A stretch of 43,679 nt of DNA from a virus (lineage: Duplodnaviria; Caudoviricetes): positions 1 to 43,679 of IMG/VR virus record IMGVR_UViG_3300032277_000011; one strand, given 5' to 3'. The stretch's first letter is position 1; the number at the start of each line of letters is the position of its first letter. Of the stretch, positions 1 to 43,679 are shown in pieces. The notes under the pieces were generated by a model that ran no database searches, was not told the origin of the DNA, and was given only the letters and a program-made list of their open reading frames with translations. The position numbers and the translations under genes are program-made.

Positions 1-160
1 ACATGTTAAGTACAAACTCATTACATGATCTACACTCCAACAACAACTTATCCTTATCAAATGAAGCATTGACGTAGAAGAGTTGGTTACCACAGACACA
101 AGCAAAGACTGTATCAGGTTTCTTCTCTACATAGCTGCTAAGTTTAACTACATCAGCCAT
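1..160 (-). CDS. small Cys-rich (CxC...CxxC) hypothetical protein, runs off window edge
   Basis: Manual translation from the ATG at 160, which overlaps the upstream TAA: MADVVKLSSYVEKKPDTVFACVCGNQLFY...LECRSCNEFVLNM; no stop before base 1. Confidence 0.55.
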   Translation of the reverse strand, partial: MADVVKLSSYVEKKPDTVFACVCGNQLFYVNASFDKDKLLLECRSCNEFVLNM

Positions 161-933
161 TATGAATACTCCTCTCGTAGTCTCTTCATTGACACCCACT
201 CCAGATCGTAACTACCATTCTCTAGGTATCTCTTGACTGCCACTCCTGTAGTCCACTCTCTGTTTGCTTGACCTGCCCATCCTTCGTCTGCACCTTTATA
301 ACACCCAGCAACCAAGCCCTGAGTTGGATGAGGGAATGACTCAGCTTTACGATAGAAATGAAACTTATGGCTATGGCCAACGGTGGTAGAACAACCCAGT
401 TTGTGTACGAGTGCATGACCATGATGAACAGAGCTAAGTGCACTACCATAATTCCCTGAAGCAATGTAGTGAGCATACTGCACACCATCATAATTAGCGA
501 TTGCGGGGGCGGAGTTCCTATACTCATGATATTCATCGAACCATCTGTCAGTGTTAAGGTGGGAGAAGGAGATACCATGCTTAAGTCCTTCCAGTCTAGG
601 GTCTACCTCAATAGCCTTCTTAATGCGGTGTTCATGGTTACCCTCGAAGCCATAGAAGGAGGGCCTCTTACGTTTGTTCTTCTTAAACTTATGTCGTATC
701 CTTTCTTGTGCATCATTGTAACACTCAATGTCTCTCTCGTATGACTGAGCTACAACAGCCTGAGGTTTACGTGTATCGTAGGAGTTAAGGCTCTTCATAT
801 CAGCACCATCCCCTAGGTCAACTACATAGTCAGGACGTAGGTCATACAAGAAACTACCTAACCAGTCAAACCTCTCATTAGATACCTCAGGTGAGGCATG
901 GGCACAGGTTAGAACTACTGCTGTCTTACTCAT
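160..933 (-). CDS. calcineurin-like metallophosphoesterase
   Basis: Motifs CAH (DxH variant), DLGDGAD, FEGNHE and VGHSH; start at 933 chosen from an upstream GGAG. Confidence 0.85.
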   Translation of the reverse strand: MSKTAVVLTCAHASPEVSNERFDWLGSFLYDLRPDYVVDLGDGADMKSLNSYDTRKPQAVVAQSYERDIECYNDAQERIRHKFKKNKRKRPSFYGFEGNHEHRIKKAIEVDPRLEGLKHGISFSHLNTDRWFDEYHEYRNSAPAIANYDGVQYAHYIASGNYGSALSSVHHGHALVHKLGCSTTVGHSHKFHFYRKAESFPHPTQGLVAGCYKGADEGWAGQANREWTTGVAVKRYLENGSYDLEWVSMKRLREEYS

Positions 934-1084
934 GTCCATACTCCAAATGTATGTGCCCACCTAGGAGAGCTAGTGCAACGTCGTCCTCTAGGACAGGGTA
1001 GAGGAAATCTAGAATTACTTCAACCAGTTCGAAGTCCCTCTTATCACAATCCTCTATCTCAAGTTTTTCTACCTTGCTAGTCAT
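926..1084 (-). CDS. hypothetical protein, 52 aa (not in ORF track)
   Basis: MTSKVEKLEIEDCDKRDFELVEVILDFLYPVLEDDVALALLGGHIHLEYGHE; fills the gap and overlaps both neighbours. Confidence 0.55.
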   Translation of the reverse strand: MTSKVEKLEIEDCDKRDFELVEVILDFLYPVLEDDVALALLGGHIHLEYGHE

Positions 1085-1286
1085 CTAATAATCCCTCCAT
1101 TACTGTCACTGGTTCCCAAGCTAACTCAACTTCATTCTTGAACTTAAGTGCTGAGTCTAAAGTAGAGAAGGTAATCTCGACATCCTTTACCTCACCCTCG
1201 TCTGTCTCAGCCTTAGCTACTAGCCACCACTGTCCTTCTTGTTCAGGGTCATCATAAGGACCACTATGTATCTGCCATATCTTCAT
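1077..1286 (-). CDS. hypothetical protein
   Basis: ORF track; ATGA overlap with the endonuclease stop supports a start at 1286. Confidence 0.65.
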   Translation of the reverse strand: MKIWQIHSGPYDDPEQEGQWWLVAKAETDEGEVKDVEITFSTLDSALKFKNEVELAWEPVTVMEGLLDD

Positions 1287-1693
1287 TCTTCTATCCACTC
1301 CTTAGGTACTTGAGGTCCCTTATCAAACAAGAACCCATTCGATTTACACCATGAAGCATACGTCCCTGAGCTACCCTTATATAACCTAGCGTTAGGGTTA
1401 GAGAAGAGGAACCTAATGTCGTACTCATCTCCGTATTGCTTCTTGATCTCCTTATGTTTACGTCTATCAGCTGTAGTGAATCTTCCTTTAGTCTCAATGA
1501 TGATACCATTCTCTAATACGAAGTCAGGTGTATAGGTACGTAGCTTAGAGTCATCCCACTTAATCTTCTCCTCCTCATAGGTGAACTTAACCTTATGTTT
1601 ACGTAGGTATGCTGCACAATCTTTCTCTAAGCCTGACCTATACCCGTACTTAAGGGCTGCCTTACGTGCCTTACTATTACTTACTGCTGACAT
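1283..1693 (-). CDS. T7 gp3-like endonuclease I (Holliday junction resolvase)
   Basis: YRSGLE, YTPDF, IIETKGRF, DRRKH motifs; AGGAGG upstream of ATG 1693. Confidence 0.92.
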   Translation of the reverse strand: MSAVSNSKARKAALKYGYRSGLEKDCAAYLRKHKVKFTYEEEKIKWDDSKLRTYTPDFVLENGIIIETKGRFTTADRRKHKEIKKQYGDEYDIRFLFSNPNARLYKGSSGTYASWCKSNGFLFDKGPQVPKEWIEE

Positions 1694-2624
1694 TAAGGTC
1701 CACCTCCTTGATTGGTCCATACTTATTGAATGGTGTCTTCACTACCTCAGTCAGGAACCTTGGGCCATTGCTATACAGGAAGCAACGTACCTCAGGGTGA
1801 CAAGACTTCTTCCTATGACAGTATCCACAGACTACACCAAGTTTCATGTTACCTGAAGTACCATCAGGAACTGGTTCATACATTCTATTAGGTACGGTAG
1901 GACTATTAAACTCTTCTTTAGCCTGAGCTACATACTCAACCTTGTTGGCTATCTCCTCCTCAAAGTTGTAGACATCTAAGCAGATGTGTCCATGTTGTTT
2001 GTCAATAGCTAAGAATGCTCCATTCTCTTTATCTCTTACCAATGGGTCATCTTTACCTGCGTAGACGTAGTTACTAAGTTGGGACACGTATCCAAAGGAG
2101 TCAACCTCTTCAGGCGGTATCCATACCTCCTCACCTTTAACGTACTTAGTGTACCCACGTAACCTACTATGTTTGAACTTCTCATAAGCAAAGGAACTAG
2201 CACTCTTAGCGTCTACTGTTATACCATCAATCACACAGTCACGGTGACCAACGATACCATCAATCTCCATCCTGTCCTGCTCACCTGTCACCTCATGTCC
2301 TGCTGCCTTAGCTAAAGAGATTACTACATCCTCTAGGATATCACCATATAAGAACTTGAACTTAGTGCTAGGTAGGAGAACCTCTCCTGAACCATCCTTA
2401 AGGTTTTCCTCGTACCATGCTTTACGTCTACACTGACCTAGGTTACTCATACGTAGTCCACCCCTAGCGAGAGGGTTACTAGAAGCTTTCACCCCTAGTC
2501 TCCCCATCATGGTGTTCCCTATGTTGTCTTGGAACTCCTTATTGATTGCTTCATCCCACCCTCCCAGTCCATCAAGGACCCCATTGATGTCAGCTACAAG
2601 ATTGTTAATGTCTTTACTACTCAT
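1677..2624 (-). CDS. Cas4-like PD-(D/E)XK exonuclease
   Basis: N-terminal MSNLGQCRRKAWY, GHRDCVIDGITVDAKS, QLSNY, and C-terminal CGYC-x5-C (1+3 Cys Fe-S pattern). Confidence 0.8.
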   Translation of the reverse strand: MSSKDINNLVADINGVLDGLGGWDEAINKEFQDNIGNTMMGRLGVKASSNPLARGGLRMSNLGQCRRKAWYEENLKDGSGEVLLPSTKFKFLYGDILEDVVISLAKAAGHEVTGEQDRMEIDGIVGHRDCVIDGITVDAKSASSFAYEKFKHSRLRGYTKYVKGEEVWIPPEEVDSFGYVSQLSNYVYAGKDDPLVRDKENGAFLAIDKQHGHICLDVYNFEEEIANKVEYVAQAKEEFNSPTVPNRMYEPVPDGTSGNMKLGVVCGYCHRKKSCHPEVRCFLYSNGPRFLTEVVKTPFNKYGPIKEVDLNVSSK

Positions 2625-2627
2625 ATA

Positions 2628-2711
2628 CTACTCTCCTGTGTTCATCTTGTAGATAACGTATACAGCACTAATACCCATGCCAACTACTACACCTAAGATA
2701 AATGATATCAT
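2628..2711 (-). CDS. 27-aa membrane microprotein (not in ORF track)
   Basis: MISFILGVVVGMGISAVYVIYKMNTGE; GGAGG upstream; fills the gap. Confidence 0.45.
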   Translation of the reverse strand: MISFILGVVVGMGISAVYVIYKMNTGE

Positions 2712-2712
2712 A

Positions 2713-2988
2713 CTACAAATCCTCCAACCTAGATAAGGAACCTTCGAGCACCCCTAGGCTTTCACGTGTAGTCTGCAACATGTAGAAAAGGTGGTTAACG
2801 TCCCCTGTGAAGTCTGGTCCTGTACCAACCATAGGGTTCTCTGTAATTGCCCCTACCAGCCTTTCACCTACTGTAGCTAACCGATTGTTAATCCCTAGGA
2901 TGTGGTCGTTAACACCTTGTAGCTCCTCTACAGCTTGCTCTACTCTAGTCTTTTCTCTAGGTGTGCGTGCGTCTGTTTGATTGTTCAT
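2713..2988 (-). CDS. hypothetical coiled-coil protein
   Basis: ORF track; TAATG coupling to the SSB gene. Confidence 0.65.
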   Translation of the reverse strand: MNNQTDARTPREKTRVEQAVEELQGVNDHILGINNRLATVGERLVGAITENPMVGTGPDFTGDVNHLFYMLQTTRESLGVLEGSLSRLEDL

Positions 2989-3485
2989 TAGAATGGTACC
3001 TCATCGTCAGTGTCAGGTGTGAAGTCACCTTGAGGATTCATCTCCACTAGCTCCACTACCTTAACCCACTCAAGTCGAGTACCAAAGATAGTCTTACGTG
3101 ATGTACCGTATACTGATAGTCCTACCTTAACCTTAGAACCATTACCGATATGTCCATTCTCCTCGAAGGACCACTCCTTACCATCAGGACCAAACACCTG
3201 AGGTGCGCCACCATTATCAATCTCGGTACCATCCTTCATGACGAACTTCATGTCATGCTTACGGATAAACTTAACATTCATACCATCTTCATGTACTGTA
3301 CCTTTCTTCATTGTCTTGGTGTCACGTAGCTTACCGTAGTTGTCGGTGTCAAGGATTACATTGATAGTGTAGGCACCACCATGCTCCTTGTATGCACCCT
3401 CAAAGCCTTCCATGTCACGGTTGTCACTGAACACTTTACTCCACTCAGCTGTACCCTCAAGTACAATCTTCTCTGTCTTAGCCAT
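2988..3485 (-). CDS. single-stranded DNA-binding protein
   Basis: OB-fold-like IGNGSKVKV and TRLEWVKV motifs, acidic C-terminal tail ending DTDDEVPF, position next to pol; start 3485 follows GGAG. Confidence 0.75.
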   Translation of the reverse strand: MAKTEKIVLEGTAEWSKVFSDNRDMEGFEGAYKEHGGAYTINVILDTDNYGKLRDTKTMKKGTVHEDGMNVKFIRKHDMKFVMKDGTEIDNGGAPQVFGPDGKEWSFEENGHIGNGSKVKVGLSVYGTSRKTIFGTRLEWVKVVELVEMNPQGDFTPDTDDEVPF

Positions 3486-3486
3486 G

Positions 3487-3588
3487 CTATATCTCTCCAT
3501 TAGTATATAAGTCAAAGTACATCTCATGTACCCAGTAGTCTTCTTCAGTTAAGAAGTATCTTTCCTCTTCTATCAGCTTATAAGTCAT
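3487..3588 (-). CDS. 33-aa hypothetical protein (not in ORF track)
   Basis: MTYKLIEEERYFLTEEDYWVHEMYFDLYTNGEI; AAGGA upstream. Confidence 0.4.
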   Translation of the reverse strand: MTYKLIEEERYFLTEEDYWVHEMYFDLYTNGEI

Positions 3589-3615
3589 TATGACATCCTT
3601 TCTCTCCTCTGTCAA
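3587..3615 (-). promoter_or_regulatory. sigma70-type promoter upstream of SSB
   Basis: TTGACA-N17-CATAAT on the minus strand. Confidence 0.65.
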
Positions 3616-3618
3616 CAG

Positions 3619-4644
3619 TTAATGTGTCATGTTCCAGTCTAAACCTATATCAGTACTCCCAGCTAAAGGACAGTACATACCTAGGTCTTCTCCTACTCTC
3701 TCAAGTGATAGTCTCTGTAGTCTACCTACCTCCTCAGCTTCAGCCATAGTACCACGTACCTCAGTCTGCCACTCATCATGAACTAGATCAACTAACTTGT
3801 AGTCTATACCTGTAGCATCTACCCACTCCTTCCATAAGACTGTAGCCTTCTTCATTACAATACTCTCACCTGACTGTAGGTAACCAGCTAACATAAGGTG
3901 CTCACTATCACACATAACCTTACGTCCATCCAACCCAATGAAGAAACCTTTACGTGCATCCTTAGGTATCATTAAAGACTTAACCTTATTCAACTCAGGT
4001 AACGAAGTGAGGAAGTTGTCTACTGCTGTACTAGCTTGAGGTATACTACACCCAAGTATCTCAGCTACCTTAGTCACTGATGCACCAAGTAGCCAAGCAT
4101 AGATGAAGGTCTTAGCGTCATCCCTATCCTTACATATAGAGCCTAAGGCTTTCCTATTCAAGTTGTGGATGTCAGTCTCTAGTGCCTTATCACCATTGAC
4201 AATAGCTTCAACGTACTCATCTGACTCCATGATGTGAGCAAGAACTCTTAGCTGTATACCCTCAGCATCAGTACCTACTAGGTAGCACCCATCATCCACA
4301 GTCCACAAGGCTCTCATCTCAGCATCATACCTAGCCTTGATCTCCTCTACTGCTGTCTCAGGTACGCCGTGAAACGGTGAAGGGATGTTAGCTTGGTTAG
4401 GTTTACTGTGTGACATCCTCCCTGTCCATGCCCCTATGTGCCAGAACTTACCGTGAATACGACAATCATTAGGGTCCACTACCCCTAGCCACTCAGCTAA
4501 TGATGAACGTCTACCCTCTAGTGTAAGCCACTGAGCTAGGTCCTTAGCTGCCTTAGGTGCTGTGTTAGGTAAGGTGTTAAGATTCTCCTCTGATACAGAC
4601 CAACCATAGCGTTTAAACCTTTCTTCCTTCTCTTTGTCATCCAT
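3619..4644 (-). CDS. family A DNA polymerase, C-terminal polymerase part (split gene)
   Basis: TGRMSHSKPNQANIP, motif A DAEGIQLR, motif B RDDAKTFIYAWLLG, motif C VHDE. Confidence 0.95.
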   Translation of the reverse strand: MDDKEKEERFKRYGWSVSEENLNTLPNTAPKAAKDLAQWLTLEGRRSSLAEWLGVVDPNDCRIHGKFWHIGAWTGRMSHSKPNQANIPSPFHGVPETAVEEIKARYDAEMRALWTVDDGCYLVGTDAEGIQLRVLAHIMESDEYVEAIVNGDKALETDIHNLNRKALGSICKDRDDAKTFIYAWLLGASVTKVAEILGCSIPQASTAVDNFLTSLPELNKVKSLMIPKDARKGFFIGLDGRKVMCDSEHLMLAGYLQSGESIVMKKATVLWKEWVDATGIDYKLVDLVHDEWQTEVRGTMAEAEEVGRLQRLSLERVGEDLGMYCPLAGSTDIGLDWNMTH

Positions 4645-4728
4645 TCTTCACCCTTTCTAAGTAGTCTATTGCTTTCTGAAGTCCTCTCACAGAGTCGCCT
4701 AGCTTTCCTCTTCTGTTTTCTCTGTCAC
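4637..4728 (-). pseudogene. remnant of an endonuclease VII-like homing endonuclease
   Basis: The start-less frame 4708-4637 reads GKLGDSVRGLQKAIDYLERVKNG*, resembling the EndoVII-family C-terminal helix (LGD....L.+AI.YL). A GTG start at 4728 (MTEKTEEES*) is in another frame. Confidence 0.55.
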
Positions 4729-4910
4729 TATAACATCTCCTTAGGTACTTTTACTTCTACCTCAGTGTACTTGAAAGGGTACCTAAGGTCGGTGTCAACA
4801 AGAGCTTCATTAATCTCGTAATAGCCGAATGTCCTGCTTACCCAGTCTGTCTTACAGTAGAAGCAGTACCCACCTGACTCATAAGCAACTAAATCACCTT
4901 CTCTAGTCAT
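4728..4910 (-). CDS. EML-tail family microprotein
   Basis: 60 aa, starts MTREGDLV, ends VPKEML*. Confidence 0.75.
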   Translation of the reverse strand: MTREGDLVAYESGGYCFYCKTDWVSRTFGYYEINEALVDTDLRYPFKYTEVEVKVPKEML

Positions 4911-5778
4911 AACTCTTCCTCCGTTGTTCCATTAGAAACTTCTTATGCCCTTTAGTTTTAGCTGTTGGTTTCCACTTAGCATCCCACAGTACATCTATCC
5001 TTTGCTTAGGTGACGCAGGGTTGAACTCCTTGTACTCGAAGATAGTTAACTCAGTACCATCATCACTTACCTCAACCTTAGGTGACTCAGCTATAGCTCT
5101 AAGTACATTAGGGTAGAGCTTACCATCCTTTCTCTTCCTCATTAAGATAGTTCTATTAGGTACTAACTGAGGAGGGAAGGCAACATCAAACCCATCCTTG
5201 AGTACCTTCATGTCTACCTCTACTGAATCTAACATAGCCTGAGCTTCATCAACCTTGAACTTAAACCCAGCTTGTTGCATCTCATGTGATATGGTAGCCA
5301 TGTCGTGCTCTAACCTCATTGAGTCAGCCCATGTCTTATCTATGATGTAAGGTTTAAGGTACTCCCATATAGCTTCCAGTACTACTACATCCTGTTGACA
5401 GTACTCAACCATCTCCTTAGTCATTACATCCCAGCCACCAGTGTAGTCTCCCTTGTGCACCTTAAGGTACTTACCTATCTCATCTAGGGAGTGACCATTA
5501 AACTTACTGTAGTCAACTAACTTGCTTACTACCATAGTATCAACACAATCCTTAGGGTCTATAGCTTGATACCCTAGTAGTTCATTGATCTTAGGTACGT
5601 CAAAGCCTAGTCCGTTGTGGAATATCCACTTGTCTACATCCAAGTTGTCCTTCATCATAGCCTCAGGGTTGTAGTAGGTTGTAGTCTTACCTGTATCTAA
5701 TCTCTTAACTACACCAACATGAAAGGTCTTAGCTTCAGGTAGTGCAGTCGTTTCTATGTCAGCTAAAGCTATCCTCAT
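4903..5778 (-). CDS. family A DNA polymerase, N-terminal 3'-5' exonuclease part (split gene)
   Basis: ExoI DIET, ExoII HNGLGFD, ExoIII YCQQD; continues into the thumb (FNPASPKQ). Confidence 0.93.
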   Translation of the reverse strand: MRIALADIETTALPEAKTFHVGVVKRLDTGKTTTYYNPEAMMKDNLDVDKWIFHNGLGFDVPKINELLGYQAIDPKDCVDTMVVSKLVDYSKFNGHSLDEIGKYLKVHKGDYTGGWDVMTKEMVEYCQQDVVVLEAIWEYLKPYIIDKTWADSMRLEHDMATISHEMQQAGFKFKVDEAQAMLDSVEVDMKVLKDGFDVAFPPQLVPNRTILMRKRKDGKLYPNVLRAIAESPKVEVSDDGTELTIFEYKEFNPASPKQRIDVLWDAKWKPTAKTKGHKKFLMEQRRKSYD

Positions 5779-5779
5779 A

Positions 5780-5986
5780 TCAGAGCATCTCCTTAGGTGC
5801 AGCTAAGTAACAATCCTTTAGGTCCATCCACGACCCATCCCCAACTGTACTTAGAGCCTTTGCCCAGTCCTTAAACCATTCGCCGTACAGTGACGTACCC
5901 TTCTTTTTGAACACCACACAGTACACAAGTCCAGAACCCAAACCATGGTCACTCTCATCGTAGTAAACTAAATCACCTTCTCTCAT
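5780..5986 (-). CDS. EML-tail family microprotein
   Basis: 68 aa, starts MREGDLV, contains WFKDWAKAL, ends APKEML*. Confidence 0.75.
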   Translation of the reverse strand: MREGDLVYYDESDHGLGSGLVYCVVFKKKGTSLYGEWFKDWAKALSTVGDGSWMDLKDCYLAAPKEML

Positions 5987-6303
5987 TATAGCATCTCCTC
6001 TCCGTCACTTCGTTCCTTGGTACCTATATGTACTTCAATCAGGTCCTCAACAACCTCATGTATACCTGCCCCACCGTTGTACCAGTAGCACATGAATCTT
6101 ACTTCATCTGAGGGTGTTATGACTAGGGAAAATCCGTGTGGTTCCACCTCTTCAAGAGCATAGAAGGAGTAGAGCTGACCCTTTACTTTGACGTAGTGAC
6201 ACCCGTGTTCTTCCTCTAGGTCATAGAAATCGTCATCATCCTTCGGGTCAATGTCTAGGTCTGACTTCTTGAAGACACCATAAAATAATTCCATACCACT
6301 CAT
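5986..6303 (-). CDS. hypothetical phage protein (WYNGGAG motif) ending in EEML
   Basis: AAGGAG RBS; 105 aa acidic protein; ends GEEML*. Confidence 0.75.
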   Translation of the reverse strand: MSGMELFYGVFKKSDLDIDPKDDDDFYDLEEEHGCHYVKVKGQLYSFYALEEVEPHGFSLVITPSDEVRFMCYWYNGGAGIHEVVEDLIEVHIGTKERSDGEEML

Positions 6304-6320
6304 ACTTACTTCTCCTTTGT

Positions 6321-7877
6321 TTAGGTAAATTCTTCTAGTGTAAATGATTCAGGATCAAACTTAACTTGTCCTGCATACCCAGTCAAACTTGCTGGTCTAT
6401 TCTTCTTGATAGTCAAGGTAGTAATGTTAGCTACATCAGGGTCCTTGTTGTCCATGTCCCTAGTCAACTGTACTACAACACTAGCTTGCTTAGGTATCAT
6501 ACGACAGTCCCTTACTAACCCATCATCATTCTCGTGGGCAATGACAACGATCCCACAACCTGTCTCACTGGCTACCCTAGCTAACTGTACTGACATCTTA
6601 GTTAAGAACTGCTCAGTTGTACCATCACTAGGGCTACGTTGGTGTGCTATGTCCTGTATAGGCTCAAAGAATACGTATTTACATTCACATATGTTAGTGT
6701 AGTACTTAATCCTTTCAACTAGAACCATAGGGTCTTCATCAGTACCTATACTAAACAGGTGAACATTCTCACTACCAGTCAAGGTCTTAATACTATCCTC
6801 AACATTATCTGAGGGGTCTACTAACTGCTTACGTGTAAGGTTCTTACCTTTATCATACGACACTAGACCAAGGAGTGACCTCTGTTTACTCTCCTCTAGG
6901 TGACACATAGCGAAGGGTGTATCAGGGTAGTTCTTAATCATGTGATGCTCGAAGTACCTGAATAACTCTGTCTTACCTGTACCCTCAGGTGCTTGGAATA
7001 CTGTGAGTACCCCTTGCACTAAACCTAATGCTTTCTGATCGAACTCCTCTATACCAGTAGTGATGTACTCAGCATCTTGACCTTCATTGAATATCTCTAG
7101 GTACCCATCTACTGTACTGGTGTCGTACTCAGGTACATACTTCTTCTTGTTGATCCAAGCAAAGAGGAAGTCCTTGTCATCACCAGCCTCAAGGAACTCA
7201 TTAGGGTCCTTGTACTTAGTCATCTGCACTCTGTATACCTTACTACTAGGGAAGGCACTAGCTATCTTATCAGCTGCCTTATCACCTGCTTGGTCGTTGT
7301 CAGTGCATACAGCTATACTCTCGAAGGACTTGATGTACTCCTCACAGTTCATGAGTAGAGACTTAGAGATACCAGCACTAGGTAGTCCAACCACTGGCCA
7401 CTTCTTGCCTAACATCTGGTATACTGAGAGTACATCTAACTCACCCTCACAGATAGTCAGGACCTTACTACTGCCAGCATTAAACTTATCCATACCGAAG
7501 AGGTGATCACTAGTGAATCCCTTATTCTTACTGAAGTCCTTAGGTAGGTACCTATACTTCTCCTTGTGTGGGTAAGGGTAAACATGTCTTACGTCCTCAC
7601 CTGAGGTATCCATGCTTACTGTTACCCCGTATGCTTCACATACATCCTTGTTGATTGACCTAATCTTCTTGGTTATCTCATTAAGTTCAGGTCCAGTGTA
7701 CTCTGTCATAAATTCTACCTCCTTAGAATAGCTTGAACGTATCATAGGTTTACTCTCACCGCATGAATGGCAGTACGTATTAGTTTCCCAAGTGACTAGG
7801 CAACCCTTATGTCCACAGTCAGGACAGGTTCCATGTGTGTCTAGGGGTTCAGTGTCTTCCTTCATCATCATCGTCAC
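6321..7877 (-). CDS. T7 gp4-like DNA primase-helicase
   Basis: Zn finger CPDC...CHSC, TOPRIM CEGELD and DNDQAG, Walker A APEGTGKT, KKNRP. Confidence 0.93.
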   Translation of the reverse strand: MTMMMKEDTEPLDTHGTCPDCGHKGCLVTWETNTYCHSCGESKPMIRSSYSKEVEFMTEYTGPELNEITKKIRSINKDVCEAYGVTVSMDTSGEDVRHVYPYPHKEKYRYLPKDFSKNKGFTSDHLFGMDKFNAGSSKVLTICEGELDVLSVYQMLGKKWPVVGLPSAGISKSLLMNCEEYIKSFESIAVCTDNDQAGDKAADKIASAFPSSKVYRVQMTKYKDPNEFLEAGDDKDFLFAWINKKKYVPEYDTSTVDGYLEIFNEGQDAEYITTGIEEFDQKALGLVQGVLTVFQAPEGTGKTELFRYFEHHMIKNYPDTPFAMCHLEESKQRSLLGLVSYDKGKNLTRKQLVDPSDNVEDSIKTLTGSENVHLFSIGTDEDPMVLVERIKYYTNICECKYVFFEPIQDIAHQRSPSDGTTEQFLTKMSVQLARVASETGCGIVVIAHENDDGLVRDCRMIPKQASVVVQLTRDMDNKDPDVANITTLTIKKNRPASLTGYAGQVKFDPESFTLEEFT

Positions 7878-8080
7878 TATAACATCTCCTCTGGCACTAC
7901 TAGGACATCATTACTAGATATACGAGAGCCGCCAAATAGGTTTCCCTCGTAACTATCAAGACACCTTGAGTACAGTTTAGACTCAAACCCTTCACCACCT
8001 ATTGACCTCATCCAGATTTTACCTTGCACAATAGTAGGTGAACCTTCAAACTTGTATAGTCCGTTAGGTTTCAGCATCAT
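7877..8080 (-). CDS. EML-tail family microprotein
   Basis: Starts MMLKPNGLY, ends VVPEEML*; the stop overlaps the primase GTG. Confidence 0.75.
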   Translation of the reverse strand: MMLKPNGLYKFEGSPTIVQGKIWMRSIGGEGFESKLYSRCLDSYEGNLFGGSRISSNDVLVVPEEML

Positions 8081-8270
8081 CCTTGCCCCCTTCAATCTCC
8101 ATGCTATAAGTTATTGTATCATCATCTAAGAGTTCAGTCAACTCCTTCCACCCAAAGGTTTCCCCTTTAGCCCTACTGATCCAGTAGTTACATTGACTAC
8201 AGTAGTACTCATCTGATGTAGCCTTGTAGTGTGGTGCATTAGAGTTATCGCATATAATACAGTTGGTCAT
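8064..8270 (-). CDS. small zinc-finger protein
   Basis: CIIC...CSQC; AAGGAG before ATG 8270. Confidence 0.65.
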   Translation of the reverse strand: MTNCIICDNSNAPHYKATSDEYYCSQCNYWISRAKGETFGWKELTELLDDDTITYSMEIEGGKDDAET

Positions 8271-8297
8271 GTTACTCCTTTCTGTGTTGTACCTTAA

Positions 8298-8323
8298 GTT
8301 AGTTTGGAGCGAAGCTCTCACTA
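8298..8323 (-). other. conserved short hairpin element, copy 1
   Basis: Minus strand TAG-TGAGAGC-TTC-GCTCC-AAACTAAC directly at the CobT-like stop. Confidence 0.6.
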
Positions 8324-10090
8324 TAACCTCAACTTCCCATCTGTTAGGACATTAGATAGTTCACCCATAACCTTAGAGGAGAACTCTTCCATGTCATTGA
8401 TTACTACACTCTTAGGATATAGGTTCTCAACATGGTCAGTGTGTACACCAATACCTATGCACTCCACATCCTTGATACCCTCGACGTACTCCCTCAAGTG
8501 TCTCTCTAGCTCACCATAACCTACACTTTCTGAAGTGGTGTTAGCTGGTTGTCCATCAGATATAGCTAAGAGTATCTTCCTCTTCTCAGGACGTGAACGT
8601 AGGCGTTGGTGTGCCCACATAACAGCATCCCTATCTGAGTTACCACCTCCTACATACCCATCAATCTTACCTACTGTATCCCTCTTGTTGAACAGTTTAT
8701 CAGTAAAAGATTTGAATACAAATGTCCTTAAGATGTCAACTCTATGATAGTTCTGGTCTGCATACTTCTCGTAGTCGTTATTGAACTCAGTCTGGTAGTT
8801 CCCGTTACTGAAGCCAGTGATCTCATACTTAATCTGTGTACCCTCAAAGCATTCAGCTAAGGCAATAGCCATCTGTGTAGCAGCGTAGGCCCTCTTATCA
8901 TACATTGAACCAGATAGATCAATCAGTACCTCAATGGCTGTGTCCATCTCATCCCTATCTTTACGTGCCTTGTAGATGTTCTGTGCCCCATTGTACCCTG
9001 ACACCAGACGTTTAGTATCTAGTCTGCCTAGTTCTCTACCGTAGTCCCAGTCCCTATTCTCTCTAGCTAGTAGTGACCTACGTAGTTTACTCTTCATTAC
9101 ATTGATGTGAGATTGTACCTTAGACTTCTTCTCTTCGTAACCATCCTTGCAGTGCCGGCCAGTGAACCTCTTAAGTAGCTCCTCTCCCTCATAGGTTACA
9201 TCATCTCTAGTTGAGAGTACACGATAGGCTCCCTTGTAGTCTCCTTCCTTGATTACCCTGTCACCTAGCATCTCGGAGATCATCTCACCTTCATCTTGAG
9301 GTGGACCATCAGGTTGTTCTCCTTCTAGTGGGTGTCCTTGACCCTCACCTTTACCACCCTCCTGAGGTTGGCCCCCACCTTCTTGTTCTTCACCCTCCTC
9401 ATCACTAGGTTCACCCTCAGTGTAGTCCTCAGGATCAAAGTCCTCAGGGTCTTGCTCTAGTTCAGGGTCCTCCTCTAAGTACTTGTATACTGCACGAGTA
9501 AGGTTAACTACATCACCAGTGTTCTCACACTTATGTACTTCCTCTATCCACCTCTCAGCGTGGCCCTTAAGGTTGCTAGGTAGAACATCTAGTACCTTGG
9601 AGTTCATCTCAGTACGTTCATAGTCCTTCCTACCTGTAGCTGTGATAGCTAGACCCACTGAGGGTAGGTTAACCTTACTGAATACCTCAGGGTTCTCCTT
9701 AACGAAGTCCAACTCCTTCTCTTTGATGAACTCATTGACACTAGATAAGTTCTTACCTGAGCCTTGGTACTCCTCCATTACCTTCTTCTCTAACCACATA
9801 TCCTCTAAGCAGTTATGAAGCATAGACATAGACTCATTACCTTCACGTCCTAGCTTGTTGACCTCATCGAAGTCAGTATGTCGTAGGTGTCCAGCCTCAT
9901 GGTCAACGTAACCCCTCATGATCTTAACTTCATCTTCAGTTAAGGTTACACCTTGAGGTAGACTAGGTAGTATGACTTCCTTCCCGTTAGTCTTAGCCTC
10001 ATCACCCTCGAAGTGTACTTGCACCTCACTGTTTCTACCTAAGACAGCTGATAGTTGCCTCATCTCATGTGTGAACTCTTCGGTCTTCAT
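8321..10090 (-). CDS. CobT-like vWA (MIDAS) protein with N-terminal HExxH domain
   Basis: GYVDHEAGH, NCLED, acidic linker, GRLD, MIDAS DLSGS, ISDGQP, CIGIGV. Confidence 0.88.
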   Translation of the reverse strand: MKTEEFTHEMRQLSAVLGRNSEVQVHFEGDEAKTNGKEVILPSLPQGVTLTEDEVKIMRGYVDHEAGHLRHTDFDEVNKLGREGNESMSMLHNCLEDMWLEKKVMEEYQGSGKNLSSVNEFIKEKELDFVKENPEVFSKVNLPSVGLAITATGRKDYERTEMNSKVLDVLPSNLKGHAERWIEEVHKCENTGDVVNLTRAVYKYLEEDPELEQDPEDFDPEDYTEGEPSDEEGEEQEGGGQPQEGGKGEGQGHPLEGEQPDGPPQDEGEMISEMLGDRVIKEGDYKGAYRVLSTRDDVTYEGEELLKRFTGRHCKDGYEEKKSKVQSHINVMKSKLRRSLLARENRDWDYGRELGRLDTKRLVSGYNGAQNIYKARKDRDEMDTAIEVLIDLSGSMYDKRAYAATQMAIALAECFEGTQIKYEITGFSNGNYQTEFNNDYEKYADQNYHRVDILRTFVFKSFTDKLFNKRDTVGKIDGYVGGGNSDRDAVMWAHQRLRSRPEKRKILLAISDGQPANTTSESVGYGELERHLREYVEGIKDVECIGIGVHTDHVENLYPKSVVINDMEEFSSKVMGELSNVLTDGKLRL

Positions 10091-10150
10091 AGTGTATCTC
10101 CTTTCTTTATTGTAGCTTGTAGCCCGACAGTGCGTTAGGAACGAAGTGAC

Positions 10151-10363
10151 TCATAGCATCTCTAGTGGGACAATCAACTCTACCTCATACCCGTAGTTTT
10201 CTAAGAACTCCTTAAAGGTCTGTGAGTCTGGTTCAATTTCAGAGTCATTTAAGGACTTAACCCAATCTTCCCAAACATTATATAGCCTATCACTTTGCTT
10301 GATGTACCAAGGCATGTGTTCTTTATCAGCCTCTTCAAAGTACAGTCCATTAGGATACTCCAT
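10151..10363 (-). CDS. EML-tail family microprotein
   Basis: Starts MEYPNGLY, contains WEDWVKSL, ends IVPLEML*. Confidence 0.75.
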   Translation of the reverse strand: MEYPNGLYFEEADKEHMPWYIKQSDRLYNVWEDWVKSLNDSEIEPDSQTFKEFLENYGYEVELIVPLEML

Positions 10364-10386
10364 ACTTCTTTCCTTTCATACTTCAT

Positions 10387-10413
10387 GTTAGTTTGAAGCC
10401 TTGGCTCTCACTA
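10387..10413 (-). other. conserved short hairpin element, copy 2
   Basis: Minus strand TAG-TGAGAGC-CAAG-GCTTC-AAACTAAC directly at the CobS-like stop. Confidence 0.6.
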
Positions 10414-12069
10414 CTTAGCCACTCTATCTACTAACCCTCGTAGTACAGCGTAGTCCTGTAGGTTAGCACGATCTAGTACTGTCATCTCCAAGGCATCCTT
10501 AACTGGTGACTGAGAGTTAACTGAGTTGAAGTAAGCTACTGCTTTACCTACAGCTAACATACCACGAGGTGAGATAGGTTGGATTACCTTAGCTTCTTTG
10601 AATGCCTCAAGGTGTTCAGTAGTATACTTACCTACCTGTTGTACATCCTTCTCAGTTAAGGTAGGGCATGTGTCCTTGAGTAATGCTTCACGTTGTTCAG
10701 GTTCAAGGTAATCAATCTTAGCCCATACAGTGAAGCGATCAAGCAAGGCTAGTGATTGAGGACGAGCACCTTGATACATACCCTTCTCATCTCCTTGTCC
10801 TACTGTGTTACCAGTAGCAAACATACGGAACATCTCATGTGGTTTAACTACACGATCACCATCCTCAGTAATACGTAAGCCGTTACCCTCGAAGGCACCC
10901 TGCATAACATACGACACATCAGGACGAACAAAGTCTAGCTCATCGAAGCACCCTAAGTATGGGCCTGACATCATACGGGGTAGGATACCATCAATGAACT
11001 CACTGACTGTGTTACCTTCATCATCTGTAGTCAAGGTATCACGACCAATCAAATCCATACGAGTGATCTCACTATCAAAGTTAACTCTAGCGAAGGGCCA
11101 GTTAAGGTGTGCTGCCACCTGCTCAATCAAGGTAGTCTTACCTGTACCAGTGTCCCCTTGTAGGTAACACCGTTGGTTAGTTACGATAGAGTAGATGACA
11201 CGTAGTAGTTCCTTCTTACGGAAGATGTACTTGCTGTCAATGTTAGGCACATCAGGGTGTACAGCTACACTACCATCATCAGGGTTAGTCCACTCCCAGC
11301 ACGGTACCTTCTGATCTTCTTCCTTAGTAATCTTAAGGGAAGGGAACAACTTACTTAAGGACTTCATTACTACCTTACCCTCAGGTACAGTACCGTCAGA
11401 CTCAACAGCTACATCCTTGAAGGGCTTAGCTTTAAGTTCAGCATCCATTGAAGACAGTTGCTTCTTGAACTCCTTCTCCTTAGCTTTCATTGAGGCCAAG
11501 GTATCCTTAAGTTTGTCATCAGATGTAGCTGACTTGAGTTGTGCTTCAAGGACTAGATCACTTGAGGTATTAACCTTGTTGATTAACTCTTCAATACTAG
11601 GCAGCTTAGAGTTCTCTAGGACTACATCCAATACCTTACGTTCACTAGCTGAAGGTACAACTAGAGGTGTGTCTGAGGTATCAGTTACTGTGGTCTCTAC
11701 CTTAGCACTTGAACCTACCAAACCTTGGGCATGTACCTCAGCCAGTGCCTTCTCAGCTGCTTGGTAACGATCAGGGAACTCCTCTAGGTAAGGGTACTTA
11801 CTAACACTCCCTTGGTTCTCGATTACTAACCAACTCAGTACAGTGTAGTCATCCTCATAGATAGCAATCAATAAGGTACCCATAGGCATAGCCTTGAGTG
11901 TGTTATATAAGGTCTTACCTGAGACACCTTCGACATCATTGGTTACATCAGACTGGTTGTCATACATCCAGCGTTTAACTAGGTGTAGTATCTTTTCTTT
12001 GTTGATGTTCTCTTCACCACGTACCGCTGGGTTGTAGTGTCGAGCGAATTGATTTAATAGTTCTTTCAT
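10411..12069 (-). CDS. CobS-like MoxR-family AAA+ ATPase with long N-terminal extension
   Basis: Walker A GDTGTGKT, RVNFDSEITRMDLIG, Walker B FDELD, FATGN, LLDRF, ISPRG. Confidence 0.9.
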   Translation of the reverse strand: MKELLNQFARHYNPAVRGEENINKEKILHLVKRWMYDNQSDVTNDVEGVSGKTLYNTLKAMPMGTLLIAIYEDDYTVLSWLVIENQGSVSKYPYLEEFPDRYQAAEKALAEVHAQGLVGSSAKVETTVTDTSDTPLVVPSASERKVLDVVLENSKLPSIEELINKVNTSSDLVLEAQLKSATSDDKLKDTLASMKAKEKEFKKQLSSMDAELKAKPFKDVAVESDGTVPEGKVVMKSLSKLFPSLKITKEEDQKVPCWEWTNPDDGSVAVHPDVPNIDSKYIFRKKELLRVIYSIVTNQRCYLQGDTGTGKTTLIEQVAAHLNWPFARVNFDSEITRMDLIGRDTLTTDDEGNTVSEFIDGILPRMMSGPYLGCFDELDFVRPDVSYVMQGAFEGNGLRITEDGDRVVKPHEMFRMFATGNTVGQGDEKGMYQGARPQSLALLDRFTVWAKIDYLEPEQREALLKDTCPTLTEKDVQQVGKYTTEHLEAFKEAKVIQPISPRGMLAVGKAVAYFNSVNSQSPVKDALEMTVLDRANLQDYAVLRGLVDRVAK

Positions 12070-12296
12070 TTGTCTTCTCCTTCTTGATCTACCATACTCA
12101 TACCATCAGTCATCCTAACGATATCCTCTAGGGTCTCAGGGTTAGTACCTAGCTCATACCCTACAGCCATACCCTCACTGAAGGCTTGAGATAAGAGCTT
12201 ATCCATGATCTGCTTACCTATACTGTTACCTACCAAGAACCCTACAACAAATCCTCCTGTTACTAGGGCTACATGAATCCAATTGATACTATCCAT
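12066..12296 (-). CDS. small membrane-anchored protein
   Basis: N-terminal hydrophobic helix; AAGGAG RBS. Confidence 0.65.
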   Translation of the reverse strand: MDSINWIHVALVTGGFVVGFLVGNSIGKQIMDKLLSQAFSEGMAVGYELGTNPETLEDIVRMTDGMSMVDQEGEDK

Positions 12297-12330
12297 CTTA
12301 CTTCTCCTTCTCTCTCTTCTCTAAGTTATC

Positions 12331-12558
12331 TTATAACATCTCTAGTGGTACAAGTAAATAAGGTTTATAGGTCAAGCCCACTAATTCTTCAGGTGTTGCT
12401 TGGATACCTACCTTATCCTGCTCATCTATAGCTTCCAGCCAAGAACCTCTCCAACCACTTCTAGACCCTCCAGAGTATACTGTATAAGGTTCTGTGTCTC
12501 CCCTTGTACTCTTATTAGCAAACCACAACCCCTTTACTTCATAGTCAGTCTTCTCCAT
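12331..12558 (-). CDS. EML-tail family microprotein
   Basis: Contains KGLWF and WRGSWLEAI, ends YLLVPLEML*. Confidence 0.75.
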   Translation of the reverse strand: MEKTDYEVKGLWFANKSTRGDTEPYTVYSGGSRSGWRGSWLEAIDEQDKVGIQATPEELVGLTYKPYLLVPLEML

Positions 12559-12704
12559 CCTCCTCTAACCTCCTGTTATCATTGGTCATTCCATTGGTGT
12601 ATACATTATCACATGGGTCATCGCTATGTTCATCGGGAAGAACGTAGTCCTCAGGTGGGTCATCTCCACTCTCACTAGCGACCTCTTTGTTTTCATTAGA
12701 CATA

Positions 12705-12881
12705 TTATAACATCTCCTCTGGTACTAGTAGGGTATAATGTTCTTCTCCTAGGCTACCTCCTAAATCAACACCACTGAACGTACAGATTAAGGCGTTCAT
12801 CCAGTTACGTTCATACCCCGACCACCCTTCAGGCCAACACCTAAGGTAGTCTCCTTCACTATCTCTAATCAGACCGTACAT
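12705..12881 (-). CDS. EML-tail family microprotein
   Basis: AAGGAGG RBS; MYGLI...WSGYERNWMNAL...YTLLVPEEML*. Confidence 0.75.
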   Translation of the reverse strand: MYGLIRDSEGDYLRCWPEGWSGYERNWMNALICTFSGVDLGGSLGEEHYTLLVPEEML

Positions 12882-13317
12882 GATCATAACCTCCTTGAGG
12901 TGTCGCAGCAAGCTGCTCAGGGTTCCCCTCTACTACAATAGTGAAGTACCTATCTTGAGCAGGGTCATAAGAGTAGTCCTCAAAGACTCTAGGTACAAAG
13001 GGTTGAGTGTCAGCCATACAACCAAGGTACTCTACCTCACCATCAGGGTACACTAACTGAGTATACTTCTTGTTGCACTCACTCACTTGCATGATACACT
13101 CTTGCTTATCAAGGTAACCTGAGTCAGCTACAACAAGATGGAAGTCATCAGTCCTCATGATAAAGGAGTACTTTAGCTTCCCCTTATAACTACCAATCAT
13201 AGGCTTCATGGTTCCCTTCATCTTACCTAAAGCTCTCGCCTCATCAACTAACCTCAAGAACCTAGCTAGTGTATGTAGGTCAGTGAAGTTATCTATACTA
13301 AAGATTGTGTACTTCAT
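12865..13317 (-). CDS. putative SAM lyase (T3 SAMase-like) family protein
   Basis: GSYKGxxxxSF, QECI, LVYPDGEVEYLG and DYSYDP pattern; early-region position; recognised by eye only. Confidence 0.5.
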   Translation of the reverse strand: MKYTIFSIDNFTDLHTLARFLRLVDEARALGKMKGTMKPMIGSYKGKLKYSFIMRTDDFHLVVADSGYLDKQECIMQVSECNKKYTQLVYPDGEVEYLGCMADTQPFVPRVFEDYSYDPAQDRYFTIVVEGNPEQLAATPQGGYDHVRSD

Positions 13318-13634
13318 GCTATGTATCCTTCTGGCCTATCCTCATTGCTTGACTCTGCCCCATCATACTCTGTTACTATAACCTCATCACCTTTATCACA
13401 GTAATGAACAGAGATACCTTCCCAACCTCCACAGTACACAACATCAGCACCAAAAACATCATCGAGGTAAGCCTCTACGTCATCTACTGAAGCCTTTCTC
13501 AGAGCCATCTCAACAAGTCTCTTATCAAACAACAAGAACTCAGCATGCTCCTCATTCCAAGTAGACCAACCAGCACCATAGCCATGTGATACTAGGTATC
13601 TTACCTTACCTTCTTTATTGGTGTGTCTATTCAT
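13314..13634 (-). CDS. conserved phage hypothetical protein (SxGYGAGWSTWN)
   Basis: ORF track; LVSHGYGAGWSTWN and EYDGAES motifs; AAGGAGG upstream. Confidence 0.75.
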   Translation of the reverse strand: MNRHTNKEGKVRYLVSHGYGAGWSTWNEEHAEFLLFDKRLVEMALRKASVDDVEAYLDDVFGADVVYCGGWEGISVHYCDKGDEVIVTEYDGAESSNEDRPEGYIA

Positions 13635-13682
13635 TTCATTAGGCCCTCCTTAGGCCAACGTTACCACTGGTACATTAAGTAT

Positions 13683-13785
13683 AACTTTAAGTATACTAGT
13701 ATCTTATAAGTAAAGAAGGATACCTAAAGTAATACTTAAAGTATATAGGGTATCAAACTTCTAGCTTGTAGTCAATACCTAAAGT
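13683..13785. repeat. AT-rich cluster of TAC(T/C)T(A/T)AAGT repeats
   Basis: Copies at 13683, 13721, 13733 and 13776. Confidence 0.55.
13747..13775 (-). promoter_or_regulatory. sigma70-type promoter
   Basis: TTGACT-N17-TACCCT. Confidence 0.45.
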
Positions 13786-13848
13786 TATTTGTAGTTGTTG
13801 AGGGGAGTTCACTGAGCACCCTGTCCCTTGTGTTAGGTAGGGTAAATC

Positions 13849-13877
13849 TTGACTTTTGTGTCCATCTATGGTATAAT
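13849..13877 (+). promoter_or_regulatory. sigma70 promoter for the HNH gene
   Basis: TTGACT-N17-TATAAT with TGn extended -10. Confidence 0.8.
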
Positions 13878-13901
13878 AACGTATCCCCATAGAAAGGTCA
13901 A
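13873..13901 (-). promoter_or_regulatory. sigma70 promoter overlapping the opposite-strand promoter
   Basis: TTGACC-N17-TATTAT on the minus strand. Confidence 0.65.
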
Positions 13902-13907
13902 CACTAA

Positions 13908-14291
13908 ATGTTCTCTCCGTACACCTGTACTTATTGTGGTTCTCCTTCTGACTCTCTTGATCACGTTGTACCACAGTCCTACACTAACTCAACCTCATTC
14001 TCTAAAGACTTGGTGGTCCCTTGTTGTAGAGAGTGTAACACTTTACTAAGCAACACCTTCAACCACACCATATCAGATAGATGTTATTTCCTTATACCTA
14101 AATACCAGAAGAGGTACAAGAGAGAACTTAACATGCCTGACTGGACAGAGCAAGAACTTAATGAAGTCTCCGAAGATATGGCAAACTTTGTGTCATCTTC
14201 TTTATCCTTTCGTGATGAGACTAAACTTAGAGTAGAAAACCTTAAGTTTGTAGCTAATTTAAATCCCTCTATACAGGACGTTTGGAAGTGA
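13908..14291 (+). CDS. HNH endonuclease
   Basis: CTYC...DHVVP...VPCCRECN; opposite orientation to its neighbours. Confidence 0.85.
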   Translation: MFSPYTCTYCGSPSDSLDHVVPQSYTNSTSFSKDLVVPCCRECNTLLSNTFNHTISDRCYFLIPKYQKRYKRELNMPDWTEQELNEVSEDMANFVSSSLSFRDETKLRVENLKFVANLNPSIQDVWK

Positions 14292-14434
14292 AACCTATAA
14301 CGTGGACATATTTATTCTTTAACCCCTGTCAGTGAAGCTTAGGATTGATCTGAGGCACTATAGGTACCGTACTGCTAGGGTAGCAAGCCACGCACTCCCA
14401 AAGACTGCCAACATATAGGCTATAAGAACACCCA

Positions 14435-14632
14435 TCAACATGGCACTAAGACATACTGTGATGCCTCCTCTAAGGTCTTAGCCTCAATGAATAGACAGAA
14501 CTCTACTATCGAGATACTGACTAGAGGGTTCCCCTCATTGCTAACTACTACTGCCCCTCCTGAATCCAGTAGGTCATACTTGTTGTCTACCTGTCGCTTA
14601 AGATTGGTATTCCTGAATGGATCAATGGTCAT
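14435..14632 (-). CDS. early hypothetical protein
   Basis: GAGGAG RBS; ORF track. Confidence 0.55.
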   Translation of the reverse strand: MTIDPFRNTNLKRQVDNKYDLLDSGGAVVVSNEGNPLVSISIVEFCLFIEAKTLEEASQYVLVPC

Positions 14633-14645
14633 GTTCTCTACTCCT

Positions 14646-14753
14646 CTACTTCATTAGATAGTTAACTACATGCCACCCTATAAAGACTGACACTATGATC
14701 CATGTGAATGGCATAGACCATATGGTTTCTACTATAGGGTGGATAGACGACAT
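14646..14753 (-). CDS. 35-aa membrane microprotein (not in ORF track)
   Basis: MSSIHPIVETIWSMPFTWIIVSVFIGWHVVNYLMK; GAGGT upstream. Confidence 0.45.
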   Translation of the reverse strand: MSSIHPIVETIWSMPFTWIIVSVFIGWHVVNYLMK

Positions 14754-14757
14754 AAAC

Positions 14758-14958
14758 TTATACCTCCTCTAGTGCCAGTTCGTTAAGGGTCTCAAGTATC
14801 AACTCAATAGCCTCTTGTTCACTGCCTACATCATAACAGGTGAAACAATGATAGTCAACCCACTGGCCCCCTATAGGTGTTTGAAGGTTGAATGTTGCAC
14901 CCTCGTTCCAAGTTGCACGTAGGTACTCACCGTTATGTTCTAATTCAAAGTGTTTCAT
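14758..14958 (-). CDS. early hypothetical protein
   Basis: AAGGA RBS; ORF track. Confidence 0.65.
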   Translation of the reverse strand: MKHFELEHNGEYLRATWNEGATFNLQTPIGGQWVDYHCFTCYDVGSEQEAIELILETLNELALEEV

Positions 14959-14995
14959 TGTCTTTATCCTTACCTTAGTTTTAACTCACTACTTG

Positions 14996-15024
14996 ACCTT
15001 ATAGCACCTCAAGTTAAAGGTCAA
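14996..15024 (-). promoter_or_regulatory. possible sigma70 promoter within a 9-bp inverted repeat
   Basis: TTGACC-N17-TAAGGT; inverted repeat CTTGACCTT (14992-15000) / AAGGTCAAG (15017-15025). Confidence 0.45.
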
Positions 15025-15054
15025 GGGGAAAGTTAAAGAACTTTATTTATTTAT

Positions 15055-15258
15055 TTATCCCCATCCTTTCACATCTGTTAGTTTGTTATCAAAGGTAAAT
15101 GAACTTTCACTATCTACATCACATACGACTTGATTTAAGGTTGCCATGTTCCTGACCATAGCGAACTTAGGGTGTACGCTTATAACTTCCCACTGGTTGA
15201 TGTGACCATAGATGTTGCCGTGTTGTTCCCACACCCGACCTTGTTTAAGTTCTTCCAT
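15055..15258 (-). CDS. first early hypothetical protein
   Basis: AAGGA RBS; lies downstream of tandem promoters. Confidence 0.6.
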   Translation of the reverse strand: MEELKQGRVWEQHGNIYGHINQWEVISVHPKFAMVRNMATLNQVVCDVDSESSFTFDNKLTDVKGWG

Positions 15259-15299
15259 AACGTGTACATTCCTTATGTATGTTTGTTGCTGTTGATACC

Positions 15300-15365
15300 A
15301 ATCTAATCCAAGTATTCAGATAAAGCAAGTAACATAATGTTACAAGTATCGAGTAATCTAGTCAA
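15300..15365 (-). promoter_or_regulatory. tandem early sigma70-type promoters
   Basis: TTGACT-N17-TAACAT (15365-15337) and TTGCTT-N17-TAGATT (15328-15300). Confidence 0.55.
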
Positions 15366-15578
15366 GTATTAATTTGTATATTATATTGTATAGGGCTAGA
15401 TGAGAATGATTCGCAAGTAGAGGAGTGTCAGTGGAGTGTTACATAAATGATACAGTGTGTTATATCTGCCACAGGTTGAGAGTGTGCAATGGTACACAAT
15501 GGTATACAGTAGGTAACATAGTACCCCTATACCTAAAGTTTAACAGGGGTGGGTCAGTGTGTATGACATATTATTCAT

Positions 15579-15600
15579 GGGGAGGGCAGGGGGCGCGGGG
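15579..15600 (+). other. G-quadruplex consensus motif
   Basis: GGGG-A-GGG-CA-GGGGG-CGC-GGGG. Confidence 0.5.
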
Positions 15601-15680
15601 TGCAGTGTATATTGTACAATACAGCTAAACAATTTCTAATAGTAATTTCATAATAAATGGAGCTAGGTGTAAATTAGTAC

Positions 15681-15708
15681 TTGACAGATTCCAGAATGCC
15701 GGTATACT
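15681..15708 (+). promoter_or_regulatory. sigma70-type promoter
   Basis: TTGACA-N16-TATACT. Confidence 0.55.
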
Positions 15709-15720
15709 ATACTTAATGTA

Positions 15721-15934
15721 TAATACTTAAAGTAGACACTTAGGTATACCTTAAGGATGAACTTTAAGTAATCTTCTTTATTCTAAGTAATACTACTATA
15801 CTTAATGAACGTAGTTCTAGATAAGGTTAATACTTTAAGTACCCTGAGGAGAGAAGAGACTAGGACCATATCAGATATTATTTGTAGTTTCTTAGAGTCC
15901 GAAGGACGAAAGGAGCGTAGCGACTACTTAAAGG
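15721..15934. repeat. second cluster of TACTT(A/T)AAG repeats
   Basis: Copies at 15724, 15760, 15831 and 15925; 14-bp TAATACTTAAAGTA identical to 13730-13743. Confidence 0.55.
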
Positions 15935-15973
15935 ACTTGTTCCGCTTTACCCCTAACTTATTTGTAGTTTCTT
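15878..15973 (+). repeat. 16-bp direct repeat TTATTTGTAGTTTCTT
   Basis: Exact copies at 15878-15893 and 15958-15973. Confidence 0.8.
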
Positions 15974-15984
15974 TAACTTTACTC

Positions 15985-16013
15985 TTGACAAGTACAGTTC
16001 TTTATGGTATAAT
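15985..16013 (+). promoter_or_regulatory. consensus sigma70 promoter for the packaging/structural arm
   Basis: Perfect TTGACA-N17-TATAAT with TGn extension. Confidence 0.9.
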
Positions 16014-16114
16014 GTTATATAAGCTAGAGAAAGGTTTCCTTAAGATGTCCAAGTCTAAACTATTCCCTTTGAGAGCGAAGCTCCAACTTCTTCTAACGTT
16101 AAAGGATTAATCTT

Positions 16115-16654
16115 ATGGCTAAGTCTACATTGTTTCCTACAGCACAAATGAAGAGTGATGGTGGTATCTGGTTGACTAGAGCCTTGTTCTATGAGACAGC
16201 CTTAGGTCCGGTAGATAAGAAGTATACATTGTTTACCTTGAAGGAAGAGAACCATGAAGGTTACCAGTCCTTTCCTAACCTGTACTTCGCTATGACTGAG
16301 AATGATCCTACTGAGTACGAGATGGCTATGACTCTCTTTGGCTCATGGGAACACTGGTGTACTATAGCTGACAGTAAAGAACTTAAACCTGTAGTAGCTA
16401 AGTTACGTGAAGAGAAGAACGTAAGACAGAAAGCTAAGGCAGTCAAGTTCATGTTAGATGAAGTATCCAGTAAAGGTAAGTCTTCCTTCCAAGCAGCTAA
16501 GCTCTTACTAGCTAAACCTTGGGAAGATACTCCTGTAGTCGAGACACCTAAACAAACTAAAACTAGAGTCAAGACAGCCAAACAAGAAGACAAGACAGTC
16601 TATTCAGATAAGGCTTTAAGTGCTGATGCTAAACGATTAGGGATGATAAACTAG
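16115..16654 (+). CDS. putative terminase small subunit
   Basis: First gene of the structural arm, helical, basic C-terminus; assigned by position only. Confidence 0.5.
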   Translation: MAKSTLFPTAQMKSDGGIWLTRALFYETALGPVDKKYTLFTLKEENHEGYQSFPNLYFAMTENDPTEYEMAMTLFGSWEHWCTIADSKELKPVVAKLREEKNVRQKAKAVKFMLDEVSSKGKSSFQAAKLLLAKPWEDTPVVETPKQTKTRVKTAKQEDKTVYSDKALSADAKRLGMIN

Positions 16655-16658
16655 AACC

Positions 16659-16955
16659 ATGTACATCGTATCCCCTAACCCCACAGTAGAGCTTAATACC
16701 TTAGCTGCCTTAGGGCATACAGGGACAGTACAGGACGTACAGTTCTCATACCTTAGAGCAGCTGGTTATACTGGCACCCTACAAGATATGCTTAAAGCTT
16801 ACCTAGAGGCCATCTATGGTGTTAGTTGGTATGAAGCTCTGCAAGAGCTTAGAGAGGGTTCGCTCTCCTTCGGGTCTCTTGTTCTATTTGTTCCATCAGG
16901 CAGTGACAGCTTTATTACATCTGACGGTAAAACTTTTAAAGTAAGGGAATACTAA
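16659..16955 (+). CDS. small virion-associated hypothetical protein
   Basis: ORF track; internal GxTGTxQD repeat; adjacent to tail fibre genes. Confidence 0.6.
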   Translation: MYIVSPNPTVELNTLAALGHTGTVQDVQFSYLRAAGYTGTLQDMLKAYLEAIYGVSWYEALQELREGSLSFGSLVLFVPSGSDSFITSDGKTFKVREY

Positions 16956-16956
16956 A

Positions 16957-18726
16957 ATGGCTGATTATAATTCTGCAAAGACAGGGGCACAGGTAGACGA
17001 TGGGACAACCTTTTCACTAACCTCAAAGAATTTCTCCACAGCGGCAGAAATGATTACCTCCACAAAGTTAAGTATTGGAGATATTGTAGAAACTAAAGGA
17101 CACCTTTTAGAGCATGATGGGTCTGGTGCTAGGTATGAGATCGTAGCGGCGGCAACAGGAACGGCCGATGATTCAAATTACGTCAATCTCACAGGTATCA
17201 CAGGACAAGCGCGGCTGTTGTCTTCCGACAGTTTTAATAATACGCAGAACCTAACCAACTTTATTGGTGGTACACAGAGACATATTTTGTGTGGAATAGA
17301 CAGCCTAACCGATGGGGCGGGTGGTGACAGTTATGTAGAGTTTATGCGCGACACCGTTGCTAAATATGGCGGTTATGGTGGGCTTGGCTTTATTTCGTTT
17401 GAAGCCGGCGCGTGGTCTAGAGAGGGGTTAACTTCTGGTTTTGGTCAATCAGGCTTCACCTACATTAGCACCTTAACCAAAACAGACAGTCCTGCTAAAT
17501 ATTCACTGATGTTCGGCGGTGCACACGACGCAACTTACACAAACGCCAACACATTAGATTTTGATATTGATGAGGACTGGGATACTTGCCGTGTGTATTA
17601 CCTTCAGCAGGCCAGTGGGGCGACGTTCAAAGTAGACCATTCGACCTTAGCAAGCGGAGACTACCGTTATACTGTTGATACGTCCGGCGCAGTGGGTCTT
17701 GCATATGTGGATATTACAAGAGACACAGCAGAGGGTTCCGGCCTATCTATCAAGCATTCGGCTGACGGTATTCTGTCAGTCTTTGGAGCATACTTTGCTA
17801 GATCAAATGGCTTCCCAATAGTTTCACGCGCCGCGTCAGGTTCATTAAAGATGTCGGAAGCTGCGGCTATGGACGCAACAGCACAGGCCGCTTGGTTTAC
17901 AAACCTCGATCCAGATGTGTTAGTTTTAAACGGCGGAATGAACGACAGAAATACGGACAGCGCCGCAACCTACATAGCCAATGTGTCCACATATTTAGCG
18001 AATAAGAACTCTGGTTGTGACGTGCTTCTAGTCGGGCCTAACGCGGCGGGAGACGAAACCACCTCAAACCTTGAAGCATATCGACTTGCGCTCCGTGATC
18101 TAGCTCTTGCTTCCAATTACGGGTTCATAAATGTTAACCATGCTATAGGTGGGTATGATCAAGCTGTTGATTACGGGTTGATGTTCGACACGGTTCACCC
18201 CAACACAAAAGGGAATCGTGTAATTGCTGCGGCTATTGGTAGTTATCTCGGCTTCCCGTCAGGTAGTGAGGCATTTACTAGACCTAGTTATGATGTCCCT
18301 GCATTATCTTACGAGTATTCTGGGTCTCTTACCGAAGTACACGACGACTCGGTTGCCGCGTCAGGTACGTTAGTTGCCTATACTCTTGGTCTTACGAATG
18401 CGTATCCGTCTATGCTTTTGGAAGTAATTGTTACCTCACAACGTGCTGGTACAGGGGCGGTGGTTCGAACTAGATGGCTACTGACAGTCACTAACTCCAC
18501 AGTCGTTGATGCTGCCACGGAGGTGAGCGCTGTAACGGAGATAGAGGAGTTCAGAACAACTGCTGGTGATTTTAGCGCCCATAACCATACGATTACTGCC
18601 GCAATTGTAAGTAACAAAGCTGAAATTACTTACACAGCCTTAGTTCACGAACAGATAGTCCACATCCAAGCTAATTGGGTATTTGGTAATCTTACTGTGC
18701 AAGGTACGAGCGTGTATGAGGCGTGA
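16957..18726 (+). CDS. tail spike/fibre with SGNH (GDSL-like) esterase domain
   Basis: Block I GIDS, block III GMND, block V DTVHPN; N-terminal ETKG...DGSGARY tailspike-type head domain. Confidence 0.75.
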   Translation: MADYNSAKTGAQVDDGTTFSLTSKNFSTAAEMITSTKLSIGDIVETKGHLLEHDGSGARYEIVAAATGTADDSNYVNLTGITGQARLLSSDSFNNTQNLTNFIGGTQRHILCGIDSLTDGAGGDSYVEFMRDTVAKYGGYGGLGFISFEAGAWSREGLTSGFGQSGFTYISTLTKTDSPAKYSLMFGGAHDATYTNANTLDFDIDEDWDTCRVYYLQQASGATFKVDHSTLASGDYRYTVDTSGAVGLAYVDITRDTAEGSGLSIKHSADGILSVFGAYFARSNGFPIVSRAASGSLKMSEAAAMDATAQAAWFTNLDPDVLVLNGGMNDRNTDSAATYIANVSTYLANKNSGCDVLLVGPNAAGDETTSNLEAYRLALRDLALASNYGFINVNHAIGGYDQAVDYGLMFDTVHPNTKGNRVIAAAIGSYLGFPSGSEAFTRPSYDVPALSYEYSGSLTEVHDDSVAASGTLVAYTLGLTNAYPSMLLEVIVTSQRAGTGAVVRTRWLLTVTNSTVVDAATEVSAVTEIEEFRTTAGDFSAHNHTITAAIVSNKAEITYTALVHEQIVHIQANWVFGNLTVQGTSVYEA

Positions 18727-18785
18727 TGGTATTCCTAGAATCAGACTACATGGATCGCAACGCGGAATAATTAGAAAGAGTATTT

Positions 18786-20018
18786 ATGACTAAGAAAGCA
18801 ACAGTAAAGACTATCACGTCAGGTCACGCATCTAACACACAGTTGAACTTCAACTTCGATGCCCTGAATGATCAGTTCGACAATACTCTATCACTAGATG
18901 GTAGTACCCCTAACGCCATGGGTGCTGACCTAGACATGAACTCTAACAATATCACTAATGCAGCTGATGTCTCAACTAATACCTTGACTGTAGCTGGTGT
19001 CTTAGTTACAGATGCTACCTACGTACCTAACTGGGAAGGCCCTTGGGTTACAACTAAAGCGTATGTCATAAACGACTTGGTTAGTGAAGCCGGTAGTTCT
19101 TATATCTGTCTAGTAGCCCATACTTCAGGCACCTTCTCAACTGACCTAGCCGCCAACAAGTGGGAACTCTTTGCTCAACAAGGCGCAGCGGGTGCTGGTA
19201 CAGGAGATATGTTAGCAGCTAACAACCTATCTGATGTAGCTAATACTGATACCTCCTTAACTAACTTAGGTGGTGGTACAACTGGTATAGCTATCTTTAA
19301 GGACAGTACAGCAGCAGCAGTAAGAACTGAACTAGGGTTAGATGCCTTAGCTTTACTAGCTACAGTTGACACAGCACAGATAGATGATGACGCTGTAACC
19401 TTAGCTAAGATTGCTGCTGGTACAGATGGAGAACTCATTACATGGGATGCCTCAGGTGACCCAGCTACAGTAGGTGTAGGTACGGCAGCTCAAGTCTTAA
19501 CATCCAATGGGGTAGGTGCAGCCCCAACATTTCAAGATTCTGCTGGAGGTGGAGCATGGACAGCAGGGACTGAGACGGTTATATCTTCTGATGCAACGGC
19601 CGATTTCACAGTTGATTTAGCAACATACAAGGCTGTTAGGTTTTTATTCAGGAATGTTGTCCCCGCGACAGACAATGTTGATTTAGATATGTTAGCCTCT
19701 ATTGATAGTGGGTCTAATTACAACCGAACTTTACATAAAGACACAGTGACCAGCACAACAGGAATACCGTTGATTGAGGCTAACGGTAGTGGAACAAGTG
19801 AATGGGGTGTTTCTGGTTTTGTTGAGGTCTCACAGTTGTCATCTGCATATGGAAGGTGGATACAAAATCTTGTTACCGAAGACAATTCAGGAGTAATGCA
19901 ATCTGATGTAGTAGGTGGCTCTATAAATACCACAACAGCAATAACCAACATTCGTTTTAAAATGGATAGTGGGAACCTAGAATCCGGCACAATTCAACCC
20001 TTCTACTTAACAGGATAA
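18786..20018 (+). CDS. tail fibre protein
   Basis: N-terminal anchor DNTLSLDGSTPNAMGADLDMNSN, CBM-like W..AY..NDLV...SYIC..AHTS segment, AVTLAKIA repeat. Confidence 0.8.
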   Translation: MTKKATVKTITSGHASNTQLNFNFDALNDQFDNTLSLDGSTPNAMGADLDMNSNNITNAADVSTNTLTVAGVLVTDATYVPNWEGPWVTTKAYVINDLVSEAGSSYICLVAHTSGTFSTDLAANKWELFAQQGAAGAGTGDMLAANNLSDVANTDTSLTNLGGGTTGIAIFKDSTAAAVRTELGLDALALLATVDTAQIDDDAVTLAKIAAGTDGELITWDASGDPATVGVGTAAQVLTSNGVGAAPTFQDSAGGGAWTAGTETVISSDATADFTVDLATYKAVRFLFRNVVPATDNVDLDMLASIDSGSNYNRTLHKDTVTSTTGIPLIEANGSGTSEWGVSGFVEVSQLSSAYGRWIQNLVTEDNSGVMQSDVVGGSINTTTAITNIRFKMDSGNLESGTIQPFYLTG

Positions 20019-20022
20019 TATC

Positions 20023-20310
20023 ATGGCATTTAAACATAAAGTAGACGGTGAGACTGTTGAGTTAACAGAAGCCCAACATGCGGCTCTTTTCCCTATAAAA
20101 ACACAAACTGAGATTGGTGCCGAGTCGGAAGCTAAAGTACAGAGGAATACTGATGCCATCCTACAGAATGACAAGAAGTTCCGTGTTGTAGTTGAGCTTA
20201 TCTTCGACACTCTTGTAGCTGTCAAGACTGGTAACCTATCAGCCTTTGATGGGGTGACTAATAAGACTACCTTCCGTGACCACATAGTAGAAAGATTTAG
20301 AAACCTATAA
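20023..20310 (+). CDS. putative tail fibre assembly protein
   Basis: Small ORF directly after the fibre; VDGETVELT N-terminus. Confidence 0.5.
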   Translation: MAFKHKVDGETVELTEAQHAALFPIKTQTEIGAESEAKVQRNTDAILQNDKKFRVVVELIFDTLVAVKTGNLSAFDGVTNKTTFRDHIVERFRNL

Positions 20311-20311
20311 G

Positions 20312-21841
20312 ATGCCCCCACTCACTAAACAAGACGTAAGAGAAGCAGCTGAGGCTGACCTCCTTACCTTCATTAAGCTTGTAGCTCCTGAGAGAGTACT
20401 AGGGCAAGCACATGAAGATGTATGTCACTGGTGGACTCGTCAGGACGCTAAGGACCATCAGTTGTTGTTGTTCCCTCGTGACCACCAGAAGTCAGTCCTA
20501 GTAGCCTTCAGGGTGGCTTGGAGCCTCGCTAAGGACCCAACACTAAGGGTACTCTATATCAGTGCTACGTCAGGACTAGCTGAGAAACAACTTAACTTCA
20601 TTAAACAGATTCTAACATCCAAGATATTCACTGCCTACTGGCCTGACCATGTACACCCTGAACAAGGTAAGAGAAGTAAGTGGACTAACACTGAGATTGA
20701 ACTAGACCACCCTAAACGTAAACAGGAGAAGGTAAGAGACCCCTCAGTATTCACTGCTGGTCTAACTACATCTATCACTGGACTACACTGCGACATAGCT
20801 GTACTGGATGACGTAGTAGTACAAGAGAATGCTTACACTAAGGAAGGTCGTAACAGAGTTCAAGGACAGTACTCCCTCTTAGCATCCATTGAGTCAACTG
20901 AATCTCAAGAGTGGGTAGTTGGCACTAGGTACCACCCTAAGGACCTATACAATGATATGCTTGAGATGGTAGAGGAAGTTTACGATAAGAATGGTGACAA
21001 GGTAGGTGAAGAGAACATCTATGAAGTCATGGAGAGAGCAGTAGAAGATAATGGTGATGGTACTGGTGACTTCCTTTGGCCTAAGTCTCAACGCCTAGAT
21101 GGTAAGTGGTTTGGGTTTGACATCAGTATCCTAGCTAAGAAGAGAGGCAAGTACCTAGATAGAATGCAGTTCAGGGCGCAGTACTACAATGATCCTTCTG
21201 ATCCTGATAACCAACCAATAAGTAATGACAGGTTCCAGTACTTTGATCGTAGTCATATAAGGGTTGAGTATGGTGATGTATTCTTTAAGGATCGTAAGCT
21301 TAATGTTGTAGCTGCTATTGACTTCGCATTCTCAACCAGTAAGAAGGCTGACTACACAGCTATTGTTGTTGTTGGTTGTGATTATGAAGGTAACCTCTAC
21401 GTACTGGACATCAACAGATTCAAGACTGATAAGATCAGTGACTACTACAAAGAGATAGTTGTTATGATGCAGAGATGGTCCTTCACCAAACTAAGGGCTG
21501 AGGTTACAGTAGCTCAAGCAGTTATAGCTAGAGACCTTAAGCAACGCATCAAGGAACAAGGGTTATCCCTCAAGGTAGATGAGTACAGACCTAAAGGAAA
21601 CAAAGAGGAACGTATGTCAGCTATCTTAGAACCTAGGTATGACAACTTAGCTATCTGGCATTACAGAGGTGGTCTATGTAGAGACCTAGAGGATGAGCTA
21701 GTGACTAACAACCCAGCACACGATGACATCAAGGATGCTCTATCGGCTGCTATTGATATTGTAACTAAGCCTATGAGGTCCAGAGCTATGACCCAAGGCA
21801 ACAAGAATGTAATTAACTTTAACTCAAGGTTTAGAGGCTAA
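20312..21841 (+). CDS. terL: terminase large subunit
   Basis: PRDHQKS Walker A variant, AVLDD Walker B, GTRYH, nuclease AIDFA and HDDIKDA. Confidence 0.93.
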   Translation: MPPLTKQDVREAAEADLLTFIKLVAPERVLGQAHEDVCHWWTRQDAKDHQLLLFPRDHQKSVLVAFRVAWSLAKDPTLRVLYISATSGLAEKQLNFIKQILTSKIFTAYWPDHVHPEQGKRSKWTNTEIELDHPKRKQEKVRDPSVFTAGLTTSITGLHCDIAVLDDVVVQENAYTKEGRNRVQGQYSLLASIESTESQEWVVGTRYHPKDLYNDMLEMVEEVYDKNGDKVGEENIYEVMERAVEDNGDGTGDFLWPKSQRLDGKWFGFDISILAKKRGKYLDRMQFRAQYYNDPSDPDNQPISNDRFQYFDRSHIRVEYGDVFFKDRKLNVVAAIDFAFSTSKKADYTAIVVVGCDYEGNLYVLDINRFKTDKISDYYKEIVVMMQRWSFTKLRAEVTVAQAVIARDLKQRIKEQGLSLKVDEYRPKGNKEERMSAILEPRYDNLAIWHYRGGLCRDLEDELVTNNPAHDDIKDALSAAIDIVTKPMRSRAMTQGNKNVINFNSRFRG

Positions 21842-23586
21842 TGGCTACAGGTAGAACGATAGATATAGACAAACTAGTATCCCCTGATGACCTAGCCTTA
21901 GAGGTAGTTGATAAGTGGCGCGTATGGGATGGTCAGATAGAAGTCAAGAAGAAGGAATGGTCTGAGGTACGTGACTACGTATACGCTACTGACACCAAGA
22001 CTACATCTAACGCTATGACCCCTTGGTCTAACAGCACGACTATCCCTAAGCTTACACAGATTAGTGATAACCTACATGCTAACTACTTTGCTACTTTATT
22101 CCCTCAGATGAAGTGGATGAAGTGGGAAGGTGATTCTCGTAATACTAATACAGCAGCTAAGAAGGAGGTGATCCAAGCCTACATGGAGAACAAGGTAGAC
22201 CAGTCAGGTTTTGTTGATACCATGTCAGACCTCCTACGTGACTGGATTACATACGGTAACTGCTTCGCTCAGGTAGTCTATGAAGATGCTAGCACTCCTA
22301 TGGAGAATGGTGAAGTCATCACTAGGTACACAGGACCTAAGCTAGAGCGTATCTCACCTTGGGATATCAGGTTTAATCCTGTAGCTGCTGAGTTCTCTCA
22401 GACCCCTAAGATCATTAAGTCTATCAAGACCTTTGGTGACATAGCCCTTATGGTTGATGAGCAACCTGAGAATGCTGACCTCAAGGATGTACTAGACCGT
22501 ATGGTTGACTCAAGGGCTGCTATCTCAGATGCTCAGGAGTCCCGTAAGAACCAAGCCTACATTGCTGATGGGTTCTCTTCCCTACGTGAGTACTACGACT
22601 CAGACTATGTAGAACTATTAACCTTCCGTGGTGATGTATTCGATAAGGTAACTCGTACTCTCCGTAAGAACAGGGTCATTACTGTAGTAGACAGACGTTA
22701 CATACTATCTGATAAGGAAGGTCCAGAATGGAATGGTACAGCACCTATCTTCCACTCAGGCTGGAGAACAAGACCTGATAACCTATACGGTATGGGTCCC
22801 CTAGATAACCTAGTTGGTATCCAGTATAGAGTAGACCACCTAGAGAACATGAAGGCTGATGTCTTCGATAACATTGCATTCCCTAAGAAGGTTATTGCTG
22901 GTGAAGTAGAAGCCTTCGAGGATAAACCTAATGAGAATATCTTTGTTGGTGAAGAAGGTTCAGTAGGTTACCTACACCCTGACACTACAGCACTCAATGC
23001 TGACTTCCAGATACCTGCTCTACTTAACTTAATGGAGGAGATGGCTGGTGCCCCTAAACAAGCTATGGGTATCCGTACAGCTGGAGAGAAGACAGCCTTT
23101 GAGGTTAGTACTCTAGCTGAAGCAGGTAACAGAATCTTCGTACATAAGACTAACCACTTCGAGAGAACCTTTGAGGAACCTATCCTTAACGCTATGCTTG
23201 AGACATCAAGACGTAACATGAATACAGCTGATACCCTAAGAGTTCTTAATGATTCTACTGGTGTTGTAGTATTCAAGGACATCTCCAAGGATGACATCAT
23301 CGGCACTGGTTCAATTAAACCTATCGGTGCTAGACACTTCGCTGAGAGAGCACAGAGACTACAGAACCTAACACAACTACACCAGATTAAACTAGGTGAT
23401 CCTACTGTAGCTCCACACCTATCAGGTAAGGTCTTAGCTAAGATACTCACTGAGGAGCTACGTGAACCTGATATGTACTCAGAGAACATTAGTGTACATG
23501 AACAGATGGAGACACAGCAGGTAGCACAGGAAGCTCAGGTACAAGCTGAAGAAGAACAACAGATAGCTGCTGAGTTAGGTATATAA
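21841..23586 (+). CDS. portal (head-tail connector)
   Basis: 581 aa after TerL; YGMGPL and GIRTAGEKTAFEV motifs. Confidence 0.9.
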   Translation: MATGRTIDIDKLVSPDDLALEVVDKWRVWDGQIEVKKKEWSEVRDYVYATDTKTTSNAMTPWSNSTTIPKLTQISDNLHANYFATLFPQMKWMKWEGDSRNTNTAAKKEVIQAYMENKVDQSGFVDTMSDLLRDWITYGNCFAQVVYEDASTPMENGEVITRYTGPKLERISPWDIRFNPVAAEFSQTPKIIKSIKTFGDIALMVDEQPENADLKDVLDRMVDSRAAISDAQESRKNQAYIADGFSSLREYYDSDYVELLTFRGDVFDKVTRTLRKNRVITVVDRRYILSDKEGPEWNGTAPIFHSGWRTRPDNLYGMGPLDNLVGIQYRVDHLENMKADVFDNIAFPKKVIAGEVEAFEDKPNENIFVGEEGSVGYLHPDTTALNADFQIPALLNLMEEMAGAPKQAMGIRTAGEKTAFEVSTLAEAGNRIFVHKTNHFERTFEEPILNAMLETSRRNMNTADTLRVLNDSTGVVVFKDISKDDIIGTGSIKPIGARHFAERAQRLQNLTQLHQIKLGDPTVAPHLSGKVLAKILTEELREPDMYSENISVHEQMETQQVAQEAQVQAEEEQQIAAELGI

Positions 23587-23589
23587 AGA

Positions 23590-23823
23590 ATGAAACAAGA
23601 TTGGCTTAAAGGTTGTAATACCGAGAAGGACAGAGCTGCACGTAAGGCTCAACTCTCCTCTTACAAACAAGCCTATAAAGAATTAGCTCTAGTCCTTAAG
23701 GGTCTTGAGTTAAGTGAAGCAGTCATTGATTATAGTGATGGATGGCAGCATAAACAGGCGCACCGCAATGGAGAGCTAACCATGCTCAAGCGGGTCAATG
23801 CCCTACTAGACCTAAAGGACTAA
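23590..23823 (+). CDS. small head-module hypothetical protein
   Basis: Between portal and scaffold; WQHKQAHRNG. Confidence 0.7.
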   Translation: MKQDWLKGCNTEKDRAARKAQLSSYKQAYKELALVLKGLELSEAVIDYSDGWQHKQAHRNGELTMLKRVNALLDLKD

Positions 23824-23830
23824 ACTAAAG

Positions 23831-24601
23831 ATGAGTAATACATTATTTGATGATCCAAAACCAGTGGATACTCAAACTGTTGTCAATGATGATGGTACGG
23901 TAACCACTCCGACTGCAATCGAACAACTTGTAGGTGAAGGTAAAAAGTTTAAGGACGTAGAATCCTTAGCACTAGGCAAGGTAGAGAGTGACAAGTTTGT
24001 AGCTAAACTACAGGCTGATCTCAATGAAGTTACCAGTAAGCTTAGTGAACAAGACTACGCCAAGAACCTACTAGAACAACTACAGACAAACACAAGCACG
24101 AAAACTAACACCGTGAATCCTGTAGTTCAAGACCCCGTTAGTGCTAAGCCAGAGGACGATACCCTGTTCAAAGCTAGTGAGGAAAACCTTAAAAACCTTG
24201 TGGAGAAGACACTTAAAGATCGTGAAGTACAGAGTAAGGCTGACGCTAACCTGAAGGTTGTCCGTGATGCCTTGGAGAAAGAATACGGTACTGAAGCTAC
24301 TAACAAGCTTAAAGCTGTAGCATCTGAGTTAGGACTCACTGAGTCTTACATTGATACTATTGCCTCTCAGTCACCAGCTGCTATCTTCAAGATGATTGGA
24401 CAAGCTGACAAAGAGTTTCAACCTAACGTAAATACTACAGTACGAACTGAGGGTGTTAACCTTACCTCGACTAACCAAAGGAACTCTAAGTTCTATAGCG
24501 ACATGTATAAACAAGATCGTAAAGCTTGGTCGAGTCTTGAAGTGCAGAACCAGATGGTTGCTGATGCAGCTAAACTTGGTGATGCTTTTTATAAGCCATA
24601 A
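23831..24601 (+). CDS. capsid scaffolding protein
   Basis: Helical/coiled-coil, LVGEGKKFKDVESLA, directly before MCP. Confidence 0.8.
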   Translation: MSNTLFDDPKPVDTQTVVNDDGTVTTPTAIEQLVGEGKKFKDVESLALGKVESDKFVAKLQADLNEVTSKLSEQDYAKNLLEQLQTNTSTKTNTVNPVVQDPVSAKPEDDTLFKASEENLKNLVEKTLKDREVQSKADANLKVVRDALEKEYGTEATNKLKAVASELGLTESYIDTIASQSPAAIFKMIGQADKEFQPNVNTTVRTEGVNLTSTNQRNSKFYSDMYKQDRKAWSSLEVQNQMVADAAKLGDAFYKP

Positions 24602-24620
24602 GACAACATAGGAGAACATT

Positions 24621-25565
24621 ATGTCTGGCGAAACTACAGGAAATAACGCACTACTGATCCGGCAGAATATCTATTCAGGTCAGATCAAGGAAGCGTTGCA
24701 AGACGAACTTATTGCTATGCAGTGGGTCGATTGGATGAATGACTTTACTGAGGGTTCTTCGACCTTCAAGATTCCATCCATCGGTGAAGCTGTTGTAGAT
24801 GACTATGTTGAGGACGACGAGATTAAGTTCCGTCCACTTGACAAAGGTGAGTTCACAATGACCATCGATAAACATAAGACATCGGGTCATTACATTACTG
24901 ACACAGCTATGGAAGACCTCTTCTACGCTAATCAGTTGATGGCTAAGATTCCTGCTGCTGAGAGTCGTGCGATTCTTAAACAGCTTGAGTCTGATATCAT
25001 GGCTCTACAAGGTAGTCAAACTGCTGCTGACACTAATACTATCAATGGTGGTAAACACCGCTTTGTTGGTACTGGTTCAAGCAACGTGATTGCAGTTGAT
25101 GACTTTGCTCGTGCTAAGCTATCTCTCAAACTGGCTAACGCTAGTGATCGTAACATGATTGCTATTGTTGACCCGTCTGTTGCTTACACACTAGAGACCT
25201 TGACTAACCTCACTAACGTTTCTAATAACCCTCGTTGGGAAGGTGTTGTAGCTGAAGGTATGACTTCAGGTATGCGCTTTGTTAAGAACGTCTTCGGGTT
25301 TGATGTATATGAATCCAACTACACTGATACGATTGTGACTGAAACACTTGAGACAGTGAACGTTGCTGGCTTCGCGGCTAACATGTTCTTCTCTGCTGAT
25401 GGTGATGAAGGTCCTTTCAAAGGTGCTTGGGCACGTATGCCTCGTCTCAAAGCATGGGAAGAAGAAGCCCGTGAGCGTACCAACTATGCGACATCTAGTC
25501 GTTATGGCGTTAAGCTGTACCGTCCTGAGTCCCTAGTTGTTATCCCAACTAACACTTCAGTTTAA
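24621..25565 (+). CDS. major capsid protein
   Basis: Strong RBS, FKIPSIG, C-terminal YGVKLYRPESLV typical of T7-supergroup HK97-fold MCPs. Confidence 0.9.
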   Translation: MSGETTGNNALLIRQNIYSGQIKEALQDELIAMQWVDWMNDFTEGSSTFKIPSIGEAVVDDYVEDDEIKFRPLDKGEFTMTIDKHKTSGHYITDTAMEDLFYANQLMAKIPAAESRAILKQLESDIMALQGSQTAADTNTINGGKHRFVGTGSSNVIAVDDFARAKLSLKLANASDRNMIAIVDPSVAYTLETLTNLTNVSNNPRWEGVVAEGMTSGMRFVKNVFGFDVYESNYTDTIVTETLETVNVAGFAANMFFSADGDEGPFKGAWARMPRLKAWEEEARERTNYATSSRYGVKLYRPESLVVIPTNTSV

Positions 25566-25584
25566 GATAGAAAGGAACTAAGTT

Positions 25585-26067
25585 ATGGGTAATTGGACTA
25601 ATGATGATGGACTGCAAGTTCAGTATGGAGAACAGGACGTAGCTGTTGTAGGTGGTGTTAGCTCACCGTCTAAGCGATTGGTTATTGACTTTGACTATGC
25701 TAACCTACCGTCCTTCACAGCTGACCTCAACAACGATGGTACCAAGAATGGGTTCTTTGGCGGTGACGCTAACATCCCTGCTGGCGCCTTCATCACTAAC
25801 GCCTACATTGTAGTTACTACTGCTTTCGCTAGTGGTACATCCTACAACATTGGCCTATACGACTCAGCTGGTTCAGCACTTGATGCCGATGGTATTGATG
25901 CTGCTGTTCTAACTGCTGCTCTTGCAGCTAACAAGGCTGTTGTATGTGATGGTGCATCTGTTGGTGGTACTAAAACTGAAGCTTCTGATGGTTTTATTGT
26001 CATCGCTGCTACAGGTACATTCACAGCTGGTGAAGCCAAACTGGTTATCGAGTACATCGAGACCTAA
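25585..26067 (+). CDS. putative capsid decoration/minor capsid protein
   Basis: Beta-rich 160 aa directly after MCP; WTNDDGL, IPAGA. Confidence 0.6.
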   Translation: MGNWTNDDGLQVQYGEQDVAVVGGVSSPSKRLVIDFDYANLPSFTADLNNDGTKNGFFGGDANIPAGAFITNAYIVVTTAFASGTSYNIGLYDSAGSALDADGIDAAVLTAALAANKAVVCDGASVGGTKTEASDGFIVIAATGTFTAGEAKLVIEYIET

Positions 26068-26074
26068 CTAGACA

Positions 26075-26101
26075 TAGGGTATCCTGTCATGGGGTACCCT
26101 A
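26075..26101 (+). terminator. stem-loop after capsid genes
   Basis: TAGGGTATCCT-GTCAT-GGGGTACCCTA (includes G-U pairs); no U tract, so it may be a processing or stability hairpin. Confidence 0.5.
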
Positions 26102-26128
26102 ACCAACATATAGAGGATATATAAAGAC

Positions 26129-26752
26129 ATGGCTGAGCATAACACATTAACAGACCCTGACCTACACGAACCTAAGGGTGCAGCTGCGGCTAGTGCTGAT
26201 GATGTGTATGTTGCTGATGGAGCAGGTTCAGGGTCCTTTAAACAGATTTACACACAAGGCTTTGAGGACTACAATGACCTCGCCACCACCTCTACTCCTA
26301 TTGCATTGACCTTAGCTAACACAGCATACAACCTAACTAATGATGGTGCTGGTGCATTTACTAATACTACTTATAGACTCCCAGGATATAGTCCTATATG
26401 GGATGTGTCCACTAACGCCTTTGACTTCTCAGGTGCTGGTCTAGTATTAGGTGACACAGTTGATATCAGGTTTGACCTAGACATTGTTAACTCAGGTGCT
26501 AACGGAGCTTACGACCTACAGATTGATTTAGCTATTGGTTCAGGAAGCCCCTACACCCTAGAGATAGATGAACACCTATACAAGAGTGCTGGTACACACA
26601 AGGAGGTTGTTCTCTTCAGTATTTACATGGGCGATAATAACACCTTAAACTACCCAGCCAAACCCACAATGAAAAGTGATAGCACAGGTGATACAGTTAT
26701 CGTTAATGGTTGGTATGTAAGAACACTCCCACGTAACCCTGTCCTAGTTTAA
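26129..26752 (+). CDS. virion structural protein (possible head fibre)
   Basis: N-terminal LHEPKG...YVADGAGSG, beta-rich C-terminal domain. Confidence 0.6.
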   Translation: MAEHNTLTDPDLHEPKGAAAASADDVYVADGAGSGSFKQIYTQGFEDYNDLATTSTPIALTLANTAYNLTNDGAGAFTNTTYRLPGYSPIWDVSTNAFDFSGAGLVLGDTVDIRFDLDIVNSGANGAYDLQIDLAIGSGSPYTLEIDEHLYKSAGTHKEVVLFSIYMGDNNTLNYPAKPTMKSDSTGDTVIVNGWYVRTLPRNPVLV

Positions 26753-26762
26753 GAGGTAGACT

Positions 26763-27497
26763 ATGAAACAAACATTACTTCAGATTGTTCAGGGTATCCT
26801 AAGTGATACAGATGGTGAAGAAGTGAACTCCATTGGAGACAGTGTTGAGTCCCTTCAAGTTGTATCTGTAGTCCACTCGGTATTCGATAATATTGTAGTT
26901 TCTAAACTTATACCTGAACACAAAGAACTCCTTAAGTTAACTGCTCTATCTGATACTGATACTCCTACCCACTTCCAGTACCCTGACAACGTAAAGGAAG
27001 TAGAGCTTATTGAGTATGATACATCAGATGATGGTACCTTCAAGTACAAAGAGATTGAGTACCTTGAGCCTCTAGTGTTCCTAGATAAGTATAATGGTGT
27101 TGAGTCTGACTACGATAACGTCAAGGACATCTCAGGCCTAACTAATCTACGTATCCGTAATGACAAGATGCCTGAGTACTACACATCCTTTGATGACCTA
27201 CATATTGTCATGGACTCATATGACTCAACAGTAGACACTACGCTACAGGAGAGTAAGACTAGGGCTTATGGCACTAAGTTACCTACCTTCACAGAAGATG
27301 ATACGTATACTCCTGATCTTGATGCTCATATGTTCCCTTACCTTATCAGTGAAGCTAAGTCAACATACCAGTCACTCTTCAAATCAGGTTCAGACCCTAA
27401 GATAGAACAGACAGCACGTAGGTTGAAAGTATCCCTACAGAATGACAGATACAGAACTAAGAAGGAGATTACTTGGAATGCCTACGGCAGACGTTAA
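26763..27497 (+). CDS. tail adaptor / tail tubular protein A
   Basis: N-terminal TLLQIVQGILS...EVNSIGDS; size and position. Confidence 0.75.
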   Translation: MKQTLLQIVQGILSDTDGEEVNSIGDSVESLQVVSVVHSVFDNIVVSKLIPEHKELLKLTALSDTDTPTHFQYPDNVKEVELIEYDTSDDGTFKYKEIEYLEPLVFLDKYNGVESDYDNVKDISGLTNLRIRNDKMPEYYTSFDDLHIVMDSYDSTVDTTLQESKTRAYGTKLPTFTEDDTYTPDLDAHMFPYLISEAKSTYQSLFKSGSDPKIEQTARRLKVSLQNDRYRTKKEITWNAYGRR

Positions 27498-27786
27498 GAT
27501 TGAAGAGGACATGGAGAATCAAATAGTTAAACTATTCTCCCCTAAGACTAAGGATGCCCTACTAGTTAGAAAGACTACTGGCTCCCTACCATTCTTTGAG
27601 GTCGTATGGCCTAATGATAAGAGACCAGTAGAAGGTACCTTCACCTCACAGAGTAGAGCCTTAGAAGCTGCACTACATTTCCTCTCCCACATGAAGGTAA
27701 CTAGGACTGTAGAGAGAGACAACAAGACTAAAGCTAGAGAACAACGTAAGGCTGATAAACAGAATGCCACAGAGTCTACAAGCTAA
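27478..27786 (+). CDS. hypothetical protein
   Basis: AAGGAG before ATG 27478; GTFTSQSRALEA. Confidence 0.65.
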   Translation: MPTADVKIEEDMENQIVKLFSPKTKDALLVRKTTGSLPFFEVVWPNDKRPVEGTFTSQSRALEAALHFLSHMKVTRTVERDNKTKAREQRKADKQNATESTS

Positions 27787-29959
27787 AGCTATTACAACCT
27801 TCACTGGTGGTCTTATAACTGAGGCTAGTGAACTTACATTCCCTGAGGGTGCCTCTACTGATGAGCTTAACTGTTCCTTGGAGAGAGCTGGTAACCGTAG
27901 ACGTAGGTTAGGTCTCCACTATGAGGAAGCTAATGAACTGTCATCTAATACTGTAGACCACACAACTAAGGTATACGAGACCTCATGGGCTAACGTAGCT
28001 AACCAGTCTGACCTAGAGTACCTCGTAGTACAAGTAGGGACTGACTTATACTTCTACACTAAAGCTTCCTCTCCTCTGTCTTCAGGTACTGTTGATACTA
28101 CTTATGTATCTGGTGTTCCCTATACTGTAGACCTAACAACATACAAACCATCTACTGTATCTGACTCTGACATAGGACGTATTCAAGTATCCTCTATCAA
28201 GGGTGCAGCAGTTATTGTAGCTGAGGGTATTAATCCCTTCTACATTGAGCAGGACATCACTACTGGTGCCTTCACTGAGACTACCATTGACTTCAGGGTG
28301 AGAGACTTCGAGTTCCTAGGGGACAAAGAGGACAGCCTAGAAGAAGTAGCTTCAGGTTCAGTATCAACTGAGAGAAAGTACGACACAGCTAACACTGGTT
28401 GGTCAGGTACTAAAGGTGCAGCTGCACTCTCCACTTACATATCAGCTAACACAGCCTACCCTCCGTTAACACATACTTGGTACTCAGGTAAGGACTCTAA
28501 CGGTAACTTCAGTGAGTCTGAATGGCAGAAGGTGTACTCAGGTACATCTCTTATTGTTGGTGGGCACTACATCCTAGGTATCTTCGATGGTGATAGAGCT
28601 ACAGCTTCAGGTATAGCTGGTGTCACAGGTTACTCCACAGATAAGAGGTTCACAACTAACGAGACATTCTTTGGTAGGGTATTCTACTCAGGTCTATCAT
28701 CTGATAGGGATGGTGGTAAGGTTTACTTCACTAGTATCCTTGAGTCTTTAGGTGATCTAGGTGACTGCTACCAACAGAATGACCCTACAGCTGAGGACTT
28801 CTCTGATCTACTAGATACTGATGGTGGGTTTATATCCATCCCTGAGGCACATAACATTAGGGAACTACAGACCTTCGGTTCATCCCTCCTAGTCTTTGCT
28901 GACAATGGTGTATGGGCTATATCTGGTGTTGATGGTGTCTTCAGAGCTACTGAGTTCTCAGTTACCAAGACTACTACTGAAGGACTACATAGTGTAGGCT
29001 CTCTAGTTGATGTAGAGGGTACACCTATCTGGTGGTCAGCCTCAGGTATTCAGACTATGGTAGCTGATCAGGTATCAGGTAGGCCACAGGTACAGGACCT
29101 CTCAACTACTACTATACAAACCTTCTGGAATGATATAGGTGGCAGTGCTAGGAACAGTGTCAAGGGTCTATACGATTCAGTTGAGAAGAAGGTGTTCTGG
29201 ATATACCCTTCCCTATCTGAAACTAAGGATAACAAGTACAATAGAGTTCTAATCCTTGACTTAACCTTAAGGGCGTTCATACCTTGGGCTGTAGTTGACA
29301 AGGACGTAGCTGAGCCTGAGTACATCTTAGGTATGTCGTACTTCTCAGGTGTTGGTTCAGTCAGGTCAGACATTGGTGTAACAGTTGATGGTGTGCAGGT
29401 AACAGCTAGTGGTGTTGATGTAACAGTTAAAGGTTACCTTGATGCTACTGGACAAGACAGTTCAATTAAGTTCTTGGTTAGAGATGGTGCAGCTGGTGCC
29501 CTTACCTTTGCTGAGTTCTCAGGTACTGACTTCCTTGACTGGGAATCTGAGGACTACTCCTCCTACGCTGAGGCTGGGTATGACTTCCTTGGTGACATGA
29601 CACTCAAGAAGACTGCACCTTACGTTACAACGTACATGAGGACCACTGAGACAGGGTATACAGGGGATGAGACTAACGGGTATGACCTTGTTAGACCTAG
29701 CTCATGTAAGCTCTCAGTCTACTGGGACTTCAAGGATACACCAAGTACTACAGCACAACAGATATACAGACTTAAGAGCCTACCTATCGTTGACCCTAAT
29801 GATCTTACTACCTTCGACTACCCTACTACTGTAGTCACTACAAGGAATAAAGTTAGAGGTAGGGGTAGAAGTATGAGACTTAAGTTCGAGAGTGAGACAG
29901 GTAAGGACTTTAACCTACTAGGGTGGGAAGTCATTGGGGCTAGGAATACTACATTATGA
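27764..29959 (+). CDS. tail nozzle / tail tubular protein B
   Basis: 731 aa beta-propeller-like sequence; FTGGLITE, RRRRLG, KVRGRGR. Confidence 0.8.
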   Translation: MPQSLQAKAITTFTGGLITEASELTFPEGASTDELNCSLERAGNRRRRLGLHYEEANELSSNTVDHTTKVYETSWANVANQSDLEYLVVQVGTDLYFYTKASSPLSSGTVDTTYVSGVPYTVDLTTYKPSTVSDSDIGRIQVSSIKGAAVIVAEGINPFYIEQDITTGAFTETTIDFRVRDFEFLGDKEDSLEEVASGSVSTERKYDTANTGWSGTKGAAALSTYISANTAYPPLTHTWYSGKDSNGNFSESEWQKVYSGTSLIVGGHYILGIFDGDRATASGIAGVTGYSTDKRFTTNETFFGRVFYSGLSSDRDGGKVYFTSILESLGDLGDCYQQNDPTAEDFSDLLDTDGGFISIPEAHNIRELQTFGSSLLVFADNGVWAISGVDGVFRATEFSVTKTTTEGLHSVGSLVDVEGTPIWWSASGIQTMVADQVSGRPQVQDLSTTTIQTFWNDIGGSARNSVKGLYDSVEKKVFWIYPSLSETKDNKYNRVLILDLTLRAFIPWAVVDKDVAEPEYILGMSYFSGVGSVRSDIGVTVDGVQVTASGVDVTVKGYLDATGQDSSIKFLVRDGAAGALTFAEFSGTDFLDWESEDYSSYAEAGYDFLGDMTLKKTAPYVTTYMRTTETGYTGDETNGYDLVRPSSCKLSVYWDFKDTPSTTAQQIYRLKSLPIVDPNDLTTFDYPTTVVTTRNKVRGRGRSMRLKFESETGKDFNLLGWEVIGARNTTL

Positions 29960-30414
29960 GTACCATAAGAGAAGCTGTTGACACAGACCTAGTAGATATT
30001 CTAGTAATGGCTAAGGGTTTCACTAAGGAAGCTAACAAAAGTGGTTACAAGATTACTTGGTCACAGGATAAAGTTTCTCAGTTAGTCTTATCAGCTATAG
30101 ATAGAGAAGACCTATGTATGTTTGTATCTAAGGACGACACTGACGAGACAACAGGGTTTATCATTGGGGCAGCTACCGAGATACTCTTCTCTAATGACGT
30201 AATAGGTAGTGAGATATTCTGGTGGGTAGACGAGAACGTAAGAGGTAAGAGAGTAGCCCTTAAACTCTTCAAGACATACGAGGACTGGGCAGTGAGTAAA
30301 GGGGCTACAGCATTAACAGCATCGGACCTACAGGGTATCGCTAACCTAGCTCCTATCTACAAAGCACTAGGGTACACACCCTCAGAAGTTACATATCGAA
30401 AGGATATACAGTAA
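29956..30414 (+). CDS. GNAT-fold acetyltransferase-like protein
   Basis: IREA...D, WWVDENVRG, YKALGY. Confidence 0.75.
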   Translation: MSTIREAVDTDLVDILVMAKGFTKEANKSGYKITWSQDKVSQLVLSAIDREDLCMFVSKDDTDETTGFIIGAATEILFSNDVIGSEIFWWVDENVRGKRVALKLFKTYEDWAVSKGATALTASDLQGIANLAPIYKALGYTPSEVTYRKDIQ

Positions 30415-30866
30415 TGGCTATCACAACAATTGCAGCTATTGGATTAGCTATTGGTGCAGTAGGTACTGTAGCATCCATCTCAGCACAGAACAAAGCAGCA
30501 GCAGCTAGTAGACAGCAACAGACTGTACAAGCTAGAGCATCACGTAGGCAAGCTATCCGGCAGGGTATGCAAGCTAGAGCACAGGCATTAGCATCAGCAC
30601 AGGCTCAAGGGTCAGCTGGTTCTAGTGGTGCCATTGGTGGTATTGGTGCTCTCAGTTCACAACTAGGCTCCTCTATAGGTACACAAGGACAGCTCAGTGC
30701 TCTCTCTGGTATCATCTCTACTCAACAAGCTAGGGCTTCTACCTTCGGGTCTATCGCTAACCTAGGGTTCACAGCTGCACAAGCCTTTGGTGGTATAAAA
30801 CTAGGGGGTCAAGATACTAGTGGCCCTACAGTACCTGACTTCACTGTACCTTTCGGACAAGGATAA
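30414..30866 (+). CDS. internal virion (ejection) protein
   Basis: Hydrophobic N-terminus, Ala/Gln/Gly-rich; T7 gp14-like position. Confidence 0.7.
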   Translation: MAITTIAAIGLAIGAVGTVASISAQNKAAAASRQQQTVQARASRRQAIRQGMQARAQALASAQAQGSAGSSGAIGGIGALSSQLGSSIGTQGQLSALSGIISTQQARASTFGSIANLGFTAAQAFGGIKLGGQDTSGPTVPDFTVPFGQG

Positions 30867-30872
30867 ACTTTA

Positions 30873-33800
30873 ATGCCTAATGAGTTCCCAGTCAATTCAC
30901 TACCAGCTGTAGAACCTCTAGATGGTCCTGCTACTCTTCCTTTGTTAGAGGACCCAGCAAGCTTACGTGTACGTAATAGAGCAGTATCCTTAGCTGGTGT
31001 GATAGGTACTGAGCCACTGAAGGTTCAACAGGACGTAGGTACAGGCAACAACTCAGCCTCTAATGAAGCACGTACTCAAGCTCTACAAGGTTCAGTAGAA
31101 GGTAACCAACAGATTGTTGATGATGTTATCTCTACTCAAGGGACCTTAGAGGAAGCTCAGGCAGGTCTTAGAGGAGCTGAAGAGAAGAGACTTATGTACT
31201 CCTCAGCTAGTGACTTCTTTACTGAAGAGGCTTTAACATTAGGTAATCCTAACTACTCCCCTAGTGCTGCACGTTCAGCTAAGAACCTAGCTATAGCAGA
31301 GGAAATCTTTAGGGAGAGGCTATCAGGTATATCCGATGAGACAGGTTTCTTTGGTTATGCTGGAGACTTCATCGATAGGTACTTCCTTAGAGCTATTCCT
31401 GTTGGTGCCATTGAGGACCTAACTAAACGTAGTGAGCGTAAAGGTAGAGAACTACTTGATGCAGCTACCACTATGGATGCTGATGAGTATAGAGCTTTCA
31501 TTAATGCCTATGCTGATGAGTTAAGTGAAGAAGGTTTCCTTACTAACGATAACTTCTTTGCTTTGTCTGATGGTTTCAATGAGGCTACTAACGCTGGTTA
31601 TGACCCTATGTCAGGTATCAACCAAGCTCTAGGTGCTCTTGACCTACTAGCCTTAGGTAAACTGGTAGGTTCAGCTGGTAAACTAGGTGTAGTTGGACTA
31701 ACTGGCTTAGGTAAATCAGAGACTACAATCACTAAGGCTGCTAGTATTGCTGGTAGAGAGATAGCTACTGATGTTGCTGAGAATACCTTAGAGGCTTCAG
31801 CCAAGATTGATGGTGAACTCCTAGCTAACATGTCAGTTGAAGCCCTAGATACTGGTAGTGCCACACAGAGGGCCTTGCCTTCACGTCTAACACAGATAGT
31901 TGAGAACAATAAGCTAGTCAAAGGTGTAAGTGAACTCAACGAGTCAGGTACATTTGGTCGTGTAGCCACTAGGACACAAGTTAATGACCTTGTAGTTGAC
32001 TCAGTACAGGCTTATACTGTACGTACAGCACGTAACACAACTGAGTACAGGGTGGTAGAGGATACTTTAGGTAACCCTATCCTTGAGATGAAGTTTGGTA
32101 AGAAAGATGGCACCCCCTTTACAGCTAAGAACCCTAATGTAGCTCAGGCTAATGCACAGAAGTTCGCTAATAAAGTAGAAGGTGCCGAGGTTATACCTGT
32201 TGACCCCGAAGATTTAACTAAAGGGTTTGAAGTACAGCTCCAACAGAGGTTAGACTTAACTGGTCTTAGTGATGAGATTGATCTACATGCTACTGAGTAT
32301 GGCTTCATGAGAGAGACACTCGCTAAGGTACTAGGTTCTAACCCTACACTAGATGATACACACCTAACAGCCCTAGCTCAGATGGGTGAAGCTGGTACAG
32401 CAGCCATTAAGCAGGTATCTAAACCTTTCCTTGATGCACTCAATAAGATTAACCTAGACTCCAAGAAGACTGTAGCTGCTGTCTATAAAGAACTACGTGA
32501 TGGTAGTGACTCCTTCATTCGTGATGGGTACACTGAGGGTGAGTTCAGGAATCTATTTAAATCTCTACACCCTAATGGTCTAGATGCTACAGATAAGGAC
32601 GTACAAGCTTATCAGGCCCTAGTGTCCTTAGAGGATGGTGCTTGGATTATGAAGGCTAACCAAATCCTTAACCAGTATGTAGCTAAAGACTTCTGGTCCT
32701 TGGATGTAGGTGGTTCCTTCCGTCTAGTTGGTAAGAAGTTTGAGGGTAATCTACCTAAAGATGCTAAAGTGTTTGATACTACATCAGGTGCTGTCATCCT
32801 AGGTGAGGACTTAGATAACTTCAAGAGCTTATGGAGACTAGATAAACCAACTAACAACGGGGCTGAGTACCTTGTTGACCCTAAAGGTGTTAAGATACTA
32901 GAACATTCTGATGTTATGGGGTATAACGCTGGTGGTGTACGTATGAACCCTAAGGCTAACTACTTCGTTACTCTTCTGGGTGACCGTACTAAGGCTATCA
33001 TGACCACCTTTGCTGAGTCTGAGGCTATACTGGCAGCTAAACAACTAGGTAACATCGCTAAGAAGATAGATGAACTAGGCGGGGACCTGAGAGTTCTCTC
33101 TAAGTCAGATGAACTAGACGATGTAATCAGATTAAACAACGACTGGGACCCCTCTATTGCTTCAGCCTCTGATCTAGCTAAGCTTATGGATGGTAAGGGA
33201 TGGGACTTGTCTCGTGGTATAGCCTATAAACCTCGTAATGCTAGAGTTATCCCTGAGGATGCTGAGGCTATGGAGGCACTTCATGGTTCATCTTGGGATG
33301 ACTTCGTTAGGGCTGACATGAGACGCTCTAATGATACACTCATGGAGTATGGTGGAGGCGAGACATACAACGTAGACCCAGTTAATGCTATACTTGACCA
33401 GTTCCAATCAGCTTCACATGGCTATGCTATGAGGGCATACACGTACAACTCCATGGTGTCGTGGGTTAAGAGGGCACAACAGAAAGGTAGTGGTGTAACC
33501 TTCGATCCTAACATAGGACATACCGACTATCAGAGGTTATACCAGTCTATCACTCAGGGTGACATAGGAAGTAACGCTACAGCACGTAAACTAGCCACTA
33601 TGAAGGGTATCATTGATCGTAGATTGAACGTACAAACCCCACTAGAGAAGAGTTTTGCTAGGTTTGGACAAGGTGCGTCAGAGTACATCTTCGAGAAGTC
33701 AGGTGTTAAACTAAAACCTACTGATCCTTCTAGTAGACTACTATCTATTGGTTTTGGTAGTGCCTTTGGGTTCTTCAATGTGTCCCAGTTTGTGATGCAA

Positions 33801-35273
33801 GGCTTTCATGTGTCTAACATTATGGCTATTGCCCCTAAGTTTGGCTCTATGGGTACAGGTATAGCAATCCCTATGCGACAAATCCTCCATGCTCCTGACT
33901 TAGCGTCTGAAACCTTAGGTATTCAACGTTTAGCTAAGTTTATGGGTAAGGAGGAGACAGAGATTAAGGAACTAGTGGACTACATTAAGACATCTGGCCG
34001 TGATATGGTAGATGGAGACGCTATTGAGAAGGGTACAGGCGTAGGTTACGGGGTATCTGGTTGGGGTGGTGAGTCGTTCCTACCTGATAAAGCTCAGAAG
34101 GCTGTATTCTCTACTACTAAGGGCCTATCTAAGTTCTATGAGGCTGGTCTTACACCATTTAAAGCTGGTGAGCGTATGTCTCGTATATCTGGCATCAATA
34201 CAGCGTTCTTTGAGTTCAAAGCTAAGTTCCCTAATGTCTCAGCTATGTCTGATGAAGGTAGAGCTTGGATTACTAGACGTGAACAGACACTAACATTCAA
34301 TATGACTACAGGTTCTAGACCTATGTTGCAGTCAGGTGTCATGAAGGTACCTACACAGTGGTTGTCCTACTCCTTTAGGGCTGCTGAGAGTGTAGTTATT
34401 GGACGTGACCTATCAGTTGCTGAGAGAGCTAGACTAGCTGCTGTCCTTATGCCCTTCTACGGTCTAAGTGGTTTTGGTTTAGCTTCAGCTGCTGACTATG
34501 TAGGTGAGAAGTTAGGTGTAGCCCCTGACAGTAACATGTACATTGGCCTTAAGTATGGTTTCTTGGACTACTTGATTGCTCAGGTAACACCAGTTGAGAC
34601 AGGCTTAGCTACACGTCTAGCTCCATTCGATGCCTTCGTAGATATCTATAAGAAGATCAATGAGGGGGATGTAGCTACGGCTGTAGGTGGTCCATCAGGT
34701 GAGATTGCTACTGGTATCACTGAAGTCTTCATGGACTCCGTTAGTGATCTCTTCCATGGACGTACAGTATCAGCTACTGAGGACCTAATCAAACTACTAA
34801 GACAACCATCAGGTATTGATAACGTATTCAAGGCTTATGGTGTAATGAACAATGGTGTGTATAGGTCTAAGACAGGCGCTACTTTACCCACTGACCTTAA
34901 AACATCTGATGCTGTCATCCTATTGATGGGTTTCTCTCCTCTTGAGCTTACTGAGTTCTATCAGAGACGTGGTGAAGCCTATACTGACTCACGTAAACTT
35001 AATACCTTCCGTAAGGAGATGGATAGGGATATGAACATCGCTATGCGACTAGTCTCTGAGGGTGGTACTGATAGAGATAGAGGTATGCAGATGATAGAGG
35101 AGATGCACGCTAAGATTGCTACATCAGGCTTCTCTCCACAACAGATGTTCTCCCTACGTAAGGGACTACAACGTGGGAACAACAATGAACTACTAAGATT
35201 AATGCAAGGAGCAATCCGAGAGGATAACTACTACGGTGCTCAAGCACTTCAATCCATCATCGGAGGTAAGTAA
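30873..35273 (+). CDS. large internal virion (ejection) protein
   Basis: 1466 aa helical protein in the ejectosome position. Confidence 0.75.
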   Translation: MPNEFPVNSLPAVEPLDGPATLPLLEDPASLRVRNRAVSLAGVIGTEPLKVQQDVGTGNNSASNEARTQALQGSVEGNQQIVDDVISTQGTLEEAQAGLRGAEEKRLMYSSASDFFTEEALTLGNPNYSPSAARSAKNLAIAEEIFRERLSGISDETGFFGYAGDFIDRYFLRAIPVGAIEDLTKRSERKGRELLDAATTMDADEYRAFINAYADELSEEGFLTNDNFFALSDGFNEATNAGYDPMSGINQALGALDLLALGKLVGSAGKLGVVGLTGLGKSETTITKAASIAGREIATDVAENTLEASAKIDGELLANMSVEALDTGSATQRALPSRLTQIVENNKLVKGVSELNESGTFGRVATRTQVNDLVVDSVQAYTVRTARNTTEYRVVEDTLGNPILEMKFGKKDGTPFTAKNPNVAQANAQKFANKVEGAEVIPVDPEDLTKGFEVQLQQRLDLTGLSDEIDLHATEYGFMRETLAKVLGSNPTLDDTHLTALAQMGEAGTAAIKQVSKPFLDALNKINLDSKKTVAAVYKELRDGSDSFIRDGYTEGEFRNLFKSLHPNGLDATDKDVQAYQALVSLEDGAWIMKANQILNQYVAKDFWSLDVGGSFRLVGKKFEGNLPKDAKVFDTTSGAVILGEDLDNFKSLWRLDKPTNNGAEYLVDPKGVKILEHSDVMGYNAGGVRMNPKANYFVTLLGDRTKAIMTTFAESEAILAAKQLGNIAKKIDELGGDLRVLSKSDELDDVIRLNNDWDPSIASASDLAKLMDGKGWDLSRGIAYKPRNARVIPEDAEAMEALHGSSWDDFVRADMRRSNDTLMEYGGGETYNVDPVNAILDQFQSASHGYAMRAYTYNSMVSWVKRAQQKGSGVTFDPNIGHTDYQRLYQSITQGDIGSNATARKLATMKGIIDRRLNVQTPLEKSFARFGQGASEYIFEKSGVKLKPTDPSSRLLSIGFGSAFGFFNVSQFVMQGFHVSNIMAIAPKFGSMGTGIAIPMRQILHAPDLASETLGIQRLAKFMGKEETEIKELVDYIKTSGRDMVDGDAIEKGTGVGYGVSGWGGESFLPDKAQKAVFSTTKGLSKFYEAGLTPFKAGERMSRISGINTAFFEFKAKFPNVSAMSDEGRAWITRREQTLTFNMTTGSRPMLQSGVMKVPTQWLSYSFRAAESVVIGRDLSVAERARLAAVLMPFYGLSGFGLASAADYVGEKLGVAPDSNMYIGLKYGFLDYLIAQVTPVETGLATRLAPFDAFVDIYKKINEGDVATAVGGPSGEIATGITEVFMDSVSDLFHGRTVSATEDLIKLLRQPSGIDNVFKAYGVMNNGVYRSKTGATLPTDLKTSDAVILLMGFSPLELTEFYQRRGEAYTDSRKLNTFRKEMDRDMNIAMRLVSEGGTDRDRGMQMIEEMHAKIATSGFSPQQMFSLRKGLQRGNNNELLRLMQGAIREDNYYGAQALQSIIGGK

Positions 35274-35278
35274 GAACT

Positions 35279-37810
35279 ATGGCTACACTAAACCCTGTAA
35301 TCAACCCTAATATCCAACATGAGACACCAGTTGTTAACCAGTCTGGTAGTACTCTATTCCAAGGACTAACCTCAGCACTAGGTACAATCAACACAGCTAA
35401 ACCTAAAGCACCCTCAGCTGCTGAAGTAGACGTATCCCTTAACACAGGGCTTATACGTGGCTTAGAGACTGCTCAGGGCCTTAGAGACCAAGGTAGAGAG
35501 AGGGAAGCCCTTAACATGGAGCGTAGGGTTACTACTAACTTTGCTGTAGCTGGTGGTGACTTAGGTAGTAACGATACTAAAGCTCTGATTGAGACATACA
35601 CAGGTAAACCAGTAGACTTTGTTGGGTTCTCAGCTGAGGAGGTAGCCCTTAATACAGCTATGCAGACTCCTGAGTTCCAGAACTACTTCATTGGCTCCTT
35701 CTCTGATCCTTCTATGTCGACTGCTACTGAAGAAGAACGTGTAGCCTATGCTGTTAACCGTATCTCCAGAGCACAAGGTAATGCACTGCTCATTGAGGAA
35801 GCACAGCAGAAGTGGACTAACCAGAGTGAAGGTGCGTATAACTCAGTTATCTCTGACTTCATTGACACTAACATTGGTGCCTTGGTTATTGCTGATCAAC
35901 AGGGCCAGACCCTATCACTAGAAGGCATACAGGAGAACAGGGCACAGTGGGAACTAACTAAATCTACTGTGCTACGTAGACCACCTAATGTATCTACTGA
36001 TCAATGGAACTCCATTAAAAGTCAGATTGATACTATTGACTCAACACTGCAATACCTAGAAACTATGGCTGGTAATGAGAACGTATCTTCACGTTTAGCT
36101 GACAACATGGTACGAGCTATCCAAGATGTAGCTAAGTCTGAAGGTAGGGGACTTAATGCTGGCGAGAACATTGTACTTCAGATGGTCCTAAGGCATGACA
36201 CACAGTCTCTCTTAGCCCTTAGTGAACAGGGTACAGTCTTTAATGAAGCTATCAAGGCTGCTGAAGGTTTAGCTAGTGTATCTGCTGCTCGTGTATCCCT
36301 AGGGTTCCAACAGGTAAGTGGAGTATCAGCTGACCCTAATGATCCTAATGCTGGTATAGCCCTAAGCAATGGGTGGGACCCTGAAGTCTTTGAGGGAGCT
36401 AAAGGTGGGGACCCTAGTGAGTCCTTAGCTAGAGCCTCAGGTCTTATGTCCCTTAATGTTGGCACTAAACCAGCTGTACTCTCTGATCCTACTTATCAGG
36501 AACAGTGGGGTGTAGCTATGTCCTCAGGGTTTGCTTCTCTATACCATGTAACTGACCAAGAGAACTGGGTTACTGAAGGTAAGTACAGAGAACTCCTATC
36601 TCCTGAGCTATTCGCTAACCTTGAAGCTATGAAGACAGTTAATCCTGTTCTTTATGAGGCTCTAAGAGGTAATGCTTTCACAGCTATAGACAAGAATAGG
36701 GCATCACTACTAGCTAATCTATCTCAACGTGAGAGTGGAGAAGTATTCCAGTATGATCCTACAACAAGTAAGTTCGTAGCTACACTAGATGGTGTCCTAT
36801 CCTCTAACCTTATAGCTAGTAACATTAAGAGTGCACTAGTTACCTTAGTTAATGAGAGTTATGGTGGTGATGTGAATGCTGCCTTTGATGATGCTTCCTT
36901 TAACCTCACACCTCTAGCTGGTACTGACATTACGTTAGGTAAGATCAAGGAGATATTCCAACCTTCAGATACTGTAGTTAAACAGGTAGCAGCCCTAAGG
37001 TTCTTGAATGAACAGGCTCAACGTGTAGCTCCTCAACCAGTAAGTGATGGTGGTACTGTAGCTGATGACACTAACACAGCTCTAGGTGTTTCTGCTTCTC
37101 CTATGATATCCTTATTAGATGAAGTAGAAGGAGGTGGAGACTACAATGCACTGTTTGGTTTCTCTAACAGAGATGGTGGACAGTTCTCAGGTACAAGTAT
37201 TACCGAGATGACCCTAGGTGAGTTAGCTGAGTTTACTAAAGGCACTGGTCAGTATGGTCAGTGGGTTAAAGGACAGGTAGGACGTGTAGCAACACCACTA
37301 GGTAGATATCAATTCGTGGGTTCCACTCTACGTGAGGTAGCTAAGAAGATGGGCTTACCTGACAGTACCGTGTTCTCTCCTCAGGTACAGGACTCTATCT
37401 TTGGGTTCCACATGCAAGACATCCTGAGTAGACAAAACACAATAGAGGGTAAGATGAGAGTAGCTAGAAGTACATGGGAAGGGTTTAAGCATGTTCCTGA
37501 TGCTTCTCTAGTTAGGGCCATTGAGTCCTTTGAGAGGGGTACTCCTATCACATCTGAAACTCTGCAAGGTATGGAGACACCACCTAAGAGAGACGACTTC
37601 AATATCAACACACAAGCATCTATAGCTAAGAACCCTGAAGGTATGACTACACCAGTACAGAGAGTACCTAACATTGAGGCTCTCATAGAGGGTGGAGCTA
37701 AGTCCTTTGAGAGTGAAGAAGAACTCAGTGAAGCTATCTCTAAAGGTGAGGTAGAAGATGGTGAACTAGTTATTGTAGCTGGTCGTAGGCGCATAGCGGA
37801 GAAAGGTTAG
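35279..37810 (+). CDS. internal virion protein with C-terminal lysozyme-like muralytic domain
   Basis: EVEGGGDYNALFG...MTLGEL...GRYQF..STL...FSPQVQD. Confidence 0.75.
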   Translation: MATLNPVINPNIQHETPVVNQSGSTLFQGLTSALGTINTAKPKAPSAAEVDVSLNTGLIRGLETAQGLRDQGREREALNMERRVTTNFAVAGGDLGSNDTKALIETYTGKPVDFVGFSAEEVALNTAMQTPEFQNYFIGSFSDPSMSTATEEERVAYAVNRISRAQGNALLIEEAQQKWTNQSEGAYNSVISDFIDTNIGALVIADQQGQTLSLEGIQENRAQWELTKSTVLRRPPNVSTDQWNSIKSQIDTIDSTLQYLETMAGNENVSSRLADNMVRAIQDVAKSEGRGLNAGENIVLQMVLRHDTQSLLALSEQGTVFNEAIKAAEGLASVSAARVSLGFQQVSGVSADPNDPNAGIALSNGWDPEVFEGAKGGDPSESLARASGLMSLNVGTKPAVLSDPTYQEQWGVAMSSGFASLYHVTDQENWVTEGKYRELLSPELFANLEAMKTVNPVLYEALRGNAFTAIDKNRASLLANLSQRESGEVFQYDPTTSKFVATLDGVLSSNLIASNIKSALVTLVNESYGGDVNAAFDDASFNLTPLAGTDITLGKIKEIFQPSDTVVKQVAALRFLNEQAQRVAPQPVSDGGTVADDTNTALGVSASPMISLLDEVEGGGDYNALFGFSNRDGGQFSGTSITEMTLGELAEFTKGTGQYGQWVKGQVGRVATPLGRYQFVGSTLREVAKKMGLPDSTVFSPQVQDSIFGFHMQDILSRQNTIEGKMRVARSTWEGFKHVPDASLVRAIESFERGTPITSETLQGMETPPKRDDFNINTQASIAKNPEGMTTPVQRVPNIEALIEGGAKSFESEEELSEAISKGEVEDGELVIVAGRRRIAEKG

Positions 37811-37812
37811 TC

Positions 37813-38217
37813 ATGTCAAATAGAGTAGAGTATGAACATTATAACGACTTCCCTGAGGAAGAGTGGAGGTGGCCTAACTTCTCACCCAGTGAGTTACAGA
37901 GTAAAAGTGACCATAAGCTGATGGTTGACTACAATTCATTAGACAAACTACAGGCTCTACGAAATATCTTAGGTAAGCCTATGCGTATCACCTCCTCCTA
38001 TAGGTCACTAGATCATAACAGGAAGGTTGGTGGAGCCAAGAACTCTATGCACCTACAGGCTAGGGCCTTTGATATACAAGTGGCAGGACATGACTTGCCT
38101 GAGTTTATAGTACAAGCTAAACGTGTAGGTTTCACAGGGTTTGGTTACTACGAAAGAAGTGGGTTCATCCATATAGATACGGGTAGACCAAGAACTTGGG
38201 GCAACCGCTGGTTCTAA
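37813..38217 (+). CDS. endolysin, peptidase M15 family
   Basis: SSYRS..HN..VGGAKNSMH..ARAFDI, FIHIDTG. Confidence 0.9.
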   Translation: MSNRVEYEHYNDFPEEEWRWPNFSPSELQSKSDHKLMVDYNSLDKLQALRNILGKPMRITSSYRSLDHNRKVGGAKNSMHLQARAFDIQVAGHDLPEFIVQAKRVGFTGFGYYERSGFIHIDTGRPRTWGNRWF

Positions 38218-38221
38218 TACA

Positions 38222-38380
38222 ATGAAGTACCTACTAATCCCTCTTATTATCCTAGCTATATGCTTAATTAGGCTCCTACTTAAAGCCTTGAGTGTAATGA
38301 TTAAGATAGCTGGAGCTAAAGAAAACCTAAGGAAGGCTAAAGAAGATGTCCGAAGAAGAGATACACGACCTAGACATTAG
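38222..38380 (+). CDS. 52-aa membrane protein in the lysis module (not in ORF track)
   Basis: MKYLLIPLIILAICLIRLLLKALSVMIKIAG followed by a basic tail. Confidence 0.45.
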   Translation: MKYLLIPLIILAICLIRLLLKALSVMIKIAGAKENLRKAKEDVRRRDTRPRH

Positions 38381-38531
38381 GTTAACTAAAGTAGAAGAGA
38401 GACTACGTACCATGGCGAGTGACTTAGCTGGTATACTCTCAGGTATCAACAAACTATTATGGTTAATTGGGGGAGGTTTCCTCTCTATTGGGGTAGCCTT
38501 AACTATACAGTTTATTGTGACACATTCATAA
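38346..38531 (+). CDS. coiled-coil plus TM protein (holin-like)
   Basis: RLTKVEERL followed by a C-terminal TM helix. Confidence 0.6.
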   Translation: MSEEEIHDLDIRLTKVEERLRTMASDLAGILSGINKLLWLIGGGFLSIGVALTIQFIVTHS

Positions 38532-39055
38532 TGGATATGTCTAATAAGACAGGTAAGAGGTGTTGCCACTGTAAGGTGACAAAAGACTTGGACTCGTTCC
38601 ACCGCAATAGACGTATGGTTGATGGTTTAACTAGGGAATGTAAAACCTGTGTTAAAGAGTACAACGCCAGACACTACAAGAGAACACGCAAGACTAGGTT
38701 ACAGTGGCAGAAAGAGTACAGGGAGCGTAACCTAGAGTACCGTAAAGAGTACGATAGGATGCAAAGCAAGAGACACTATCAAGAAAACAAAGAGAAGTAT
38801 TACGAAAAGACAGCCACTAGAAGAGCCTCTAAGCTAGAAAGAACTCCTTCTTGGTTGACTGAAGATCATAAAGAAGATATCCGAGACCTGTACAAATTAG
38901 CTAGGAAACTGGAAAAACTTTGTGGTGCCAAATACCATGTAGACCATATTGTACCACTCCAAGGTAAAGACGTCTCAGGTTTACATGTACCTTGGAACCT
39001 ACAACTACTAGAGGCGTCTATGAATCTGAGTAAGGGTAACAAGTATGGCGATTGA
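38531..39055 (+). CDS. HNH homing endonuclease with N-terminal Zn finger
   Basis: KRCCHC...CKTC, TPSWL, YHVDHIVPL, GLHVPWNLQ, NLSKGN; start 38531 from TAATG coupling. Confidence 0.88.
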   Translation: MDMSNKTGKRCCHCKVTKDLDSFHRNRRMVDGLTRECKTCVKEYNARHYKRTRKTRLQWQKEYRERNLEYRKEYDRMQSKRHYQENKEKYYEKTATRRASKLERTPSWLTEDHKEDIRDLYKLARKLEKLCGAKYHVDHIVPLQGKDVSGLHVPWNLQLLEASMNLSKGNKYGD

Positions 39056-39272
39056 CTTAAAGGCCAAGAGTGGTAAGAGGGAACTAGCTTTTATCTTCTC
39101 AAGTATACTAGTCTACTCAATATACAAAGATAACGTAGCTATGGTGGAGGTCATCGTATGGCCTATTATGTCCTTCATAGCAGCATCAGCAGGACTACAT
39201 ATTTATGGTGAATCAAATAAGAGTACTAGGGTTACTTCTACTACTGACAGTGACAGCTTGCAGTCCCCTTGA
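39045..39272 (+). CDS. putative holin
   Basis: Two hydrophobic segments, in the lysis module. Confidence 0.5.
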   Translation: MAIDLKAKSGKRELAFIFSSILVYSIYKDNVAMVEVIVWPIMSFIAASAGLHIYGESNKSTRVTSTTDSDSLQSP

Positions 39273-39555
39273 TGTCTTGGGTACAGTAGCTAATGTAGCT
39301 GGTGGGGGTGGACCTGATGTGTCTGTCCCTATTGATGCTCAGATAGGTAGAGAGAACACTAAGCAAGCTGTAATAGGTGATCAAGTAGGAGGTAATCAGA
39401 CTAACTCTAAGGTAGATGTAGAAGAAGCTAAGGAAGTCACTATTAATGAGTCCCCTAGCTTCTGGTTTATGTTACTGTTTGCTTTAGGTTGGTTACTACC
39501 ATCCCCTAGGGAGATAGCTTCATGGGTCCTTAGTCTATTCGGAGTCAAGAGGTAA
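39205..39555 (+). CDS. putative unimolecular spanin
   Basis: N-terminal lipoprotein signal (LLLLTVTA-C) plus C-terminal TM (FWFMLLFALGWLLPSP). Confidence 0.7.
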   Translation: MVNQIRVLGLLLLLTVTACSPLDVLGTVANVAGGGGPDVSVPIDAQIGRENTKQAVIGDQVGGNQTNSKVDVEEAKEVTINESPSFWFMLLFALGWLLPSPREIASWVLSLFGVKR

Positions 39556-39801
39556 CTTATAGGTTAGACCAGCCTTCTTCCTCTCCCTCTGGTACCTCTC
39601 AGGTGTATATCTACCTAGTGTCTGGTGGTTGTAAGGGCCTAACTTATGTTCCTCCATGCAGTACCTACACCACCTGTACCTGTAGTCAGTCTTAGGGTTA
39701 GTGTAGGTCTTATATGTCTTACAGTTCTGACAGGTGAGTACTACATCAGGATCATTAAGGTATACTGACCAGTCCTTGCTAGAGCTACGCTCATTACTCA
39801 C
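39535..39801 (-). CDS. small zinc-finger protein
   Basis: CQNC...CRYC; overlaps the spanin 3' end. Confidence 0.55.
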   Translation of the reverse strand: MSNERSSSKDWSVYLNDPDVVLTCQNCKTYKTYTNPKTDYRYRWCRYCMEEHKLGPYNHQTLGRYTPERYQRERKKAGLTYKLPLDSE

Positions 39802-40048
39802 CTTCCATCTCTTTGATTAGCCTGTTCAAATACCAGACCTGTTTCTTTAGGTCTTCAATAGGTTTACCCTTGTAACGATAGCGGTGGCCATATTTCTTAG
39901 CGCACCCCTCTAAGTACCCTAAGAACATTACGTGGTCCATGTTCGCTTTCATATAATCAATAGCTTCAATACCTCCGGCTGTATAGTGCGGGGGTTTTTC
40001 TATGAGGTCTTCCTTAACCCCTCTCATGTCTTCATAATGTGAACTCAT
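39794..40048 (-). CDS. DUF3310 (SaV-like) protein
   Basis: PPHYTAGGIEAID...KY..RY..KG..IEDLKK..WYL. Confidence 0.85.
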   Translation of the reverse strand: MSSHYEDMRGVKEDLIEKPPHYTAGGIEAIDYMKANMDHVMFLGYLEGCAKKYGHRYRYKGKPIEDLKKQVWYLNRLIKEMEGE

Positions 40049-40224
40049 TTACTACTACCTCTCTGTAATCTATCTGAGTCTAGCCAGATAAGCTTATTGA
40101 TGTCACCTCTAGTAATGCCAATGTCGTCTAGTTCCCTGTTAGATAGGGCGTTAAGTTGTTTAATTACACTACGGTGCTCACGCCATGTAGCTAGAAAGTT
40201 CCAGTATCTTCGTAGTATGTTCAT
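40045..40224 (-). CDS. DUF1127 (YjiS-like) small protein
   Basis: W...R....QLNALSNRELDDIGITRGDI signature. Confidence 0.85.
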   Translation of the reverse strand: MNILRRYWNFLATWREHRSVIKQLNALSNRELDDIGITRGDINKLIWLDSDRLQRGSSK

Positions 40225-41069
40225 CGTGTTAGTTCCTTCCATGAATACTTGTATAGTGGTTGAATGATCTCTTGTATCTGTTGTGCTACCTCTTGTACTT
40301 CTTTCTGTGCGTGAGGATCAGACCTCTGGTTGTACATATTAGCCCACCCCATTAGACTACCAGTCATGAAGAACTCGGTATACATAGACTGAGGCAGCAC
40401 CATACGTGCTTGTTCAGGGCATACTCCTAACTCTAGGAGTTCCTCGTAGTTCCCTTGTTGGTACCCAAACTGTTGCCAGAGTGTAGTGGGCACTTCAACC
40501 TCTTCATCACTACTCCCTTGCTTCACGTTGTCAGCAGCTTTACGCCACACCTCAGGTACATAGAACTCAGGTTCATCAGTGACGTACCTACGGCTAACCT
40601 CATTAACAACAAACCCTACCTGATGTTTATGTATCTGTCTAGCTACAAACAAAGGTACCTTCATGTGTAAGGTTACTTGGCAATGTCCAAAGGGTGTCCA
40701 ATGTGAAGGCATCTTCTTGATGTGGTTTAGGAGGTCTGTAAGTGTGTCTTCGTCCTCTTTTAAGTTACCACCACCTCCACCCTCCTGATAGAGTACTGTT
40801 TCCCCTATAGTATGACCAGCCTCTTGCACCTCAACAAATACTTTATCCCAATCCCCACTCGTACAACCACGAGCAAGGAAAGCGATTAACGATTGGTCAG
40901 GCTTTGAGAGAATGCCAGTTCTCTCTTCTGGGTACCCCCAGCCGTTTTCAACATACTCTTTAACCATTTCCTCACGTTGTACCCACTTACTACGTTTACC
41001 AAAGGACACTCTAGCCATGTTGACTACCTTCAAGTCATCTCCACAGTGGTCTTCATAAGTCACAATCAT
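40221..41069 (-). CDS. thyX: flavin-dependent thymidylate synthase
   Basis: VVNMARVSF, HWTPFGH, PLFVARQ..KH...NEVSRRY, EQARMVLP, HAQKE. Confidence 0.92.
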   Translation of the reverse strand: MIVTYEDHCGDDLKVVNMARVSFGKRSKWVQREEMVKEYVENGWGYPEERTGILSKPDQSLIAFLARGCTSGDWDKVFVEVQEAGHTIGETVLYQEGGGGGNLKEDEDTLTDLLNHIKKMPSHWTPFGHCQVTLHMKVPLFVARQIHKHQVGFVVNEVSRRYVTDEPEFYVPEVWRKAADNVKQGSSDEEVEVPTTLWQQFGYQQGNYEELLELGVCPEQARMVLPQSMYTEFFMTGSLMGWANMYNQRSDPHAQKEVQEVAQQIQEIIQPLYKYSWKELTR

Positions 41070-42850
41070 TCACATGTCCTCCGTCCAGTTTGTAGGTCCA
41101 CATAACAGGCTGCACCTTCAACCTCATCATGGTTCTCTTCTACCTCTTCTTCCTCTACTACATCCTCAGCTGCACTAGCAGTCAAGATACCGTACCTCTT
41201 ACCAGCCGCCCTGAAGGTAGTACATCCACTAGCACCTCCTTCATAGGCTCTCATGTATACCTCCTTGAATTGCTCCCATGTCACATCATCGCCTACGTTA
41301 CACGTCTTACTACAAGCACTGTCCACATACTTACTTGCTGTAGTCAATACATCCACATGATCAAAGACTGATAGCTCATTGGCTGTAACACCCTTGACAC
41401 CGTACTCTCTGTACCCGTAGTCAGTAACCCGCTCAGTACGAGGACCCTCAAAGGTTTGTATTAGTCTGTCGTATGAGTGAGAGAAGACTGGTTCTATACC
41501 ACTGGAGATGTTATCAGCAGATAGGCTAATAGTACCAGTAGGGGCAATGCTAAGAAGATGTGAGTTACGTATCCCATGTGTCTTAATGTCCTCTCTAATG
41601 TCCTCAGGTAAGCTCATAGCGAACTCACTGTTAAGGTACTCCTCATGGTACAAGGGGAAGGCACCCTTAGTCATAGCCAGTTCAATAGAGGACCTATAGG
41701 CTGTATCTCTAAGGATAGTCATGACCTCAGTAGTGAAGGCAAGGAACCCAGTACTACCATACTTAAACCCTAAGGCTTCACCAGCGTTAGCTAACCCAGT
41801 GATACCTAGGCCCATACGTCTCTTGTCTTTAGCTTCCTTCTCCTGTTGTGGTAGGGGGTAGATAGCACGATCAACTACATTATCCATAGCTCTAACTACT
41901 GGCCCTATGTCTTCCTTTAAGGCTTGATAGTCAAAGAACCTAACAGCTTTATCTGGATACTCCCTTTCAGCTGACCAAGGTTTGTTGCCTTGAGTATACA
42001 CATACTTAGTAAGATTAAAGGACCCAAGCAGACAGGCACCATAAGGTGGCAGTGGTTGTTCTCCACATGGGTTAGTAGCAGCTATCTCCTCACAATAATG
42101 TAGATTATTCTTATCATTCATACGATCAATGAACAAAATTCCTGGTTCTGCCCAGTCCCAAGTACTCCGAAGTATCTCATTCCATAGGGCTGTAGCACTA
42201 ACTGTCTTATATACACGACCCTCAAAGACTAGATCAAAGTCAGTGTCCTCCTTCACTGCCTCCATGAACTCATCTGTCACACCAACACTAAGGTTGAACT
42301 GAGTAAGAGTATCACTGTTGTTCTTTACTCTAATGAACTCCTCAATATCTGGGTGGTCAACTCTAAGTACACCCATCTGAGCACCCCTACGGTGGCCAGC
42401 ACTAGCAACAGTCTTACAGGTAGCGTCGAAGATTTCCATGAAAGATAGAGGACCGCTAGAGCGGCTGTCAAGACTACGTATAAGAGCGCCACGAGGACGT
42501 AGTGTACTAAAGTCATAACCTATTCCTCCTCCTAGTTGCATTGTCTTAGCTGCTTCCTTAGCTGCATCCATAATGCCATCCATACTGTCATCTAGTGTGT
42601 TAGAGACGAAGCAGTTGTATGGTGTGGTCTGTCTAGCTGCACCCATAGAGGACTGTACTCGTCCAGCTGGGAGGAACCTCTGATCTAATAGGATATCTCT
42701 GAAGGTGTTGTAGTGTTCATCAGTATCCTTAAGGGCATCAGCTACCCTAGTCATAGCTTCTTTAAAGGACTCACCCTTACCACGATACTTCATGGCATGT
42801 ATCTCTTTACTGATACCTAGTGTTGGTCCGTATTCCTTAGGTTCACTCAT
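41066..42850 (-). CDS. nrdJ: class II (adenosylcobalamin-dependent) ribonucleotide reductase
   Basis: NCFV, GGGIG, RRGAQM, TNPCGEQ, IAPTGT; no beta subunit in the window. Confidence 0.9.
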   Translation of the reverse strand: MSEPKEYGPTLGISKEIHAMKYRGKGESFKEAMTRVADALKDTDEHYNTFRDILLDQRFLPAGRVQSSMGAARQTTPYNCFVSNTLDDSMDGIMDAAKEAAKTMQLGGGIGYDFSTLRPRGALIRSLDSRSSGPLSFMEIFDATCKTVASAGHRRGAQMGVLRVDHPDIEEFIRVKNNSDTLTQFNLSVGVTDEFMEAVKEDTDFDLVFEGRVYKTVSATALWNEILRSTWDWAEPGILFIDRMNDKNNLHYCEEIAATNPCGEQPLPPYGACLLGSFNLTKYVYTQGNKPWSAEREYPDKAVRFFDYQALKEDIGPVVRAMDNVVDRAIYPLPQQEKEAKDKRRMGLGITGLANAGEALGFKYGSTGFLAFTTEVMTILRDTAYRSSIELAMTKGAFPLYHEEYLNSEFAMSLPEDIREDIKTHGIRNSHLLSIAPTGTISLSADNISSGIEPVFSHSYDRLIQTFEGPRTERVTDYGYREYGVKGVTANELSVFDHVDVLTTASKYVDSACSKTCNVGDDVTWEQFKEVYMRAYEGGASGCTTFRAAGKRYGILTASAAEDVVEEEEVEENHDEVEGAACYVDLQTGRRTCE

Positions 42851-43158
42851 CGATTATCTCCATTCCCTTTAAGGACACCACGTTTCCTACGTGACTCTAG
42901 TTTCTCTATGTTCCTATCAGCTACCTCGCTAAGGTCATACCCTAAGTCATTAGCTAGGTTAGCTACATACCATAGGACATCCCCTAGTTCCTTTACTGTA
43001 GCTTCATGGTCTAGTACACCATCGCCACGTAACATCTTCTTAACCTTCTCAGCTATCTCTCCTGACTCACCAACTAACCCTAAGGTAGGGTAGATGATAG
43101 AGTGTTGCTTAGGGTAGATAGCAAAGCTAGTAGCCTTCCGTTGGTATTCATTTAACAT
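42847..43158 (-). CDS. mazG: MazG-like nucleotide pyrophosphohydrolase
   Basis: LGLVGESGEIAEKVKK, ELGDVLWY, NIEKL..R. Confidence 0.9.
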   Translation of the reverse strand: MLNEYQRKATSFAIYPKQHSIIYPTLGLVGESGEIAEKVKKMLRGDGVLDHEATVKELGDVLWYVANLANDLGYDLSEVADRNIEKLESRRKRGVLKGNGDNR

Positions 43159-43477
43159 CTTTCAGTACCTCAGATAACAGTTTCATTATAGTCTCATTAG
43201 CTTTACGTAGGTCAGCCAACTCCTGTCTCATCTCCTTATACCACTTCTCATAATTCTCTACCTTAGGTATAGAAGCTGTGAGTGTATCAGAGTTATACGT
43301 AGGAGGCCATAGAGTATTGTTTGCCAACCCATCACCTGAGGTTAGTTCACCTAATGTAGTAGGAGGGTTGATCCTGTGTTCTACCATTGCCCTCTTCATT
43401 GCTTCCCTCTCTTCCATGACATCACGTAGTTGTCTCTCGTACGTATCCATTCCCTTGCTCGTCGCAGTATCAACCAT
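43148..43477 (-). CDS. hypothetical protein
   Basis: GGAGGAG before ATG 43477. Confidence 0.65.
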   Translation of the reverse strand: MVDTATSKGMDTYERQLRDVMEEREAMKRAMVEHRINPPTTLGELTSGDGLANNTLWPPTYNSDTLTASIPKVENYEKWYKEMRQELADLRKANETIMKLLSEVLKDVK

Positions 43478-43679
43478 CGTCTCCTCCTTCCCTGTCCCAC
43501 TCATCCAAATCTCCTTCGGGTATATCGACATAAAAGTAATCCTCTAAGCACAGTAGTCCTCTACGTACTAGTAAAGCTACAACAGCGTACTCCTCTATAT
43601 CATTCTGTTCTAGGAGCATGTCTAACCCATAAGAGTTAAGGACTATATTGATACGTTGTTCTTGTAGTAAATCTTCTGT
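43470..43679 (-). CDS. hypothetical protein entering from the window edge
   Basis: Open frame of 70 codons: TEDLLQEQRINIVLNSYGLDMLLEQNDIEE...LEDYF... Confidence 0.6.
   Translation of the reverse strand, partial: TEDLLQEQRINIVLNSYGLDMLLEQNDIEEYAVVALLVRRGLLCLEDYFYVDIPEGDLDEWDREGGDDG

Follow-up and report, generated by a model that had tools for sequence, protein, structure and literature searches.

Why should several small proteins of one phage, whose bodies are barely alike, end in the same three residues, and what might such an end be for? The question arises in the window, by which we mean the whole stretch of 43,679 nucleotides that was analysed. The sequence-only reading had reported seven minus-strand ORFs with an EML-stop end, all of which were found at their reported positions; their N-terminal and Trp-rich motifs read as it had quoted them, and the codon variation that it described in the tails (Leu as TTA, CTA or CTC, Pro as CCT or CCA, and all three stop codons) was likewise seen. 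EML is the terminus of 7 of the 551 stop-to-stop frames of at least 30 aa in the window, while about 0.09 are expected by composition (551 x 1.6e-4), and the second most frequent C-terminal tripeptide closes 3 of these frames. Contigs identical to the window over 6 of the 7 tails are present in two other public DNA runs, which share year and habitat with the window's possible source run and perhaps belong to one campaign, and the EML tails are therefore not an assembly artefact. No cassette swap was seen in the contigs aligned to the region, which are short pieces of low depth.

Small tagged proteins and their neighbours in the window

Although a family of seven had been proposed, only the seven ends stand as such, and membership comes to six (Table 1). 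The 105-aa ORF was rejected as a member because it lacks the hydrophobic-Pro part of the tail and has only EEML in common with the others; it matches phrog_6035 (E 4e-19), and its homologues occur in 11 roseobacter phage records, of which the one translated has a different end. For none of the six remaining ORFs did PHROGs (E<=0.05) or Pfam (E<=0.1) return a family (0 families for 6/6), and profile searches with four proteins of tagged relatives gave only matches at E>=0.12 or nothing. The probable SAM lyase gene, which shares a gene block with the tagged ORFs and the ATPase, matches PF23780 at E 3.3e-6 with 27.5 bits, the cut-off being 28. Look-alikes of a Cys-rich ORF (8064-8321) are seen in many gene maps of tagged genomes.

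Table 1. Tagged ORFs, the excluded ORF and neighbouring genes in the window
Position	Strand	Feature	Remarks
4728..4910	-	Tagged small protein, 60 aa, VKVPKEML end	No Pfam/PHROG family; between exonuclease and polymerase halves of split DNA polymerase
5780..5986	-	Tagged small protein, 68 aa, LAAPKEML end	Predicted SH3-like beta-barrel; tail contains Shine-Dalgarno site of exonuclease gene
5986..6303	-	phrog_6035 protein, 105 aa, non-member	GEEML end contains Shine-Dalgarno site and start of next gene
7877..8077	-	Tagged small protein, LVVPEEML end	66 aa from ATG 8077, 72 aa from TTG 8095; tail contains Shine-Dalgarno site of primase-helicase gene
8321..10090	-	CobT-like protein, 589 aa, candidate partner	HExxH...NxxED N-domain, acidic linker, vWA with MIDAS DxSxS
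10151..10363	-	Tagged small protein, 70 aa, LIVPLEML end	Between ATPase and vWA genes; tail without Shine-Dalgarno site
10411..12069	-	CobS/MoxR-type AAA+ ATPase, 552 aa, best candidate docking partner	Extra N-terminal helical domain and long helix
12331..12558	-	Tagged small protein, 75 aa, LLVPLEML end	Tail without Shine-Dalgarno site
12705..12881	-	Tagged small protein, LLVPEEML end	58 aa from ATG 12881; tail contains Shine-Dalgarno site of next ORF
12865..13317	-	Probable SAM lyase (anti-restriction class), outside tagged family	PF23780

Tails and bodies across the phage clade

Beyond the window, 134 tagged ORFs were curated in 12 cobavirus-like genomes; they were chosen by eye from gene maps, with 4 of the 134 anchors visibly misplaced by the script, and 126 of them are 55-80 aa long. 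With about 3-18 tagged small proteins per genome in these marine phages, the suspected expanded family with variable bodies turns out to extend across the whole clade. The consensus tail is hydrophobic-hydrophobic-Pro-x-x-hydrophobic, with the anchor Pro present in 127/134 curated tails and Glu at P+2 in 88/134. EML is the version of the window genome, and other versions are equally genome-specific: PxEF[LF]x, PxEY, IPKEY[TCA], and PxxLxxW, a class in which the Glu is mostly lost and the stop lies 0-8 residues past the motif. Tail identity is 0.40 within genomes versus 0.19 between them (21 genomes), and reaches 0.84 in the window. Not one of 218 tails of other genomes ends in EML, and with the displaced stop of the PxxLxxW class this speaks against the original idea that EML, or a free EML C-terminus, is the conserved unit. 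The exact DNA pattern of the window tails had no match in viral contigs, as a genome-specific tail would lead one to expect. Tagged ORFs are confined to the early/replication arm, since in 7 complete genomes the virion arm has no tagged ORF bar one doubtful match, and no ORF of more than 125 aa has a tag end.

The bodies are under purifying selection and yet change much faster than core genes (dN/dS 0.13-0.50, dN 2.6-38 times that of core genes), values that understate the divergence since they come from still-alignable ORF pairs only. Of 12 genome pairs compared, 11 had matched ORFs, and in all of these tail dN was lower than body dN. In 10 of the 11, body dS matched or exceeded that of core genes, 24-fold in one case, which suggests swapping of genes. 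Held-out members score at most 23 bits with a family-wide HMM, singletons make up 169 of 334 tag-like ORFs, and the best pair among the six window bodies is barely detectable (E 0.04 in the set of 134 sequences).

Faint traces of common structure nevertheless raise the rather unlikely alternative that the tail is the last strand and turn of a common small beta-barrel (SH3/Tudor-like), a part that we take to resemble the SH3 beta4-3/10-beta5 segment; the proteins would then be independent paralogues that share no partner, and the likeness of tails within a genome would come from recombination of gene ends, a scenario that the dS values and the gene swapping to which they point would suit. The ESM model of the 68-aa window protein is SH3-like (pLDDT 0.62), with TM 0.65-0.71 to ten small-barrel models, all below the tool's naming bar, among them DUF2158- and DUF4926-named clusters; a homologue search with this protein found only itself, and the 70-aa protein gave a low-confidence model only. 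The AF2 model made for one tagged relative (pLDDT 63) has four strands and a short one formed by the hydrophobic pair directly ahead of the Pro, and the tag may therefore be structural in part; the 50 matches listed for this model included about ten SH3/KOW/Tudor chains (best Z 3.5). Shuffled controls were also exceeded both by G[LIVM][YWF] within the first 18 residues (36/134 versus 5.1, maximum 15, in 1000 shuffles) and by body-only matches within the curated set (21 directed at E<1e-3 versus 0-1 in 5 shuffled sets). However, a fold leaves unexplained why M, F, Y or L-x-x-W stands at a fixed spacing from the Pro in dissimilar bodies of one genome and differs in other genomes. Third codon positions are not homogenised either, and small barrels are ubiquitous, yet the tail is absent from 50 loci with other CobS-like ATPases and hardly occurs in 89 loci that lack CobS.

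A CobS/CobT-like motor as candidate docking partner

The ATPase in the midst of the tagged ORFs is of the CobS/MoxR type (PF07728, AAA_5, 54 bits with a cut-off of 22; phrog_249, E 5e-47), has Walker A and B motifs and is adjacent to the vWA gene. Its CobS core is preceded by a clade-specific helical N-domain (about residues 1-115; 11725-12069), after which comes a long helix (159-214), and the AF2 model has a block of pLDDT 72-94 over residues 1-120. All 81 proteins found with an N-domain profile carry AAA_5. The model of residues 1-284 had no match at E<=0.001 in a fold search of the PDB; in BFVD it matched two AAA proteins of uncultured phages (E 4e-4 and 7e-3, low TM), and a wide fold search, in which the N-domain was barely tested, returned long-helix matches only. 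The neighbouring CobT-like protein matches PF11775 with 105 bits (cut-off 21) and CobT of 9uka at E 4.6e-71. Its MIDAS DLSGS is invariant, and H64, E65, H68, N93, E96, D97, D391, S393 and S395 are invariant in 16/16 sequences. Its N-domain has the HExxH and downstream acidic third ligand of zincin metallopeptidases, matches peptidase phrog_459 weakly (E 1e-6) and may be an active peptidase.

At least two tags were found in 26 of 33 distinct loci with an N-domain ATPase and in 0 of 50 whose full-length CobS-like ATPase is of another kind; when only loci outside the training of the tag profile are counted, the figures are 15/22 versus 0/50. Seven of the 33 had fewer than two scored tags, four of these being shorter than 3.2 kb, and one low-scoring N-domain locus (L210) has variant tails by eye. 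In 89 loci without the ATPase, 1979 small ORFs included 7 tag-like ends, with a maximum of one per locus, and CRP-4, CRP-5, CRP-6 and ICBM2, close relatives that infect roseobacters and themselves lack CobS/CobT, have 0-1 such ends each. A BLASTP screen of 55 window genes, which misses fast-evolving candidates such as the Cys-rich ORF, singled out just two non-virion genes, those of the ATPase and the vWA protein, that have matches in 11/11 tagged relatives but none in CRP-4 or in 7 partial untagged loci. Two simpler candidates were rejected: CobS/CobT alone is not sufficient for tags, given the 0/50 above, and a split polymerase is not their cause, as ICBM2 and CRP-5 have one and are untagged. 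Untagged CobS/CobT pairs are in fact common (CRP-810 type, ICP2), and hence the motor does not need tagged proteins.

Tag and motor also vary together to some degree. Tag distance follows N-domain distance with a Spearman coefficient of 0.81, the best of 12 non-virion regions (others 0.40-0.74; 18 genomes); after accounting for primase, polymerase and exonuclease the partial r of the N-domain is 0.27, and that of the vWA middle region is higher, at 0.33. Tag class requires 3 changes, the fewest possible, on the trees of the N-domain and of both domains of the vWA protein, 4 on those of the ATPase core, primase, polymerase and exonuclease, and 5 on SSB, an advantage of one step that has weak support and comes from trees with differing row sets. 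As all tagged genomes form one clade, the co-occurrence counts only once, and the very small Fisher p-values do not amount to independent tests; tags and N-domain could be two inheritances from one ancestor.

With this in mind we propose, at a little short of an even chance, that the six small proteins belong to a clade-wide tagged family whose tag docks on the CobS-like/CobT-like motor, and whose bodies act as swappable adaptors that bring host defence proteins to it. The tag would bind the phage's own AAA+/vWA motor, most likely at the ATPase N-domain that AF2 places ahead of the long helix, or alternatively at the vWA protein. Each variable body would bring a different, presumed host defence protein to the motor, where it would be remodelled or cut. 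It is possible, though less likely than not, that the whole amounts to a phage-encoded programmable remodelling or proteolysis machine, in which 3-18 cassette-swapped micro-adaptors with a genome-specific docking code serve a CobS/CobT-type motor that has a peptidase of its own; such a machine would disarm many host defence proteins and would explain the role of at least some phage 'cobST' genes.

Recruitment of this kind has precedents in SspB on the ClpX N-domain and in the cofactors of the p97 N-domain, where a body that binds substrate is tethered to an AAA+ N-domain by a short motif at its C-terminus. These share no sequence relation with the tagged proteins and are few adaptors of host housekeeping, whereas the adaptors proposed here are phage-borne and fast-evolving, number up to 18 and use a genome-specific motif. 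CobS/CobT-like genes, which occur widely among phages, are usually labelled as vitamin B12 helpers, a putative function. Phage 'cobST' or MoxR and metallopeptidase-vWA pairs have the same adjacent AAA_5 ATPase and CobT-like HExxH/vWA-MIDAS protein, and the available text of their descriptions proposes cobalamin synthesis or virion assembly, or leaves the function uncertain, with tagged partners unmentioned there (PMC8651126, PMC11288001, PMC7824862); the window clade adds the ATPase N-domain and tagged small ORFs throughout the genome. Between this N-domain and the N-extension of CRP-810-type ATPases hhalign detected no relation (probability 3.5%). Cobaltochelatase CobS-CobT, as far as its available description goes (PDB 9uka; bioRxiv 10.64898/2026.10.09.757910), shares the AAA+/vWA design and homology over most of CobT. 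Bacterial CobS, in contrast, is of 38 kDa, and the 552-aa window ATPase has about 230 extra N-terminal residues; no CobN-sized gene is found among the window ORFs of known function, and a host CobN could serve as the partner.

A further parallel is Vcrx089-Vcrx090 (IncC hde), whose AAA_5 ATPase is likewise of the MoxR/CbbQ type and encoded by a mobile element, and where deletion of vcrx089-090 renders plasmids restriction-sensitive according to the available text of PMC7498323 and PMC11602122. The core of the window ATPase is 34% identical over 209 residues (E 1e-29) to an IncC AAA gene, whose orthology to Vcrx089 is taken from gene order, as it is followed downstream by a hypothetical gene and by ssb, bet and exo, in the same order as vcrx089-093. 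Unlike the window ATPase, the plasmid protein has 322 aa, lacks the N-domain and is paired with a single partner gene, and the 10.6 kb examined showed no CobT-like neighbour; identity at this level does not transfer the anti-restriction function to the window ATPase.

The same machine could also be engaged by small proteins that are substrates (the tail being a degron or HExxH processing site, for timed removal or peptide release) or clients of virion assembly, which we hold improbable. The co-occurrence of tag and N-domain suits substrates as it suits adaptors, the invariance of HExxH/NxxED is in their favour, and the conserved tail Glu could presumably serve a MIDAS site, as in CbbO/Rea1. 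Precursors of variable sequence that end in a conserved peptide (FxSxx-COOH) and are cut by a zincin are described in the available text of PMC7159879, and a MoxR and peptidase-vWA pair is proposed for virion assembly in that of PMC7824862. On the other hand, the Glu that would matter here is the residue that most PxxLxxW tails lack; the virion arm is essentially untagged, and the tag does not appear on the larger ORFs that a general degron should reach.

Likewise improbable is that the tail binds another common partner, be it a host-specific hub (protease, polymerase, clamp), another small phage protein, or the prohead with the tail as packaging signal. A host-specific partner would fit a genome-specific tail equally well, and the BLASTP screen was blind to divergent genes that might encode a partner. 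The T4 internal proteins, small phage proteins with a constant terminal capsid-targeting sequence and variable bodies, show such a design at work, although with another motif, in another phage family, clustered rather than dispersed among core genes, and with no link to an AAA+ motor. Against a partner elsewhere, tail class tracks the ATPase/vWA trees slightly better than the replisome trees, and the four roseobacter phages without CobS/CobT are almost free of tag-like ends.

The open-licence PMC/bioRxiv literature, as far as its available text without supplements goes, yielded no description of the tagged family. Should the adaptor reading be true, it would represent a new counter-defence design of one motor with many targeting modules, comparable to ligase substrate receptors, in which each body would be a bait for defence proteins of marine bacterial hosts and orthogonal tag/N-domain pairs could be used as engineering parts. 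For this the clade supplies named candidate partners, a short mutable motif and natural lock-and-key variants. Even if it fails, the family, which accounts for much of the clade's small-gene content and has a tail rewritten in concert across each genome, has no description in the searched sources.

A ribosome-binding site within the tail

With up to 2 mismatches allowed, a degenerate pattern of the tail DNA has 7 matches in the window versus 0.23 expected (100 shuffles), of which 6 are ORF ends. The Glu codon is GAG in 7/7 window tails, and 5/7 contain AGGAG at 8-9 nt before the next start codon, which either overlaps the stop or comes after it; the tail DNA thus doubles as a ribosome-binding site, and both PLEML tails are without AGGAG. 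The same holds in the curated set, where the x-Glu codons also form the ribosome-binding site of a directly following gene: 63/134 ORFs have a Shine-Dalgarno site within the tail plus a coupled gene, 43/134 have no gene so coupled, and GAG makes up 49/57 Glu codons in coupled tails versus 11/20 in uncoupled ones. Codon positions 1 and 2 are conserved at 0.96/0.99 for the Pro and 0.85/0.99 for P+3, position 3 at about 0.5-0.65, and the anchor Pro is encoded by all four codons across the set. The tail is conserved as protein, with a Shine-Dalgarno site layered on top, and the selection on the peptide that was read from the window alone extends through the phage clade.

That the tail is a DNA feature only (ribosome-binding site with overlapping start and stop, or cassette recombination site) in which EML is read by accident could draw on the GAG and coupling counts and on the variable order of core genes between genomes, yet is very improbable and already largely refuted by the free wobble positions, the four Pro codons and both TTR and CTN Leu codons, the 43 tails that lack a coupled gene, the Trp that stays at P+6 irrespective of stop or Shine-Dalgarno distance, and a reading frame that is always the same. 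A promoter and terminator scan of the window found fewer sites than in shuffles and none tied to the tails. The remaining match to the tail DNA pattern (41496-41516, plus strand) lies antisense within the ribonucleotide reductase gene.

Tagged ORFs in the window and across the clade

Seven ORFs of the window end in EML-stop, as the sequence-only reading had noticed, and these ends are real (7 of 551 frames versus approximately 0.09 expected), with 6 of the 7 tails matched without differences by contigs from two other runs. The proposed seven-member family stands for six of them, which span 58-75 residues, end in hydrophobic-hydrophobic-Pro-x-EML and gave neither a Pfam nor a PHROG match. The seventh was rejected as a member: it is a phrog_6035 protein, the one homologue that was translated has a different C-terminal end, and it has in common with the tagged ORFs only GAGGAGATGCTATAA, which here constitutes the Shine-Dalgarno (SD) site and start of the next gene. 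In parallel, MazG of phage PQ867845.1 (locus L010, 18205-18846) ends in MKEFL-stop, which echoes that phage's tail minus the Pro, and overlaps the next start. A further tail-like DNA match in the window reads IPLEML without a stop, lies antisense within a ribonucleotide reductase gene, and probably arose by chance.

The idea of an expanded small-protein family was borne out across the clade, where visual curation of 12 genomes yielded 134 tagged ORFs; their median length is 67 aa, 126 of them measure 55-80 aa, and 127 have the anchor Pro. What failed was EML as the conserved unit, none of 218 tails outside the window ending in this way. PQ867845.1 possesses 16 ORFs of 60-74 aa ending PxEF[LFM]x, and among additional genomes, retrieved as loci with the ATPase and primase as queries and supplemented with metagenome loci, the tail version differs genome by genome: PxEF[LF]E (L094, L088), PxEY-phi-x (G006), IPKEY[TCA] (L063), PxxLxxW followed by 0-8 residues to the end (L018, L019, L020) and, closest to EML, PxE[LFI][LIM]-stop (metagenomes L196, L208, L228). 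Over the five positions after the Pro, tail identity is 0.40 within genomes versus 0.19 between them. By a scoring profile, seven complete genomes carry 6-18 tags each, all in the early/replication arm save for one doubtful match, and none on ORFs longer than 125 aa.

The window comprises a whole virus record (43.7 kb) whose primase-helicase is nearest to that of PQ867845.1 (53%; a phage classed as Zobellviridae/Cobavirinae) and is also near those of roseobacter cobaviruses. Roseobacter-phage homologues of one gene hint at a Rhodobacteraceae host. PHROG and Pfam searches placed the primase-helicase and a probable SAM lyase in the minus-strand arm. BLAST detected homologues of the lyase in 4 of the 11 tagged relatives and in a single untagged locus. 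The exonuclease gene changes position among relatives; PQ867845.1, L094 and L088 have it upstream of the primase. Between the two polymerase halves a 35-codon frame overlaps the end of the 4728 ORF and resembles what would be left of the C-terminal part of an endonuclease VII gene (phrog_307 match, E 0.07).

Features of the window, with strand and basis of assignment
Feature	Position	Strand	Basis or remark
Six tagged ORFs (EML-stop)	4728, 5780, 7877, 10151, 12331, 12705	-	
Seventh EML-ending ORF	5986-6303	-	phrog_6035
CobS-like AAA+ ATPase	10411-12069	minus-strand arm	profile search (PHROG, Pfam)
CobT-like vWA protein	8321-10090	minus-strand arm	profile search (PHROG, Pfam)
Split DNA polymerase, exonuclease and polymerase genes	3619-4644 and 4903-5778	-	profile search
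Probable SAM lyase	12865-13317	-	PF23780, 27.5 bits, cut-off 28
Possible endonuclease VII remnant	4637-4744	-	
9-codon GTG ORF	begins at 4728		behind SD of the 4728-ORF tail
Small Cys-rich ORF	8064-8321	-	CxxC...CxxC
HNH-type endonuclease gene	13908-14291	+, opposite to neighbours	PHROG search
HNH-like ORF	38459-39055	+	appearance by eye
Sigma-70 promoter	15985-16013	+	perfect consensus, extended -10, ahead of virion arm
Tail-like DNA match	41496-41516	+	

Candidate partners of the tails

Among 55 window genes screened, the only non-virion genes matched in all 11 tagged relatives and absent from the untagged relative CRP-4 and seven partial untagged loci were the ATPase and the vWA protein, in a screen that would miss divergent small genes such as the Cys-rich ORF. 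The latter is a possible further clade marker: many tagged genomes have look-alikes starting MRCxxC close to the primase, which gave no BLAST match. Four complete relatives that lack the ATPase/vWA pair have 0, 0, 0 and 1 tag-like ends. The pair alone was rejected as sufficient for tags, given that two tags occur in 26 of 33 loci with an N-domain ATPase (15 of 22 outside the training set) but in none of the 50 distinct loci whose full-length CobS-like ATPase is of another type. The comparison excluded 9 loci in which the ATPase was truncated.

In an AF2 model the N-terminal part of the ATPase is predicted to form a compact helical domain (residues 1-115), which a flexible linker joins to a helix of 55 residues preceding the CobS core. 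Bacterial CobS (38 kDa), in contrast, lacks such an extension. The model had no match in the PDB, the N-domain could not be clearly related to the N-extension found in untagged-group ATPases, and all 81 database proteins found in a search with it were AAA_5 ATPases. The metagenome locus L210 encodes an N-domain ATPase and degenerate tails under the profile threshold (IPVALI, LPKKWIE, IPTKWMM), possibly decaying or switching; L212/L209, whose N-domain is the most divergent of the LxxW class, have few and degenerate tails.

The vWA protein is homologous to CobT and carries an invariant HExxH...NxxED motif and a MIDAS; the HExxH region of CobT-like proteins (alignment positions 71-138) weakly matches AcrIIA26 (PDB 9zq6, E 0.009). 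The CobS/CobT-type motor is of a known kind, for which functions have been proposed. Passages in the literature propose a virion assembly role for MoxR and peptidase-vWA pairs of jumbo phages (PMC7824862) and an aid to cobalamin synthesis for phage cobST (PMC8651126), the function of which is elsewhere called uncertain (PMC11288001), and show vcrx089-090 of IncC plasmids to be protective against restriction, Vcrx089 being an AAA_5/CbbQ_C ATPase (PMC7498323, PMC11602122). The window ATPase core shares 34% identity with an IncC plasmid gene in the Vcrx089 position, which together with the early-arm location, fast evolution and the SAM lyase neighbour favours counter-defence as the motor's role.

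Variable bodies and a tentative adaptor model

The bodies were indeed found to be variable: of 12 genome pairs compared 11 had alignable ORFs, and in these body dN was 2.6-38 times core-gene dN, body dN/dS was 0.13-0.50, and tail dN was below body dN throughout. Body dS equalled or exceeded core dS in 10 of the 11 (24-fold in one), which suggests whole-gene replacement. At one locus adjoining the ATPase a near-constant tail is borne by very different bodies. Similarity outside the tail was upheld in part: directed body-only matches across the clade (E<1e-3) numbered 21 versus 0-1 in shuffles and an N-terminal G-phi-aromatic motif occurs in 36 of 134 bodies versus 5.1, but window members match one another only at E 0.04. 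One window member was modelled as an SH3-like barrel, another gave no usable structure prediction, and a tagged relative gave a four-stranded model (pLDDT 63). Its matches are weak (Z<=3.5), and about one fifth of those listed are SH3/KOW/Tudor folds. A small beta fold shared by the family is a plausible reading of these models.

We tentatively favour, at somewhat short of even chances, tail-docked adaptors on the CobS/CobT-type motor whose bodies target host proteins. Small barrels would be produced alongside the products of early and replication genes, many of them translationally coupled through their own tails. Each tail would bind the N-domains arrayed around the ATPase ring, much as SspB binds ClpX, while each body would bind a different host protein that the motor and vWA/peptidase subunit could then remodel or cut. 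Since all tails of a genome would have to fit one N-domain, they would evolve in concert, leaving bodies free to diversify and be exchanged. Our searches of open-licence PMC and bioRxiv literature found no description of the tagged family. This tagged, hypervariable gene library falls outside every family compared, and its mechanism is a proposal.

Other readings of the tail

A purely structural tail is unlikely. Lower in probability is that the tagged proteins are substrates of the same CobS/CobT motor, and we rate equally low the binding of the tail to another partner. Tag distance correlates best with N-domain distance (0.81 versus 0.40-0.74 for other regions), and tag class requires the fewest changes on the N-domain and vWA-protein trees, the primase tree forcing extra ones; these signals are modest, come from one clade, and do not discriminate between the N-domain and the vWA protein.

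That the tail is a DNA feature alone is scarcely credible, as codon positions 1 and 2 are conserved and position 3 is not, all four Pro codons are in use among the 134 curated tails, 43 of these have no SD-coupled downstream gene, and Trp is fixed at P+6 irrespective of the distance to the stop. The tail is conserved as protein and not just as DNA, in line with the selection on the peptide first read from codon variation. Where a gene follows, an SD is superimposed on the tail, within the P to P+2 codons in 63 of 134, and GAG encodes the Glu in 49 of 57 coupled versus 11 of 20 uncoupled tails.
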